Below are positions 1 to 64,000 of a DNA stretch of 64,000 nucleotides, in pieces. This DNA is from Escherichia phage EcNP1. Each line of letters begins with the position of its first letter. Position 1 is the stretch's first letter. The notes beneath the pieces are model-generated. The model was not told the origin of the DNA. It did no database searches and saw only the letters and a program-made list of their open reading frames with translations. The stretch lies in the sequence record NC_054910.1. One strand, 5' to 3'. The translations under genes were made by a program, and so were the position numbers.

Positions 1-330
1 AGCATAATCCTTTTTCCATTTATAATCTTTATATTTTTCATGCAATTGTGCAGGAATAACAAATGAACCGATAATAAGTAAAACAAGCAAAATGGCAAGT
101 ATAAATGCTGCTGGAATAAGAGTCCATAAACTACCAAAAATAAGCCATTTCTGTATGATTTCTGCACAGATGATAGTTAGACCTGCGAGTATAGTACATC
201 CGAAAAAAGAAACGAAAAATGTAGGAATAACAATAGACCAAAAATACGCGCATAGTGTCTTAGGCCGTTTCCATTCATCATTAAACATTTTGAATAATTT
301 ATAGTGCCAAGAGCTTTCATTAATAATCAT
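1..330 (-). CDS. membrane protein, partial (C-terminus beyond window edge)
   Basis: ATG at 330-328 opens a 110-codon frame running to position 1; three hydrophobic segments; absent from ORF track because no stop lies inside the window. Confidence 0.4.
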   Translation of the reverse strand, partial: MIINESSWHYKLFKMFNDEWKRPKTLCAYFWSIVIPTFFVSFFGCTILAGLTIICAEIIQKWLIFGSLWTLIPAAFILAILLVLLIIGSFVIPAQLHEKYKDYKWKKDYA

Positions 331-338
331 AATTATAA

Positions 339-860
339 TCATCCTTTCATTGAAGGTGTAACAGTTGTTAAATACTTAATCATAGCTTCAGCTTCTGATT
401 TTGATAATGAAATTTCTCCATTGTTTTGACGAATAGAAATAAAATCTGGATGACGGTCACCACCAGCTTTCAAAACACACATATAAGTATCAGTTTCATC
501 TTCAATATTTGAAATGATTGAAGCAGTTCCACATGAATGCGGTTTTTGATAAATCAATACGGCTTTTCTTCCACCGTTTGACTGTTCATAAACTTTTAAC
601 ACATCAAACAAATCACTTCTTTTATCAATAGCTAAGATGTTGTTTTCATCTTCAATGTTAAATCCTTCGGATACTTCATAAAGTGTCACCCATAAATCAC
701 CTATATCGATAGTAGCATTTTCCTTTCCATGACTTTCAAGAGTATGACAAATTTTCTTGATTTCGTCATAACTCATTTTAATAATATCATCTCCTTGAAT
801 AAGGAAGATGTCATTTTTAAATTCAACACGAATTAAACCACTTTCACTTGAAATAAACAT
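339..860 (-). CDS. hypothetical protein, tandem paralog of 867..1424
   Basis: 173-aa ORF; C-terminal and central blocks (GFNIEDENNIL, SKSEAEAMIKYLTTVTPSM) match the next gene. Confidence 0.5.
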   Translation of the reverse strand: MFISSESGLIRVEFKNDIFLIQGDDIIKMSYDEIKKICHTLESHGKENATIDIGDLWVTLYEVSEGFNIEDENNILAIDKRSDLFDVLKVYEQSNGGRKAVLIYQKPHSCGTASIISNIEDETDTYMCVLKAGGDRHPDFISIRQNNGEISLSKSEAEAMIKYLTTVTPSMKG

Positions 861-866
861 ATTTCC

Positions 867-1424
867 TCACTTTGAAATCATAGTTGGAATGACAGAATCA
901 AGATAAGTCTTTAGCGCAATAGCTTCGTCTTTGGTAAATGTGACAATATGTGATCGAAAATCGTCAATTTGACGAATAGTTAAGACATCTCCCTCTTCAT
1001 AACATTTTGATACATTTAAAACAGTTTCATAATTTTGATTACAAGCGTTAGTAATAATAGCATTGCAATTTTTAAACCATTTTAAACCATGTTTTCTTTC
1101 ATTAGAATAATAGAAATATTTAATCTTAGCTATAAAATTATCCCAATTATTAATTGATAAGCATATTGACTCGCTTTCAATATTAAATCCTGGGCATAAA
1201 GAATAAAAATGAATTTTATGCTCATCATTAATGCTTACAATTTTATCAGTGTAAGGTTTTTCAATTTGGGTTAAATGAATAATTTCGCTAGGCGTAAAAT
1301 ATAGCATATCGTCTTCTTGCGTCAAACGATACATATTATTTACTTTTTCTATAGCCAATTCACCAAAAAGTGAACTAACTTCTAGTACTAATCGTTTCAT
1401 ATTGATTCTCTTCGACTCACTCAC
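867..1424 (-). CDS. hypothetical protein, tandem paralog of 339..860
   Basis: 185-aa ORF with GTG start preceded by AAGGAG; an ATG at 1400-1398 is an alternative start. Confidence 0.5.
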   Translation of the reverse strand: MSESKRINMKRLVLEVSSLFGELAIEKVNNMYRLTQEDDMLYFTPSEIIHLTQIEKPYTDKIVSINDEHKIHFYSLCPGFNIESESICLSINNWDNFIAKIKYFYYSNERKHGLKWFKNCNAIITNACNQNYETVLNVSKCYEEGDVLTIRQIDDFRSHIVTFTKDEAIALKTYLDSVIPTMISK

Positions 1425-1426
1425 AA

Positions 1427-1531
1427 TTACATACTCCTTTGAATAATATCAATAATGTTGTTCACCAGATTATAAGTAAACATTGGGTAATTATATTGAA
1501 TCATCACATACACAACAAACAAAACTTTCAT
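1427..1531 (-). CDS. small hydrophobic ORF (34 aa)
   Basis: AAGGAG 8 nt upstream of ATG; hand-translated MKVLFVVYVMIQYNYPMFTYNLVNNIIDIIQRSM; below track size cutoff. Confidence 0.3.
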   Translation of the reverse strand: MKVLFVVYVMIQYNYPMFTYNLVNNIIDIIQRSM

Positions 1532-1591
1532 TCTCTTCTCCTTGGCAGTTGGCAAGATTACTATACCATAACCTTGCCAACTTGTAAACCG

Positions 1592-1765
1592 TTAAATGAC
1601 GTTTTCAATAAAATTCTGAAGCTTTGTGTGAGCATCAACCATGATTTTCATTTCTTCCTTTGCGAAAGCTGTGCCTCTTTCACGAGAAGAATACTCATAG
1701 TCAGAAACTGCATTAGCATATTCTTCAATTAGCTTCATTAAAAACATCTGCTTTTCAGTTTTCAT
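1592..1765 (-). CDS. small ORF (57 aa)
   Basis: Start overlaps the stop of the upstream gene (ATGAAAACTGA), typical T4 gene packing; hand-translated. Confidence 0.3.
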   Translation of the reverse strand: MKTEKQMFLMKLIEEYANAVSDYEYSSRERGTAFAKEEMKIMVDAHTKLQNFIENVI

Positions 1766-1949
1766 TATTCCACCTAATCATTTCAAGATATTGAACTAAC
1801 TTAGCTTTGGATTTATCCAAATCCTTTTTAGCTGCTGCTATACCTTCGTATGAATATCCTTCGCAATGCTCAACTGCTAATTGATATGAATCTATTTCAA
1901 CATCACGTGCTAATTTAATGATTTTTTCAAACTGTTCGTGTGTCAGCAT
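1755..1949 (-). CDS. hypothetical small protein
   Basis: 64-aa ORF in co-directional early gene string. Confidence 0.5.
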   Translation of the reverse strand: MLTHEQFEKIIKLARDVEIDSYQLAVEHCEGYSYEGIAAAKKDLDKSKAKLVQYLEMIRWNNEN

Positions 1950-1951
1950 AC

Positions 1952-2191
1952 TTAAACTCTCGTATTGTGATCGATAATTTCATCAAGAAACATATCTAAA
2001 GCTTCTACAGCATTATCAACTTTAGCTTCAAGTTCTTCAGCGCCTTTATTTGCAATGCCTGCCGAAAACCAAGCAAAGTCACTAAGTTCCTCGTCTGCTT
2101 TGCGAATTAAAGCTACCAATTCTTTAATTTTATCTGCTTGTTCGATACTAATCATTATTCCACCACATATGAAAGAGAGAATATTGCACAC
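1952..2191 (-). CDS. hypothetical small acidic protein
   Basis: ORF; likely true start at ATG 2155-2153 (MISIEQADK...) forming TAATG overlap with upstream gene. Confidence 0.5.
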
Positions 2192-2388
2192 GCCATATGA
2201 GTTGCAGCTTCATCACACATATCATAGCGTTTCTTAAGAAGTTCTACAAGTTCTTCACTAGTAACTTCATCCATGTCGACGAAAAAATCACCATTAATGA
2301 TAACGTAGATATTTCCTTCTTGATTAAGTGCTTCAATTTTCATGATGTTCTCCTCTTTATCCGATGGTTGTATAATATCACAGCTCAA
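2155..2388 (-). CDS. hypothetical small acidic protein
   Basis: ORF; probable start at internal Met ([10 protein letters not shown]...). Confidence 0.5.
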
Positions 2389-2410
2389 ATAGAAAGTAAA
2401 CCGGTAAAAT

Positions 2411-2436
2411 GAAAAAAGGACTCCCGAAGGAGACTA
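2411..2436 (-). terminator. hairpin with UUCG loop followed by U-run
   Basis: minus-strand RNA GUCUCC-UUCG-GGAGUCC then UUUUUUC, immediately downstream of the 2440..2826 gene. Confidence 0.5.
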
Positions 2437-2439
2437 ATG

Positions 2440-2826
2440 TTATTCGAGGGAAAGAAGATATTTGCTCTGGTAAAACATTCCAGTAATATCATCTATCGTG
2501 CTTTGAATGGCTGGAGGCATTTCTTTATAAATGCTGTTAGATTGGTCTAGTATGCGATCAATCATTTTAATTGTGTCGGTAGGAAGTTTACTAGCATCTG
2601 GAATTGAAGGTGTGTATTTTCTACCAGAATACCCCAAATATTGCTCGCCAAATTTATCAATCAAATCTGGCAACTCAGAGAAAATAAAATCGTATGCCTT
2701 GTGTCTAACATAACTTTTAGTTTCAAAATGCGCAGAATGAAAATAAGCTTGTGCAGCCATTAATAAACCTAAGTATTCATCTGCCTTTGAAGGTTTTCCA
2801 CTTTGTGAAAAGTCGCTGAATTTCAT
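2440..2826 (-). CDS. hypothetical protein downstream of rI (T4 rI.-1 position)
   Basis: 128-aa ORF, stop/start overlap with rI. Confidence 0.55.
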   Translation of the reverse strand: MKFSDFSQSGKPSKADEYLGLLMAAQAYFHSAHFETKSYVRHKAYDFIFSELPDLIDKFGEQYLGYSGRKYTPSIPDASKLPTDTIKMIDRILDQSNSIYKEMPPAIQSTIDDITGMFYQSKYLLSLE

Positions 2827-3116
2827 TCAGTCTCCAATTTAATGTTCATAATTCTAGCGTATGATTGTGCCATCTCCGCGCCTCGTTCTATACATTCAAA
2901 ATCGGAAGAGCACGGGTCATTTTTATAGGTCGTTCGCATAAAACTATAGAACTGTTCAGATGATTCTACGCTTTTATTTTCAAAAAGCATATAAACATGT
3001 CTAATACCAGATTCCATAAATTTATCAAAATGAGGATCGACATTCGCTTCAATCGGTGGAGATAAAGCAAATGCTAATCCTAGCATGGCAAATAATGCCG
3101 TTGCTTTTAAGGCCAT
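2823..3116 (-). CDS. rI: lysis-inhibition regulator RI (antiholin)
   Basis: 97 aa, near-identical to T4 RI as recalled (MALKATALFAMLGL...ARIMNIKLETE), N-terminal signal-anchor. Confidence 0.9.
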   Translation of the reverse strand: MALKATALFAMLGLAFALSPPIEANVDPHFDKFMESGIRHVYMLFENKSVESSEQFYSFMRTTYKNDPCSSDFECIERGAEMAQSYARIMNIKLETE

Positions 3117-3128
3117 AAAGGCCTCCTA

Positions 3129-3341
3129 TCATTTTTGTCCTGTATTTACTTTATGCCGATGCACGGCCTTAACTTTATCAAGGTATTTTTCAAAATTTCG
3201 CAATCTAGTATAGTCTGCCGGAGATTGGTTGAGTGATACTTCTCGACGCAAAGCTGAAATGATATTTCCAACTTCCCTACGAATTTCATCTAATTGAAGA
3301 ACAGTAAGATTGCGAAGTTGCTTTTCAGTTAATTGTAGCAT
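3129..3341 (-). CDS. hypothetical protein (T4 rI.1 position)
   Basis: 70-aa ORF between rI and tk. Confidence 0.55.
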
Positions 3342-3366
3342 ATATACCCCTTTAGTTAGATAAACC

Positions 3367-3374
3367 TATTTATA
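3367..3374 (-). promoter_or_regulatory. T4-type late promoter TATAAATA
   Basis: TATAAATA on minus strand about 26 nt upstream of the 3341 start. Confidence 0.5.
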
Positions 3375-3383
3375 ACTTTTGCA

Positions 3384-3965
3384 CTAACCGAGCTTTTTAG
3401 TTAATTCATTCCAATGTTTTCTGCACAAAGAAACATAAATTTCATCACCAATACAGATTTGATTACCTTCTTTAACTGGTGTTCCATCTTCCATTAATCG
3501 AGCCGTCATAATCGCTTTTTTACCGCAATGACAAACTGCCTTTAGTTCAATAAGTTTATCTGCAATCGCCAAAAGTTCTTTAGAACCTTCAAATAATTTT
3601 CCGGCGAAATCAGTCCTTAGACCATAAGCCATAACAGGAACATTATATGTATCAACAATTCGACTTAATTGATGCACCTGTTCAGTTTTTAAAAACTGGG
3701 CTTCATCTACAAATACACAATGAATATCTTTTTGTGCTTCAGCCCATTTATAGAACTCAAAAATATCCATATCATCCGTAATAATATTCGCTTCCTGCTT
3801 AATTCCAATACGAGAAACGACTTCACAGACAGAATCGCGAGTATCAATAGCAGGCTTAAGAACTAATACACCCATTCCGCGTTCTTTATAATTATGCGCA
3901 GCAGTCAAAAGAGAAGCAGATTTTCCAGCATTCATTGCTGCATAAGTAAAAATTAAACTCGCCAT
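3384..3965 (-). CDS. tk: thymidine kinase
   Basis: 193 aa; P-loop AMNAGKS; matches T4 Tk as recalled. Confidence 0.95.
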   Translation of the reverse strand: MASLIFTYAAMNAGKSASLLTAAHNYKERGMGVLVLKPAIDTRDSVCEVVSRIGIKQEANIITDDMDIFEFYKWAEAQKDIHCVFVDEAQFLKTEQVHQLSRIVDTYNVPVMAYGLRTDFAGKLFEGSKELLAIADKLIELKAVCHCGKKAIMTARLMEDGTPVKEGNQICIGDEIYVSLCRKHWNELTKKLG

Positions 3966-3974
3966 ATCACCTTC

Positions 3975-4160
3975 TTAAAGCGTATTCACATAAGCTATTA
4001 ATTCGTTTTCTTTCTTATCAAACCGATCAGCAAATTCTTCCTGCTGTTCGGGAGATAGCGGGCCGTATTCATCATAAAAGGTGTTTGCTTCTGCATGTTC
4101 ATCTAGAAGTTCATGGATAAGCTCAAACAATTTATCTTTTTGTTCTTTACTCAGACTCAT
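3975..4160 (-). CDS. small acidic protein
   Basis: 61-aa ORF rich in D/E. Confidence 0.5.
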   Translation of the reverse strand: MSLSKEQKDKLFELIHELLDEHAEANTFYDEYGPLSPEQQEEFADRFDKKENELIAYVNTL

Positions 4161-4330
4161 ATATTAATTTCCAGGAGTTTTAAAATAATTCGCTTTTGCT
4201 TAAATATTTCCGTAGTTAAATGGTCAGTATCTTTTTGACCGATTCCAACGGCAAAACCTTTATTAACAGCGAGTTCAATTAAATTATCAAGCTCACGTAA
4301 CACTTCATATTGTAACTCAAAATTATTCAT
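4157..4330 (-). CDS. small ORF (57 aa)
   Basis: ATGA and ATATGA start/stop overlaps with both neighbours; hand-translated; below track cutoff. Confidence 0.35.
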   Translation of the reverse strand: MNNFELQYEVLRELDNLIELAVNKGFAVGIGQKDTDHLTTEIFKQKRIILKLLEINI

Positions 4331-4554
4331 TTTGGTTTACCTTCTTTAACGAAATCAGGATAAGGATAAAATCCTGAATAAAATCCTTCACCTTTATGAT
4401 TGATGCATCCTTTATTAGAACAATAGCACCAATAGTCAAAATCACAGGCCATTTCATCATTACATAAAGCAAAAACAACAGGCCATTTACACTTTTCACA
4501 ATGGGCATTTTTAAGAATACTAGTTTGGCTCATAACCATGTAACCTTTAAGCAA
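4327..4554 (-). CDS. cysteine-rich small protein (putative zinc-binding)
   Basis: 8 Cys in 75 aa including CEKC and CYC pairs. Confidence 0.5.
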   Translation of the reverse strand: MLKGYMVMSQTSILKNAHCEKCKWPVVFALCNDEMACDFDYWCYCSNKGCINHKGEGFYSGFYPYPDFVKEGKPK

Positions 4555-4742
4555 TATTCTTCTACATGTTGTTTACGACCTTTCCTATCAATAAAGGTAT
4601 ATTCAACGAATGTTCCAATATAGTCTTTATCTACATCATGAGGACTATTAATTGGGCATTTAGTACGGCAAATGCGTTCCCATTGACGAATAATTTCTGC
4701 TTTGTTTTTAGGATCAAACGGATGCGGGTAATGTACTTTCAT
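4530..4742 (-). CDS. hypothetical protein
   Basis: 70-aa ORF. Confidence 0.45.
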   Translation of the reverse strand: MKVHYPHPFDPKNKAEIIRQWERICRTKCPINSPHDVDKDYIGTFVEYTFIDRKGRKQHVEEYCLKVTWL

Positions 4743-5193
4743 AATCCACCACTATCAAATCAATATCAGGAGTAAACATGTCGATTAATTTAGAAACCTT
4801 ATCCCAATCACCGCCAGCAATACCACAACCTATGCGTGGAATGTAAATTACTGGTTTAAACAAAAGGGTTTCTGCCTGTAGATTTAATTCTATCATGCAG
4901 TTTACTAAAGCACCATAATCAAGATTAGGACCCGGTTCGTATTGCGTATACAGATTATAGCATATACCAAATCCTGTAGGATTATGTTTAAAAACAATAG
5001 ACATATCGCCTAATTTATCACGAGAACCATATTCAGTAGTGGTTTTATCTATTTCTAAAATTTTAGGATAAGCCCTTGCTAATTGACCCGCTACACCTGA
5101 ACCCATAGTATGAAAACAGTTGCACCCGTGCGCAATAATATTACCTTGAAGAAATAGGGCGACAATATCGCCCTTGATATATTTTACAATCAT
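4714..5193 (-). CDS. macrodomain protein, TARG1/OARD1-like ADP-ribosyl hydrolase
   Basis: 159 aa; KGDIV...AHGCNCFHTMGSGVAGQ and PRIGCGIAGGDW resemble TARG1 motifs KGDLF...AHCISEDCRMGAGIA and PRIGCGLDRLQW. Confidence 0.7.
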   Translation of the reverse strand: MIVKYIKGDIVALFLQGNIIAHGCNCFHTMGSGVAGQLARAYPKILEIDKTTTEYGSRDKLGDMSIVFKHNPTGFGICYNLYTQYEPGPNLDYGALVNCMIELNLQAETLLFKPVIYIPRIGCGIAGGDWDKVSKLIDMFTPDIDLIVVDYESTLPASV

Positions 5194-5531
5194 CTAGTAC
5201 TCAATCCTCGATTATAAGAATCTACCAAACGGTCAACCATTGAATGACAAGCGGCTTTATCTTTCTCCTCCGCAACTGAACATTCTAAGGTATTCCACTT
5301 TTTAGCATATCGTTTTAATAAAGTATCGTTCTTGTATCTGCTTGATTTATCTCTTTCTCCGTCTTTATATGCATATATTAATTTCTGCGCAAATTCAGCT
5401 TGGCATGCTTTATTTTTCCCACAATAATCCGCGGCAGTACGGTTTACATACTCTCTAATTTCAGTGTATGATGTATTTGCTAACGCAGAAAATGAAATTA
5501 ATCCTACACATAAAACCAAAATTTTAGTCAT
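5190..5531 (-). CDS. secreted/periplasmic small protein (T4 vs position)
   Basis: 113 aa with N-terminal signal peptide MTKILVLCVGLISFSALA; several Cys. Confidence 0.5.
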   Translation of the reverse strand: MTKILVLCVGLISFSALANTSYTEIREYVNRTAADYCGKNKACQAEFAQKLIYAYKDGERDKSSRYKNDTLLKRYAKKWNTLECSVAEEKDKAACHSMVDRLVDSYNRGLSTR

Positions 5532-6069
5532 TTACTATTTCCAACAGTTTATTATTTTTAAGGTAGTTAGCCTTTTCTAGGACTTCAGAAGCATATTTAG
5601 AACCTGCTTTAACATTCCATCCCGAATTATAAGAGGATATTGCCTTTCTTATATCGCCCTTATGTATATTTAACCAATAAGAAAGTTCAATGTACGCCCA
5701 GGAAGCTGAATTGGACCGTTTATTCAACATTCTTTTTATTTCAGCATCGGTCATATTATAACCAAGTTCCTTAACTCTTGCTCGCATGGTCGGCAAATAA
5801 TTTTGGAACATTCCATAGGCATGATGCTTTGGTTTAGATTTTAAATTAACTCCGGCAGAGCTTTCTTGCCATAAAATAGCAGCCATTATATGACCTAATC
5901 CGCTCTTGTGGATATTTTTATGTGTTTTATATTTTCCATCCTTGGAAAATTGTTCCCCGAATTGATACGCGTAACGCATGTTATCGAGTTGGACATTACT
6001 GAAAGTATGCTCGGAGCTATGTGCCATCATAGAAATGGCCAATAGACCAGCGAGTAGTGCTTTTCTCAT
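5524..6069 (-). CDS. signal-peptide lytic transglycosylase (SLT-domain) protein
   Basis: 181 aa; signal peptide; SLT-like catalytic block ILWQESS ... YGMFQ. Confidence 0.65.
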   Translation of the reverse strand: MRKALLAGLLAISMMAHSSEHTFSNVQLDNMRYAYQFGEQFSKDGKYKTHKNIHKSGLGHIMAAILWQESSAGVNLKSKPKHHAYGMFQNYLPTMRARVKELGYNMTDAEIKRMLNKRSNSASWAYIELSYWLNIHKGDIRKAISSYNSGWNVKAGSKYASEVLEKANYLKNNKLLEIVND

Positions 6070-6076
6070 GCTTACC

Positions 6077-6538
6077 TCATTGAGTTTTAATTACTGCTTT
6101 AGAAGCCTTTCCCGGTAAACGACGACTATTGATAATTGCCATCCTGCACTGAAGTGACGGGTCTTTGAACTTCGCATTAGGTTTACAAACTGTAAATCCA
6201 AGCCAAAGATTTCCATCTGTGATTTCTAAACGCCCAGGACGATATTCAACCCCATCAATAAAATCCTCATCAATGTCAGGCCGCGGAGGCATACTCAGGA
6301 ATTCATTAACTTCTAAAACATGGTCTTTTATTTTGTGGAATAATTCAAAAACATATGTCTCATCAATCTCCCGCTGAATTGCACGATCAAGAAGATGCTG
6401 AGAATATTTTAGATGAAACGATGAGACTCCTGCTGCTTTTGATGCCTCACGAATCTCATTGTTAATTTGACGAAACTCCGACTCAAAATGACGACGGAGT
6501 TTATTTCGACGGATAAAAACTTCTGTGTTGATAGTCAT
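6077..6538 (-). CDS. regB: RegB site-specific endoribonuclease
   Basis: 153 aa, length and sequence match T4 RegB as recalled. Confidence 0.85.
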   Translation of the reverse strand: MTINTEVFIRRNKLRRHFESEFRQINNEIREASKAAGVSSFHLKYSQHLLDRAIQREIDETYVFELFHKIKDHVLEVNEFLSMPPRPDIDEDFIDGVEYRPGRLEITDGNLWLGFTVCKPNAKFKDPSLQCRMAIINSRRLPGKASKAVIKTQ

Positions 6539-6544
6539 GTTATT

Positions 6545-6595
6545 CTCCTCTTAACTGATAGAAAAATTATACCACAGTCAAGAGGAAAAGTAAAC
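6545..6595 (-). promoter_or_regulatory. early sigma70-type promoter with -10 inside a hairpin
   Basis: minus strand GTTTAC-N18-TATAAT; inverted repeat TCCTCTT/AAGAGGA flanks the -10 and supplies the regB SD. Confidence 0.5.
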
Positions 6596-6597
6596 AG

Positions 6598-6876
6598 TTA
6601 TTCTTTAAATCTAATCAATTTATTCATAGACTTTGAAACTTCTGCACGAACCTCATGTAAATTTTTGAGTTGCTCAAGACGCTGCGCATAGTAAGCAATT
6701 TCATCTTCTTCGAGACAGTCCTGTGAATCTTCTTTAAGATAACGCGCATAGTCCTGGAAAGCGTTACGGACTACTTCCTGGAAGTCATCAAGACTTTGAA
6801 TTTTCTTAGGAGCAACAGATACACGACGAGGGGCAGTATAATACTCATAACCAAACCCTGCGCTTAATTGAGCCAT
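6598..6876 (-). CDS. hypothetical protein
   Basis: ORF 6598..6918 in track; start placed at internal ATG giving TAATG overlap with upstream gene. Confidence 0.5.
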
Positions 6877-7142
6877 TAATATTTTTCCTCTGGTTGGAAC
6901 ACTGCACGACAAGCCCACATACTGGCTTCTTTGAGTTTCGTTTTAGCAATAGTTAACTGATCGAGACTTTCAGCATAATTCTTCGCGAATTCACAGTCTT
7001 CACAATTATCTAGCGCTTCCCAGAATTCATCATATAAAGCATCAAAGATAAGTCCTAAACGAACTTCAGCATCTTTGATAGCATTCACTTTACTGATTTT
7101 ATCGTCAGTATGTGGCTTATAACCTTTAATGTCTTCAATCAT
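6876..7142 (-). CDS. hypothetical small protein (positional equivalent of T4 vs.4)
   Basis: 88-aa ORF; fourth gene upstream of regB; sequence identity to the T4 protein not verifiable from memory. Confidence 0.45.
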
Positions 7143-7356
7143 ATTTTACTTCCTCACCTGTTCCCAAATCATATTCAACTAAACGAATAGGTTCATGAAT
7201 GCCATATCCTTGAACAGAAATTTCTGTCGTAGGATAAATTCCATTAATATCACCCATGTTCCACGCTTCATTAAATTGCTGTTCGCCTGAATTACTAAAC
7301 CACTCGGCGAAAGCATTTAGCACATCTTCAGAACCTTCAATAATTATCTTTGCCAT
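7135..7356 (-). CDS. hypothetical small protein
   Basis: 73-aa ORF. Confidence 0.5.
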   Translation of the reverse strand: MAKIIIEGSEDVLNAFAEWFSNSGEQQFNEAWNMGDINGIYPTTEISVQGYGIHEPIRLVEYDLGTGEEVKYD

Positions 7357-7730
7357 TACAAACTCTCAGTAAAGGTACGAGCAATAACGTCGCGTTGCTG
7401 CTCCGGAGTCAGAGAGTTAAAGCGAACTGCGTATCCGGATACACGGATGGTCAGCTGCGGATATTTTTCCGGATGCTTAACTGCATCTTCCAGAGTTTCG
7501 CGACGCAGAACGTTTACGTTCAGGTGTTGACCACCCTCGATTTTAACTGTAGGTCGTGTTTCAATTTCAATTTCACGGGCATGCAAACCATAGAAAATTT
7601 CTGGGTCTACAAAAGAATCCTCTTTAAAGGTTTTAGAAACAATAATTCGTGCTTGAATACCATCTTCAAAATAAATAGTACCTTTATGTGTGCCTTCAAG
7701 AATTTGGTATGCTTTCATATAACCTCTCAA
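7356..7730 (-). CDS. autonomous glycyl-radical cofactor, GrcA/YfiD-like
   Basis: C-terminal about 60 aa ([60 protein letters not shown]) match E. coli GrcA as recalled, including the RVSGYAV glycyl-radical motif. Confidence 0.85.
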
Positions 7731-8107
7731 TTAGAAAATAAATTTATCCAAGATTGTTCTTTAATTAAAAATGGCTCAGAATCATATGCCATTAAACTTT
7801 GGGTGATTAGTCCTTTAAAAGGTCCATCAATAAATTCCATGGTAAAATATGGAATTTTATTCATTAATCTTGCATTAGGAGCAGTGCACAAAACTCTGCA
7901 TCCTTTGAATACACCTTTTTGTAATTTGTATTGCTTAGGATAAAATTCGCTCAAGACGTTGTTATTTGCCAAAATTTCAAAATGATTCACCAATTTATTT
8001 TTAACAGTTTTTGGCGAAAAATAAAGATATTCGAAAAGTTGCGTATCTGTCATCATTGCATTCCAATTACGAAAAACTGTGGACGAGTAATACCACCAAT
8101 GCAGCAT
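7727..8107 (-). CDS. hypothetical protein
   Basis: 126-aa ORF; start uncertain, overlaps the end of the upstream ATPase gene. Confidence 0.4.
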
Positions 8108-8643
8108 TTACTATTGCAGCAGTGTTGCACAGTTTCAATATGAATATCGTAAATTTTATCCATATCAGGAGCTTTAACAGGCTCATCAATTATATACAAA
8201 ATTCGAGAAAGTGATAAGCCTCTGAATTTGCTACCTCTATTACCAATAAAACTACGGACAGAATCAATAAATAAGCGGAATCGAATATCATCGCTAGAAT
8301 AACGAGAAAATTCTTTTTTAATGTGTCCCGCAGAAATTTTAGCATAAGCTGAAGTATTAGAAAGAACAATAACTGTTCCACCGTCATACAACCAATTAGC
8401 GGCAAAATTAGTTACTGCAGCTGATTTACCGGATTGTCTGCCACCATCTAAACGAAGTGTACAATATTCTTTAAATAAATGCGACGAATCAAGTACATAA
8501 AATCCACTATTACAAATTTCTTCTACTCTAGCATCAGAATGGTGTGTAAAAGCATTCATCAGGGATAGATAAGGACCAGTTAAAAATGTTCTCATTTTAT
8601 TCTCTCTAAATTTGGGCCATTCCATGGCGCATGAATTGTCCAT
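8053..8643 (-). CDS. P-loop NTPase
   Basis: Walker A GGRQSGKS and Walker B ILYIIDEP; C-terminal CCNSKCC. Confidence 0.55.
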   Translation of the reverse strand: MDNSCAMEWPKFRENKMRTFLTGPYLSLMNAFTHHSDARVEEICNSGFYVLDSSHLFKEYCTLRLDGGRQSGKSAAVTNFAANWLYDGGTVIVLSNTSAYAKISAGHIKKEFSRYSSDDIRFRLFIDSVRSFIGNRGSKFRGLSLSRILYIIDEPVKAPDMDKIYDIHIETVQHCCNSKCCIGGITRPQFFVIGMQ

Positions 8644-8772
8644 TTCTGTATTTACCCATTACCGCACTTGGGCTCGACCTTATTACAGGTTGGCGGGAAT
8701 CCCTCATAGAATCATGAGGTCCAGCTTGTTCCCATGTTATTTGAATGTAAATAGGCCTAAGTATCGGCCTTA

Positions 8773-9348
8773 TTAATTACCACGGGCTGCATTAGCAACG
8801 GCGTAAGCATACTGAACATTAGCGTCTTTAAACGTACCTTTAGAGGTATCTAGTTCTGCCTTAAAGCCGCCTTTAGTCATAACCTCGGCGAATTCTTTAC
8901 GGAAAGCCATTGCATCAAGACCTTTCCATGCCGATTTGTGCTTGGCAAATTCAAGACCGGCGAAGTTGACAGCCTTAGCTAATTTATTATCAATAACCCA
9001 TTTACCAGCTTTAGGCGCAAACACTGGGCCTTTCTGTTTAGAGAATAATTTTAAATTCCAGCGACGAAGGTCACCGTCAGCTTTAACAAAAGCTGCGTCC
9101 AAGTTACTAGCAACAACATCTTGAATATGGCCAAATTTAAGCCCATCAACTTCAATATTTAGATCAGTACGCCAGCGAAGTCCTTCCCAAGCGAAAGCTT
9201 TAAAGTCGGAAGCTTTTGTAGCTAAGTATCGTTCAATAGGGGCTGTTTTAGGGTCAAAACCATTTCCTCGGTAAGTCCACTCATCTTTATTAATGCCTTT
9301 GGCCTTTTCCACAGAAGCTTCAGCGATAAATTCTTTATACGTTTTCAT
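8773..9348 (-). CDS. ipIII: internal protein III (capsid-targeted, injected)
   Basis: 191 aa; N-terminal capsid-targeting motif MKTYKEFIAE; size matches T4 IPIII. Confidence 0.8.
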   Translation of the reverse strand: MKTYKEFIAEASVEKAKGINKDEWTYRGNGFDPKTAPIERYLATKASDFKAFAWEGLRWRTDLNIEVDGLKFGHIQDVVASNLDAAFVKADGDLRRWNLKLFSKQKGPVFAPKAGKWVIDNKLAKAVNFAGLEFAKHKSAWKGLDAMAFRKEFAEVMTKGGFKAELDTSKGTFKDANVQYAYAVANAARGN

Positions 9349-9369
9349 GTGTTTCCTTGTTTGTTTTGA

Positions 9370-9406
9370 TAGAGTAATTATACCATATTAATACTTAAGC
9401 GTAAAC
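9370..9406 (-). promoter_or_regulatory. early promoter upstream of ipIII
   Basis: minus strand GTTTAC-N17-TATAAT ending about 25 nt upstream of the ipIII ATG. Confidence 0.5.
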
Positions 9407-9409
9407 TGT

Positions 9410-9664
9410 TTAAGCTTTACCGCCAGAAATAATTCCGAAGTTGTTAAAATCGTATCCAATATCGTCAACATCTACTTTAGGGCTTACTACAACATAAGCA
9501 ATTTCACTACGTTTTGCATAGGTGTTTATTTCTTTACCATTGCCGCCTGAGAAAGAATACCCATTACGTTTTAATGAGCCAAAATCTTCGGCATCACCAA
9601 TGAAAGCTTTAACTTTAAATTTGGGGCCTTTGGCATCTGCTTCAGCGATAAATTCTTGATACAT
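9410..9664 (-). CDS. internal-protein-like (ipII-like)
   Basis: 84 aa starting MYQEFIAE|A, the IP capsid-targeting motif; AGGAAA SD. Confidence 0.6.
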   Translation of the reverse strand: MYQEFIAEADAKGPKFKVKAFIGDAEDFGSLKRNGYSFSGGNGKEINTYAKRSEIAYVVVSPKVDVDDIGYDFNNFGIISGGKA

Positions 9665-9676
9665 TTTAATTTTTCC

Positions 9677-10090
9677 TTAGTAAATTGATTTACCATAGTA
9701 TTTGTACCAAGTAGGACGTTGAGCAATTTTTTCATCTAAGCATGCTTGACTTATCGCAATGGACGCTTCGTCCGGGACATAATTATTACGAAATTCGGCA
9801 GGGATGTCGGAAATATCCTGGACAGTCGTGTCCTTGATTTTGAAACCACGTTTCAAGCATTCAGCGATTAGCTCGATTTGACGTAAACGTAAAAATTCGA
9901 GTTTGTCGTAAAAGAATGTTACGTGACCTGTGCCTAATATAAATGTTGGAGAGATTTTAAAATCCTTTACACATTTACCGTTTTGAACATGTTTACGGAC
10001 TGCACCAAATACGCGTGGTAATTCACGATACTCAGCCATAAGATGTTGGTCGGCCAATTCAGAAACAAGTGTTAAATTGATACGGGTCAT
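9677..10090 (-). CDS. denV: endonuclease V, pyrimidine-dimer DNA glycosylase
   Basis: 137 aa from [29 protein letters not shown], near-identical to T4 endo V as recalled; GGAGG SD; track ORF has a 4-codon upstream extension. Confidence 0.95.
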
Positions 10091-10147
10091 AATTTCCTCC
10101 AAGTAGTTGATGAATGTATAGTATCAAAACCCTTGGAGGAAGTAAAC
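10091..10147 (-). promoter_or_regulatory. early promoter with -10 inside a hairpin
   Basis: GTTTAC-N18-TACTAT; inverted repeat TTCCTCCAAG/CTTGGAGGAA flanks the -10; second arm is the denV SD. Confidence 0.5.
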
Positions 10148-10148
10148 A

Positions 10149-10951
<803 letters not shown>

Positions 10952-11407
10952 TTAAAAGAGGTTGTTCATTATTCGGTAAAGTGAAGGACCCATCACATAT
11001 TGCCACTGAGTGCGAGGAATAAGAGCAAAAGCATCCATCTCTGGAATCATAACACCATCTTTATTTTCAAAATAAGACTCGCAATGGCAATTTCTAAACA
11101 TCTCATGCTCTACTGGAATCGTATAATAAAATAACTGAAGGTCTTTATTACTAGAATATTTAAATACACCTAGGTCTTCTAGAAGGTCTGGATTATAATT
11201 GCTAAAACCAGTCTCTTCTAAACATTCTCTTCGTGCTGCATCTAGTGCGTTTAAATCAGAATTTTCTACACGGCCTTTTGGAATATCCCAGCGATGTGCC
11301 ATCATTCCAGGCTTACGAGAACCAGTAACCCGTCCCATGAATAAATCTTTATCTTCTGTCATAAAGATAATACCAGCTGATAGTGTTTTCATTTTAATTT
11401 CCTGCAT
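10952..11407 (-). CDS. nudE: Nudix hydrolase
   Basis: 151 aa; Nudix box RRECLEETGF; T4 nudE (e.1) position. Confidence 0.8.
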   Translation of the reverse strand: MQEIKMKTLSAGIIFMTEDKDLFMGRVTGSRKPGMMAHRWDIPKGRVENSDLNALDAARRECLEETGFSNYNPDLLEDLGVFKYSSNKDLQLFYYTIPVEHEMFRNCHCESYFENKDGVMIPEMDAFALIPRTQWQYVMGPSLYRIMNNLF

Positions 11408-11877
11408 TCAGTGATAAAGTTATTTAAATTTTGAGTATATTTCTTTTCATCAAAAATCTTTTGTTGTCTGCGTAGCCGCCATGGCATTTCTATGAACGTG
11501 TACCATATCCCAGATAATATTGCTGCTGTAAAAATATTAACAAGTATGGTTAAAAGAATCCAATCTCCTATTCTGTCCATTGGATTTTTTATAAAAAAGT
11601 AAAATATGAATGATGTCACAGGAAGACTAATAATATACCACAGAATCATAATTTTATCTGTGAACCAATCAGCGTTCGTTAACTTAGCGCGACCATTATA
11701 AATACACACGAATTTATCATCTGTTGCAGTAGATGGCTTAACTGGTTGATATCCCATTCTAAACTCCCTAATTAACAAATTTTTCATATCTTCGGAACAG
11801 CCATTCCAGTCAACTCTATCAACTGGAATGCCATCATCCCCATCATCTAAATCATACCAGCGAGTTTTTAAAATCAT
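11389..11877 (-). CDS. 2-TM membrane protein, paralog family member A
   Basis: two hydrophobic helices, basic juxtamembrane block, C-terminus ...ITECRKLK. Confidence 0.55.
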   Translation of the reverse strand: MILKTRWYDLDDGDDGIPVDRVDWNGCSEDMKNLLIREFRMGYQPVKPSTATDDKFVCIYNGRAKLTNADWFTDKIMILWYIISLPVTSFIFYFFIKNPMDRIGDWILLTILVNIFTAAILSGIWYTFIEMPWRLRRQQKIFDEKKYTQNLNNFITECRKLK

Positions 11878-12236
11878 TTAATTTTCCTACAATCACTCAC
11901 AAACTCTTCCATTGATTCTTTTTCAATATAAGACATGTAGTTATTATATTCCTTTAATTGTATTTTGTAATCCTTTTTTCTTTGCCAATTTATTTTAAAA
12001 TTATCATAATGAAAATATAGCATGGTGCCAAAGAATGAAAATAATGAAATCGCTATAGTATAACGAAGTTCACTCCAAACCTCTGTTATAATTACTGTGC
12101 CGTCGATGTTTAAAATAAAACAGTCAATTAGCAATCCAATAAGACTACCCGCAAGAGCTGCAAATACTGACACAGCAAGAATTAATAGTGCCTCGGGAAA
12201 CGAATATTTGACTTTATTTAGTTTTGGCTTTTGCAT
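11874..12236 (-). CDS. 2-TM membrane protein, paralog family member B
   Basis: same architecture, C-terminus ...VSDCRKIK. Confidence 0.55.
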   Translation of the reverse strand: MQKPKLNKVKYSFPEALLILAVSVFAALAGSLIGLLIDCFILNIDGTVIITEVWSELRYTIAISLFSFFGTMLYFHYDNFKINWQRKKDYKIQLKEYNNYMSYIEKESMEEFVSDCRKIK

Positions 12237-12631
12237 CGTGATTCCTTAACAAATTTCATAATTTCATTAAATTCATACATATCTAGTTTAAGCTGGTGTT
12301 CCTTTTTAATCTTTTTACACTGAGCTTTCCATTCACGTACACGTTTACGATAATGCCTTCCTTGATACCAATATCCTACCCAATTTACAGGTACTAATAA
12401 AAATGGAACTACTAATGGAAGAATTAATACTGACAGAAATATTACACCAGATTCAATATCAGTCATAACGTCTATAACCATTCCAATAATCAATAGAATT
12501 ACAAATGATATAGCTGTCACAGGACCTATTAATACATCGGTAGAAATTATCTGGTGCTTTGGTTCATACTTCAAAGGTTTACTTGGAAGGTATAGTGATG
12601 GCTTTGACATATTCTCTACATTCCTTAACAA
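12218..12631 (-). CDS. 2-TM membrane protein, paralog family member C
   Basis: same architecture, C-terminus ...VKESRCKSQN. Confidence 0.55.
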   Translation of the reverse strand: MLRNVENMSKPSLYLPSKPLKYEPKHQIISTDVLIGPVTAISFVILLIIGMVIDVMTDIESGVIFLSVLILPLVVPFLLVPVNWVGYWYQGRHYRKRVREWKAQCKKIKKEHQLKLDMYEFNEIMKFVKESRCKSQN

Positions 12632-13193
12632 ATTTTTCTAGTAATAAATCGCTTTCAAAATTGGGATTTTCCACGAATTTATCAAAAAGATCATCAATAA
12701 TAGTCAAGATATTCCTTTTATTAAGAATACGCTTATTTTCATATTTTGTTTCAGAGTCAACTATAAGAGTAAAGAAATATTTCTTTCCCTGAAATTTTAC
12801 CGTAGTATCAATATAGAACAAATTTGACTTTTGTAAATTACGTTTAAACCATGCGTCACTTAAACTATAAACGCCAAGATAATCATAATCGTCATTTAAA
12901 TAACAAACTGTCCATTCAGGAGAAATGAAATCAGTAAATTCAACATCAAAATCACACGTCAATGAATGAATTGATTCAATACTGTTAATGAGTATTCCAG
13001 GACGTATTAAAGACTTTTTACCTCTAGAAAATCTTCCAGAAAGACTTTCATCAGTTTCATATGAAGACCCCCAATAGTAATTACGTCCTTCTGCCATACG
13101 TTTAAGAGCATTTAGTAATTGGTCTGGAACATCAACCTGTCTTTGGAACTCTTCAAACATTGAATTGAAATCACTTTGCATTTTCATTTTCAT
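12579..13193 (-). CDS. hypothetical protein
   Basis: 204-aa ORF; no motif recognised. Confidence 0.5.
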   Translation of the reverse strand: MKMKMQSDFNSMFEEFQRQVDVPDQLLNALKRMAEGRNYYWGSSYETDESLSGRFSRGKKSLIRPGILINSIESIHSLTCDFDVEFTDFISPEWTVCYLNDDYDYLGVYSLSDAWFKRNLQKSNLFYIDTTVKFQGKKYFFTLIVDSETKYENKRILNKRNILTIIDDLFDKFVENPNFESDLLLEKFVKECREYVKAITIPSK

Positions 13194-13214
13194 TCCTATT
13201 TACTCCAAGTATAA

Positions 13215-13228
13215 GGGGCCGAAGCCCC
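13215..13228 (-). terminator. GGGGC-UUCG-GCCCC hairpin
   Basis: perfect hairpin with UUCG tetraloop just downstream of the 13235 stop; same sequence recurs at 54032..54045. Confidence 0.45.
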
Positions 13229-13234
13229 TTATCA

Positions 13235-13828
13235 TTATTTCAGAGAATTAATGTATTCCTGAACATCGGCAGAGGTAGTTTCAACCCCGGAAATATTACC
13301 GTTAAAGGTTTCAACTCGAGCAAGAGTATCTTCAATATCAACCTTAGTTAGCGCTGCGATTTCAACTACATCATCAGCAGTACTAATTCCAAGGGCATTT
13401 GCCGCACGAGTTTCACGGATATATTCCAATTTAACTGCAAGTTCTTGACGAGCATCATCTAACTCAACTACTTTCTTGGCGATTTCAATTCGCATTTCAG
13501 CATAACCATCAGCTTTAGTAGTCAACTGCTCAGCTGTTCGACGATATAGTAAACCGAGCTTAGCATGCATTGTTACATCTTGACCTTCGGAAAGAAGTTT
13601 GCGAATTTCACGCTCTTTTGATTCGGCTTGTCGATTCTTTTCGATAACAAGTTCACGAATACGTTTTTCTTCATTAATAGATTTAACAGAAGCAGTTTTT
13701 AGGTCTTTAATTTTGTCAAGAAGTTTTGCTGCTGCAGCAGTATACTGTTCTTCAACAGATAGATTTTTAGCCATAGCAGAACCAAGTTTAGTGCGAATAA
13801 ACTCAACAATTTTCTTCAGTGTGTTCAT
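13235..13828 (-). CDS. coiled-coil protein (PspA-like architecture)
   Basis: 197 aa, predicted long helices with heptad-like K/E/R spacing; weak resemblance only. Confidence 0.45.
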
Positions 13829-13871
13829 AGTATTTCCTTAGGTTGATTAAAAATTAAAATCTGTGGAAGAA

Positions 13872-14402
13872 TTATATCATGCTATTTAAGAGATGTAAAC
13901 TATTTTTAATTTTACAAATTCGTTCAGCTTCTTCAACAGCGGCGGCGATAATGCTTTTAGCTATAGGAGTACTAATACTAGTAGCTTTTACACTTAACAC
14001 GATTTCTTTATCTTTACCAGGCCAACCCCACGATTTTTCACCGTGAGTGCCTTTAATTACAGCAGACACCTCAAGTGAGCATCCATTATCATATGTTTTT
14101 ACATTGACAACCCAAGGTTCACTTTTCTCAATCGGTTTCTCAATCGGTTTATCCCAGTAAATATTAAGAATACGTGGGACATCAAATTTGGCAGGACAAA
14201 TCTTAACTGTAAGACCTTCGCTTTCTAGCCAATTAATAAGAGGGCGTTCATACAGGCGACGATGTGGGCTTGGGATTCGACAAGCCTTATGTCCGTTGCT
14301 TGCGGCTTCACTAAGCTGTTCTAATACCTGCTTTTGCATTATTGATAAGATACCATCAAAAGATTTTTCGGAAGTTTCATTCAGTTCGGTATAAAGAGAC
14401 AT
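13872..14402 (-). CDS. hypothetical protein
   Basis: 176-aa ORF. Confidence 0.5.
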   Translation of the reverse strand: MSLYTELNETSEKSFDGILSIMQKQVLEQLSEAASNGHKACRIPSPHRRLYERPLINWLESEGLTVKICPAKFDVPRILNIYWDKPIEKPIEKSEPWVVNVKTYDNGCSLEVSAVIKGTHGEKSWGWPGKDKEIVLSVKATSISTPIAKSIIAAAVEEAERICKIKNSLHLLNSMI

Positions 14403-14414
14403 AACAGTTTCCTC

Positions 14415-14457
14415 AAATTATAGGCTCATAATATCTCAATCATGAGCCTATGTAAAC
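14415..14457 (-). promoter_or_regulatory. early promoter with -10 inside a hairpin
   Basis: GTTTAC then inverted repeat TAGGCTCAT/ATGAGCCTA enclosing TATTAT. Confidence 0.45.
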
Positions 14458-14775
14458 TTATTTCATATTATTAAAATATTCTTCTGCGATTTCGTCGTTA
14501 TCATGGTAAACTTTAGAAGACAGTTTAACATAACCTTCAGCAGTGAACATGTTAATCACAACATTTACAGTATACCACTGACCATCTTCATTACCCATTA
14601 CTGCGTAAGTTTCAAACATCGGATGATCAGGACCGATAACTTTAATATCATTCACTGTACGACCGAAATCTTCTGAAACGCATTTCATAAAGAAGTTGAA
14701 CAGTTCGCCGTAATTATCCATTTCATTCTCCAAGTTGTTTTTCTGTATCAGTAGTTGATAGTTGTATAGTACCAT
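14458..14775 (-). CDS. hypothetical protein
   Basis: track ORF 105 aa; a GTTTAC-N17-GTACTAT promoter overlaps the first ATG, so the likely start is the internal Met (MDNYGELF...) with GGAG SD, giving 87 aa. Confidence 0.5.
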   Translation of the reverse strand: MVLYNYQLLIQKNNLENEMDNYGELFNFFMKCVSEDFGRTVNDIKVIGPDHPMFETYAVMGNEDGQWYTVNVVINMFTAEGYVKLSSKVYHDNDEIAEEYFNNMK

Positions 14776-14927
14776 GGAAGAACAGGGATGTAAACAGTTT
14801 TGTGAAAAATTTTTTAAAAAGTTTTAGGGAATTCTAGGGAAGGGAGGGGCAATTAAAGGATAGGATAATATATTATAAAGGGTAGAAACTAAATGATGCT
14901 TAGAGAGGTCCAGAAAGGCCTAGATAC

Positions 14928-14953
14928 CAAAAAGCCCTATCATTTAGATAGGG
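14928..14953 (-). terminator. rho-independent terminator
   Basis: CCCTATC-N5-GATAGGG hairpin followed by CUUUUUG on the minus strand, downstream of the 14962 gene. Confidence 0.55.
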
Positions 14954-14961
14954 ATTTAAAA

Positions 14962-15525
14962 TTATTTATCTAGTTTAGTTATTATAGCTTCTGCGGCAGC
15001 TTTTAGCTTAGATGCAGTGTTAATACGATTTTTAATTTCAGTATACGCATCGCCAAGAACATCAAGGCTATCAGAATAAACACTTACACTATTGCGTTCG
15101 CTATTTGAAATAAAACCTTTAGTTTTACGATCAAAATCGGTGTACACGTCTTGAAGATCACGGGCAGCCTTCTTTGCATCATCCAATGCATCAAGAGCTT
15201 TATTCAAAGCATTAACATATTTTTTAGTGTCAAACATATTCTTAGAAATTTTAACAGGTGCACGTTCAGGAGTAGCTAAGGCAGATTTAGGAACATGAGC
15301 GCCAGATGCCAATTTCTTAGAAATTTTGAAAAACGCTTTATTGAATTTATTTTCTTGACTCATCGTAAAAGAACTATTATCGATGTTATACATTTCAATA
15401 GCTTTAGCTTTCCACTTAAGAAAATCGCCACGGTCTTTTGGGTCTAATTGAAAGAATACTTTAGTAAGATCTGCTTCAGACGGTAATTTTGCTGCTTCGG
15501 TCAAAAATTCGGCATAGGTTTTCAT
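14962..15525 (-). CDS. internal-protein-like protein
   Basis: 187 aa beginning MKTYAEFLTE|A, the IP capsid-targeting motif; AAGGA SD. Confidence 0.6.
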   Translation of the reverse strand: MKTYAEFLTEAAKLPSEADLTKVFFQLDPKDRGDFLKWKAKAIEMYNIDNSSFTMSQENKFNKAFFKISKKLASGAHVPKSALATPERAPVKISKNMFDTKKYVNALNKALDALDDAKKAARDLQDVYTDFDRKTKGFISNSERNSVSVYSDSLDVLGDAYTEIKNRINTASKLKAAAEAIITKLDK

Positions 15526-15612
15526 TTAAAATCCTTGAAATAATTTATCGGTTGGTTATTAATTATTTATTACTTTGTTATTATCCGCAACAGCATTCTC
15601 TATGTGATTCAA

Positions 15613-15643
15613 ACTAAAAAGCCCCAACCTTTCGGTCGGGGCT
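15613..15643 (-). terminator. rho-independent terminator (copy 1 of duplicated element)
   Basis: minus RNA GCCCCGACC-GAAA-GGUUGGGGC then UUUUU; 33-nt block identical to 16169..16199. Confidence 0.7.
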
Positions 15644-15650
15644 AAGAATG

Positions 15651-16094
15651 TTATTTGATTTGTTTAGCAGACCAAATGCGGTCTTTAATAATTTTTTGGA
15701 TGTCTTCAACATACTCTAGGTCATGAGCATGTGGGTTGTCTTTGAAACTATAAGCACGGGCTAACTTTTGGCCTTCGGTTTTGATTACTAAAAGCTCTTT
15801 AAGGATAGCTTCATATTTAGCGATAATTCCTTTAACAATATTTTTTTCTTGTGCAGCTTTAGGATCTGCTTTAGGAGCAGGTTTACCGGAAGGTTTTTCG
15901 AAAGCCGCACCAGTAGCAACCAGGCTTTTCCAGGCGGTGGTAACATAGTTACCCACAAAGCCTTCAGCTCTCATATCGTCGTAGAACTTGTACCTGGATT
16001 CGTCAGAAGCATCTTTATAAGAATATTTACCAGCTTTAATAGCAGCAGTTGCTACAGCGCGAACATCTGAAGCGGATGCTTCATTTAACACCAC
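15651..16094 (-). CDS. internal-protein-like protein, N-terminal capsid-targeting motif in a different frame
   Basis: track ORF starts at GTG; 29 nt upstream an SD+ATG opens MKSYAQF then stops; one extra T in the TTTT run would give MKSYAQFLNEVVLNEAS... Confidence 0.5.
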   Translation of the reverse strand: MVLNEASASDVRAVATAAIKAGKYSYKDASDESRYKFYDDMRAEGFVGNYVTTAWKSLVATGAAFEKPSGKPAPKADPKAAQEKNIVKGIIAKYEAILKELLVIKTEGQKLARAYSFKDNPHAHDLEYVEDIQKIIKDRIWSAKQIK

Positions 16095-16161
16095 TTCATT
16101 TAAAATTGAGCATATGATTTCATCTTATTTCCTGTTTTAATTCGTGATTTAATACACTACT

Positions 16162-16169
16162 ATATTTAT
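16162..16169 (-). promoter_or_regulatory. T4-type late promoter TATAAATA
   Basis: TATAAATA on minus strand about 38 nt upstream of the ATG at 16123, abutting the upstream terminator. Confidence 0.5.
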
Positions 16170-16199
16170 ACTAAAAAGCCCCAACCTTTCGGTCGGGGC
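16169..16199 (-). terminator. rho-independent terminator (copy 2 of duplicated element)
   Basis: identical hairpin plus U-run to 15613..15643. Confidence 0.7.
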
Positions 16200-16200
16200 T

Positions 16201-16511
16201 AAGCCTTGCGGCAACCTTGTCGGGGTTCCACCTGCTAAGGCAAGTGTTTGTACGAAACGCCGGGATTTGAACCCGGTTATTAAGCAGTTGACGCTACTCA
16301 ATATTTTTAAAAGGCCATATCTCGACCATATCCGAACGTTCCGTCAAAAACGCTACTCGGCTTACGGCAAAGATATTTCCTCGAATCGATAATTCGGTGC
16401 GCCGTTTCTGCTGTGATGTAAGAGGGCATCAACAAATCATAAAGATTTATTAACGCAATTCCTTACCCAGGGAACATCAGTCCGACGACTTACCGGTAGC
16501 GACCCGGTTTC
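16201..16511 (-). ncRNA. putative small stable RNA region downstream of tRNA cluster
   Basis: about 310 nt without credible ORF between the 16512 stop and the terminator; contains a tRNA T-arm-like CCGGG-UUCAAAU-CCCGG; position matches T4 species 1/2 RNAs. Confidence 0.35.
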
Positions 16512-16862
16512 TTAATATTCTTTTAAAGCATCAATTTGTTCACGGCGTTTACGCCATAAATCAATTGCTTCATACGCAGATTCAGCATTTCGAATTGGAC
16601 GGCATTTATATAAAGACTTGTGATTTTGATATTGTGTAGATAACGGAATTTTATCTAAAAGGTCTTTACGTTCAAAATATTCGTAACCATCTAAACCAAA
16701 TGAACGATTTTTGAGAAATTGCCAATGACCATATTCGTTTTCGACATAAACATAATCTGCATGCTGATAAAGTAAATTAATTACACGTTCAGAAATAACA
16801 GTGTCATTATGATTAAAATAGAATGTTAAATCATGAACTACTAAATAAACATTACCTTTCAT
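16512..16862 (-). CDS. hypothetical protein embedded in tRNA region
   Basis: 116-aa ORF; GAGGAAA SD directly after tRNA-Arg. Confidence 0.55.
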   Translation of the reverse strand: MKGNVYLVVHDLTFYFNHNDTVISERVINLLYQHADYVYVENEYGHWQFLKNRSFGLDGYEYFERKDLLDKIPLSTQYQNHKSLYKCRPIRNAESAYEAIDLWRKRREQIDALKEY

Positions 16863-16876
16863 ATTTTCCTCACTTA

Positions 16877-16952
16877 ATTGGTCGAGGCAGTAGGGATCGA
16901 ACCTACGACCTAGGACTTAGAAGGTCCTTGCTCTTCCTTCTGAGCTATGCCT
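16877..16952 (-). tRNA. tRNA-Arg (anticodon UCU)
   Basis: hand-folded 76-nt cloverleaf, loop CUUCUAA, T-loop UUCGAUC, encoded CCA. Confidence 0.85.
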
Positions 16953-16956
16953 CGGA

Positions 16957-17031
16957 TTTGGCGGACGTGATAGGATTCGAACCTATAACCAATCGCTTAA
17001 CAGGCGATCGCTCTGCCATTGAGCTACACAT
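16957..17031 (-). tRNA. tRNA-Asn (anticodon GUU)
   Basis: hand-folded 75-nt cloverleaf, loop CUGUUAA, T-loop UUCGAAU, encoded CCA. Confidence 0.8.
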
Positions 17032-17035
17032 CCAA

Positions 17036-17122
17036 ATTGGTGGGGAGTGATGGAGTCGAACCACCCGAGTCGCAATGACAATGGATTTACAGTCCACACC
17101 GCTACCTCTACGGAATAACTCC
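17036..17122 (-). tRNA. tRNA-Tyr (anticodon GUA)
   Basis: 87 nt, class II with long variable arm, loop CUGUAAA, acceptor GGGGAGU/ACUCCCC, encoded CCA. Confidence 0.8.
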
Positions 17123-17131
17123 CCAAATTAA

Positions 17132-17206
17132 TTTGGTGGCCCTGGGTGGAATTGAACCACCATCTGGCGATTATGAGTCGCTTGCTTGAACCTTCCAGCT
17201 ACAGGG
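17132..17206 (-). tRNA. tRNA with anticodon CAU (Ile2 or Met)
   Basis: 75 nt, loop CUCAUAA, T-arm GGUGG-UUCAAUU-CCACC, encoded CCA; T4 carries a CAU Ile tRNA here. Confidence 0.8.
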
Positions 17207-17207
17207 C

Positions 17208-17283
17208 CTTGGTGCTGATTGACGGAATCGAACCGCCGACCTTCTCATTACAAGTGAGTTGCTCTACCTACTGAGCTAAATCA
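17208..17283 (-). tRNA. tRNA-Thr (anticodon UGU)
   Basis: 76 nt, loop CUUGUAA, encoded CCA. Confidence 0.85.
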
Positions 17284-17288
17284 GCAAA

Positions 17289-17378
17289 ACTGGCGGAGGC
17301 GATAGGATTCGAACCTATGAGTCGCCGGAGCGACTGCCGGTTTTCAAGACCGGTGCATTAAACCACTCTGCCACGCCT
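17289..17378 (-). tRNA. tRNA-Ser (anticodon UGA)
   Basis: 90 nt, class II long variable arm, loop CUUGAAA, encoded CCA. Confidence 0.85.
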
Positions 17379-17380
17379 CC

Positions 17381-17454
17381 AGTCTCCATACAAGGATTTG
17401 AACCTTGGACCTCCTGATCCCAAATCAGGCGCTCTACCAAACTGAGCTACACGG
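17381..17454 (-). tRNA. tRNA-Pro (anticodon UGG)
   Basis: 74 nt, loop UUUGGGA, T-arm CAAGG-UUCAAAU-CCUUG, CCA not encoded. Confidence 0.8.
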
Positions 17455-17464
17455 AGTAAATTAA

Positions 17465-17540
<76 letters not shown>

Positions 17541-17543
17541 AAA

Positions 17544-17630
17544 TTTGGTGCGAGAAGTGGGACTCGAACCCACAAGGAAATCATTCCGCAGCATTTTAAG
17601 TGCTGTGCCTTTACCAATTTGACCATTCTC
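17544..17630 (-). tRNA. tRNA-Leu (anticodon UAA)
   Basis: 87 nt, class II long variable arm, loop CUUAAAA, encoded CCA. Confidence 0.85.
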
Positions 17631-17631
17631 G

Positions 17632-17704
17632 CGCTGGGAATAAAGGACTCGAACCTTTGCATCCTGGAATCAAAATCCAGTGCCTTACCAACTTGGCTAA
17701 TTCC
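17632..17704 (-). tRNA. tRNA-Gln (anticodon UUG)
   Basis: 73 nt, begins UGGGAAUUAGCCAAGUUGGUAAGGCA as in T4 tRNA-Gln, CCA not encoded. Confidence 0.85.
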
Positions 17705-17803
17705 CAATTATTAACAAAGGCTCTCAAACAAGAACCCTTGATGATAGAGGGTATTAATCAGTGCGGTATGAGTTAATAATAACAAATAATTCTTAAAGCA
17801 TAT

Positions 17804-18091
17804 TTACCATTTATGATAATACATATTTACGATGCAGTCAAGACCTAAAGGATTCTTGAAAATATCATATTCAAGAGGACCTTTTTCCGTTTCAATAAAG
17901 AAATCAAAGTTAACTGTGTTAAATTTACGGTCTTCCTTCACTAATTTAACTTGAGAAGATGAACGGTCAATGTAAACCTTTTCAACTTCAAAATATGTTA
18001 AAATGCCGTAATCATCAATCAAGGCTTTAGCTGCTTCTTGATCATATTTATATCCATTTTCAATGGATGATACTTTCGCATAAAGAATCAC
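17804..18091 (-). CDS. hypothetical protein
   Basis: 95-aa ORF between tRNA cluster and ipI. Confidence 0.5.
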   Translation of the reverse strand: MILYAKVSSIENGYKYDQEAAKALIDDYGILTYFEVEKVYIDRSSSQVKLVKEDRKFNTVNFDFFIETEKGPLEYDIFKNPLGLDCIVNMYYHKW

Positions 18092-18093
18092 TA

Positions 18094-18504
18094 TTAACCT
18101 CTATCAACAATAGCATGAGTATGAGCATTTACGATTTGCCACCAGTCGAAACGATTGGAACCATACTCTGGTTTATTTTCATTTTCTTTAATGATATCAC
18201 GCAGTTTATCTTCTGTTTCAGCATACGCAATCAAATCATCATATCCACCACAAGGATAGTAATTATCGCCTGCGAACAAAAGAAAATTTACTTTAGATGG
18301 GTCTACATAATAATGCTCTTTAGGATATTTAGTTCCTTTCCAATCAGTTACTTCAACATAACGGTAAGAAAATCCATTTTTACTTTCAACCCAACTCCAC
18401 GCTTCAAAAGGAGTATTAAAAACTCTATCAGGTATTAAATTACCTTCAAAATGAGAAGGATTTGCATAATCCCCAGCATAAACATAATATTCGTTAATAT
18501 TCAT
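18094..18504 (-). CDS. hypothetical protein, aromatic-rich
   Basis: 136-aa ORF, tightly packed with neighbours. Confidence 0.5.
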   Translation of the reverse strand: MNINEYYVYAGDYANPSHFEGNLIPDRVFNTPFEAWSWVESKNGFSYRYVEVTDWKGTKYPKEHYYVDPSKVNFLLFAGDNYYPCGGYDDLIAYAETEDKLRDIIKENENKPEYGSNRFDWWQIVNAHTHAIVDRG

Positions 18505-18690
18505 TTATTCACCTTTAGAAATTTTATCCATAACGATAGCAATTAAACCAATTAAAAATGCTACTACAAGTGAAAACACATTTTCTGCTGTAGTTAATAA
18601 TCCGCATATAAATCCAACAAACATTGAAAAACTAAAAGCGGAAGCAGAAATTGCAATAGCAACATTTCGAATTAATTCACAGCGTTTCAT
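18505..18690 (-). CDS. small membrane protein
   Basis: 61 aa, two hydrophobic helices; GAGGAG SD. Confidence 0.5.
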   Translation of the reverse strand: MKRCELIRNVAIAISASAFSFSMFVGFICGLLTTAENVFSLVVAFLIGLIAIVMDKISKGE

Positions 18691-18704
18691 TTTATTCTCC
18701 TCAG

Positions 18705-18748
18705 TAGTTGATAGGGTAATAGTATCACAACTAAAACCCTATGTAAAC
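18705..18748 (-). promoter_or_regulatory. early promoter with -10 inside a hairpin
   Basis: TTTCACAAAGTTGTTTACA then inverted repeat TAGGGT/ACCCTA enclosing GATACTAT. Confidence 0.5.
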
Positions 18749-18766
18749 AACTTTGTGAAATATTTA

Positions 18767-19054
18767 TTACAAAAGATTTTTAGCAATAATCTTGAGATGT
18801 GCCGCAGAAATGTGTTTAGCTTTAAACAACGCAGTTTCTTCAGCAGGAGAGATAATGATTGTAGCACCATCCTTTTTAGCAGACCACCCATCACCTAGGT
18901 AAACAGTACCTTTGATTTCTTCGCCATCAACCAAACTAATCATTGGTTTACCTTCTCGTCCTTTATTTGCTTTAATAACTTCAGAAGTAAGAGTAGCTTC
19001 AGTAATAGTAGAAACCGGGGTAGTTGTAGAAGTAAATTCTTTGAAAGTTTTCAT
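18767..19054 (-). CDS. ipI: internal protein I-like (capsid-targeted, injected)
   Basis: 95 aa; MKTFKEF... with predicted protease cleavage after ITE at residue 19, consistent with T4 IPI processing. Confidence 0.75.
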   Translation of the reverse strand: MKTFKEFTSTTTPVSTITEATLTSEVIKANKGREGKPMISLVDGEEIKGTVYLGDGWSAKKDGATIIISPAEETALFKAKHISAAHLKIIAKNLL

Positions 19055-19074
19055 TTTATTTTCCTAATTAATTT

Positions 19075-19114
19075 TGATGAGATAATAGTATCACTACCTC
19101 ATCAGCGTGTAAAC
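19075..19114 (-). promoter_or_regulatory. early promoter with -10 inside a hairpin
   Basis: TTTCACAAAGTTGTTTACA then inverted repeat GATGAG/CTCATC enclosing GATACTAT. Confidence 0.5.
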
Positions 19115-19126
19115 AACTTTGTGAAA

Positions 19127-19811
<685 letters not shown>

Positions 19812-19812
<1 letters not shown>

Positions 19813-20537
19813 TATAGTACCTTTAGTGTATTTTTAATTTTAGAAAAAAGTTCTTCAAGAGAACCATCGTTTGTAATTACTAAATCGCCATTACGAATTG
19901 GCAATCCAGCTTCTGTAATATGTGTATCATTGGATTTTTGACCAGGACGAACTACATGAATTACTGTAGCACCCATCGCCCTAGCCGCATCCATTTCATG
20001 GTCTTGACGAGTATCAGGAACGATATAATAATCATAACCTGAGTTAAATTTATCAAGATAATCTAAAGCAAATAATTTTACCCAATACATGCGGTCGAAG
20101 TTATTAACAATCAAATCCGTACCTAGGGCTTGCATCAGACGACGGACTGACCATTGATCTTCAATATTATTTATAACGTCAGCAATCTTATTAAATGCTA
20201 CGAAAGTAACTGATTCTTTTCCTTCGTCATCAAAAACAAACACACCTTTAATTGGGCTTTTACTATTAAGATAGCAAAATGCTTGTTCCATAATCGTAAT
20301 TACTTCTAATTTAGTCAGATTTAAATTAGTCTCACGATCATAGTCAATTCCTTCAAACTCTTTACGAGTTAAACAAGGATAGTCAGTGTTTGCTGCAAAT
20401 ACACCCCATGCATAAGCCAATGCATCTTTAATAGGACCAGCAAGTTGATATTTAACTGCAGAATAATTATTCATGATAAAATCTGCAGTAGTATCTTTTC
20501 CACTACGCTTTACACCACTTAAAAAGATTAGTTTCAT
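19812..20537 (-). CDS. 1: deoxynucleoside monophosphate kinase gp1
   Basis: 241 aa, P-loop GVKRSGKDT. Confidence 0.9.
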
Positions 20538-20586
20538 ATGTTTCTCCTCAAATTTAGTTAAGATTATAACACATGAAACTGAAGCA

Positions 20587-21117
20587 TTAAACTTCTGCTA
20601 TAATTTTGCCATCTTTTTCTACTTGAAAATACGTATAAGGAATCGTTGCTGTACATACTAAAGCTGGGTCTGAATCTTCAGTGTAGCTAAATTCTACTTC
20701 AGACAGGTCAGAAACCCAAGGCTTATAAAAATTTATTGACATCACGATTTCAGTTTTACTATTATCTAAAATGTAAAGCGTAATGTATTCAGGACCTGTT
20801 TTTTGGGCAGTATTTTCACCTGTAAGATAGTTACTAGTTCCTAGCATCCATTCATACATTCCTATCCACGACTTAAGCTCTTCATCAACTATAAATCTCA
20901 CGATGAGTGGGTCATACTCAAATGTAACTCCTGGACGCTGTGCTCGGCCTAGTCCAAACGGCCCAGTCACGGTATCAGTAACAGGTATTCTAATTCCTGG
21001 AATAGGAACTGACTGAGCATTTAAAGTAAAAGCAGATGTAGTATTACTATGCGGTATTGATACTACAAAGTTAGTTGTATTTGCTTGGTTAAAAATTTGT
21101 TGTAGTGCTTGCGACAT
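20587..21117 (-). CDS. 3: tail tube terminator / sheath stabiliser gp3
   Basis: 176 aa from MSQALQQIFNQANTTNFVVS...; track ORF carries a 27-codon upstream extension. Confidence 0.85.
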   Translation of the reverse strand: MSQALQQIFNQANTTNFVVSIPHSNTTSAFTLNAQSVPIPGIRIPVTDTVTGPFGLGRAQRPGVTFEYDPLIVRFIVDEELKSWIGMYEWMLGTSNYLTGENTAQKTGPEYITLYILDNSKTEIVMSINFYKPWVSDLSEVEFSYTEDSDPALVCTATIPYTYFQVEKDGKIIAEV

Positions 21118-21223
21118 ATATTCCTCATAATGCTTTATAAGTGTTGGTGGTATAATGGGTCTAAGTCCCTTCCATTCAATTCCAATTAGAACAAACAATA
21201 GAAAAGAATGGAAGATAATAGAA

Positions 21224-22048
21224 TTAGATATTTGACCAGACTTTGTTTGCAGAGAAACGTTTTCCTTTTGAAACGAACTGCTGAAGTGGCATTAATACAA
21301 CGTTCGCCCAGTCTTTCGGGGCGATTTCAACTAGGCTACCCATAATATTACCAGGTATATATGCCTTAATCATTTGGTCTGCACCCCTAAATCCTTTCAC
21401 TTGACTCCAATCAATTTTTAATTTCGTTTTATTAGTAATAGTAGGTGTATTTGCATATTGCTTTAAAAGCTCTTCTAGAAATTGCTGACGAGCTTTAGGT
21501 GGAATATAGTGCAAGTTCAATCCATACATTAAATTATGTTTACCTAAACCGAGGTAAATTATCAAAGGAAATTTATCCCAATAAGGAAGAGTTTCTTTGT
21601 GTTTAGCATCATAAGCAAAAGCATATATTCGTCCCGGCTGCGGTCGAACAACTTTATGTCCTTTTACTTGCTTAATAGTTTCAGCAAACCACTTTCTGGT
21701 TTTATTATTAATTGCTGCACCTTCATTACGAATTTTATCACGCAACGTTTGCCTGAATGAATTTATCATAAGCAGTTGTCTTTCTTGCTTATTGAGTTTA
21801 TTCATTGGTTTTGATTCAAGCTTTTGAATCTTTTCAGCCGTTTTAATTCCTGAAGCATATTTTGACATTGCCGAAGTAAACGTAGAGTATTTGATTCCTC
21901 TTTCTTCAGCAAATTGCTTTCCTGTCATTCCTTTTGCTTTGGCCTTTTTGTATTCAAGACCTATCTGAATCCATTTCTTTTCGTTTAATGATTGCTTAAC
22001 CTTTGGAACTTGGGGAGTGCTTTCATTAATTATTTGAAAAATAGCCAT
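21224..22048 (-). CDS. 2: DNA end-protector protein gp2
   Basis: 274 aa, matches T4 gp2 as recalled. Confidence 0.9.
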
Positions 22049-22500
22049 TATGCCCCCTTAAAGCCAAGAGCTCGTAATCCATCTTCTGTTAAAATTCTAA
22101 ATTTTATTCCACGCTTTTCAGCTAAAGATTGCGCTGCTTTCCATTTGTCAGTATTAACTGAATATGTATAAATTTCATTCATAAATCTTTTCTTCGCTGC
22201 AGTTGTTAGATGTGCTGGTTTAACTGGTGGTTGTGTTTCTTTTTTAGGTTTTATTTCAATAAAAAATTCTTGTCCAGAAGAATCTTTCATCCAAATATCC
22301 ATGAAGTATCTACGTTTTTTCCCTTCTGCATTACAAAAATAAGGAATTACTGCCGTTTCACTACCCCATGCAATAATTTCTGGATTTTTATCTAACCATT
22401 CAAAAAAGAATTTTTCCCAATTTGATCTATACGTAATTTTTTTAGGGTCACCTCTATATTTTGATATATTTTTAGGAACCCATTTTCCAGAATATGCCAT
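22048..22500 (-). CDS. 4: head completion protein gp4
   Basis: 150 aa; gene order 3-2-4 as in T4. Confidence 0.85.
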
Positions 22501-22511
22501 TGGATTCTCCT

Positions 22512-22519
22512 TATAAATA
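22512..22519 (+). promoter_or_regulatory. late promoter TATAAATA (gene 53)
   Basis: TATAAATA 29 nt upstream of the gp53 ATG. Confidence 0.6.
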
Positions 22520-22526
22520 GATAATA

Positions 22527-22534
22527 TATTTATA
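22527..22534 (-). promoter_or_regulatory. late promoter TATAAATA (gene 4), divergent
   Basis: TATAAATA on minus strand 27 nt upstream of the gp4 ATG. Confidence 0.6.
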
Positions 22535-22547
22535 AACAGGAGGGCCC

Positions 22548-23138
22548 ATGCTCTTTACATTTTTTGATCCGATTGAATATGCGGCCAAAACGGTGAATAA
22601 AAACGCGCCGACTATTCCTATGACAGATATTTTTAGAAACTATAAAGACTATTTCAAACGTGCTCTTGCGGGATACCGTTTACGTACTTATTATATTAAA
22701 GGTTCACCACGCCCGGAAGAATTAGCAAACGCTATATATGGAAATCCACAGTTGTATTGGGTTTTATTGATGTGTAATGATAATTATGATCCGTATTATG
22801 GATGGATTACTTCGCAAGAAGCTGCTTATCAAGCATCTATCCAAAAATACAAAAATGTAGGTGGAGACCAAATAGTATATCATGTGAATGAGAATGGTGA
22901 AAAATTTTATAATTTAATATCATACGATGATAATCCATATGTTTGGTATGACAAAGGCGATAAAGCTAGAAAATACCCTCAATATGAAGGAGCACTTGCT
23001 GCAGTCGATACGTATGAAGCTGCTGTTCTTGAAAATGAAAAACTTCGTCAAATAAAAATAATAGCAAAATCAGACATCAATTCATTTATGAACGACCTTA
23101 TACGTATAATGGAGAAATCTTATGGAAATGATAAGTAA
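22548..23138 (+). CDS. 53: baseplate wedge protein gp53
   Basis: 196 aa. Confidence 0.9.
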   Translation: MLFTFFDPIEYAAKTVNKNAPTIPMTDIFRNYKDYFKRALAGYRLRTYYIKGSPRPEELANAIYGNPQLYWVLLMCNDNYDPYYGWITSQEAAYQASIQKYKNVGGDQIVYHVNENGEKFYNLISYDDNPYVWYDKGDKARKYPQYEGALAAVDTYEAAVLENEKLRQIKIIAKSDINSFMNDLIRIMEKSYGNDK

Positions 23139-24849
23139 TAACCTTAATTGGTTTGTTGGTGTTGTTGAAGATAGAATGGACCCATTAAAATTAGGTCGTG
23201 TTCGTGTTCGTGTGGTTGGTCTGCATCCACCTCAAAGAGCGCAAGGCGACGTAATGGGTATTCCAACCGATAAATTACCATGGATGTCAGTTATTCAACC
23301 TATAACTTCTGCAGCAATGTCTGGAATTGGAGGCTCCGTTACTGGTCCAGTAGAAGGAACTAGAGTTTATGGTCATTTTTTAGACAAATGGAAAACTAAC
23401 GGAATTGTCCTTGGCACATATGGCGGAATAGTTCGTGAAAAACCTAATAGACTTGAAGGCTTTTCTGACCCAACTGGACAGTATCCTAGACGTCTAGGAA
23501 ATGATACTAACGTATTAAACCAAGGCGGAGAAGTAGGATATGATTCGTCTTCTAATATTATCCAAGATAGCAATCTAGATACTGCGATAAATCCTGATGA
23601 TAGACCGCTATCAGAAATTCCAACTGATGATAATCCAAATATGTCAATGGCTGAAATGCTTCGCCGCGATGAAGGATTAAGACTAAAAGTTTATTGGGAT
23701 ACTGAAGGATATCCGACAATTGGTATTGGTCATCTTATCATGAAGCAGCCAGTTCGTGATATGACTCAAATTAATAAAGTTTTATCAAAACAAGTTGGTC
23801 GTGAAATTACCGGAAATCCAGGTTCTATTACAATGGAAGAAGCGGTAACTTTATTTGAACGCGATTTGGCTGATATGCAACGTGACATTAAATCACATTC
23901 TAAAGTTGGCCCAGTTTGGCAAGCAGTTAATCGTTCCCGTCAAATGGCATTAGAAAATATGGCATTTCAGATGGGTGTTGGCGGTGTAGCTAAATTTAAC
24001 ACAATGTTAACAGCTATGTTAGCCGGAGATTGGGAAAAAGCATATAAAGCTGGTCGTGATTCATTGTGGTATCAACAAACAAAAGGCCGTGCATCCCGTG
24101 TTACCATGATTATTCTTACAGGGAATTTGGAATCATATGGTATTGAAGTGAAAACACCAGCTAGGTCTTTGTCAGCAATGGCTGCTACTGTAGCAAAGTC
24201 TTCTGATCCAGCTGACCCTCCTATTCCGAATGATTCGAGAATTTTATTTAAAGAACCTGTTTCTTCATATAAAGGTGAATATCCATATGTTCACACAATG
24301 GAAACTGAAAGCGGTCATATTCAGGAATTTGATGATACGCCTGGACAAGAACGATACAGATTAGTTCATCCGACTGGAACATATGAGGAAGTATCACCGT
24401 CAGGAAGAAGAACAAGAAAAACTGTTGATAATTTGTATGATATAACAAATGCTGACGGTAATTTTTTGGTAGCCGGCGATAAAAAGACTAACGTCGGTGG
24501 ATCAGAAATTTACTACAACATGGATAATCGTCTTCACCAAATAGATGGAAGCAACACAATATTTGTCCGTGGCGATGAAACTAAGACAGTTGAAGGTAAT
24601 GGAACTATCCTAGTTAAAGGTAATGTTACTATTGTAGTCGAAGGTAATGCTGACATTACAGTTAAAGGAGATGCTACCACTTTAGTTGAAGGAAATCAGA
24701 CTAATACAGTAAATGGAAATCTTTCTTGGAAAGTTGCTGGAACAGTTGATTGGGACGTTGGTGGTGATTGGACAGAAAAAATGGCATCTATGAGTTCTAT
24801 TTCATCTGGTCAATACACAATTGATGGATCGAGGATCGACATTGGCTAA
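23122..24849 (+). CDS. 5: baseplate central spike with tail lysozyme domain gp5
   Basis: 575 aa; internal lysozyme domain homologous to e; C-terminal beta-helix repeats VxGxxT. Confidence 0.95.
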   Translation: MEMISNNLNWFVGVVEDRMDPLKLGRVRVRVVGLHPPQRAQGDVMGIPTDKLPWMSVIQPITSAAMSGIGGSVTGPVEGTRVYGHFLDKWKTNGIVLGTYGGIVREKPNRLEGFSDPTGQYPRRLGNDTNVLNQGGEVGYDSSSNIIQDSNLDTAINPDDRPLSEIPTDDNPNMSMAEMLRRDEGLRLKVYWDTEGYPTIGIGHLIMKQPVRDMTQINKVLSKQVGREITGNPGSITMEEAVTLFERDLADMQRDIKSHSKVGPVWQAVNRSRQMALENMAFQMGVGGVAKFNTMLTAMLAGDWEKAYKAGRDSLWYQQTKGRASRVTMIILTGNLESYGIEVKTPARSLSAMAATVAKSSDPADPPIPNDSRILFKEPVSSYKGEYPYVHTMETESGHIQEFDDTPGQERYRLVHPTGTYEEVSPSGRRTRKTVDNLYDITNADGNFLVAGDKKTNVGGSEIYYNMDNRLHQIDGSNTIFVRGDETKTVEGNGTILVKGNVTIVVEGNADITVKGDATTLVEGNQTNTVNGNLSWKVAGTVDWDVGGDWTEKMASMSSISSGQYTIDGSRIDIG

Positions 24850-24883
24850 TATACTTCCAATGAGCGCTGATTTAGGAGAATCC

Positions 24884-25378
24884 ATGGAAGGTTCTTCTAT
24901 TGACGTCACCTTTACCGCTCAATTAGAAACAGGTGAAACGTTAGTATCTATAAATATAACTAGTTACGAAGAAACTCCTGGGGTTTTAGTAGAAGAAAAT
25001 CGTTTATATGGAACGTATGAATCTGTGTTTGGATTTGGAAATGACGCACTAAAATATCGTTTAGATAATGAATTTAAAACTGCTGCTTCATGGGAAGACC
25101 TTCCAACTGATTCTAATACTCAGTTATATCTATGGAAAGCTCCTCAAAACCTCCAGAAGACATTCACTTACGAAGTAACATTAATATATGACTATCAAGA
25201 ACAAAGTGAATCTGGAGGTTCTGGTAGTAATTCTAGGTCATCTTCTGATACTACTGAACCAACGGATCCTCCTGCTCCAATAAGAAAAACTCTTGTTAAA
25301 AATTACACAAAAACTATAGTTGGAAATTGGAGTCGTTGGGCTAATAAATTAAGAAGCTACGTATATGAGAGGCAATAA
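24884..25378 (+). CDS. hypothetical protein gp5.1
   Basis: track ORF 24821..25378; start placed at ATG 24884 with AGGAGAA SD. Confidence 0.6.
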
Positions 25379-25671
25379 TGTCAGGATTAAGTTATGATAA
25401 GTGTGTTACTGCTGGTCATGAAGCGTGGCCTCCAACAGTTGTGAATGCTACACAAAGTAAAGTATTCACTGGAGGAATTGCTGTTCTCGTGGCAGGTGAT
25501 CCAATTACAGAACATACAGAAATTAAAAAGCCATATGAAACACATGGCGGAGTGGCACAACCTAGAACTTCTAAGGTATATGTCACTGGAAAGAAAGCTG
25601 TTCAAATGGCTGATCCAATATCATGCGGTGATACTGTGGCTCAGGCATCATCTAAAGTATTCATTAAATAG
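25378..25671 (+). CDS. PAAR-repeat spike tip protein gp5.4
   Basis: 97 aa, size and position match T4 gp5.4. Confidence 0.8.
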
Positions 25672-25679
25672 GATTTAAA

Positions 25680-27662
25680 ATGGCAAAGACCCCTGTAAAT
25701 TATCAATTAACAAGAACAGCAAATGCTATTCCCGAGATATTCGTCGGGGGTACATTTGCTGAAATAAAACAAAACCTCATTGAATGGCTTAATGGCCAAA
25801 ATGAATTTTTGGATTATGATTTTGAAGGCTCAAGATTAAACGTTCTGTGTGACCTTTTGGCTTATAATACATTGTACATTCAGCAGTTTGGTAATGCTGC
25901 CTTGTATGAAAGCTTTATGCGTACTGCTAATTTGCGTAGTTCAGTAGTTCAAGCTGCGCAAGATAATGGATATTTACCTACTTCAAAATCAGCTGCTCAA
26001 ACTGAAATTATGCTAACTTGCACAGACGCATTGAATAGAAATTACATTACTATTCCTCGCGGTACTCGCTTTTTAGCATATGCAAAAGATACTTCCGTTA
26101 ATCCTTATAACTTTGTATCTACTGAAGATGTTATTGCTATTCGCGATAAAAATAACCAATATTTTCCGCGTTTAAAATTAGCCCAAGGACGTATAGTAAG
26201 AACTGAAATCATTTATGATAAATTAACACCTATTATCATTTATGACAAAAATATAGATAGAAACCAAGTTAAACTATACGTTGATGGAGCAGAATGGATT
26301 AACTGGACAAGAAAGTCAATGGTTCATGCTGGTTCTACATCAACAATTTACTACATGCGTGAAACTATTGATGGAAATACTGAATTTTATTTTGGTGAAG
26401 GTGAGATTTCCGTTAATGCAGCAGAAGGAGCATTGACCGCTAATTATATTGGAGGTCTTAAACCTACCCAGAACTCTACGATTGTTATTGAGTACATCAG
26501 TACTAACGGTGCAGATGCGAATGGCGCAGTCGGATTTTCATATGCAGATACATTAACAAATATAACTGTCATCAATATTAATGAAAATCCAAACGACGAC
26601 CCAGATTTCGTTGGAGCAGACGGCGGTGGTGACCCAGAAGATATTGAGCGTATTCGCGAATTGGGTACTATTAAACGCGAAACCCAGCAACGCTGCGTAA
26701 CTGCGACTGACTATGATACATTCGTTTCAGAGAGATTTGGTTCTATTATTCAAGCAGTTCAGACGTTCACTGATTCTACTAAACCTGGTTATGCATTTAT
26801 TGCTGCTAAACCTAAATCAGGGCTATATTTAACTACTGTACAACGTGAAGATATTAAAAATTATCTCAAAGATTATAATTTAGCTCCTATTACGCCATCA
26901 ATTATTTCTCCTAATTACCTTTTTATTAAGACTAATTTAAAAGTCACATATGCTTTAAATAAGCTGCAAGAATCCGAACAGTGGCTTGAAGGTCAAATAA
27001 TTGATAAAATTGATCGTTATTATACCGAAGATGTAGAAATTTTTAACTCATCTTTCGCTAAATCTAAGATGTTGACATATGTAGATGATGCAGATCATTC
27101 TATCATTGGCTCATCAGCGACAATTCAAATTGTTCGTGAAGTACAAAACTTCTATAAAACGCCTGAAGCAGGTATTAAATACAATAATCAAATAAAAGAC
27201 CGTTCTATGGAATCTAATACGTTTTCATTTAATTCTGGACGAAAGGTTGTAAATCCTGATACTGGTTTAGAAGAAGATGTATTATATGACGTTCGCATAG
27301 TATCAACAGACCGAAATTCTAAAGGAATTGGTAAAGTTATTATTGGTCCATTTGCTTCTGGCGATGTTACGGAAAATAAAAACATTCGTCCATATACAGG
27401 CAACGATTTTAATAAATTAGCAAATTCTAGTGGACGCGACAAATACTATGTTATCGGTGAAATAAATTATCCAGCTGATATGATTTATTGGAATATCGCT
27501 AAAATTAATTTAACATCCGATAAATTTGAGGTTCAGACTATTGAACTATATTCTGATCCAATAGACGATGTTATTTTCACACGTGATGGTTCACTGATTG
27601 TATTTGAAAATGATTTACGCCCGCAATACTTAACTATCGATTTGGAGCCTATATCACAATGA
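25680..27662 (+). CDS. 6: baseplate wedge protein gp6
   Basis: 660 aa. Confidence 0.9.
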   Translation: MAKTPVNYQLTRTANAIPEIFVGGTFAEIKQNLIEWLNGQNEFLDYDFEGSRLNVLCDLLAYNTLYIQQFGNAALYESFMRTANLRSSVVQAAQDNGYLPTSKSAAQTEIMLTCTDALNRNYITIPRGTRFLAYAKDTSVNPYNFVSTEDVIAIRDKNNQYFPRLKLAQGRIVRTEIIYDKLTPIIIYDKNIDRNQVKLYVDGAEWINWTRKSMVHAGSTSTIYYMRETIDGNTEFYFGEGEISVNAAEGALTANYIGGLKPTQNSTIVIEYISTNGADANGAVGFSYADTLTNITVININENPNDDPDFVGADGGGDPEDIERIRELGTIKRETQQRCVTATDYDTFVSERFGSIIQAVQTFTDSTKPGYAFIAAKPKSGLYLTTVQREDIKNYLKDYNLAPITPSIISPNYLFIKTNLKVTYALNKLQESEQWLEGQIIDKIDRYYTEDVEIFNSSFAKSKMLTYVDDADHSIIGSSATIQIVREVQNFYKTPEAGIKYNNQIKDRSMESNTFSFNSGRKVVNPDTGLEEDVLYDVRIVSTDRNSKGIGKVIIGPFASGDVTENKNIRPYTGNDFNKLANSSGRDKYYVIGEINYPADMIYWNIAKINLTSDKFEVQTIELYSDPIDDVIFTRDGSLIVFENDLRPQYLTIDLEPISQ

Positions 27663-30600
27663 CAGTAAAAGCACCTTCAGTCACTAGTCTCAGAATTTCC
27701 AAGTTATCCGCAAATCAGGTGCAAGTACGCTGGGATGACGTTGGTGCTAATTTCTACTATTTTGTAGAAATCGCTGAGACAAAAACAAACTCGGGGGAAA
27801 ATCTCCCGAGTAATCAATACAGATGGATTAACTTAGGATATACTGCAAATAACAGCTTCTTTTTTGATAATGCTAATCCATTGACATCGTACATTATTAG
27901 AGTAGCTACAGCTGCGCAGGATTTTGAGCAGTCTGATTGGATTTATACCGAAGAGTTTGAAACTTTTGCTACAAACGCTTATACATTTCAAAACATGATT
28001 GAAATGCAATTAGCTAATAAATTCATTCAGGAAAAATTTACTCTTAATAATTCTGACTATGTTAATTTTAATAATGATACTATAATGGCTGCATTGATGA
28101 ATGAATCATTCCAATTCAGCCCATCATATGCTGATGTTTCATCAATAAGTAATTTTATTATTGGTGAAAATGAGTATCATGAAATACAAGGTTCTATTCA
28201 GCAAGTATGTAAGGATATTAATCGAGTTTATTTGATGGAATCAGAAGGGATTCTATATCTTTTTGAGCGTTATCAACCTGTAGTTAAAGTATCCAATGAT
28301 AAAGGTCAAACCTGGAAAGCTGTAAAGCTCTTCAATGACCGTGTAGGATATCCTTTATCTAAGACTGTATATTACCAATCTGCGAGCACAACATACGTTC
28401 TAGGATACGACAAGATTTTCTATGGCCGCAAATCTACTGATGTTAGATGGTCAGCTGATGATGTCAGATTTAGTTCGCAGGATATAACATTCGCTAAACT
28501 TGGTGATCAACTTCATTTGGGATTTGATGTTGAAATCTTTGGTACTTATGCTACATTACCTGCAAATGTGTATCGTATAGCTGAAGCTATTACTTGCACC
28601 GATGATTACATTTACGTTGTCGCCAGAGACAAAGTTAGATACATAAAAACGAGTAATGCACCTATAGATTCTGATCCATTATCTCCAACATATTCGGAAA
28701 GACTTTTTGAACCTGATACAATGACTATAACCGGAAATCCTAAAGCAGTATGCTATAAAATGGATTCTATCGGTGATAAAGTTTTTGCTCTTATTATTGG
28801 TGAAGTTGAAACATTAAATGCTAATCCTAGAACATCAAAAATAATTGATTCTGATGATAAAGGAATATACGTTTTAAATCATGATACAAAAACGTGGAAA
28901 AGAGTTTTTGGCAACACTGAAGAAGAAAGAAGACGTATTCAACCTGGATATGCGAATATGTCAACTGATGGTAAATTAGTTTCTCTGTCTTCGAGTAATT
29001 TTAAATTTTTAAGTGATAACGTTGTTAATGACCCTGAAACTGCAGCGAAATATCAGTTAATCGGTGCTGTTAAATATGAATTTCCTCGTGAATGGCTAGC
29101 CGATAAGCATTATCATATGATGGCATTTATAGCAGATGAAAAATCTGATTGGGAAACTTTTACGCCTCAACCGATGAAATATTATGCAGAACCATTCTTT
29201 AACTGGTCTAAAAAATCTAACACACGTTGTTGGATAAACAACTCTGACAGAGCTGTAGTAGTTTATGCTGATTTAAAATACACCAAAGTTATAGAAAATA
29301 TTCCGGAAACATCGCCAGATAGATTAGTTCATGAATACTGGGATGATGGTGATTGTACGATAGTAATGCCAAATGTTAAATTCACGGGATTTAAAAAATA
29401 TGCGTCTGGGATGCTTTTTTATAAATCTTCTGGTGAAATAATTTCTTACTATGATTTTAACTATCGAGTGAGAGACACGGTTGAAATAATTTGGAAGCCA
29501 ACTGGAATATTTTTAAAAGCATTTTTACAAAATCAAGAGCGTGAAACTCCTTGGTCACCAGAAGAAGAGCATGGATTAGCTGACCCTGATTTAAGACCAT
29601 TGATTGGCACAATGATGCCTGATTCTTATTTATTACAAGATTCAAATTTTGAGGCATTTTGCGAAGCATATATTCAATATCTTTCTGATGGATATGGAAC
29701 TCAGTATAACAATTTACGAAATTTAATTCGTAACAAATATCCACGAGAAGAGCATGCGTGGGAATATTTGTGGTCAGAGATATATAAAAGAAACATTTAT
29801 TTAAATGCTGACAAACGTGATGCTGTTGCAAGATTTTTTGAATCACGTAGCTATGATTTTTATTCTACTAAAGGAATTGAAGCATCATACAAATTTCTTT
29901 TTAAAGTTCTTTATAATGAAGAAGTTGAAATTGAAATTGAATCTGGGGCTGGTACTGAATATGATATAATCATTCAATCTGATTCTTTGACTGAAGACTT
30001 AGTAGGACAAACGATTTATACAGCTACAGGAAGATGTAATGTTACTTATATAGAAAGAAGCTATTCTAATGGTAAATTGCAATGGACCGTAACTATTCAT
30101 AATCTTTTGGGAAGATTAATTGCTGGTCAAGAAGTTAAAGCAGAAAGACTCCCTAGTTTTGAAGGCGAAATTATTCGCGGGGTTAAAGGAAAGGATTTGC
30201 TTCAAAATAATATAGACTATATTAATAGAAGTCGATCATATTATGTAATGAAAATTAAATCCAATTTGCCTTCTTCCCGCTGGAAATCTGACGTTATTCG
30301 TTTTGTTCATCCAGTAGGATTTGGATTTATAGCAATTACTCTTTTAACAATGTTTATTAATGTCGGTTTAACTCTTAAACATACAGAGACTATAATTAAT
30401 AAATACAAAAACTACAAGTGGGATTCTGGATTGCCTACTGAATATGCTGATAGAGTAGCTAAATTAACTCCAACTGGTGAAATTGAACATGATTCAGTAA
30501 CAGGAGAAGCAATTTATGAACCTGGCCCAATGGCTGGTGTAAAATATCCTCTTCCTAATGACTATAATGCTGAAAATAATAATTCAATATTTCAAGGTCA

Positions 30601-30757
30601 ATTGCCTTCTGAACGACGCAAGTTAATGAGTCCTCTATTTGACGCATCTGGAACAACATTTGCACAGTTTAGGGATTTAGTTAATAAACGTCTAAAAGAT
30701 AATATAGGAAATCCAAGAGACCCTGAAAATCCAACACAGGTTAAAATAGATGAATGA
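27659..30757 (+). CDS. 7: baseplate wedge initiator gp7
   Basis: 1032 aa. Confidence 0.9.
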   Translation: MTVKAPSVTSLRISKLSANQVQVRWDDVGANFYYFVEIAETKTNSGENLPSNQYRWINLGYTANNSFFFDNANPLTSYIIRVATAAQDFEQSDWIYTEEFETFATNAYTFQNMIEMQLANKFIQEKFTLNNSDYVNFNNDTIMAALMNESFQFSPSYADVSSISNFIIGENEYHEIQGSIQQVCKDINRVYLMESEGILYLFERYQPVVKVSNDKGQTWKAVKLFNDRVGYPLSKTVYYQSASTTYVLGYDKIFYGRKSTDVRWSADDVRFSSQDITFAKLGDQLHLGFDVEIFGTYATLPANVYRIAEAITCTDDYIYVVARDKVRYIKTSNAPIDSDPLSPTYSERLFEPDTMTITGNPKAVCYKMDSIGDKVFALIIGEVETLNANPRTSKIIDSDDKGIYVLNHDTKTWKRVFGNTEEERRRIQPGYANMSTDGKLVSLSSSNFKFLSDNVVNDPETAAKYQLIGAVKYEFPREWLADKHYHMMAFIADEKSDWETFTPQPMKYYAEPFFNWSKKSNTRCWINNSDRAVVVYADLKYTKVIENIPETSPDRLVHEYWDDGDCTIVMPNVKFTGFKKYASGMLFYKSSGEIISYYDFNYRVRDTVEIIWKPTGIFLKAFLQNQERETPWSPEEEHGLADPDLRPLIGTMMPDSYLLQDSNFEAFCEAYIQYLSDGYGTQYNNLRNLIRNKYPREEHAWEYLWSEIYKRNIYLNADKRDAVARFFESRSYDFYSTKGIEASYKFLFKVLYNEEVEIEIESGAGTEYDIIIQSDSLTEDLVGQTIYTATGRCNVTYIERSYSNGKLQWTVTIHNLLGRLIAGQEVKAERLPSFEGEIIRGVKGKDLLQNNIDYINRSRSYYVMKIKSNLPSSRWKSDVIRFVHPVGFGFIAITLLTMFINVGLTLKHTETIINKYKNYKWDSGLPTEYADRVAKLTPTGEIEHDSVTGEAIYEPGPMAGVKYPLPNDYNAENNNSIFQGQLPSERRKLMSPLFDASGTTFAQFRDLVNKRLKDNIGNPRDPENPTQVKIDE

Positions 30758-31754
30758 TTCAAGTGTTATCTATCGTGCGATAGTTACTTCAAAATTTAGA
30801 ACAGAAAAAATGTTGAATTTTTATAATTCAATTGGAAGTGGTCCGGATAAAAACACTATCTTTATTACATTTGGAAGATCAGAACCGTGGTCATCAAACG
30901 AAAATGAGGTGGGATTTGCCCCACCTTATCCCACCGATTCTGTATTAGGTGTAACTGACATGTGGACTCATATGATGGGAACCGTGAAGGTTCTTCCATC
31001 TATGCTTGATGCAGTTATTCCTCGTCGAGATTGGGGAGATACTAGATATCCGGATCCATACACATTTAGAATTAACGATATTGTAGTGTGTAACTCAGCT
31101 CCTTACAACGCTACCGAATCAGGCGCAGGCTGGTTAGTATATCGTTGTTTAGATGTTCCTGATACCGGAATGTGCTCAATTGAGTCTTTAACTAATAAGG
31201 ATGAATGCCTTAAGCTAGGTGGAAAATGGACTCCTTCTGTTAGGTCAATGACTCCTCCTGAAGGTCGAGGAGACGCGGAAGGAACAATCGAACCTGGAGA
31301 CGGGTATGTATGGGAATATCTTTTTGAGATTCCGCCTGATGTATCTATAAACAGATGCACGAATGAATATATCGTGGTTCCTTGGCCTGAGGAATTAAAA
31401 GAAGATCCGACTAGATGGGGGTATGAAGATAACCTCACTTGGCAGCAAGATGATTTTGGATTAATTTACCGGGTTAAGGCAAATACTATTCGTTTTAAAG
31501 CATACTTAGATTCAGTTTATTTTCCTGAAGCTGCATTGCCAGGAAATAAAGGATTTAGACAAATATCGATAATCACGAATCCTCTTGAAGCTAAAGTTCA
31601 TCCAAATGACCCAAACGTTAAAGCTGAAAAGGATTACTATGATCCGGAAGATTTAATGAGGCATTCGGGCGAAATGATTTATATGGAAAATAGGCCACCT
31701 ATTATTATGGCAATGGATCAAACAGAAGAAATCAATATTCTGTTTACATTTTAA
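30750..31754 (+). CDS. 8: baseplate wedge protein gp8
   Basis: 334 aa. Confidence 0.9.
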   Translation: MNDSSVIYRAIVTSKFRTEKMLNFYNSIGSGPDKNTIFITFGRSEPWSSNENEVGFAPPYPTDSVLGVTDMWTHMMGTVKVLPSMLDAVIPRRDWGDTRYPDPYTFRINDIVVCNSAPYNATESGAGWLVYRCLDVPDTGMCSIESLTNKDECLKLGGKWTPSVRSMTPPEGRGDAEGTIEPGDGYVWEYLFEIPPDVSINRCTNEYIVVPWPEELKEDPTRWGYEDNLTWQQDDFGLIYRVKANTIRFKAYLDSVYFPEAALPGNKGFRQISIITNPLEAKVHPNDPNVKAEKDYYDPEDLMRHSGEMIYMENRPPIIMAMDQTEEINILFTF

Positions 31755-31759
31755 ATTAA

Positions 31760-31783
31760 GGGAGCCCATGGGCTCCCTTTTTC
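31760..31783 (+). terminator. rho-independent terminator
   Basis: GGGAGCCC-AU-GGGCUCCC hairpin followed by UUUUUC. Confidence 0.7.
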
Positions 31784-31785
31784 TT

Positions 31786-31793
31786 TATAAATA
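31786..31793 (+). promoter_or_regulatory. late promoter TATAAATA (gene 9)
   Basis: TATAAATA 25 nt upstream of the gp9 ATG. Confidence 0.6.
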
Positions 31794-31817
31794 CTATAAA
31801 CTCATAAGGAAACCGCT

Positions 31818-32684
31818 ATGTTCATTCAAGAACCAAAGAAATTGATTGATACCGGCGAAATTGGTAACGCTTCTACTGGTGATATCTTATTCGACGGTGG
31901 TAATAAAATTAATAGTGATTTTAACGCAATTTATAACGCGTTTGGCGATCAGCGTAAAATGGCAGTAGCAAATGGCACTGGTGCTAACGGCCAAATTATC
32001 CATGCTACTGGATATTATCAAAAGCATTCTATCACAGAGTACGCAACTCCGGTGAAAGTTGGTACTAGACATGATATTGATACCTCTACTGTTGGTGTTA
32101 AAGTTATCATTGAAAGAGGCGAACTTGGCGACTGCGTTGAATTTATTAACTCAAATGGATCAATATCAGTTACTAATCCTTTAACGATTCAAGCTATTGA
32201 TTCAATTAAAGGCGTTTCAGGTAATTTGGTAGTAACTAGCCCATATAGTAAAGTAACTTTGCGCTGTATTTCATCTGATAATTCTACGTCAGTTTGGAAT
32301 TATTCTATTGAAAGTATGTTTGGCCAAAAGGAATCACCGGCCGAAGGTACATGGAATATTTCTACGTCTGGATCAGTTGACATTCCGCTATTTCATCGTA
32401 CTGAATATAACATGGCTAAATTGTTAGTTACATGCCAATCAGTAGATGGAAGAAAAATTAAAACAGCAGAAATAAATATTCTTGTAGATACTGTTAATTC
32501 AGAGGTCATTTCTTCTGAATATGCTGTCATGCGAGTTGGGAATGAAACCGAAGAAGACGAAATCGCTAATATTGCATTTAGTATTAAAACAAATTATGTA
32601 ACAGCGACTATAAGTTCTTCAACTGTCGGTATGAGAGCAGCAGTTAAAGTTATCGCTACGCAGAAAATCGGGGTGGCTCAATAA
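31818..32684 (+). CDS. 9: baseplate wedge / long tail fibre socket gp9
   Basis: 288 aa. Confidence 0.9.
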   Translation: MFIQEPKKLIDTGEIGNASTGDILFDGGNKINSDFNAIYNAFGDQRKMAVANGTGANGQIIHATGYYQKHSITEYATPVKVGTRHDIDTSTVGVKVIIERGELGDCVEFINSNGSISVTNPLTIQAIDSIKGVSGNLVVTSPYSKVTLRCISSDNSTSVWNYSIESMFGQKESPAEGTWNISTSGSVDIPLFHRTEYNMAKLLVTCQSVDGRKIKTAEINILVDTVNSEVISSEYAVMRVGNETEEDEIANIAFSIKTNYVTATISSSTVGMRAAVKVIATQKIGVAQ

Positions 32685-34489
32685 TGAAACAAAATATTAA
32701 TATCGGTAATGTTGTTGATGATGGTACCGGTGACTACCTGCGTAAAGGTGGTATAAAAATAAATGAAAACTTTGATGAACTTTATTATGAACTTGGTGAT
32801 GGAGATGTTCCATATTCAGCCGGTGCCTGGAAAACTTATAATGCTTCATCTGGACAAACACTAACGGCAGAATGGGGAAAATCATATGCCATTAATACTT
32901 CGTCTGGAAGAGTAACTCTACAACTTCCTAAAGGAACTGTTAATGATTACAACAAGGTAATTAGAGCTAGAGACGTATTCGCTACATGGAACATCAATCC
33001 AGTTACTTTAGTAGCTGCTTCCGGAGATACAATTAAAGGGTCGTCATCATCGGTTGAAATTAATGTTCAATTTAGTGATTTAGAGTTAGTTTATTGCGCT
33101 CCAGGACGTTGGGAATATGTCAAAAACAAACAAATTGACAAAATTGTTAGTTCAGATATTAGTAATGTAGCTCGCAAAGAATTTTTAGTCGAAGTTCAAG
33201 GACAAACAGACTTTTTAGATGTTTTTCATGGAACTAGTTATAATGTCAATAACATCAGAGTAAAACATCGTGGTAACGAATTATATTACGGCGATGTATT
33301 TAGTGAAAACAGTGACTTTGGCTCTCCAGGGGAAAATGAAGGAGAACTAATTCCTCTCGATGGATTTAATATTAGACTAAGACAGCCATGTAATATTGGT
33401 GACACCGTTCAAATTGAAACATTTATGGATGGTGTATCACAATGGAGAAGTTCATATACAAGACGCCAAATAAAAGTACTAGATTCAAAACTAACATCAA
33501 AGACTTCATTAGAAGGAAGTATTTACGTTACTGATTTATCGGCGATGAAATCAATTCCATTTTCTGCATTTGGATTAATTCCTGGTGAACCCATTAATCC
33601 TAACTCTCTTGAGGTTCGTTTTAATGGAATTTTACAGCAGCAGGCTGGAACAGCTGGATATCCTCTGTTTTTGTGTGAAGGCGCTAGTTCAGATACACAA
33701 GAAGGATGTATATCTCTTGGTGGCGAATGGAAAGAATCAAACACAGATTATTCTATAGAATATGAAGATGGAAAACCTACCAGTCTTTTATTTGATAGAA
33801 AATTTGAATCAGGTGATATAATCGTTATAACGTGGTTCAATAATGATTTAGGAACTCTTTTAGAAAAAGATGACATCATTGAATTGACTGATGACCGTTA
33901 TGTTAGTAAAGGATCATCTACTGAAGTTACTGGTGATGTAGCCTTAACGGATTTTGATAAAATCGGTTGGCCAAATGTTGAAAAAGTTGATTCTTATACT
34001 AGAACGTATAATTCAATATCATCTATTTTCGATAGCATTTATCCTGTAGGTTCAATTTATGAAAATGCTATAAATCCAAATAATCCGGTGACTTATATGG
34101 GATTTGGTTCATGGAAATTATTTGGTAAAGGACAAGTTTTAGTAGGATGGAATGATGATGTTACGGATCCAAACTTTGCTTTAAACAATAATGATTTAGA
34201 TTCTAGCGGAAATCCTTCACATACTGCCGGTGGAACAGTTGGAACAACAACGGTGACACTTGAAAACGCAAATCTTCCTGCAACTAAAACCGACGAAAGA
34301 GTTTTAATTGAAGACGAAAATGGATCGGTTATTATTGGGGGTTGCCAATATGACCCAGATGAAACTGGTCCTATATATACAAAATACCGTGAAGATTACG
34401 CAACAACAAACTCTTCACATACTCCTCCTGCTAATATTAGTAATATTCAACCGTCTATTACTGTATACCGTTGGATAAGGATTGCATAA
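32684..34489 (+). CDS. 10: baseplate wedge protein gp10
   Basis: 601 aa. Confidence 0.9.
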
Positions 34490-35148
34490 TGAGTTTACTT
34501 AATAATAAAGCGGGAGTTATTTCCCGCTTAGCAGATTTTCTTGGTTTTAGAACTAAGAAAAATGATATTTCGGTTATGAATAATCAGCCAGTAGGCGCTG
34601 TAACAATTTCACAAATAGCAAAAGGTTTTTATGACCCAAATGTAGAATCTGCTATCAATGATGTTAGAAATATGGCAGAGCAACAGGTTGGAGCTGTATT
34701 AGTTAATATAAGCGGCGTATCTCCTACTGGCGTGCAACAAACAGACTACTGGTCATTTGAAGGAACCGTTACTGATACTTCAGCCAAACCAGGTGATCCA
34801 GTTATTGTTAACATGTTTGGTATTCCAGTTAAAGCTACTAATGGAATGACTTCAATCGAATTTACTAGTGCCGTTAGAGTAGCTCTACAGGAAATGGTTG
34901 TAAAATTTATTGCAATTGATTCATTTGAAGACCATCCTACCATAGGAAATAAAATACAAGTTAAGTATTTAGATAACCAAGAACATATCTTAGAACAATA
35001 CTCTGATAAAGGAATTACTTTCAAACAGGAAATAATTTCTCCTTCTAAACCTGGGTACGGAACTTGGCAATTATTAGGTGCGCAAACTGTTACGCTAGAT
35101 AGTCACACACAACCTACAGTATTTTATTATTTTGAGAGAGTAGCATGA
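34489..35148 (+). CDS. 11: baseplate wedge / short-fibre connector gp11
   Basis: 219 aa from [20 protein letters not shown]...; track ORF has a 6-codon extension. Confidence 0.9.
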
Positions 35149-36695
35149 GTAACAATACATATCAGCACGTATCAAATGAATCAAAATATGTTAAATTCGA
35201 TCCTACTGGATCGAATTTTCCTAACACTGTTACGACAGTGCAGTCTGCATTATCAAAAATAAGTAATATCGGCGTAAATGGTATTCCTGATGCAACTATG
35301 GAAGTTAAAGGAATAGCAATGATTGCGTCAGAACAAGAGGTTTTAGATGGAACTAATAATTCTAAAATCGTTACGCCAGCTACATTAGCAACAAGGTTAT
35401 TATACCCAAATGCTACTGAAACTAAATATGGTTTAACGCGTTATTCAACAAATGAAGAAACGTTAGAAGGCTCAGATAATAATTCATCAATAACGCCGCA
35501 AAAACTGAAATACCATACTGACGATGTGTTCCAAAATAGATATTCGTCTGAGTCATCAAACGGGGTTATTAAAATATCATCTACACCTGCAGCTTTGGCC
35601 GGCGTAGATGATACTACGGCAATGACTCCATTAAAAACCCAAAAACTTGCAATAAAATTAATTTCACAAATAGCTCCGTCAGAAGACACTGCAACAGAAT
35701 CGGTGAGAGGAGTAGTTCAATTATCTACTGTTGCGCAAACTCGTCAAGGAACTCTCCGCGAAGGATATGCAATTTCCCCGTATACCTTTATGAATTCTGT
35801 TGCAACAGATGAATATAGGGGTGTTATACGTTTAGGAACACAGACTGAAATTAATAATAATTTGGGGGGTGTTGCAGTAACAGGTGAAACACTAAATGGT
35901 CGAGGAGCTACCGGTTCTATGCGTGGAGTAGTTAAATTAACGACGCAAGCCGGTATTGCCCCTGAAGGTGATAGTTCTGGAGCATTAGCATGGAACGCAG
36001 ATGTAATTAATACTCGTGGTGGACAAACTATTAATGGTTCTTTAAATTTAGACCATCTTACAGCAAACGGAATTTGGTCGCGTGGTGGAATGTGGAAAAA
36101 TGGCGATCAACCTGTTGCCACTGAAAGATATGCGTCCGAAAGAATTCCAGTTGGGACTATTATGATGTTTGCAGGTGATTCAGCACCTCCAGGTTGGTCT
36201 ATGTGTCACGGTGGAACCGTGTCAGGTGACCAATTTCCTGATTATAGAAACGTAGTTGGAACAAGATTTGGTGGTGATTGGAATAATCCTGGTATTCCTG
36301 ATATGCGAGGTCTTTTCGTCAGAGGAGCCGGCACAGGCGGTCATATTTTAAATCAACGAGGACAAGATGGTTATGGAAAGGATAGACTTGGCGTAGGATG
36401 TGACGGAATGCATGTTGGTGGTGTCCAGGCACAACAAATGTCATACCATAAACACGCCGGTGGTTGGGGAGAATATAACAGAAGTGAAGGCCCATTTGGC
36501 GCGTCAGTTTATCAAGGATATCTTGGAACTAGAAAATATTCCGACTGGGATAATGCTTCATACTTCACTAATGATGGATTTGAATTAGGTGGACCGAGAG
36601 ATGCTCATGGTACACTTAATCGTGAAGGATTAATTGGTTATGAAACTAGACCATGGAATATATCATTAAACTATATTATTAAAGTTCATTACTAA
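35145..36695 (+). CDS. 12: short tail fibre gp12
   Basis: 516 aa. Confidence 0.9.
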
Positions 36696-36704
36696 GGATT
36701 ACAA

Positions 36705-38162
36705 ATGATTGAATTAAAAGAGTTACCTTTTGTTGATAGCGTTCCTGACGAAGGTCAGGAACGTATTTCATGGATTAAAAATGGTGAAGAAATATTAGGA
36801 GCTAGTACTAAGTATGGAAATGATGGATCAATGAATAGACCAATTGTTTCCGTGTTTAAAAACGTCGAAGTTCTTGATGAAAATGTGGGAATTCTTAAAA
36901 CTGCCATTGAAACATCACAGAAAGATATTAAAACAATTCAAGGAGTTTTAGATGTATCAGGAGATATAGAAGCACTATCGCAGATCAGTGTTAATAAAAA
37001 TGACATATCGAATTTAAAGACACTTACTAGTGAACACACTGATATATTAACTGGAACTAATAATACAGTTGACAAAATTATTGCTGATATAGGTCCATTT
37101 AATGATGAAGAAAACTCTGTTTATAGAACAATTAGAAATGATTTACTGTGGATTAAACAGGAATTAGGACAATATTCTGGCCAAGACATTAACGGTCTTC
37201 CTGTTGTTGGTAATGCTAGCACAGGAATGAAACACAGAATAATAACAAATAGTACATTATTATCTTCACAAGGCATTCGTTTAAGCGAATTAGAAAATAA
37301 ATTTACTGAATCTGACGTAGGATCATTGACTGTTGAAGTTGGTAAATTACGTGATGAACTTGGTAATAAACCGGTAGATTTTGGACCAAATATTTATAAT
37401 AGATTAAACACTATAGATGATAAACAAACTTTAATAAATTCTGATATAGCAGAAATTAAATCTTCTATTGGATACCCAGAAAATGTTTCTATAATAACAG
37501 AAATTAATAATAACAAAAGTAGCATTGAAGCTATTAATAATGAATTAAATCAGAGTGAAGGTGTTAAACAACGCTTAACGGCTATTGAAACTTCTATCGG
37601 TTCAGATGATATTCCTTCTAGTATTAAAGGAAAAATTAAAAATCACACAACTTCTATTGAGTCTTTAAACGGAATTGTTGGTGAAAACACTTCGTCTGGT
37701 TTAAGAGCGAATGTTTCGTGGTTAAATCAAATTGTTGGAACTGACTCCAGCGGAGGACAACCGTCTCCTTCTGGATCTCTATTAAATAAAGTTTCAGTGC
37801 TTGAAGGAGAAGTTTCAGTTTTAAACAATAATGTTCAAAATATACAAGTTGAAATAGGAAATAATAGAACAGGAATTAAAGGTCAAGTTATTGAACTTAC
37901 TTCACTTATAAATGGAAATAATCCTGACGGATCAACTGTTGAAGAACGAGGATTAACTAATTCTGTAAAAACGAATGAAACCAACATTGCGGCAGTTACA
38001 CATGAAGTAAATACAGCTAAAGACAATATATCCTCTTTACAGAGCAGCGTTCAAGCTCTACAAGAAGCAGGTTATATTCCTGAAGCTCCAAAAGATGGCC
38101 AAGCTTACGTTCGTAAAGACGGCGAATGGGTACTACTTTCTACCTTTTTATCACCAGCATAA
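36705..38162 (+). CDS. wac: fibritin (whisker)
   Basis: 485 aa, coiled coil, C-terminal foldon-like [27 protein letters not shown]. Confidence 0.9.
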
Positions 38163-38165
38163 CAT

Positions 38166-38181
38166 GGGGCCGCAAGGCCCC
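38166..38181 (+). terminator. GGGGCC-GCAA-GGCCCC hairpin
   Basis: stable GNRA hairpin between wac and gene 13; no U-run, may be a stability or processing element. Confidence 0.4.
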
Positions 38182-38193
38182 AAAGGATTTTAA

Positions 38194-39895
<1,702 letters not shown>

Positions 39896-39936
39896 TAAAT
39901 ATTATAAACTAATTAAAGCCCAGATTAGGAGAAATC

Positions 39937-43077
<3,141 letters not shown>

Positions 43078-43105
43078 TATTAAAGCATATTAAAGAGGAT
43101 TAAAA

Positions 43106-45085
43106 ATGACTTTATTATCTCCGGGCATTGAGCTCAAAGAAACTACGGTTCAAAGCACCGTGGTTAATAACTCTACTGGTACAGCAGCTTTGGCCGGTAA
43201 ATTCCAGTGGGGTCCTGCTTTTCAGATTAAACAGGTTACAAATGAAGTAGATTTAGTTAATACTTTTGGTCAACCTACAGCTGAAACTGCTGACTATTTT
43301 ATGTCTGCAATGAATTTCTTACAATATGGAAATGATTTGCGAGTTGTGCGTGCTGTCGATAGAGATACCGCTAAAAACTCATCTCCGATTGCTGGTAATA
43401 TTGAATACACTATTTCTACCCCAGGTAGTAACTACGCGGTTGGAGATAAAATCACAGTTAAGTATGTTTCAGAAGACATTGAAACGGAAGGTAAAATTAC
43501 CGAAGTAGATGCTGATGGAAAAATTAAGAAAATTAATATTCCTACTGCAAAAATTATCGCTAAAGCGAAAGAAGTTGGTGAATATCCAGAACTAGGTTCT
43601 AACTGGACCGCGGAAATTTCTTCGTCTTCATCTGGTTTAGCTGCAGTAATAACTCTTGGAAAAATTATTACTGATTCTGGTATTTTATTAGCTGAAATTG
43701 AAAATGCCGAAGCTGCTATGACAGCGGTTGAATTTCAAACAAATCTCGAAAAATATGGAATTCCAGGAGTAGTAGCTCTTTATCCAGGCGAGTTGGGCGA
43801 TAAAATCGAAATCGAAATCGTATCTAAAGCTGACTACGCAAAAGGAGCTTCTGCATTACTCCCAATTTATCCAGGTGGCGGAACACGCGCATCTACTGCT
43901 AAGGCAGTGTTTGGATATGGACCACAAACTGATTCACAATACGCTATTATAGTTCGCCGTAATGATGCTATTGTTCAAAGTATTGTTCTTTCAACAAAGC
44001 GTGGTGAAAAAGATATTTACGATAGTAACATCTACATTGATGACTTTTTCGCAAAAGGCGGTTCAGAATATATTTTCGCAACTGCACAAAACTGGCCAGA
44101 AGGCTTCTCCGGAATTTTAACTCTGTCTGGTGGATTATCATCAAATGCTGAAGTAACAGCAGGAGATTTGATGGAAGCCTGGGACTTCTTTGCTGACCGT
44201 GAATCTGTTGACGTTCAGTTGTTTATTGCGGGTTCTTGTGCCGGTGAATCTTTAGAAACAGCATCTACTGTCCAAAAACACGTCGTTTCAATTGGGGATG
44301 CTCGTCAAGATTGCTTAGTATTATGCTCACCACCGCGTGAAACTGTAGTTGGAATTCCTGTAACTCGCGCTGTTGATAACTTAGTCAATTGGAGAACTGC
44401 AACAGGTTCATACACTGATAATAACTTTAATATCAGTTCAACCTACGCAGCAATTGATGGTAACTACAAGTATCAGTATGACAAATATAATGATGTGAAT
44501 CGTTGGGTTCCATTAGCAGCTGATATTGCTGGTTTATGTGCAAGAACCGATAACGTTTCTCAGACTTGGATGTCTCCAGCTGGTTATAATCGTGGCCAGA
44601 TTCTTAACGTTATTAAACTTGCTATTGAAACTCGCCAGGCGCAGCGCGACCGTTTATACCAAGAAGCTATCAACCCGGTAACCGGTACAGGTGGTGATGG
44701 TTACGTATTGTATGGCGATAAAACAGCTACTTCTGTTCCTTCTCCATTTGATCGTATTAACGTTCGTCGTCTGTTTAATATGTTGAAAACGAATATCGGA
44801 CGTAGTTCAAAATATCGTTTGTTCGAATTAAACAACGCGTTTACTCGTTCATCATTCCGCACAGAAACTGCCCAATACTTACAGGGAATTAAAGCTCTCG
44901 GTGGAATTTATGAATATCGTGTAGTTTGCGATACAACAAATAACACTCCGTCAGTAATTGATAGAAATGAGTTTGTTGCAACATTCTACATCCAACCGGC
45001 TAGAAGCATTAACTACATTACCTTGAACTTCGTAGCAACTGCTACAGGTGCAGATTTCGATGAGTTAACTGGTCTTGCAGGTTAA
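43106..45085 (+). CDS. 18: tail sheath protein gp18
   Basis: 659 aa. Confidence 0.95.
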   Translation: MTLLSPGIELKETTVQSTVVNNSTGTAALAGKFQWGPAFQIKQVTNEVDLVNTFGQPTAETADYFMSAMNFLQYGNDLRVVRAVDRDTAKNSSPIAGNIEYTISTPGSNYAVGDKITVKYVSEDIETEGKITEVDADGKIKKINIPTAKIIAKAKEVGEYPELGSNWTAEISSSSSGLAAVITLGKIITDSGILLAEIENAEAAMTAVEFQTNLEKYGIPGVVALYPGELGDKIEIEIVSKADYAKGASALLPIYPGGGTRASTAKAVFGYGPQTDSQYAIIVRRNDAIVQSIVLSTKRGEKDIYDSNIYIDDFFAKGGSEYIFATAQNWPEGFSGILTLSGGLSSNAEVTAGDLMEAWDFFADRESVDVQLFIAGSCAGESLETASTVQKHVVSIGDARQDCLVLCSPPRETVVGIPVTRAVDNLVNWRTATGSYTDNNFNISSTYAAIDGNYKYQYDKYNDVNRWVPLAADIAGLCARTDNVSQTWMSPAGYNRGQILNVIKLAIETRQAQRDRLYQEAINPVTGTGGDGYVLYGDKTATSVPSPFDRINVRRLFNMLKTNIGRSSKYRLFELNNAFTRSSFRTETAQYLQGIKALGGIYEYRVVCDTTNNTPSVIDRNEFVATFYIQPARSINYITLNFVATATGADFDELTGLAG

Positions 45086-45120
45086 TACGGTGCATTCTAA
45101 AGGCCTGTTTCGGCAGGCCA

Positions 45121-45128
45121 TATAAATA
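45121..45128 (+). promoter_or_regulatory. late promoter TATAAATA
   Basis: first of two TATAAATA boxes upstream of gene 19 (second at 45180..45187). Confidence 0.5.
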
Positions 45129-45201
45129 CACTATATCCTTAATTCTTTAATTCTATATGCCCTAGGTTAAACATAGGGATATAAATACTACAGAGGCTAA
45201 T

Positions 45202-45693
45202 ATGTTTGTAGATGATGTAACACGAGCGTTTGAATCTGGTGATTTTGCTCGACCTAACTTATTCCAAGTAGAAATTTCTTATCTTGGACAAAATTTTACG
45301 TTTCAATGTAAAGCCACTGCTTTACCAGCTGGTATTGTAGAAAAAATTCCAGTCGGATTTATGAACCGTAAAATTAACGTAGCAGGCGATCGTACATTCG
45401 ATGACTGGACTATTACAGTAATGAATGATGAGGCGCATGATGCACGCCAGAAGTTTGTTGACTGGCAAAGCATTGCTGCTGGGCAAGGAAACGAAATTAC
45501 TGGTGGAAAACCAGCAGAGTATAAAAAGAGTGCTATTGTACGCCAATATGCTCGTGACGCTAAAACTGTAACAAAAGAAGTCGAAATTAAAGGCCTGTGG
45601 CCTACTAACGTGGGTGAACTTCAGTTAGATTGGGATTCAAACAATGAAATCCAAACCTTTGAAGTAACTCTCGCTCTCGATTATTGGGAATAA
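45202..45693 (+). CDS. 19: tail tube protein gp19
   Basis: 163 aa. Confidence 0.95.
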   Translation: MFVDDVTRAFESGDFARPNLFQVEISYLGQNFTFQCKATALPAGIVEKIPVGFMNRKINVAGDRTFDDWTITVMNDEAHDARQKFVDWQSIAAGQGNEITGGKPAEYKKSAIVRQYARDAKTVTKEVEIKGLWPTNVGELQLDWDSNNEIQTFEVTLALDYWE

Positions 45694-45700
45694 AATGAAT

Positions 45701-45714
45701 GGGGAGAAATCCCC
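45701..45714 (+). terminator. GGGGA-GAAA-UCCCC hairpin
   Basis: GNRA hairpin immediately after the gp19 stop. Confidence 0.4.
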
Positions 45715-45725
45715 ATCCTGCTTAA

Positions 45726-47350
<1,625 letters not shown>

Positions 47351-47351
<1 letters not shown>

Positions 47352-47584
47352 TGGAAGGTTTAATTGAAGCTATTAAATCAAACGACCTCGTAGCCGCTCG
47401 TAAATTATTTGCTGAAGCCATGGCTGCAAGAACGATTGATTTAATTAAAGAAGAAAAAATCGCTATCGCTCGTAATTTCTTAATCGAAGGTGAAGAACCT
47501 GAAGACGAGGATGATGACGAAGATGGTGATGATAAAGACGACAAAAAAGACAAAGACTCTGACGAAGACGAGGATGATGAATAA
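47351..47584 (+). CDS. 67: prohead core protein gp67
   Basis: 77 aa with acidic D/E tail. Confidence 0.85.
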
Positions 47585-48009
47585 TGCTTCTAATCCCTGA
47601 AACTCATGAATTAGTTCTCGAGAATGTCGAAGCACTTATTCCTGAAGCACAGGGTCGCTTTGACGAATTGTCTTCTGCTTTAAATAAAGACGATATAAAT
47701 ACAATTGTCGAGAATATGCTTGATGATGAAACTGATTTAGCAGTTGCATTAGCTTCTATTAATGAAAACATGCCGTTAAATGAATTCATTGTTAAGCACG
47801 TTTCAGCTCGTGGTGAAATTACACGTACTAAAGATCGCAAAACACGCGAACGCAATGCATTTCAAACCACTGGGCTGTCTAAAGCAAAACGTAGACAAAT
47901 TGCTCGCAAAGCTACCAAAACGAAGATTGCCAATCCAGCAGGTCAATCTCGTGCTCAGCGTAAGCGTAAAAAAGCTCTTAAACGCCGTAAAGCATTAGGA
48001 TTAAGCTAA
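47584..48009 (+). CDS. 68: prohead core protein gp68
   Basis: 141 aa. Confidence 0.85.
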
Positions 48010-48647
48010 TGAATGAACCCCAATTACTAATTGAAACTTGGGGTCAACCTGGCGAAATTATTGATGGCGTGCCAATGCTCGAATCCCACGATGGAAAAGA
48101 CTTAGGTTTAAAACCGGGTTTATACATCGAAGGAATATTCATGCAAGCAGAAGTCGTCAATAGAAATAAACGTCTTTATCCAAAACGCATATTAGAAAAA
48201 GCGGTAAAAGACTATATTAATGAGCAAGTTTTAACTAAACAAGCTCTCGGAGAATTAAATCATCCTCCACGCGCTAATGTTGACCCGATGCAAGCCGCTA
48301 TCATTATAGAAGATATGTGGTGGAAAGGAAATGACGTATACGGACGAGCTCGTGTTATTGAAGGTGACCACGGTCCTGGAGATAAATTAGCAGCTAATAT
48401 TCGTGCCGGATGGATTCCAGGAGTTTCTTCTCGTGGATTAGGTTCATTGACTGACACAAATAAAGGTTATCGTATCGTAAACGAAGGATTCAAATTAACT
48501 GTAGGTGTTGATGCAGTATGGGGTCCAAGTGCTCCAGATGCATGGGTAACTCCTAAGGAAATTACCGAATCACAGACGGCGGAAGCCGATACAAGTGCCG
48601 ATGACGCCTATATGGCTCTCGCAGAGGCCATGAAAAAAGCGTTATAA
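48009..48647 (+). CDS. 21: prohead core scaffold protease gp21
   Basis: 212 aa. Confidence 0.9.
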   Translation: MNEPQLLIETWGQPGEIIDGVPMLESHDGKDLGLKPGLYIEGIFMQAEVVNRNKRLYPKRILEKAVKDYINEQVLTKQALGELNHPPRANVDPMQAAIIIEDMWWKGNDVYGRARVIEGDHGPGDKLAANIRAGWIPGVSSRGLGSLTDTNKGYRIVNEGFKLTVGVDAVWGPSAPDAWVTPKEITESQTAEADTSADDAYMALAEAMKKAL

Positions 48648-48650
48648 ATA
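48643..48650 (+). promoter_or_regulatory. late promoter TATAAATA (gene 22)
   Basis: TATAAATA overlapping the gp21 stop. Confidence 0.55.
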
Positions 48651-48677
48651 TTATTATCTAAACAACAGGACTACAAA

Positions 48678-49487
48678 ATGCTTAAAGAACAACTGATTGC
48701 TGAAGCGCAAAAAATTGATGCTTCCGTTGCTCTTGATAGTATTTTCGAATCAGTTAATATTTCTCCGGAAGCAAAAGAAACTTTCGGCACTGTATTCGAA
48801 GCTACCGTCAAGCAGCACGCCGTTAAATTAGCTGAATCTCATATCGCTAAAATTGCTGAAAAAGCAGAAGAAGAAGTAGAAAAAAATAAAGAAGAAGCCG
48901 AAGAAAAAGCTGAGAAGAAAATCGCTGAGCAAGCTTCTAAATTCATCGACCATCTTGCGAAAGAATGGCTCGCTGAAAATAAATTAGCAGTTGATAAAGG
49001 CATCAAAGCCGAACTGTTTGAATCCATGCTTGGTGGATTAAAAGAGCTCTTTGTTGAACACAACGTTGTTGTTCCAGAAGAATCAGTTGATGTTGTGGCT
49101 GAAATGGAAGAAGAGCTGCAAGAACATAAAGAAGAATCAGCTCGTCTGTTCGAAGAACTCAATAAGCGTGACGCATATATCAATTATGTGCAGCGTGAAG
49201 TGGCATTGAGCGAAAGTACTAAAGATCTGACTGAGTCTCAAAAAGAAAAAGTCTCTGCTCTGGTCGAAGGTATGGATTATTCAGATGAATTCTCAAATAA
49301 ATTGAGTGCCATCGTAGAAATGGTGAAGAAGTCTAATAAAGATGAAAGCACTATTACTGAGGGTATAAATACTCCTGATACTGAAGCAGCCGGACTGAAT
49401 TTCGTCACTGAAGCTGTAGAAGATAAAGCTGCACCTGGTGCAGAAGATATTGTAAGTGTATATGCGAAAGTCGCATCTCGTTTCTAA
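48678..49487 (+). CDS. 22: prohead core scaffold protein gp22
   Basis: 269 aa, E/K-rich helices. Confidence 0.9.
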   Translation: MLKEQLIAEAQKIDASVALDSIFESVNISPEAKETFGTVFEATVKQHAVKLAESHIAKIAEKAEEEVEKNKEEAEEKAEKKIAEQASKFIDHLAKEWLAENKLAVDKGIKAELFESMLGGLKELFVEHNVVVPEESVDVVAEMEEELQEHKEESARLFEELNKRDAYINYVQREVALSESTKDLTESQKEKVSALVEGMDYSDEFSNKLSAIVEMVKKSNKDESTITEGINTPDTEAAGLNFVTEAVEDKAAPGAEDIVSVYAKVASRF

Positions 49488-49505
49488 TTTTAAAGGTTAA
49501 CACAA

Positions 49506-51071
49506 ATGACTATCAAAACTAAAGCTGAACTTTTGAACAAATGGAAGCCATTACTGGAAGGTGAAGGTTTACCGGAAATTGCTAATAGCAAACAAGCGAT
49601 TATCGCTAAAATCTTTGAAAACCAGGAAAAAGATTTCCAGACAGCTCCAGAGTACAAAGACGAAAAAATCGCCCAGGCGTTCGGTTCTTTCTTAACAGAA
49701 GCTGAAATCGGTGGTGACCATGGTTACAATGCTACTAACATCGCTGCTGGTCAGACTTCTGGCGCAGTAACTCAGATTGGCCCAGCTGTTATGGGTATGG
49801 TACGTCGTGCTATTCCTAACCTGATTGCTTTCGATATTTGCGGCGTTCAGCCGATGAACAGCCCGACTGGTCAGGTATTCGCACTGCGCGCAGTATATGG
49901 TAAAGACCCAATCGCTGCCGGTGCTAAAGAAGCATTCCACCCAATGTATGGTCCAGATGCAATGTTCTCTGGTCAGGGTGCTGCTAAGAAATTCGCTGCT
50001 TTGAAAGCAAGTGATACTCTTGAAGTTGGAACTATTTACACCCACTTCTTCCAGGACACTGGTACTGTGTATCTGCAAGCTACAGAAGCTAAACAAATTG
50101 ATTCCACTGCATCTGACGCAGCTAAATTAGATGCTGAAATTAAGAAACAAATGGAAGCTGGCGTACTGGTAGAAATCGCTGAAGGTATGGCTACTTCTAT
50201 CGCTGAACTTCAGGAAAGTTTCAATGGTTCTACCGATAATCCATGGAATGAAATGGGCTTCCGTATCGATAAACAAGTTATCGAAGCTAAATCTCGTCAG
50301 CTGAAAGCTGCTTACTCTATCGAATTAGCACAAGACCTCCGCGCTGTTCACGGTATGGATGCTGATGCTGAACTGTCTGGTATTCTGGCTACCGAAATCA
50401 TGCTGGAAATCAACCGTGAAGTTGTTGATTGGATTAACTACTCAGCTCAGGTTGGTAAATCTGGTATGACCCTGACTCCGGGTTCTAAAGCTGGTGTATT
50501 TGACTTCCAGGATCCAATTGATATTCGTGGTGCTCGCTGGGCGGGTGAATCCTTTAAAGCTCTGTTGTTCCAGATTGACAAAGAAGCAGTTGAAATTGCT
50601 CGTCAGACCGGTCGTGGTGAAGGTAACTTCATTATCGCTTCCCGTAACGTAGTTAACGTTCTGGCTTCAGTTGATACTGGCATTTCTTATGCTGCACAGG
50701 GTCTGGCTACCGGCTTTAACACTGATACTACCAAGTCAGTATTTGCGGGTGTTCTGGGTGGTAAATACCGTGTATATATCGACCAGTATGCTAAACAGGA
50801 TTATTTCACTGTAGGTTATAAAGGTCCGAACGAAATGGATGCTGGTATTTACTATGCTCCATATGTAGCTCTGACTCCGCTGCGTGGTTCCGATCCGAAG
50901 AACTTCCAACCAGTAATGGGATTCAAAACTCGTTACGGTATCGGTATCAACCCATTTGCAGAATCCGCTGCTCAGGCTCCGGCTTCTCGCATCCAGAGCG
51001 GTATGCCTTCTATTCTGAATAGCCTTGGTAAAAACGCTTACTTCCGCCGTGTATATGTTAAAGGTATCTAA
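49506..51071 (+). CDS. 23: major capsid protein gp23
   Basis: 521 aa, near-identical to T4 gp23 as recalled except a variable segment around residues 150-200. Confidence 0.97.
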   Translation: MTIKTKAELLNKWKPLLEGEGLPEIANSKQAIIAKIFENQEKDFQTAPEYKDEKIAQAFGSFLTEAEIGGDHGYNATNIAAGQTSGAVTQIGPAVMGMVRRAIPNLIAFDICGVQPMNSPTGQVFALRAVYGKDPIAAGAKEAFHPMYGPDAMFSGQGAAKKFAALKASDTLEVGTIYTHFFQDTGTVYLQATEAKQIDSTASDAAKLDAEIKKQMEAGVLVEIAEGMATSIAELQESFNGSTDNPWNEMGFRIDKQVIEAKSRQLKAAYSIELAQDLRAVHGMDADAELSGILATEIMLEINREVVDWINYSAQVGKSGMTLTPGSKAGVFDFQDPIDIRGARWAGESFKALLFQIDKEAVEIARQTGRGEGNFIIASRNVVNVLASVDTGISYAAQGLATGFNTDTTKSVFAGVLGGKYRVYIDQYAKQDYFTVGYKGPNEMDAGIYYAPYVALTPLRGSDPKNFQPVMGFKTRYGIGINPFAESAAQAPASRIQSGMPSILNSLGKNAYFRRVYVKGI

Positions 51072-51086
51072 TCTTTGACGATTTAA

Positions 51087-51115
51087 GGGACCTTCGGGTC
51101 CCTTTAGTTGTTTTT
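51087..51115 (+). terminator. rho-independent terminator after gene 23
   Basis: GGGACC-UUCG-GGUCCC hairpin followed by U-rich tract. Confidence 0.7.
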
Positions 51116-51119
51116 ATGG

Positions 51120-51127
51120 TATAAATA
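51120..51127 (+). promoter_or_regulatory. late promoter TATAAATA (gene 24)
   Basis: TATAAATA 28 nt upstream of the gp24 ATG. Confidence 0.55.
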
Positions 51128-51154
51128 AATCATATAAACTAAAAGGAAAGCGCA

Positions 51155-52438
51155 ATGGCTAAAATCAACGAACTTCTGCGCGAATCAACCACAACGAATA
51201 GCAACTCAATCGGTCGCCCAAATCTCGTTGCTTTGACTCGCGCTACCACTAAATTAATATATTCTGACATTGTAGCAACGCAAAGAACTAATCAACCTGT
51301 TGCTGCTTTTTATGGTATCAAATACCTTAACCCAGATAACGAATTTACATTTAAAACTGGTGCTACTTACGCTGGCGAAGCTGGATACGTAGACCGAGAA
51401 CAAATCACAGAATTAACAGAAGAGTCTAAATTAACTCTCAATAAAGGCGATTTATTCAAATATAATAATATCGTTTATAAAGTATTAGAAGATACACCAT
51501 TTGCTACCATTGAAGAAAGCGATTTAGAATTAGCTCTTCAGATTGCAATTGTTCTTTTAAAGGTTCGTCTATTTTCTGATGCTGCGGTAACAAGCAAATT
51601 TGAAAGCTCTGATAGCGAAATTGCGGATGCTAGATTCCAGATTAATAAATGGCAAACCGCAGTTAAATCTCGTAAACTTAAAACTGGCATTACAGTTGAA
51701 TTAGCACAAGATTTAGAAGCAAATGGATTCGATGCTCCTAATTTCTTGGAAGATTTGCTTGCAACTGAAATGGCGGATGAAATCAATAAAGATATTCTAC
51801 AGTCTTTGATTACAGTATCAAAACGCTATAAAGTTACAGGAATTACTGATACCGGATTCATTGATTTGAGTTATGCATCTGCACCTGAAGCTGGTCGTTC
51901 ATTATACCGAATGGTATGTGAAATGGTTTCGCATATCCAAAAAGAATCAACTTATACTGCAACGTTCTGTGTTGCTTCAGCTCGTGCCGCTGCGATTCTT
52001 GCTGCATCAGGTTGGTTAAAACATAAACCAGAAGATGACAAATATCTTTCACAAAATGCCTACGGATTCTTAGCTAATGGTTTACCGCTTTATTGCGATA
52101 CTAACAGCCCATTAGATTATGTAATCGTTGGTGTAGTAGAAAATATCGGTGAAAAAGAAATTGTCGGATCAATTTTCTATGCTCCGTATACAGAAGGTCT
52201 TGACTTAGATGACCCTGAACATGTAGGTGCATTTAAAGTTGTAGTTGATCCAGAAAGCTTACAACCATCTATTGGTTTATTGGTTAGATATGCTTTATCT
52301 GCAAATCCTTACACTGTAGCAAAAGATGAAAAAGAAGCAAGAATAATTGATGGTGGAGACATGGATAAAATGGCGGGTCGTTCAGATTTGTCTGTTTTAT
52401 TAGGTGTTAAGCTACCAAAAATTATCGTTGATGAATAA
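51155..52438 (+). CDS. 24: capsid vertex protein gp24
   Basis: 427 aa. Confidence 0.95.
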   Translation: MAKINELLRESTTTNSNSIGRPNLVALTRATTKLIYSDIVATQRTNQPVAAFYGIKYLNPDNEFTFKTGATYAGEAGYVDREQITELTEESKLTLNKGDLFKYNNIVYKVLEDTPFATIEESDLELALQIAIVLLKVRLFSDAAVTSKFESSDSEIADARFQINKWQTAVKSRKLKTGITVELAQDLEANGFDAPNFLEDLLATEMADEINKDILQSLITVSKRYKVTGITDTGFIDLSYASAPEAGRSLYRMVCEMVSHIQKESTYTATFCVASARAAAILAASGWLKHKPEDDKYLSQNAYGFLANGLPLYCDTNSPLDYVIVGVVENIGEKEIVGSIFYAPYTEGLDLDDPEHVGAFKVVVDPESLQPSIGLLVRYALSANPYTVAKDEKEARIIDGGDMDKMAGRSDLSVLLGVKLPKIIVDE

Positions 52439-52444
52439 AACAAA

Positions 52445-52465
52445 GGGACCTTTCGGTCCCTTTTT
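52445..52465. terminator. bidirectional terminator between gene 24 and rnlB
   Basis: GGGACC-UUUC-GGUCCC hairpin flanked by A-run and U-run between convergent genes. Confidence 0.65.
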
Positions 52466-52467
52466 AT

Positions 52468-53472
52468 TTAACTTACCAATTCAATCCAAGCCGGACGAAG
52501 TACATCTTGTACCATTTTAACTAATTCCTTCTTAATCAAAGAAGGATTATCCGCTTGAGTTAAAGTAATACCTTCACGAGAAGTTTCTTCCAAAATATCT
52601 TGAACAGTTAGTCCCATCACCTTTCCAAAATCTTTTGGACCAATTTCGCCAATTTTAGAAATAACGTTATTTACCCGGTTCAGTGTAACGTAGCAAGCTA
52701 AAATCCCCAGCAATTTATTATCAGCTTCTGACAGCTCAACTTTAGCTTTAATAGGCTTATCAGACTTTTTCTTTTCACTAAATTTAGAGTTCTTGCATTT
52801 AATAGCTACACGATTTCCGTTAGGCATCCAAGAAGGATAACAAGGTTTCAATACATAACCTTCAGCGGTAAATACTTCACCTTTTGCTTCGGCATTCCAA
52901 ACGCATTTATTTGCATCAACTAATCCAGCGTGATCTACCGTAAAATTATAATCCTGGACGACAGAATCTAAATCATTTGGCAATTTAATAAGTTCTTCAA
53001 ATTTACCACGACCCAAAAGTGGAGCCATTTTAAATTTAAATGTATTACAGAATGATTCCATCATATAATCATCGACATAAGTCACATCACCACTTTCGGT
53101 AGTAACAATAATGTCAAATACATAAAAATCTTTATCGCCATAATCGACATTCTTCTGAATGCCAGGTCCAGCGAATTCGCCGAAGACTTGATAAGATACA
53201 ATTGCCGAAGTTTCCATAATATCTTGTACTGCTTTAATGGAATCAGCGTAATTCTTTAGAATAATTTCATACCCAAAGAAATCTTCAGCAGGAAGAATCG
53301 GTCCAGTACGTTTAGCACAAGTTGCTTTATCGCGTTCAATAATCAGTGAGAAATTTGTGCCATGAATCTTTTCACGAGCTACCCATTCGCCGCCAGTCAA
53401 TCCTAAACTGTAAAGTTTTTCAATGAATTTAGAATTGTAATGATTTTCAAGACTGCTATACTTTTTAAACAT
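52468..53472 (-). CDS. rnlB: RNA ligase 2
   Basis: 334 aa, near-identical to T4 Rnl2 as recalled, KIHG ligase motif. Confidence 0.95.
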
Positions 53473-53481
53473 AATTAATCC

Positions 53482-53760
53482 TCAAAATGTAATTTCTAAC
53501 CAATCACCATCACGCTGATCACTATTGACTTTAAAGCTAAATCCTTCTTTTCTCAGCCAATCACCAATTTCTTCAGTAATCAATTTATCACGAGCAGTGC
53601 AATAATAACTAAAATATGTTTTACCTTGTTCAGCTGCTTTATTAGCAAGTTCCGAAAAATCTTTAATAAAACACTCTAGTTTAAACTGTTTACTTTTAAG
53701 TGCTTTTTCACGTAATTGATTAGCAAAAGATTCATTTTCATAAAGATCATACTGTTCCAT
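53482..53760 (-). CDS. hypothetical protein (T4 24.2 position)
   Basis: 92-aa ORF. Confidence 0.55.
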   Translation of the reverse strand: MEQYDLYENESFANQLREKALKSKQFKLECFIKDFSELANKAAEQGKTYFSYYCTARDKLITEEIGDWLRKEGFSFKVNSDQRDGDWLEITF

Positions 53761-53962
53761 TTTTCACCTTTTTATTAATATGTCTTTTTCTATAGACAAC
53801 TTTTTCTCGAGTCTCAAATTTATTCTTAGCAGTCATAGCTCGAGCCCATAATACAGCCACTTCTTTTGCCTGTAAGTTCAATTCACGAGCAATTTCAATG
53901 AATGACTTTCCAGACTCATGGAGTGTAAACACCACAACCTCAGTTCTCATAATCAATCTCAT
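53747..53962 (-). CDS. hypothetical basic protein (T4 24.3 position)
   Basis: 71-aa ORF. Confidence 0.5.
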   Translation of the reverse strand: MRLIMRTEVVVFTLHESGKSFIEIARELNLQAKEVAVLWARAMTAKNKFETREKVVYRKRHINKKVKNGTV

Positions 53963-54031
53963 GTTATCGAGTTGGTGCCATTATATACATCGTTTTCTGA
54001 TTGTGTTTTGTGTGCTTTCAAAATGAAGAAA

Positions 54032-54045
54032 GGGGCCGAAGCCCC
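54032..54045 (-). terminator. GGGGC-UUCG-GCCCC hairpin after hoc
   Basis: same element as at 13215..13228, followed by UUUC on the minus strand. Confidence 0.5.
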
Positions 54046-54051
54046 TTATGA

Positions 54052-55185
54052 TTATGGATAGGTATAGATGATACCAGTTTCTAAAGCAGTTTTATGAATG
54101 ATGTATCCATTGCGCGATTCTTGAACATCAACTTCTGGATAGTCTTTCATCATCTTCTGAAGGGTGTAACGATGCAAGTAGTACTTACTATCTGGGTCGT
54201 CAGTTTTCCAATCTTTACCTTCTTCAGTCATTTTTTGGATTTCATCCATAACCCACCAACCGCACCAGATATAAGCTGAAGTACGATGTGGAAGAGGATG
54301 AACATAAGGCAATTCACCTTCTGGTTCCGGAGCAACTTTATCAGTTACCTGAACTTGACCTGTTGTTTTAACTGTTTTGCTATCATAGTCAGTTGCTGTA
54401 ACGACAGCAGTAACTTCAATAGTTTGACTTCCAACAGATGAGGTATCGATAGTATATACGTTAGTTGACCCTTCTACAGGAGAAGAATCTTTCTTCCACG
54501 AGTAAGTAATTTGTGCTGCGTCAGGTGCGCCAGTAACATTAGCAGTAAATGTAGCCGAAGCATCTTGCTGAACATTAATAGAAGGAGGAGTCAATGCAAT
54601 TTGTGGATTCATTGTCTTCTTATTAACTGTCAATGATACTTCATTAGAAGTAACTTCCTTTGCATCATCATAATCTGTCGCGGTTACTTGAGCTACACAC
54701 TTAATTTTTTTAACTCCGCTTGTAGTAGGAGTGTAATTGAATGTAGCACTAGTTGCTTCGCTCACAGGAGAACCATCTACATGCCACTGATACGTAGCAG
54801 ATGCACCTGATGGTTGAGAAGCTAAGGCAGCGGTAAATTCAACAGGAGTTCCAATTACTCCAGCTGAAGGACTATCAGGAGTTACAGCTAAGGTAGTTGT
54901 CTGTGTCTTATTTTGAACTGTGATAGTTGTAGTAGCTTCTGCTGTTTCAGCTTCAGAATCAGGAATAGTATTTGTTGCAACTACTTTAATAGTCTTTTGA
55001 CCGGCAGGTCCTTTTAATACATAATCAAAAGTTGCTGCTGATCCTTCTTGGGGAGCATCATCTACACTCCAAGCATAGGTAATAGTTCCACCTCCAGTTT
55101 CACCACTGGGTGTAGCAGTAAACTGCTGAGTCTGATCTATAACTCCAGTAGGTGTTTTAGGAGTTATATCAACTGTAAAAGCCAT
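54052..55185 (-). CDS. hoc: highly immunogenic outer capsid protein Hoc
   Basis: 377 aa, Ig-like repeats and conserved capsid-binding C-terminus; Ig domains diverge from T4. Confidence 0.9.
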   Translation of the reverse strand: MAFTVDITPKTPTGVIDQTQQFTATPSGETGGGTITYAWSVDDAPQEGSAATFDYVLKGPAGQKTIKVVATNTIPDSEAETAEATTTITVQNKTQTTTLAVTPDSPSAGVIGTPVEFTAALASQPSGASATYQWHVDGSPVSEATSATFNYTPTTSGVKKIKCVAQVTATDYDDAKEVTSNEVSLTVNKKTMNPQIALTPPSINVQQDASATFTANVTGAPDAAQITYSWKKDSSPVEGSTNVYTIDTSSVGSQTIEVTAVVTATDYDSKTVKTTGQVQVTDKVAPEPEGELPYVHPLPHRTSAYIWCGWWVMDEIQKMTEEGKDWKTDDPDSKYYLHRYTLQKMMKDYPEVDVQESRNGYIIHKTALETGIIYTYP

Positions 55186-55194
55186 AAGTTATCC

Positions 55195-55875
55195 TTATTT
55201 TAATGTTACGAAAGAAGAATTGCGTGTTTCACGAATTAAAACTGATCCGTCACGGTTAATGTAGTAAATTAAGCTAAATAAAGTTTGGTGTGCCGACGCG
55301 TGTTCAAAACTAGTTGGGTGAGATTTCCAATCCGGAGTTTCAGCGATCCATTGATAAATCCACCAAGGAACGGTACAAAATCCTGGATTTTTCCCAATCA
55401 GCTGAAGATTAGGACTAAAGTTTTCCGGAAGAGTAAATACAGACGGTTTTTCAGATTCAATAATCTCAGCTACAGCCTGTTCGAATTTTTCTTCAACAAA
55501 AGGAGTATCTTCAATCAAAACATCGATATTTTCAGGAATTTTATCCGTTTCTACCACTTCAATTTTAATGTCAGATTTAACCGGAGAATCAATCAGAAGT
55601 GCTGCCTCTGGATTGACCTCTTCATCGTCATATTTTAATCCCTCTGCAGCATCAGCAGCATTAATTAAGTCTTTAATAGATAACCCATCAGTCTCTGGCA
55701 TAGGTTCACTAGCGAGCTTCTGGAGGGCTTCTTCAATATCAATAACGATATTATCAAAAGATTTATTCTTTTTGACCTTTATACCAAACTGTTCAGCATA
55801 TTCAGCTAATTTAGCCTTAGCTTCTTTATTATCATCAAGAGCCTTCAGCTCTGCAATATAATCTTTATCTATCAT
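55195..55875 (-). CDS. inh: prohead protease inhibitor Inh
   Basis: 226 aa. Confidence 0.8.
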   Translation of the reverse strand: MIDKDYIAELKALDDNKEAKAKLAEYAEQFGIKVKKNKSFDNIVIDIEEALQKLASEPMPETDGLSIKDLINAADAAEGLKYDDEEVNPEAALLIDSPVKSDIKIEVVETDKIPENIDVLIEDTPFVEEKFEQAVAEIIESEKPSVFTLPENFSPNLQLIGKNPGFCTVPWWIYQWIAETPDWKSHPTSFEHASAHQTLFSLIYYINRDGSVLIRETRNSSFVTLK

Positions 55876-55888
55876 AATATTTCCTCAG

Positions 55889-55896
55889 TATAAATA
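55889..55896 (+). promoter_or_regulatory. late promoter TATAAATA (uvsW)
   Basis: TATAAATA 30 nt upstream of the uvsW ATG. Confidence 0.55.
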
Positions 55897-55925
55897 TAGA
55901 TATATTTATTACATGGTATTTAGAC

Positions 55926-57437
55926 ATGACTGACATTAAAGTACATTTTTATGATTTTAGTCACGTGAGAATTGATTGTGAAGAAAGTACGTTTCATGAA
56001 CTCCGTGATTTCTTTAGCTTTGAAGCTGAAGGGTATCGTTTTAATCCAAAATACAAATATGGTCACTGGGATGGACGAATCCGTCTTTTAGATTATAATC
56101 GTCTTCTTCCATTCGGCTTAGTCGGGCAAATTAAAAAGTTCTGTGATAACTTTGGCTATAAAGCCTGGATTGACCCACAAATTAACGAAAAAGAAGAATT
56201 ATCAAGAAAAGATTTCGATGAATGGCTTTCTAAGTTAGAAATCTATTCAGGAAATAAAAGAATTGAACCGCATTGGTATCAAAAAGATGCAGTGTTCGAA
56301 GGATTAGTTAATCGTCGTAGAATTCTTAATCTTCCAACATCCGCAGGTAAATCTTTAATTCAAGCTTTACTCGCTCGGTATTATTTGGAAAATTATGAAG
56401 GTAAAATTCTTATCATTGTTCCAACAACTGCTCTGACAACTCAGATGGCTGATGACTTTGTTGACTATCGTTTATTCAGTCATGCAATGATAAAGAAAAT
56501 CGGTGGTGGAGCATCAAAAGATGATAAATATAAAAATGATGCACCGGTCGTTGTTGGTACATGGCAAACTGTAGTAAAACAGCCAAAAGAATGGTTCTCA
56601 CAGTTTGGAATGATGATGAATGATGAATGCCATCTTGCCACAGGAAAAAGTATTTCATCTATCATATCAGGTTTAAATAACTGCATGTTCAAATTTGGTC
56701 TATCAGGTTCATTGCGTGATGGCAAAGCTAATATCATGCAGTATGTTGGAATGTTTGGTGAAATATTTAAACCAGTAACGACTTCTAAATTAATGGAAGA
56801 TGGACAAGTAACTGAGTTAAAAATTAATAGTATTTTTCTTCGCTATCCTGATGAGTTCACTACTAAATTAAAGGGAAAAACTTACCAAGAAGAAATAAAA
56901 ATTATTACTGGGCTCAGTAAAAGAAATAAATGGATCGCTAAATTAGCTATTAAACTTGCACAAAAAGATGAAAACGCTTTTGTCATGTTTAAGCATGTAT
57001 CACATGGTAAAGCTATTTTCGATTTAATTAAAAATGAATACGATAAAGTTTATTACGTATCAGGAGAAGTTGATACCGAAACACGCAACGTAATGAAAAC
57101 CCTAGCTGAAAACGGTAAAGGAATAATTATAGTAGCTAGTTATGGTGTATTTTCTACTGGTATTTCAGTTAAAAATCTGCATCACGTTGTTTTAGCACAC
57201 GGTGTTAAATCTAAAATTATTGTATTGCAAACAATAGGTCGCGTATTACGTAAGCATGGTTCTAAAACAATCGCAACGGTCTGGGACCTCATTGATGATT
57301 GCGGTGTTAAGCCAAAATCTGCTAATACGAAAAAGAAATACGTTCATTTGAACTATCTTTTAAAACACGGCATTGATCGTATTCAGCGCTACGCAGATGA
57401 AAAATTTAATTACGTAATGAAAACAGTTAATTTATAA
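55926..57437 (+). CDS. uvsW: UvsW SF2 helicase
   Basis: 503 aa, Walker A PTSAGKS and DECH box. Confidence 0.95.
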   Translation: MTDIKVHFYDFSHVRIDCEESTFHELRDFFSFEAEGYRFNPKYKYGHWDGRIRLLDYNRLLPFGLVGQIKKFCDNFGYKAWIDPQINEKEELSRKDFDEWLSKLEIYSGNKRIEPHWYQKDAVFEGLVNRRRILNLPTSAGKSLIQALLARYYLENYEGKILIIVPTTALTTQMADDFVDYRLFSHAMIKKIGGGASKDDKYKNDAPVVVGTWQTVVKQPKEWFSQFGMMMNDECHLATGKSISSIISGLNNCMFKFGLSGSLRDGKANIMQYVGMFGEIFKPVTTSKLMEDGQVTELKINSIFLRYPDEFTTKLKGKTYQEEIKIITGLSKRNKWIAKLAIKLAQKDENAFVMFKHVSHGKAIFDLIKNEYDKVYYVSGEVDTETRNVMKTLAENGKGIIIVASYGVFSTGISVKNLHHVVLAHGVKSKIIVLQTIGRVLRKHGSKTIATVWDLIDDCGVKPKSANTKKKYVHLNYLLKHGIDRIQRYADEKFNYVMKTVNL

Positions 57438-57450
57438 GGGCTTCGGCCCT

Positions 57451-57693
57451 TTGGAGAAAAAGATGTTACTAGAATTTAAACAATTTCTTTATGAAGCTTC
57501 TATTGATGAATTTATGGGTAAAATTGCCTCTTGCCAAACATTAGAAGGTCTAGAAGAACTTGAAGCTTATTATAAGAAAAGAGTTAAAGAAACTGAATTA
57601 AAAGATACTGATGACATCTCTGTGAGAGATGCTTTGGCAGGAAAAAGAGCTGAATTAGAAGATTCAGACGATGAAGTAGAAGAAAGCTTTTAA
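57451..57693 (+). CDS. UvsW.1 small acidic protein
   Basis: 80 aa following uvsW after a GGGC-UUCG-GCCC hairpin. Confidence 0.7.
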   Translation: MEKKMLLEFKQFLYEASIDEFMGKIASCQTLEGLEELEAYYKKRVKETELKDTDDISVRDALAGKRAELEDSDDEVEESF

Positions 57694-57771
57694 ATTAAAA
57701 AAGGCCCAACCAAAAAGGAAGGGCCAAAACTATAGACTAAAGGTCACACTATAGCAAAAGTTGTGTTTCAT

Positions 57772-57915
57772 TTAATTGTTCTTCCGAACTTTCTGAAACT
57801 GGTAGTTCTTTAATGTAATTATAGCAAGGCCCAGGATGTACAGGACCTTTGTCTGTTTCAACAACCAATGCAGAATCGATTGGAGTTTTACAGACAACAC
57901 AAATCTTATCTGACA
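57772..57915 (-). CDS. small hydrophobic ORF (47 aa)
   Basis: GGAGA SD 5 nt before ATG; hand-translated; below track cutoff. Confidence 0.3.
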   Translation of the reverse strand, partial: CQIRFVLSVKLQSILHWLLKQTKVLYILGLAIITLKNYQFQKVRKNN

Positions 57916-57944
57916 TGATTGTCTCCTCTAAATTATATATCTAT

Positions 57945-58169
57945 TTATATAACTCTCATATGCATATCAATGCCCATATCTTTAGAATAAAAATATTCAT
58001 CAAGATATCCGGCAAATTTTCCTTTAATATAAAGTACATCTTCACCGCATGGGTGGTCGGCCAGGATACGAATATCCTGACGCTTGAGATTATACTTTTT
58101 CATTAAGAATTGAATTTCCGTTTCGAATTCTTCTTCATAATTAAAAGCATCATCAATGCTATATTTCAT
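57945..58169 (-). CDS. hypothetical protein upstream of uvsY
   Basis: 74-aa ORF with start/stop overlap. Confidence 0.55.
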   Translation of the reverse strand: MKYSIDDAFNYEEEFETEIQFLMKKYNLKRQDIRILADHPCGEDVLYIKGKFAGYLDEYFYSKDMGIDMHMRVI

Positions 58170-58582
58170 TATTTTCCAGCCTCAAATGCTCGCATGTCTT
58201 GAATATGCTTAATAGCAAATCCACGTGATTTAATAGCATCAAGAGCTCCGCTACAGAAATCCAATAAAATTCCCCAATATTGTAATGAAGTATCAACTTT
58301 TAAAACATCCTTATCAGCTGATAGAACTGTCTTCATTTCTGATTTCTCATAACGATCCATACTAAATTCATCACCATCTCCTCGTCCCGAGTAGTAGTCT
58401 AATTTAGCTTTAAGAGCAACTTTTTTCTGCGCTTCAATTCTAAGCATTTCCTTTTTAATACTTGAATGCTTATTAAGCCATTTACTATATAACATCACAT
58501 TATTAGCTGCTTCATACTGTAATTTAGTCGAATCTATAAACACATCTTTCTTCAATTCTTCTTGAAGATCTTCTAATTTCAT
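58169..58582 (-). CDS. uvsY: recombination mediator UvsY
   Basis: 137 aa, matches T4 UvsY as recalled. Confidence 0.95.
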   Translation of the reverse strand: MKLEDLQEELKKDVFIDSTKLQYEAANNVMLYSKWLNKHSSIKKEMLRIEAQKKVALKAKLDYYSGRGDGDEFSMDRYEKSEMKTVLSADKDVLKVDTSLQYWGILLDFCSGALDAIKSRGFAIKHIQDMRAFEAGK

Positions 58583-58648
58583 ATTGTTCTCTATTCAATT
58601 GTTATTGGATGGACTTAGATTCATTATACCACGTTTATACGTGAAGCA

Positions 58649-59047
58649 TTATACTCTGTTACTGGAAGCCAGCTGTAGTTTTATCTGCTCAATATCATCA
58701 GGGTTATCGATAACCGAAAAGCGTATTTCTACTATCAGAGTGTAATCATCATAAACTGGTATTACATTAACTGCTAATTTATCAATACGTGGCTCGTAGT
58801 TTCTTACTGCGCTTTCGATGTTACGCTCAACTGTATCAGCAGTAAGAGGAGTCATATTCTCAAAAAGCTGATCAGATAAATCACATCCAAATTCCGGGTC
58901 AAATGGCCTCGACCCTTTTCTGGTTGTAATAATTCCCAAAAGGCTATTTTTAATTGACCTTAATCCAAGGGATCTAGAAACATCTTTGTCCCAATCCATT
59001 TTCATTTCTGGGTCAATGTCAGAATAAAGCTTATTAATATTTGCCAT
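58649..59047 (-). CDS. 25: baseplate wedge protein gp25
   Basis: 132 aa. Confidence 0.9.
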   Translation of the reverse strand: MANINKLYSDIDPEMKMDWDKDVSRSLGLRSIKNSLLGIITTRKGSRPFDPEFGCDLSDQLFENMTPLTADTVERNIESAVRNYEPRIDKLAVNVIPVYDDYTLIVEIRFSVIDNPDDIEQIKLQLASSNRV

Positions 59048-59673
59048 TACAATAGCTCAAAGAATTCTTTGAGTCCTCTTATTACATGAGCGTGAGATTT
59101 TCCACACTCTGGACACTTAATTGGAACAGCCAAATAAACAGTAGGCTTTAAAAGCATATCTTTTATAGCTACAATATCTGACTCTGTGATGATAGAATAT
59201 AAATCTTCCAACTCTTTTTCATTCAAGTCTTCAATTGGAATGCTTTCACCGTTAGCATGAATTGTTTCTATACATGATACTATCATGTGGGCTATATTTT
59301 TATCATCAAAAATTTTAGGGTAATGGAACTTAATTTTAATGTCACCCAGTGTATACCAGAGGTCTTCTGGTGCATCTATTTGTGTATGTAATAGATTTAT
59401 ATGGGTTGGTATTTCAGTTCCACAGATGCACTTCCAGGAGTTTTCGTGATTAACTTCTCCAAGAGAATGCGCCCATAAATGAATCAGCAGTAGTTCTGAT
59501 TCTTGGCGGTTTAAATCTTTTGCATTTGTACAGTCTTTGATTAGCTTTTTAACGATCTCTTCTACTGAACCGTTCTTTTTAGCAGTAATAAGTTCTAGAT
59601 ATTCTTTAAGAGTAAATGCGCGACAGTTGATTATTTTAGAACCAACTCTCACATCAAATTTGTATTCATACAT
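59047..59673 (-). CDS. 26: baseplate hub protein gp26
   Basis: 208 aa. Confidence 0.85.
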
Positions 59674-59694
59674 ATTTAGCTCCTTTATTTATCA

Positions 59695-59706
59695 TATTTA
59701 TAAATA
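59695..59706. promoter_or_regulatory. overlapping divergent late promoters (genes 26 and 51)
   Basis: TATTTATAAATA reads TATAAATA on both strands. Confidence 0.55.
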
Positions 59707-59723
59707 GAATAAAAGGAGCATCT

Positions 59724-60473
59724 ATGGCAAACATTATTCGTTGTAAATTACCAGATGGTGTTCATCGTTTTAAACCATTTACGGTAGAAGATTATCGAGA
59801 TTTTTTGTTAGTTCGAAACGATATAGAACATCGGTCACCACAAGAACAAAAAGAAATAATTGCTGATTTAATTGCTGATTATTTTGGAGACTATCCGAAG
59901 ACTTGGCAACCATTTATATTTTTGCAGGTATTTGTAGGGTCAATAGGTAAAACTAAAGTACCGGTCACATTTGTATGTCCAAAATGTAAAAAAGAAAAGA
60001 CAGTTCCATTTGAAATATATCAAAAAGAATTAAAGGAACCTGTTTTTGATGTAGCTAATGTTAAAATTAAATTAAAGTTTCCTTCTGAGTTTTATGAAAA
60101 TAAAGCAAAGATGATTACTGAAAATATTCATTCTGTTCAAGTAGATGAAACATGGTATAATTGGAAGGAAATTAGTGAATCGAGTCAAATAGAACTTGTT
60201 GATGCAATCGAGATAGAAACATTAGAAAAAATTCTCGATGCAATGAATCCTATTAATTTAACATTGCATATGTCCTGCTGTGATAAGTATGTAAAAAAAT
60301 ACACTGATATAGTAGATGTGTTTAAGCTATTAGTTAACCCAGATGAAATATTTACTTTTTATCAAATTAATCACACACTCGTAAAAAGTAATTATAGCTT
60401 AAATTCAATAATGAAAATGATTCCTGCCGAGCGCGGATTCGTATTAAAACTGATTGAGAAGGATAAACAATAA
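59724..60473 (+). CDS. 51: baseplate hub assembly protein gp51
   Basis: 249 aa. Confidence 0.85.
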
Positions 60474-61648
60474 TGAGTATGTTGCAACGCCCTGGATATC
60501 CAAATCTCAGCGTTAAATTATTTGAGAGCTATGACGCTTGGAGTAATAATAGATTTGTTGAATTAGCTGCTACTATTACCACATTAACTATGCGGGATTC
60601 TCTTTATGGCCGAAATGAAGGAATGCTGCAGTTTTATGATTCTAAAAATATCCATACAAAAATGGATGGAAATGAAATAATTCAGATTTCTGTAGCTAAT
60701 GCAAACGATATTAATAATGTTAAAACAAGAATTTATGGATGTAAGCATTTTTCCGTGTCAGTAGATTCAAAGGGTGATAACATCATTGCTATTGAATTGG
60801 GAACTATTCATTCTATAGAAAATCTTAAATTTGGCAGACCGTTTTTCCCTGATGCAGGTGAATCTATAAAGGAAATGCTTGGCGTCATTTATCAAGATCG
60901 CACATTATTAACTCCAGCAATAAATGCTATAAATGCTTATGTTCCTGATATTCCATGGACTAGTACATTTGAAAACTATTTGTCATATGTCAGAGAAGTT
61001 GCTCTAGCTGTAGGAAGTGACAAATTTGTATTTGTGTGGCAAGACATCATGGGAGTTAACATGATGGACTATGATATGATGATAAATCAAGAACCATATC
61101 CAATGATTGTCGGTGAGCCATCTTTAATAGGTCAATTCATCCAAGAATTAAAATATCCATTAGCATATGATTTCGTTTGGTTGACTAAATCGAATCCTCA
61201 CAAACGTGACCCAATGAAAAACGCTACTATCTATGCGCATTCATTTTTAGATTCTTCATTGCCAATGATTACTACAGGAAAGGGCGAAAACTCTATTGTA
61301 GTGTCAAGGTCAGGTGCTTATTCTGAAATGACTTATAGGAATGGATATGAAGAAGCTATTCGTCTTCAAACTATGGCGCAATACGATGGCTATGCTAAAT
61401 GTTCTACTGTCGGTAATTTTAACTTAACCCCTGGCGTTAAAATTATTTTTAATGATAGTAAAAACCAATTTAAAACAGAATTTTACGTTGATGAAGTCAT
61501 CCATGAATTATCCAATAATAATTCAGTAACTCATCTATATATGTTCACTAATGCAACAAAACTGGAAACAATAGACCCAGTTAAGGTTAAAAATGAATTT
61601 AAATCTGATACTACCACTGAAGAAAGTAGTTCTTCCAATAAGCAATAA
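60473..61648 (+). CDS. 27: baseplate hub protein gp27
   Basis: 391 aa. Confidence 0.9.
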
Positions 61649-62126
61649 AGAAGTTTCTATTCCTAAAATGGGTCTTAAACATTATAACATTTTAAAAGAT
61701 GTTAAAGGTCCTGATGAAAATTTAAAACTTCTTATTGATTCTATTTGTCCGAATTTATCACCGGCAGAAGTTGATTTCGTTTCTATTCATTTATTGGAAT
61801 TTAATGGAAAGATTAAATCTCGTAAAGAAATAGATGGTTATACTTATGACATTAATGATGTTTATGTATGCCAAAGATTGGAATTTCAATACCAAGGAAA
61901 TACATTTTATTTTAGACCTCCTGGAAAATTTGAACAATTTTTAACTGTGAGCGATATGTTATCCAAATGCTTGCTTAAGGTCAATGATGAAGTTAAAGAA
62001 ATTAATTTTCTTGAGATGCCAGCATTCGTTTTAAAATGGGCAAATGATATTTTTACAACTTTAGCAATTCCTGGCCCTAATGGTCCAATAACCGGAATTG
62101 GCAATATTATTGGATTATTTGAATGA
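61593..62126 (+). CDS. 28: baseplate hub distal protein gp28
   Basis: 177 aa. Confidence 0.85.
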
Positions 62127-63895
62127 AAAAGCCACAAGAAATGCAAACGATGCGTAGAAAAGTTATTTCAGATAATAAACCAACACAGGAAGCGGCTAAA
62201 TCCGCTTCTAACACTTTATCTGGACTTAACGATATATCTACGAAATTGGATGATGCTCAAGCTGCTTCTGAATTAATTGCTCAAACTGTCGAAGAAAAAT
62301 CGAATGAAATAATTGGAGCAATTGACAATGTAGAAAGTGCAGTGAGTGATACTACTGCTGGTTCTGAGTTAATTGCTGAAACTGTTGAAATTGGCAACAA
62401 TATTAATAAAGAAATCGGTGAATCACTCGGGAGCAAATTAGATAAATTAACCAGTTTACTCGAGCAAAAAATCCAGACAGCCGGAATTCAACAAACAGGA
62501 ACTAGTTTAGCTACGGTTGAAAGCGCTATTCCTGTTAAAGTTGTTGAGGACGATACAGCTGAATCTGTGGGTCCTTTATTACCAGCTCCTGAAGCAGTTA
62601 ATAATGATCCTGATGCTGATTTTTTCCCTACCCCTCAGCCAGTTGAACCTAAACAAGAATCGCCAGAAGAAAAACAGAAAAAAGACGCATTTAACTTAAA
62701 ATTATCTCAAGCTTTAGATAAATTAACGAAGACTGTTGATTTTGGATTTAAGAAATCCATTTCAATTACTGATAAAATATCAAGCATGCTATTTAAGTAT
62801 ACCGTCAGTGCTGCTATTGAAGCTGCTAAAATGACTGCAATGATATTGGCTGTTGTTGTTGGAATAGACCTGTTGATGGTTCATTTCAAATATTGGTCAG
62901 ATAAATTTTCACAGGCTTGGGATTTGTTTAGCACTGATTTTAAAACTTTTTCAAGCGAAACCGGAACTTGGGGTCCTTTATTACAGAGCATCTTTGAATC
63001 TATTGATGAAATTAAAAAGTTCTGGGAAGCTGGAGACTGGGGTGGATTGACAGTAGCTATTGTGGAAGGACTTGGAAGTGTTCTTTATAATTTAGGAGAA
63101 CTTATTCAACTTGGAATGGCTAAATTATCAGCAGCAATTCTTCGAGTTATTCCTGGTATGAAAGATACTGCTGATGAAGTAGAAGGAAGAGCATTAGAAA
63201 ATTTCCAAAATTCTACTGGAGCATCTCTCAATAAAGAAGACCAAGAAAAAGTAGCAAATTATCAAGATAAACGAATGAATGACGATCTTGGTCCAATAGC
63301 AAAAGGATTAGATAAAATTGCTAATTGGAAAACCCGTGCATCTAACTGGATTCGTGGTGTTGATAATAAAGAAGCATTGACAACTGATGAAGAACGTGCA
63401 GCAGAAGAAGAAAAATTAAAGCAACTTTCACCTGAAGAAAGAAAAAATGCTTTAATGAAGGCTAATGAAGCGCGCGCCGCGATGATTCGCTTTGAAAAAT
63501 ATGCTGATTCAGCTGATATGAGTAAAGACTCAACAGTTAAATCAGTTGAAGCTGCCTATGAAGACCTCAAAAAACGGATGGATGACCCAGATTTAAATAA
63601 TTCACCGGCAGTTAAAAAAGAACTTGCTGCTAGATTTTCTAAAATTGATGCTACTTATCAAGAGCTCAAGAAAAATCAGCCTAACGCCAAGCCTGAAACT
63701 TCTGCTAAATCGCCAGAAGCAAAACAAGTCCAGGTTATTGAAAAGAACAAAGCACAGCAAGCTCCTATTCAACAAGCATCTCCTTCGATCAATAATACTA
63801 ATAATGTTATTAAGAAAAATACTGTCGTTCATAATATGACACCTGTTACGAGTACAACTGCTCCCGGTGTATTTGACGCGACAGGAGTTAATTAA
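62123..63895 (+). CDS. 29: tail tape-measure / baseplate hub protein gp29
   Basis: 590 aa. Confidence 0.9.
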   Translation: MKKPQEMQTMRRKVISDNKPTQEAAKSASNTLSGLNDISTKLDDAQAASELIAQTVEEKSNEIIGAIDNVESAVSDTTAGSELIAETVEIGNNINKEIGESLGSKLDKLTSLLEQKIQTAGIQQTGTSLATVESAIPVKVVEDDTAESVGPLLPAPEAVNNDPDADFFPTPQPVEPKQESPEEKQKKDAFNLKLSQALDKLTKTVDFGFKKSISITDKISSMLFKYTVSAAIEAAKMTAMILAVVVGIDLLMVHFKYWSDKFSQAWDLFSTDFKTFSSETGTWGPLLQSIFESIDEIKKFWEAGDWGGLTVAIVEGLGSVLYNLGELIQLGMAKLSAAILRVIPGMKDTADEVEGRALENFQNSTGASLNKEDQEKVANYQDKRMNDDLGPIAKGLDKIANWKTRASNWIRGVDNKEALTTDEERAAEEEKLKQLSPEERKNALMKANEARAAMIRFEKYADSADMSKDSTVKSVEAAYEDLKKRMDDPDLNNSPAVKKELAARFSKIDATYQELKKNQPNAKPETSAKSPEAKQVQVIEKNKAQQAPIQQASPSINNTNNVIKKNTVVHNMTPVTSTTAPGVFDATGVN

Positions 63896-63903
63896 GGAAT
63901 AAT

Positions 63904-64000
63904 ATGGCAATTGTTAAAGAAATAACTGCTGATTTAATTAAAAAGTCCGGTGAGAAAATTTCAGCCGGACAGAGTACTAAATCAGAAGTAGCAACTAAAA
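63904..64000 (+). CDS. 48: tail tube-associated baseplate protein gp48, partial (5' end only)
   Basis: MAIVKEITADLIKKSG... continues past window end. Confidence 0.7.
   Translation, partial: MAIVKEITADLIKKSGEKISAGQSTKSEVATK

Follow-up and report, generated by a model that had tools for sequence, protein, structure and literature searches.

A missing T in an internal-protein-like gene of Escherichia phage EcNP1 places its capsid-targeting-type leader out of frame with the gene body

In Escherichia phage EcNP1 (NC_054910.1), the start codon and leader of an internal-protein-like gene lie in one reading frame and the body of the gene in another. This raises the question of whether the gene has been broken by a mutation, whether the sequence record has lost a base, or whether the two parts are joined or bypassed during expression. 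We analysed the locus within the whole 64,000-nucleotide stretch of DNA presented here (the window), which belongs to a Tequatrovirus. The results indicate that the feature is ordinary, namely a one-base deletion allele or a miscall, and that no new mechanism is involved.

Layout of the locus and comparison with relatives

An earlier note, made from the letters alone, had described a late promoter, an AGGAAA Shine-Dalgarno (SD) sequence and an ATG (16123-16121) opening MKSYAQF and then a stop, with the long ORF continuing in the -1 frame from a TTTT run. Reading of the minus strand confirmed both parts of this description, the long frame being open from 16124 to 15651. The T run, which had been placed at 16100..16105, does exist, with actual coordinates of 16105-16102. 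The features of the locus are as follows.

16177..16200, minus strand: intrinsic terminator hairpin, AGCCCCGACC GAAA GGTTGGGGCT plus a T run, with a 10-bp stem of which 7 pairs are GC
16163..16170, minus strand: T4-type late promoter TATAAATA, a consensus match, 47 nt 5' of the ATG
16128..16133, minus strand: Shine-Dalgarno AGGAAA, serving ATG 16123
16100..16123, minus strand: leader mini-ORF, MKSYAQF plus TAA (ATG 16123-16121, stop 16102-16100)
16102..16105, minus strand: run of four T (five in relatives), the site of the one-base deletion
15651..16103, minus strand: gene body, LNEVVLNEASASD...WSAKQIK, in the -1 frame relative to the ATG, ending at the stop TAA 15653-15651
16103-16094 and 16088-16079, minus strand: 10-nt direct repeat TTAAATGAAG, two copies 15 nt apart, encoding the duplicated LNE site
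15841..15847, minus strand: A7 run, GAAAAAAAT, codons QEKN, intact in this gene copy
15620..15643, minus strand: repeat of the terminator hairpin, identical to the one at 16177..16200, directly past the stop codon (repeat family D1/D2)

The TATAAATA element carries a late-promoter annotation in phage SA21RB, and the hairpin at 16177..16200 lies directly 5' of this promoter, at the 3' end of a stretch homologous to rnaC/rnaD. The AGGAAA of ATG 16123 is the sole ribosome-binding site in the region; its anti-SD duplex was -4.3 kcal/mol, compared to a median of -5.85 for the long ORFs of the window. After the ATG, the mini-ORF reads AAA TCA TAT GCT CAA TTT TAA, and alignment with intact orthologues showed that it corresponds to leader residues 1-7, Tyr4 and Phe7 included. 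The body frame, which reads ...ILNEVVLNEASASDVRAV... (the ORF listing begins at GTG 16094, giving 147 aa), encodes both L-x-E cleavage motifs and the mature protein. Each TTAAATGAAG copy reads TAA-ATG in the frame of the ATG. The second cleavage site, VLNE, derives from a 15-nt duplication of TTAAATGAAG... that some orthologues lack; orthologue P0014, for example, is without one 15-nt unit (MKSYAQFLNEASASD). The existence of orthologues with and without this unit indicates that the leader region itself is indel-prone.

We aligned six relatives across the start of the gene (Nami, F13076, HMD-9, ZJUN4, F25 and SA21RB). The promoter, the ribosome-binding site, the ATG and the first seven codons of the window were the same as in all six, and the run was TTTTT in 6/6 relatives and TTTT in the window. 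Each relative is annotated with a single 474-nt CDS from the ATG, equivalent to a 157-aa protein, and the intact ORF begins MKSYAQFLNE/VVLNE/AS, with two L-x-E protease sites. The earlier note had proposed that one extra T would yield MKSYAQFLNEVVLNEAS..., and the same sequence is present in these relatives. Its description of an internal-protein-like gene with a capsid-targeting N-terminus one base off also held, the orthologues having five T, a single ORF and a capsid-targeting-type leader.

Wider searches gave the same picture. None of the 387 phage records matching a 121-nt query centred on the T run was identical to it across the site, and the best three of these 387 showed exactly one gap against the window query. 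A tblastn search with residues 1-32 of the restored protein matched 194 records, and all 60 rows sampled at even steps down this ranking ran from residue 1 to at least residue 22 in one frame. A second query, representing a diverged subfamily, matched 490 records, of which 60 spread rows were inspected by their query start positions, as the coverage summary is blind to a shift at codon 7 (35/42 residues would still exceed 80%). Fifty-six of the 60 started at residue 1; the four exceptions were diverged Klebsiella phages, three matching from residue 4 and one from residue 16. An exact-pattern scan of IMG/VR returned 0 contigs with the four-T version and 2 with the five-T version, and a lookup by gene position for the same allele elsewhere gave no match. 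Full-length relatives in a collection of 5.8 billion proteins all start with the leader, in the variants MKSYAQFLNE, MKTYNEFLNE, MKTYNEFLMTE, MKSYAEFLTE and MKTYAQFLMTE.

On the comparison with orthologues, which the earlier note had named as decisive (starts at the GTG without the upstream motif would speak against it), the orthologues all proved to start at the ATG with the motif. The 146-aa product from the second GTG is exactly QCQ57116.1 / YP_010068046.1 of Escherichia phage EcNP1, and an exact-protein lookup placed this truncated protein on record from one contig only. The gene is carried by roughly 470-490 phage genomes and is intact in about 96% of them. As judged from these sequence comparisons, the four-T state is confined to one genome.

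Gene identity and genomic setting

The restored protein of 157 aa matched PHROG 2280, a family annotated with unknown function, at E = 1.7e-54 over profile positions 1-172 of 178. When searched by itself, the body matched at E = 1e-48, beginning at profile position 8. A Pfam search of the restored protein returned no domain. The AlphaFold model was all-helical with a mean pLDDT of 74, and consisted of three N-terminal helices modelled with confidence, followed by a linker rich in Pro and Lys and then a long helical hairpin. Foldseek found no match below E = 1 in the PDB; in BFVD, it returned two uncharacterised close homologues and one weak match to an uncharacterised phage protein (E = 0.017). 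We found no literature naming this protein.

The leader is the informative part of the gene. Its pattern, MK[ST]Y[AN][QE]FL..E, was found in the restored ORF and in all full-length orthologues, and the restored leader has Tyr4, Phe7, Leu8 and Glu10. In T4, IpII and IpIII carry the leader MKTYQEFIAE (PMC8442874). IPIII needs no more than its first ten residues to be packaged; positions 4 and 7 are important for targeting and positions 8 and 10 for processing, and gp21 cleaves after L/I-x-E (PMC9026906). The restored protein contains two such cleavage motifs, FLNE (residues 7-10) and VLNE (residues 12-15), at which cleavage is predicted. This leader is in frame with the mature protein in every relative examined, and in the window it is not translated in that frame.

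In a six-frame translation of the window, the shorter pattern MK[ST]Y..F was expected about 0.05 times and observed 4 times. All 4 matches head minus-strand ORFs of internal-protein type, at 16123, 15525, 10430 and 9348, and this excess indicates that the leader motif is not there by chance. One of these ORFs is the immediate neighbour of the broken gene:

14962..15525, minus strand: intact gene of 187 aa, MKTYAEFLTEAAKLP... (MKTYAEFLTE...), with the same leader type and belonging to PHROG 2280

By BLASTP, this neighbour has only the leader in common with the restored protein, and no exact TATAAATA occurs within the 80 nt 5' of it. T-even internal proteins are a diverse, non-essential set with only the leader in common (PMC3012670, PMC12373910). 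Taken with the late promoter and the leader, the gene is probably, by analogy with these proteins, a leader-bearing accessory late gene of T4-like phages whose product would be packaged in the capsid and injected.

The window is collinear with T4 in the order tk, regB, ipIII, e, tRNAs, ipI, 57B, gene 5 and head genes, and a ten-gene tRNA cluster lies just upstream of the locus. T4 has no gene at this position, where only a 284 bp spacer separates rnaC from e.8. On one side, window positions 16168-16512 are 95.7% identical to T4 rnaC/rnaD; on the other, positions 14702-14953 match the T4 sequence adjoining e.8. Since both flanks match T4, the pair of leader-bearing genes amounts to an insertion of 1.2 kb relative to it. 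That the pair is bounded by repeats suggests a cassette-like gain through recombination at regulatory repeats.

Further observations were made around the locus. Terminator hairpins lie at 14935-14953, 15620-15643 and 16177-16200 on the minus strand, one ending each leader-bearing gene, and the two identical ones (15620-15643 and 16177-16200) sit within a 71-nt repeat. Between the rnaC/rnaD stretch and tRNA-Arg there is a 116-aa ORF (16512-16862, minus strand), whereas in T4 rnaD abuts tRNA-Arg without such an ORF. An Rfam search of 14800-17800 identified only tRNAs, and the rnaC/rnaD stretch was unmatched.

Translation of the four-T allele

If the product of the intact gene behaves like T4 Ip1-3, its leader would direct it to the prohead core and would then be removed by the gp21 protease, which cuts after L-x-E; the mature part would be injected alongside the DNA. 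The proposed sequence of events in EcNP1 begins with the loss of one T from the T5 run at codons 7-8 by replication slippage. Translation from the sole ribosome-binding site would now give the heptapeptide MKSYAQF and then stop. Ribosomes restarting there would meet ATGs abutting stops, TAA-ATG twice, in the wrong frame: after the TAA at 16102-16100, the first ATG reads MKWC and a TAA, and the next reads MKHPLQMFAL and a stop. Such restarts would channel ribosomes away from the body.

It could be argued that the GTG start is real, and that a leaderless cytoplasmic protein of 146/147 aa is made by restart after the seven-codon leader ORF. GTG 16094 and GTG 16091 lie 5-8 nt past the TAA, within reach of termination-reinitiation, and GenBank annotates the 146-aa form. 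However, neither GTG has SD pairing upstream (anti-SD duplexes of +1.7 and +0.4, respectively), both are inside a local hairpin, restart would be favoured at the TAA-ATG sites of 16102-16097 and 16087-16082, which are in the wrong frame, and no orthologue starts in this way. We consider this explanation highly unlikely. Independent GTG initiation as the main route was rejected on the missing SD and the competing TAA-ATG restarts. Any GTG-started product would be missing the first ten leader residues, among them Tyr4 and Phe7, the positions by which IPIII is targeted to the capsid (PMC9026906), and so should not reach the prohead.

The earlier note had also raised slippage-dependent expression. 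In such a case, ribosomes shifting by -1, or RNA polymerase slipping, at the T run would fuse leader and body, and the full-length packaged protein would still be produced at a set level. The UUU beside the stop codon is a context able to raise spontaneous frameshifting, and a modest hairpin begins 4 nt after this UUU codon. However, the zero-frame codons CAA UUU UAA do not make up an X XXY YYZ heptamer; a -1 slip would put tRNA-Phe on AUU with a first-position mismatch, and a +1 slip would meet AAA UGA. Relatives with an intact frame have the hairpin as well, and the 106-nt region folded no better than shuffled sequences (z = -0.29; 72/200 shuffles folded as well). The sole SD lies more than 20 nt upstream of the would-be frameshift site. 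Transcriptional slippage needs a long A/T homopolymer, of about 8 or more, and four T are far below the run length for appreciable slippage by RNA polymerase. In all the relatives examined the protein is encoded in a single frame, and the two-frame arrangement was found in none of the relatives in the aligned set, the 387 records, IMG/VR or the spread samples. Programmed frameshifting and transcriptional slippage were rejected on these three grounds: the arrangement is not conserved, has no slippery site and is without significant structure. The claim of slippage-dependent expression was not upheld, as the two-frame arrangement is not conserved and comes without a slippery site or a clear stimulatory element; of the explanations considered, we regard it as extremely improbable.

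With restart and recoding set aside, the one-base loss is left as the preferred reading, and the allele is, as read from its sequence, null for capsid targeting, or would at best give a trace of unpackaged product. Internal proteins are non-essential (PMC8442874, PMC12373910), and a phage would tolerate such an allele on hosts without the matching defence.

Origin of the missing base and comparison with known systems

The nearest relative of the window in the phage collection was Escherichia phage vB_EcoM_Nami (species Tequatrovirus ecnp1), with 99.89% identity in an alignment spanning the full 64,000 bases. The two differed by 56 substitutions, mostly transitions and some in clustered patches. 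In the broken gene itself, the only differences from the Nami orthologue were the missing T and one synonymous change at 15995. A base-by-base comparison over the 64 kb revealed 5 indel events:

2418: G/T rearrangement, non-coding
16101-16105: missing T, the sole frameshifting indel
about 19408: 9-nt in-frame change in tandem-repeat copy number, unit ATGGAACAT
35204-35207: 4-nt loop inversion in a palindrome, length kept
about 54663: 3-nt in-frame CAT repeat change

The repeat change near 19408 is within a gene annotated as RNA 2',3'-cyclic phosphodiesterase / 57B. At 35204-35207, in a region annotated as a short tail fibre gene, the palindrome GATCC-TACT-GGATC reads GATCC-AGTA-GGATC in the comparison with Nami, a change of template-switch type. 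The CAT change near 54663 falls in a 1131-nt minus-strand gene that carries the Nami annotation 'capsid and scaffold protein'.

A sequencing or assembly error would mean that the run in the phage is truly TTTTT and the 157-aa gene intact, and that the consensus dropped one T. A one-base change in homopolymer length is the commonest kind of consensus error, the only difference from Nami in the gene besides the missing T is synonymous, the broken form comes from a single record, and about 96% of carrier genomes are intact, so that purifying selection normally keeps the gene. Against this, the window contains about 360 A/T runs of at least five bases (about 300 of five, 52 of six and 5 of seven), and among these no other difference in homopolymer length from Nami was found, not even in the 57 runs of 6-7 bases, where an error-prone platform would be the first to fail. 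No other ORF was broken either: among the 129 ORFs of Nami that measure at least 240 nt from stop to stop, 2 had changed boundaries in the window, namely the present gene and one altered in its untranslated upstream part only. The internal-protein-like gene is the only coding sequence disrupted in the 64 kb relative to Nami. Clean homopolymers and a single disrupted ORF make the assembly look accurate and a lone error less likely. The gene class is moreover dispensable and broken in other phages as well. We therefore regard an error in the record as possible but rather doubtful.

The other in-gene indels were in-frame (9 nt, 3 nt and the 4-nt swap), as expected of real variation filtered by selection, and the lesion is in a gene class known to be dispensable, with the same gene broken elsewhere too. 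From sequence, these results favour a true mutation by replication slippage, in an accessory gene that the phage can do without, as the probable explanation, and we infer that the deletion is present in the phage itself, beyond the record. The lack of further decay fits a very recent mutation or an artefact alike.

Damage to the same gene in other phages was found at the A7 run (15847-15841), which is frameshifted in both directions. Phage F26 has A6 at this run and a 111-aa product. The -1 outcome, ...AQEKISLKEL...KSF and stop, occurs in F26, SfPhi01 and several ENA/Logan assemblies with different sequences, and the +1 outcome (A8), ...AAQEKKYC and stop, on three other backgrounds (P0007, P0018 and P0019). 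About 17/468 records covered less than 80% of a 76-aa query spanning the run; of the three low-coverage records listed, one matched in two pieces and two matched only from residue 34. Occurrence on several backgrounds marks the A7 run as a recurrent hot spot of mutation or sequencing. The gene is truncated in phages that have been isolated and propagated, F26 and SfPhi01 among them; this indicates that its loss is tolerated, and, as far as these sequences tell, the gene may be non-essential on permissive hosts.

A further reading takes the T5 run (codons 7-8) and the A7 run (codons 93-95) as mutational on/off switches, by which T-even phage populations would maintain genomes with the injected protein alongside genomes lacking it, much as a contingency locus would, here in a lytic phage. 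If true, such mixing could be useful where the protein imposes a cost or some host defences sense it. The T-run allele and the A7 alleles in both directions allow such a switch and do not require it, and we consider it very unlikely.

Whatever the origin of the four-T state, the 146-aa 'hypothetical protein' that GenBank/RefSeq starts at a GTG masks a frameshifted gene whose intact product has the leader and is probably injected, and which comes from a family that is widespread (about 470-490 T4-like genomes) and has the hallmarks of T4 internal proteins. By analogy with Ip1-3, we infer for the intact protein packaging, processing, injection and a role against host defence. The GmrSD type IV restriction enzyme that is inhibited differs between Ip1, Ip2 and Ip3 (PMC12373910). 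With these proteins lately recognised as specific inhibitors, the natural knockouts gain interest: EcNP1 against Nami (99.9% identical), and the A7 alleles, could serve as isogenic-like pairs for finding the host defence that is countered.

Among known systems, T4 Ip1-3 are the closest. They have in common with the present gene the ten-residue leader pattern, with Tyr4, Phe7, L/I8 and Glu10 conserved (MKTYQEFIAE compared to restored MKSYAQFLNE; PMC8442874, PMC9026906), the L/I-x-E cleavage motif and the late promoter, and also a small and apparently dispensable gene in the variable tRNA / e / ip region. They differ in the mature part, which shows no sequence similarity (Ip1-3 are mutually dissimilar there too), and in locus, since the present gene lies between rnaC and e.8; in the present genome, moreover, the leader is out of frame, and for the present protein packaging, processing and any anti-restriction target are putative. 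The further T-even ip genes of Repoila et al. 1994, in what PMC3012670 and PMC12373910 cite of that work, are alike in being unrelated ORFs with only the targeting leader in common, and in forming polymorphic cassettes between conserved regulatory sequence. The mobile regulatory cassettes of T4-type genomes (PMC2839356), by which genes are shuffled, resemble the 1.2-kb insertion, with its genes bounded by near-identical terminator hairpins; a difference is that here the repeated element is a terminator, with a late promoter after one copy. The lesion itself is like the Streisinger-type frameshifts of T4 (rII and e), in which one base lost from a short A/T run leaves a truncated, non-essential product. 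A one-base loss of this kind is the textbook example of spontaneous frameshifting in T4.

Follow-up and report, generated by a model that had tools for sequence, protein, structure and literature searches.

Probable Tequatrovirus orthologues of the phage T4 species 2 and species 1 RNAs downstream of the tRNA array in Escherichia phage EcNP1

Two small stable RNAs, species 1 and species 2, have been known from phage T4 since the 1970s. In the T4 reference sequence (NC_000866) they appear as the misc_RNA features rnaC (species 1; T4s001) and rnaD (species 2; T4s002), which are annotated directly downstream of tRNA-Arg. Both have been detected in T4 by RNA-seq and classed as late RNAs, with validation by a Northern blot whose description includes an RNAC probe (PMC9697503). 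Their function was called unknown in 2010, 2022 and 2025 (PMC3014915, PMC9697503, PMC12685909).

The interval and its counterpart in T4

The window analysed here is the whole 64,000 nt stretch of Escherichia phage EcNP1 (NC_054910.1), a Tequatrovirus, and all of the relevant elements lie on its minus strand, in the order ten tRNA genes, a 116-aa ORF, rnaD, a 6-nt spacer, rnaC, a 50-nt trailer and an intrinsic terminator. The region from rnaD to rnaC aligns end to end and colinearly with the two T4 features and we conclude, with a probability of about 0.9, that the interval consists of the Tequatrovirus orthologues of T4 rnaD and rnaC, followed by the trailer and the intrinsic terminator of the operon. 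The gene itself is already known, as the T4 species 1/2 RNAs annotated in the T4 reference. Using ends transferred from the T4 annotation, rnaD covers approximately 119 nt (16396..16514) and rnaC 139 nt (16251..16389), and rnaD adjoins rnaC on the upstream side, as in T4, with the spacer GAAUUA between them (16390..16395; AAAUUA in T4). For rnaC, 136 of 139 positions are identical to T4 rnaC, with no difference in length, and a covariance model (R1) scores it at 160.1 bits (E about 1e-38), its sole match in the window. For rnaD, 112 of 121 aligned columns are identical to T4 rnaD, and the corresponding model (R2), built from 18 homologues, gives 139.9 bits. The fold z-score is -6.5 for a 351-nt stretch, -4.2 for rnaC alone and -2.8 for rnaD.

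An earlier note, made from the letters of the sequence, had suggested a tRNA-like or T4 species 1/2-type stable RNA at 16201-16511, between the tRNA cluster and a strong terminator. The alignment with rnaD and rnaC bears this out, and the position was correctly read, as the array runs from 17706 to 16879 and the terminator from 16200 to 16172. The region is real, but its start lies about 3 nt earlier than was proposed, at 16514 rather than 16511, so that the TAA stop of the 116-aa ORF supplies the first 3 nt of rnaD. The note had missed the presence of two RNAs, the 50-nt trailer beyond them, which is conserved separately, and the location of everything on the minus strand.

The tRNA array (16879..17706), located with ARAGORN and Rfam, reads Gln, Leu, Gly, Pro, Ser, Thr, Met/Ile-CAT, Tyr, Asn and Arg from 17706. 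The 116-aa ORF (16512..16862), which had rightly been said to separate the RNA region from tRNA-Arg, begins with an ATG 16 nt past tRNA-Arg, preceded by a GAGG Shine-Dalgarno sequence, and matches phrog_3355, a PHROG family of unknown function (E = 1e-54); no Pfam domain was found in it. T4 lacks this ORF and its tRNA-Arg abuts rnaD, which begins 1 nt past the tRNA's CCA, whereas here the ORF is interposed and rnaD starts at the ORF stop codon, the homology breakpoint relative to T4 falling exactly at the rnaD 5' end. When other phages are considered, the upstream neighbour of rnaD is a tRNA-Arg of either of two types, a mini-rnaD or an ORF; hence, a start right after tRNA-Arg is a feature of T4 and not of the family. 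A terminator scan found no minus-strand terminator-like site between the tRNA array and 16200, and rnaD and rnaC are presumably co-transcribed with the ten tRNAs.

Downstream of rnaC, the conserved 50-nt trailer (16201..16250) contains GGAACCCCGACAAGGUU and a 7-bp hairpin, CACUUGC-CUUA-GCAGGUG (16246..16229). It is nearly invariant in Tequatrovirus, directly follows rnaD in Dhakavirus, which is without rnaC, and is present in the Gaprivervirus VR26 without either RNA. The terminator identified by the scan, AGCCCCGACC-GAAA-GGUUGGGGCU followed by UUUUU (16172..16200), has a stem of 10 bp, including 7 G-C pairs, closed by the GAAA loop (16200..16177), with the U run after it. A second, identical copy is found at 15616-15643.

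The interval was matched in 807 phage records. Against phage Nami the region shows 99.8 % identity, and its 761 phage matches are mostly to T4-like phages of Escherichia and Shigella. An apparent 558-bp insertion in phage Nami was rejected as an artefact, BLAST having joined the second terminator copy, 557 nt downstream. At the gathering threshold, Rfam 15 matched only the ten tRNAs in the whole window and, when the cut-off was relaxed to E<=10, nothing above chance besides tRNA-Arg was found in 16050-16950. Neither ARAGORN nor Rfam (E<=10) reported a tRNA or tmRNA in 16201-16511.

The tRNA-like fold of rnaC and its loop-loop contact

The rnaC described here has the same length and fold as T4 rnaC, likewise lies between rnaD and the terminator, and differs from the T4 RNA by only three substitutions, all of them compatible with the structure: C in place of U opposite a G in arm P2, G in place of A in arm P3 (A-U to G.U), and A in place of G in the T loop. 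It is functionally the same gene as T4 rnaC. Across the homologues, covariation shows that the predicted fold of rnaC is built around a four-way junction, with two arms standing in place of the D and anticodon arms of a tRNA. This four-helix fold is supported by 25 homologues from about eight Tevenvirinae lineages. With a set of 20 sequences, 98.7 % of the cells are paired and 24 pairs include a compensatory change, a value that was reached in 0 of 500 shuffles, while slid controls were 36-47 % paired; with 25 sequences, 33 of the 48 pairs include a compensatory change, though the pair counts are somewhat inflated, as the alignments (A7 and A8) were fitted to the secondary structures of the models. 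Conservation of structure across related phages, on which the earlier note had made its suggestion depend, was thus looked for and found.

The acceptor-like stem pairs CGAUUCG (nt 2-8; 16382..16388) with CGUUUCG (nt 131-137; 16253..16259) in the consensus fold, and its 3' strand adjoins the T stem directly, as in a tRNA. It has 7 stacked positions, two of which are U.U mismatches. The third pair is A-U or G-C (8 and 17 sequences, respectively), and in Jiaodavirus the U.U positions have become U-A and A-U and pair 6 has become U-A, giving 7 Watson-Crick pairs. The long arm P2 (nt 9-78; 16312..16381) is an irregular hairpin of approximately 26 bp; its four helical segments comprise 20 pairs, 18 of which include a compensatory change, and the helix is retained in the Kanagawa-type and KaAlpha homologues, where the sequence diverges. 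It is followed by an A/U-rich junction linker, UUUAAAAA (nt 79-86; 16304..16311), which is unpaired in both the minimum-energy and consensus folds and has a conserved A-rich core. Arm P3 (nt 87-112; 16278..16303), a 10-bp stem beside the T arm, includes a compensatory change in all ten pairs (25 homologues). The canonical T arm that had been noticed earlier, CCGGG-UUCAAAU-CCCGG (nt 114-130; 16260..16276), is indeed present and belongs to rnaC; the middle pair of its stem is U-A (11 sequences), G-C (10), A-U (2) or C-G (2), and the loop has the canonical form UUCRAAU in most lineages. The failure to fold a full cloverleaf, also noted earlier, was correct too: of a tRNA, rnaC has retained no more than the half made up of acceptor and T arm.

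The site of the tRNA discriminator and CCA is occupied by a 3' tail, U-ACA-A (16248..16252), and the end of rnaC in the T4 annotation, 16251, falls inside it. Among the 25 homologues the tail is GUACAA in 21 and GUCCAA, with an encoded U-CCA end, in four, carried by Jiaodavirus and the Klebsiella phages kv_tblp5 and Clarke_MM3 (two Klebsiella-phage lineages). The T4-type tail is U-ACA and not U-CCA, which counts against aminoacylation of the present copy.

Several features of rnaC are those of a canonical tRNA (RF00005): an acceptor stem of 7 positions that runs into a T stem of 5 bp, a T loop of the form UUCRAAU, one discriminator-like U before a CCA-like tail, and gene positions inside tRNA arrays. 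Unlike a tRNA, rnaC lacks both the D arm and the anticodon arm with its 7-nt loop, and in their place are the arm of approximately 70 nt and the 10-bp arm with their kissing hexaloops; it also has the ACA tail in the present lineage and the two acceptor U.U mismatches, and it is invisible to ARAGORN and to the tRNA covariance model. With their tRNA-like domains, tmRNA and bacterial Y-like RNAs (YrlA) are also stable non-coding RNAs that have dropped the anticodon but retain a tRNA module consisting of the acceptor and/or T arm. However, rnaC has no tag ORF, pseudoknot ring or long Ro-binding stem, and no match of rnaC to a tmRNA or Y-RNA family was found with Rfam, or with ARAGORN for tmRNA. 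The resemblance is architectural only.

The apical hexaloop of P2, UUGACG (nt 43-48; 16342..16347), is complementary to the hexaloop of P3, CGUCAA (nt 97-102; 16288..16293), and the complementarity is perfect in 25 of 25 homologues, with UUGACG/CGUCAA in 21, UUGGCG/CGCCAA in two and UUGCAG/CUGCAA in two. Two of the six pairs have changed on both sides and 100 % are paired, and these counts are free of the inflation due to alignment fitting because the helix is outside the covariance model. The covarying hexaloops indicate a 6-bp loop-loop contact in rnaC. Similar helices involving two loops are found in the HIV-1 DIS, ColE1 RNA I/II and the P2-P3 loops of the lysine riboswitch. As in these kissing complexes, the contact would be a 6-bp Watson-Crick helix between two hairpin loops, in the case of rnaC deduced from covariation, but its loops are on neighbouring arms of a tRNA-like four-way junction. 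No record of such a contact in rnaC was found in the sources consulted.

Most simply, the two loops kiss within a single molecule and lock it into a compact body. P2 is far longer than P3 (approximately 26 bp versus 10 bp), so an intramolecular kiss requires P2 to bend back. It is possible, though we think it rather less probable, that the hexaloops pair between molecules, P2 of one copy with P3 of another, to form dimers or chains, as covariation shows that the loops pair and not that they pair in cis, and a cis contact would force a sharp bend on an arm that exceeds its partner by approximately 16 bp. However, cis contacts are favoured entropically, and several conserved bulges and internal loops in P2 could provide the bend.

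rnaD, distribution and other explanations of the interval

Covariation likewise shows a predicted rnaD structure composed of a 5' hairpin and a three-tier stem with an invariant closing helix, a CCC bulge and a tip that is free to vary. The 5' hairpin, ACCGG-GUCGCUA-CCGGU (16492..16508), has a 5-bp stem and a 7-nt loop and, in 28 distinct homologues, 99 % of its cells are paired and four of its five pairs include a compensatory change. The body (16397..16489) is closed by stem P1, in which GUCGUCG (16489..16483) pairs with CGGCG-C-AC (16404..16397), followed by P2, UGUU (16476..16473) with AGCA (16412..16409), and then by the CCC bulge, P3 and the tip hairpin of variable sequence (about 16469..16416). 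The P1 core of C-G, G-C, U.G and C-G is invariant in the 28 sequences, and compensatory changes were seen in three of four pairs in P2 and six of nine in P3. Overall, 95 % of cells are paired and 14 of 25 pairs include a compensatory change, slid controls reaching 32-45 %. The 5' hairpin, P1, P2, CCC bulge and 3' end GGCGCACC are common to rnaD of T4 and the rnaD found here, whereas the variable hairpin tip differs, as does the base past the annotated 3' end, which is G here and A in T4 (...CACC-A). The terminator scan also called the 5' hairpin, on the opposite strand.

Three further features were considered for rnaD and not upheld. A tRNA-like reading, with an acceptor stem and an N-CCA end, was rejected, as the 3' end ...GGCGCACC(A) resembles that of a tRNA but the complementary 5' strand is absent; P1 as supported has an overhang of 1 nt. 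For a kink-turn in the internal loop GACUGA/GAAA there was no support, this loop not being conserved in Karamvirus-type homologues. Pairing of the 5' hairpin loop with the UAGCG repeats of rnaC was attributed to chance, only 5 nt being complementary and the loop being unconserved in W70 and Karamvirus.

In Karamvirus, Winklervirus, Jiaodavirus and other lineages, rnaC lies between tRNA genes and begins 5-6 nt past the CCA of the upstream tRNA, whichever tRNA that is, with an A/U-rich spacer equivalent to the one described above. It has been kept in about eight lineages although the flanking genes shuffle. A lone rnaD copy is found in a phage from an unrelated subfamily, the Vequintavirinae. 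Among 5,426 Escherichia coli genomes and in PLSDB, no host or plasmid homologue was found. A pattern scan of metagenomes returned 120 loci, but the pattern was too permissive and almost all were chance matches; covariance-model searches of these loci left only two real ones (L061 and L149), both ordinary Tequatrovirus copies.

These locations bear on whether the interval might be a mere cis-acting module, namely a 3' untranslated, processing or terminator region of the operon that includes the tRNAs and the 116-aa ORF, which stabilises the transcript or directs its cleavage and releases the RNAs as by-products. The interval does end in the operon terminator, the trailer is conserved independently of rnaD and rnaC, and rnaC includes tRNA-type processing signals. 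However, in other genera both RNAs lie well inside tRNA arrays, at a distance from any terminator or ORF, rnaD has moved alone into the Vequintavirinae phage, the kissing loop and the long P2 are unnecessary for processing, and both RNAs are detected as transcripts in T4 infection (PMC9697503). Hence, we consider this explanation improbable.

It is also very improbable that the interval represents decayed tRNA pseudogenes or functionless neutral spacer with a leftover T arm. A cloverleaf and an Rfam family are both absent, gene gain and loss does occur in phage tRNA arrays, and rnaD and rnaC have different neighbours in different phages, but decay is contradicted by the covariation, which maintains the majority of pairs in both RNAs and extends to the co-evolving hexaloops, as well as by the retention of rnaC amid shuffled flanks and the detection of both RNAs in T4 infection by RNA-seq, validated by Northern blot (PMC9697503). 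Equally, although ORFs of 41-50 aa can be drawn mechanically on both strands and many deposited genomes carry 'hypothetical protein' annotations over the interval, we give almost no credence to the encoding of small proteins, as the absence of a convincing ORF reported earlier holds on wider comparison: no frame stays open in all homologues, the open frame differs by lineage, in T4, CW742 and L016 every frame is interrupted within the element, indels between homologues are of 1-2 nt, and substitutions track RNA pairing and not codon positions.

Processing and possible roles of the two RNAs

RNase P and 3'-trimming enzymes recognise the 12-bp minihelix formed by an acceptor stem stacked on a T arm. 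The 7-pair acceptor-like stem of rnaC together with its canonical T arm would constitute such a minihelix for RNase P and 3' trimming, and rnaD and rnaC would then lie at the distal end of the transcript of the tRNA cluster, from which the tRNA-processing machinery of the host would excise them. Cleavage at the rnaC 5' end would free an rnaD bearing a short 3' tail. The rnaD 5' end may be generated at an A/U-rich single strand before the hairpin, located at the stop codon of the 116-aa ORF, which has the appearance of an RNase E-type site. From this anatomy and from the classical T4 literature, which describes processing by RNase P, RNase E and 3' exonucleases, we infer that the same enzymes process rnaD and rnaC here.

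Deletions of the whole tRNA region of T4 are viable on laboratory hosts, so any function of rnaD or rnaC would be conditional. A host-dependent role is hinted at by one convergent SNP in rnaD that arose in every line when a T4-like phage was evolved on host ECOR34. As a hypothesis held with low confidence, we suggest that rnaC functions as a tRNA mimic or decoy that, having no anticodon, would engage a factor, of host or phage origin, that reads tRNAs by their acceptor and T-arm half, with processing enzymes, 3'-end enzymes and tRNA-targeting defence as candidate targets.

Most deposited T4-like genomes are either blank in this region or carry spurious 'hypothetical protein' ORFs, and Rfam has no family for rnaC or rnaD. 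The two covariance-supported alignments, one for each RNA, could fill this gap. They also provide experimental handles, which for rnaC are the tRNA-like half, the covarying kissing loop and the ACA versus CCA tail, and for rnaD the invariant P1 core and the spread to an unrelated phage subfamily. In its most specific form, which we regard as speculative and unlikely to be right in full, our proposal is that rnaC may be a dedicated anticodon-less tRNA mimic that at least eight Tevenvirinae lineages have conserved in their tRNA arrays, with a body locked by the co-evolving 6-bp kissing loop and a 3' end switched between U-CCA and U-ACA, that occupies a factor reading the acceptor and T arm (candidates being a tRNA-targeting defence nuclease, a tRNA-3'-end-modifying toxin or a processing enzyme), and that rnaD may be a second such effector. 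If this were true, the 50-year-old question of the roles of the T4 species 1 and species 2 RNAs would become testable using mutants of the loops and the tail.

rnaD and rnaC in EcNP1

On sequence grounds the window is part of a T4-like (Tequatrovirus) genome, since Escherichia phage vB_EcoM_Nami is 99.8 % identical over 761 bases around the finding (BLAST) and 761 phage records match those bases, the majority from Escherichia and Shigella T4-like phages. All of the small-RNA features are on the minus strand. An array of ten tRNA genes identified by ARAGORN and Rfam (Gln, Leu, Gly, Pro, Ser, Thr, Met/Ile-CAT, Tyr, Asn and Arg; 17706..16879) is followed by a 116-aa ORF (16862..16512), with its ATG 16 nt past tRNA-Arg and preceded by GAGG, which separates tRNA-Arg from the interval 16201-16511, as described earlier. 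This ORF matches phrog_3355 (a PHROG family of unknown function) and no Pfam domain was found in it. Within the array, tRNA-Tyr(GTA) (17038-17124, minus strand) is an unusually divergent tRNA with a long variable arm, with a score of 29.7 bits under the Rfam tRNA model, for which the threshold is 29; the other nine score 59-74 bits.

The earlier note proposed that the interval encodes a tRNA-like or T4 species 1/2-type stable RNA. The T4 reference (NC_000866) annotates misc_RNA rnaD (species 2, 119 nt) and rnaC (species 1, 139 nt) directly downstream of tRNA-Arg, and the window aligns colinearly with both. Here, rnaD (16514..16396) is identical to T4 rnaD in 112 of 121 aligned columns and rnaC (16389..16251) to T4 rnaC at 136 of 139 positions, and the 6-nt spacer between them is GAAUUA versus AAAUUA in T4. 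Judged by this alignment, the interval holds orthologues of already known T4 genes; the original observation was real and its interpretation correct. What is added here are covariation-backed structures for both RNAs, a co-evolving kissing loop, and ACA/CCA variation in the rnaC tail.

The features that had led to the proposal were all recovered, namely the T arm CCGGG-UUCAAAU-CCCGG (16276..16260), the strong terminator (16200..16172; a 10-bp G+C-rich hairpin, then a U run), and the lack of a convincing ORF, those present being merely 41-50 aa. ARAGORN and Rfam called no tRNA or tmRNA in 16201-16511, in keeping with the failure to fold a full cloverleaf, and a covariance search of the interval against Rfam 15, which contains no rnaC or rnaD family, matched no family even at E<=10. 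The whole 351 nt folds much more stably than shuffled sequence (z = -6.5); the values for rnaC and rnaD alone are -4.2 and -2.8.

The surroundings differ from those in T4, where rnaD begins 1 nt past the tRNA-Arg CCA, whereas in the window the 116-aa ORF sits in between and T4 homology starts exactly at its stop codon. The tRNA-Arg(TCT) of the window (16879-16954) differs in sequence from that of T4 (L001:3174-3248), the T4 homing-endonuclease gene segB is absent, and there are extra tRNA-Tyr and tRNA-Asn genes. The two RNAs therefore lie in a mosaic gene neighbourhood. Dhakavirus IME281 and a number of metagenomic contigs also carry the window-type tRNA-Arg beside rnaD.

A conserved 50-nt trailer (16250..16201) separates rnaC from the terminator. 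It has a hairpin of 7 bp at 16246..16229, carries the motif GGAACCCCGACAAGGUU, and is almost invariant from CACUUGCC to GCAGGUGGAACCCCGACAAGGU in Tequatrovirus, Dhakavirus and Gaprivervirus. It directly follows rnaD in Dhakavirus, and in Gaprivervirus VR26 (L028:1501-1564) is present with neither RNA, and is therefore an independent conserved element. As its helices are invariant, covariation is neutral, neither for nor against them. The terminator is present twice as an identical 28-nt sequence (AAAAAGCCCCAACCTTTCGGTCGGGGCT on the plus strand), at 15616-15643 and 16173-16200, flanking a 147-aa ORF (15651..16094, minus strand; phrog_2280, a PHROG family of unknown function), and a T4 late-promoter motif, TATAAATA, lies just past the copy at 16173-16200 (16170..16163, minus strand). 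From the sequence, the arrangement resembles a gene cassette with repeated regulatory stem-loops at its two ends. The apparent 558-bp insertion seen by BLAST in phage Nami is due to this duplication.

Structure of rnaC and pairing between its loops

The consensus of 20 distinct rnaC homologues is a four-way junction (numbered as in the window's RNA). Its acceptor-like stem pairs nt 2-8 with nt 131-137 and contains two U.U mismatches. Nucleotides 9-78 form P2, which is long and irregular, and nt 79-86 an A/U-rich linker; P3, with 10 bp, spans nt 87-112. After one A comes a canonical T arm (nt 114-130), continuous with the 3' side of the acceptor stem in the fashion of a tRNA. Standard pairs fill 98.7 % of the pair cells in this alignment and 24 pairs include compensatory change; none of 500 shuffles reached these pairing values, and moving the 3' partners by 1-3 columns reduced pairing to 36-47 %. 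A covariance model built from it retrieved more distant copies, and in the resulting set of 25 sequences 33 of 48 pairs exhibit compensatory change. In Jiaodavirus, U-A and A-U pairs take the place of the two U.U mismatches and the sixth pair is U-A, giving seven perfect Watson-Crick pairs and confirming that the U.U positions lie within the helix.

A U occupies the discriminator position after the acceptor stem in every homologue. The tail beyond it is ACA-A in 21 sequences, including those of the window and T4, and CCA-A in Jiaodavirus and the kv_tblp5/Clarke_MM3 lineage. The CCA-A lineages thus have a true tRNA-type 3' end in their genomic sequence, and the T4 type differs from it by one base. 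The T4 annotation closes rnaC at ...GUA, equivalent to window position 16251.

The apical hexaloop of P2 (UUGACG, 16347..16342, minus strand) and that of P3 (CGUCAA, 16293..16288, minus strand) are exact reverse complements, the chance of which for two given hexamers is 1/4,096. Complementarity is retained in all 25 homologues via three different loop pairs, UUGACG/CGUCAA in 21 sequences (Tequatrovirus and most other lineages), UUGGCG/CGCCAA in two (kv_tblp5 and Clarke_MM3) and UUGCAG/CUGCAA in two (Jiaodavirus), with two of the six loop-loop pairs changed on both sides. The loop-loop helix was absent from the covariance model, so the alignment was not biased toward it. Most simply, the two loops would pair within one molecule, in a helix that locks the two non-tRNA arms together. 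The hexaloops could alternatively pair between two rnaC molecules, which we consider unlikely, though it is the most credible of the alternatives considered here. As P2 exceeds P3 in length by about 16 bp, the intramolecular helix could form only if P2 bent at the conserved bulges it contains. No earlier description of a loop-loop contact in rnaC was found in the literature covered, a scope outside which the original sequence papers of the 1970s fall. There are two copies of the 9-mer GAGUAGCGU in rnaC (16349-16357 and 16291-16299, minus strand; nt 33-41 and 91-99), each serving as the 5' strand that runs up to one of the hexaloops, and this repetition suggests that distal P2 and P3 arose by internal duplication.

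Structure of rnaD and distribution of both RNAs

The rnaD fold was derived from 18 T4-type sequences and then from 28 distinct sequences that include the Karamvirus type and that of phage W70. A 5' hairpin (16508..16492, minus strand), in which four of five pairs covary, precedes a closing stem, P1 (GUCGUCG with CGGCG-C-AC), whose four core pairs are invariant in all sequences. Next is a short helix, P2 (UGUU with AGCA), in which U-A is replaced by A-U in four sequences, G-C by A-U in six and U.G by A-U in six, then a CCC bulge and a helix, P3, bearing a tip hairpin freely variable in sequence and length. Across the fold, pairing is kept in 95 % of cells, compared with 32-45 % in slid controls, and covariation is seen at 14 of 25 pairs; these figures for the fold are somewhat generous as the alignment was fitted to the model. 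Hence both RNAs keep their folds, with covariation, across related phages, the test named in the earlier note. A tRNA-like form of rnaD was rejected; its 3' end, ...GGCGCACC(A), looks tRNA-type but has no complementary 5' strand.

Matches to the 351-nt stretch occur in 807 phage records, 678 of which cover at least 80 % of it, and no homologues were detected in 5,426 complete E. coli genomes or among PLSDB plasmids. Few records (T4, RB3, RB9, RB59, Kha5h and T2L) annotate rnaC or rnaD; in most the region is blank or overlaid with 'hypothetical protein' ORFs, and one calls rnaC 'tRNA-OTHER'. Two RNAs that lack an Rfam family are thus omitted or mis-annotated in most deposited genomes.

In Tequatrovirus, rnaC starts 6 nt past the 3' end of rnaD. 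In Karamvirus it lies between tRNA-Trp and tRNA-Gly, in Winklervirus between tRNA-Phe and tRNA-Trp, in Jiaodavirus (138 Klebsiella-phage records) directly after tRNA-Pro, and in the Klebsiella phages kv_tblp5 and Clarke_MM3 (genus unclassified) directly after and about 70 nt downstream of tRNA-Met, respectively; homologues are also present in Kanagawavirus and Moonvirus. In most of these other lineages the CCA of the upstream tRNA ends 5-6 nt before rnaC. Dhakavirus has rnaD and lacks rnaC, and in Karamvirus and Jiaodavirus rnaD lies between tRNA-Asn and tRNA-Asp. In the Vequintavirinae phages W70 and A73 it is immediately after tRNA-Met; the W70 copy (L029:1493-1592; identical in A73) starts 4 nt past this tRNA, scores 94 bits with the rnaD covariance model (R2), and combines T4-type flanks with a Karamvirus-type tip hairpin and compensatory changes in the 5' hairpin. 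As this subfamily is unrelated to T4, the sequences imply horizontal transfer of the rnaD gene alone.

A purely cis-acting 3' UTR is therefore improbable, as other genera hold both RNAs mid-array among tRNAs and rnaD appears to have moved alone to another subfamily. Decayed tRNA pseudogenes or neutral spacer, contradicted by the covariation, are very improbable. So are small-protein genes, since every reading frame is closed in at least one homologue and the homologues differ by indels of 1-2 nt.

A paralogue of about 68 nt ('mini-rnaD'), with a 5' hairpin and then AAGCCGUCG...GACUGAU...CCGGCGCACCA but without the variable tip hairpin, lies between a T4-type tRNA-Arg and rnaD in Dhakavirus IME540 (L025:1132-1199), and also occurs in MX01 and at two further loci (L013 and L160). 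Besides the gaps occupied by rnaC and rnaD, the Karamvirus and Jiaodavirus arrays have others of 100-130 nt that bear no annotation (at about 1590-1715, 1794-1919 and 2081-2185 in Klebsiella phage KaAlpha, L030, with equivalents in L031-L033). One of them follows an rnaD-like element and opens with the hairpin CCGAAAG-UUUA-CUUUCGG. Additional stable RNAs may be encoded in these gaps.

Predicted biogenesis and possible roles

A sigma-70-like site was found by sequence scan at 17841..17813 (minus strand) and no minus-strand terminator was found between the tRNA array and 16200; on these grounds the transcript of the tRNA cluster would carry rnaD and rnaC as its distal portion. RNase P would cleave at the 5' end of rnaC, since its standard substrate is an acceptor plus T minihelix preceded by 5-6 nt of A/U leader, leaving on rnaD a short tail that would then be trimmed to P1. 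The 5' end of rnaD may be cut by an RNase E-type activity in the A/U-rich single strand just before the hairpin, and in the window phage rnaD would thereby be excised from the 3' end of the message for the 116-aa ORF. These proposed steps agree with classical T4 work, in which species 2 and species 1 come from a dimeric precursor and RNase P is involved.

Reviews and primary papers described the function of rnaC and rnaD as unknown in 2010, 2022 and 2025 (PMC3014915, PMC9697503, PMC12685909). When a T4-like phage was evolved on host ECOR34 in a 2025 study, one convergent SNP in rnaD arose in all lines (PMC12685909), which suggests a host-dependent role for rnaD. For rnaC, our best guess, held with low confidence, is that it may act as an anticodon-less tRNA mimic, occupying a factor that recognises tRNAs by their acceptor and T-arm half.
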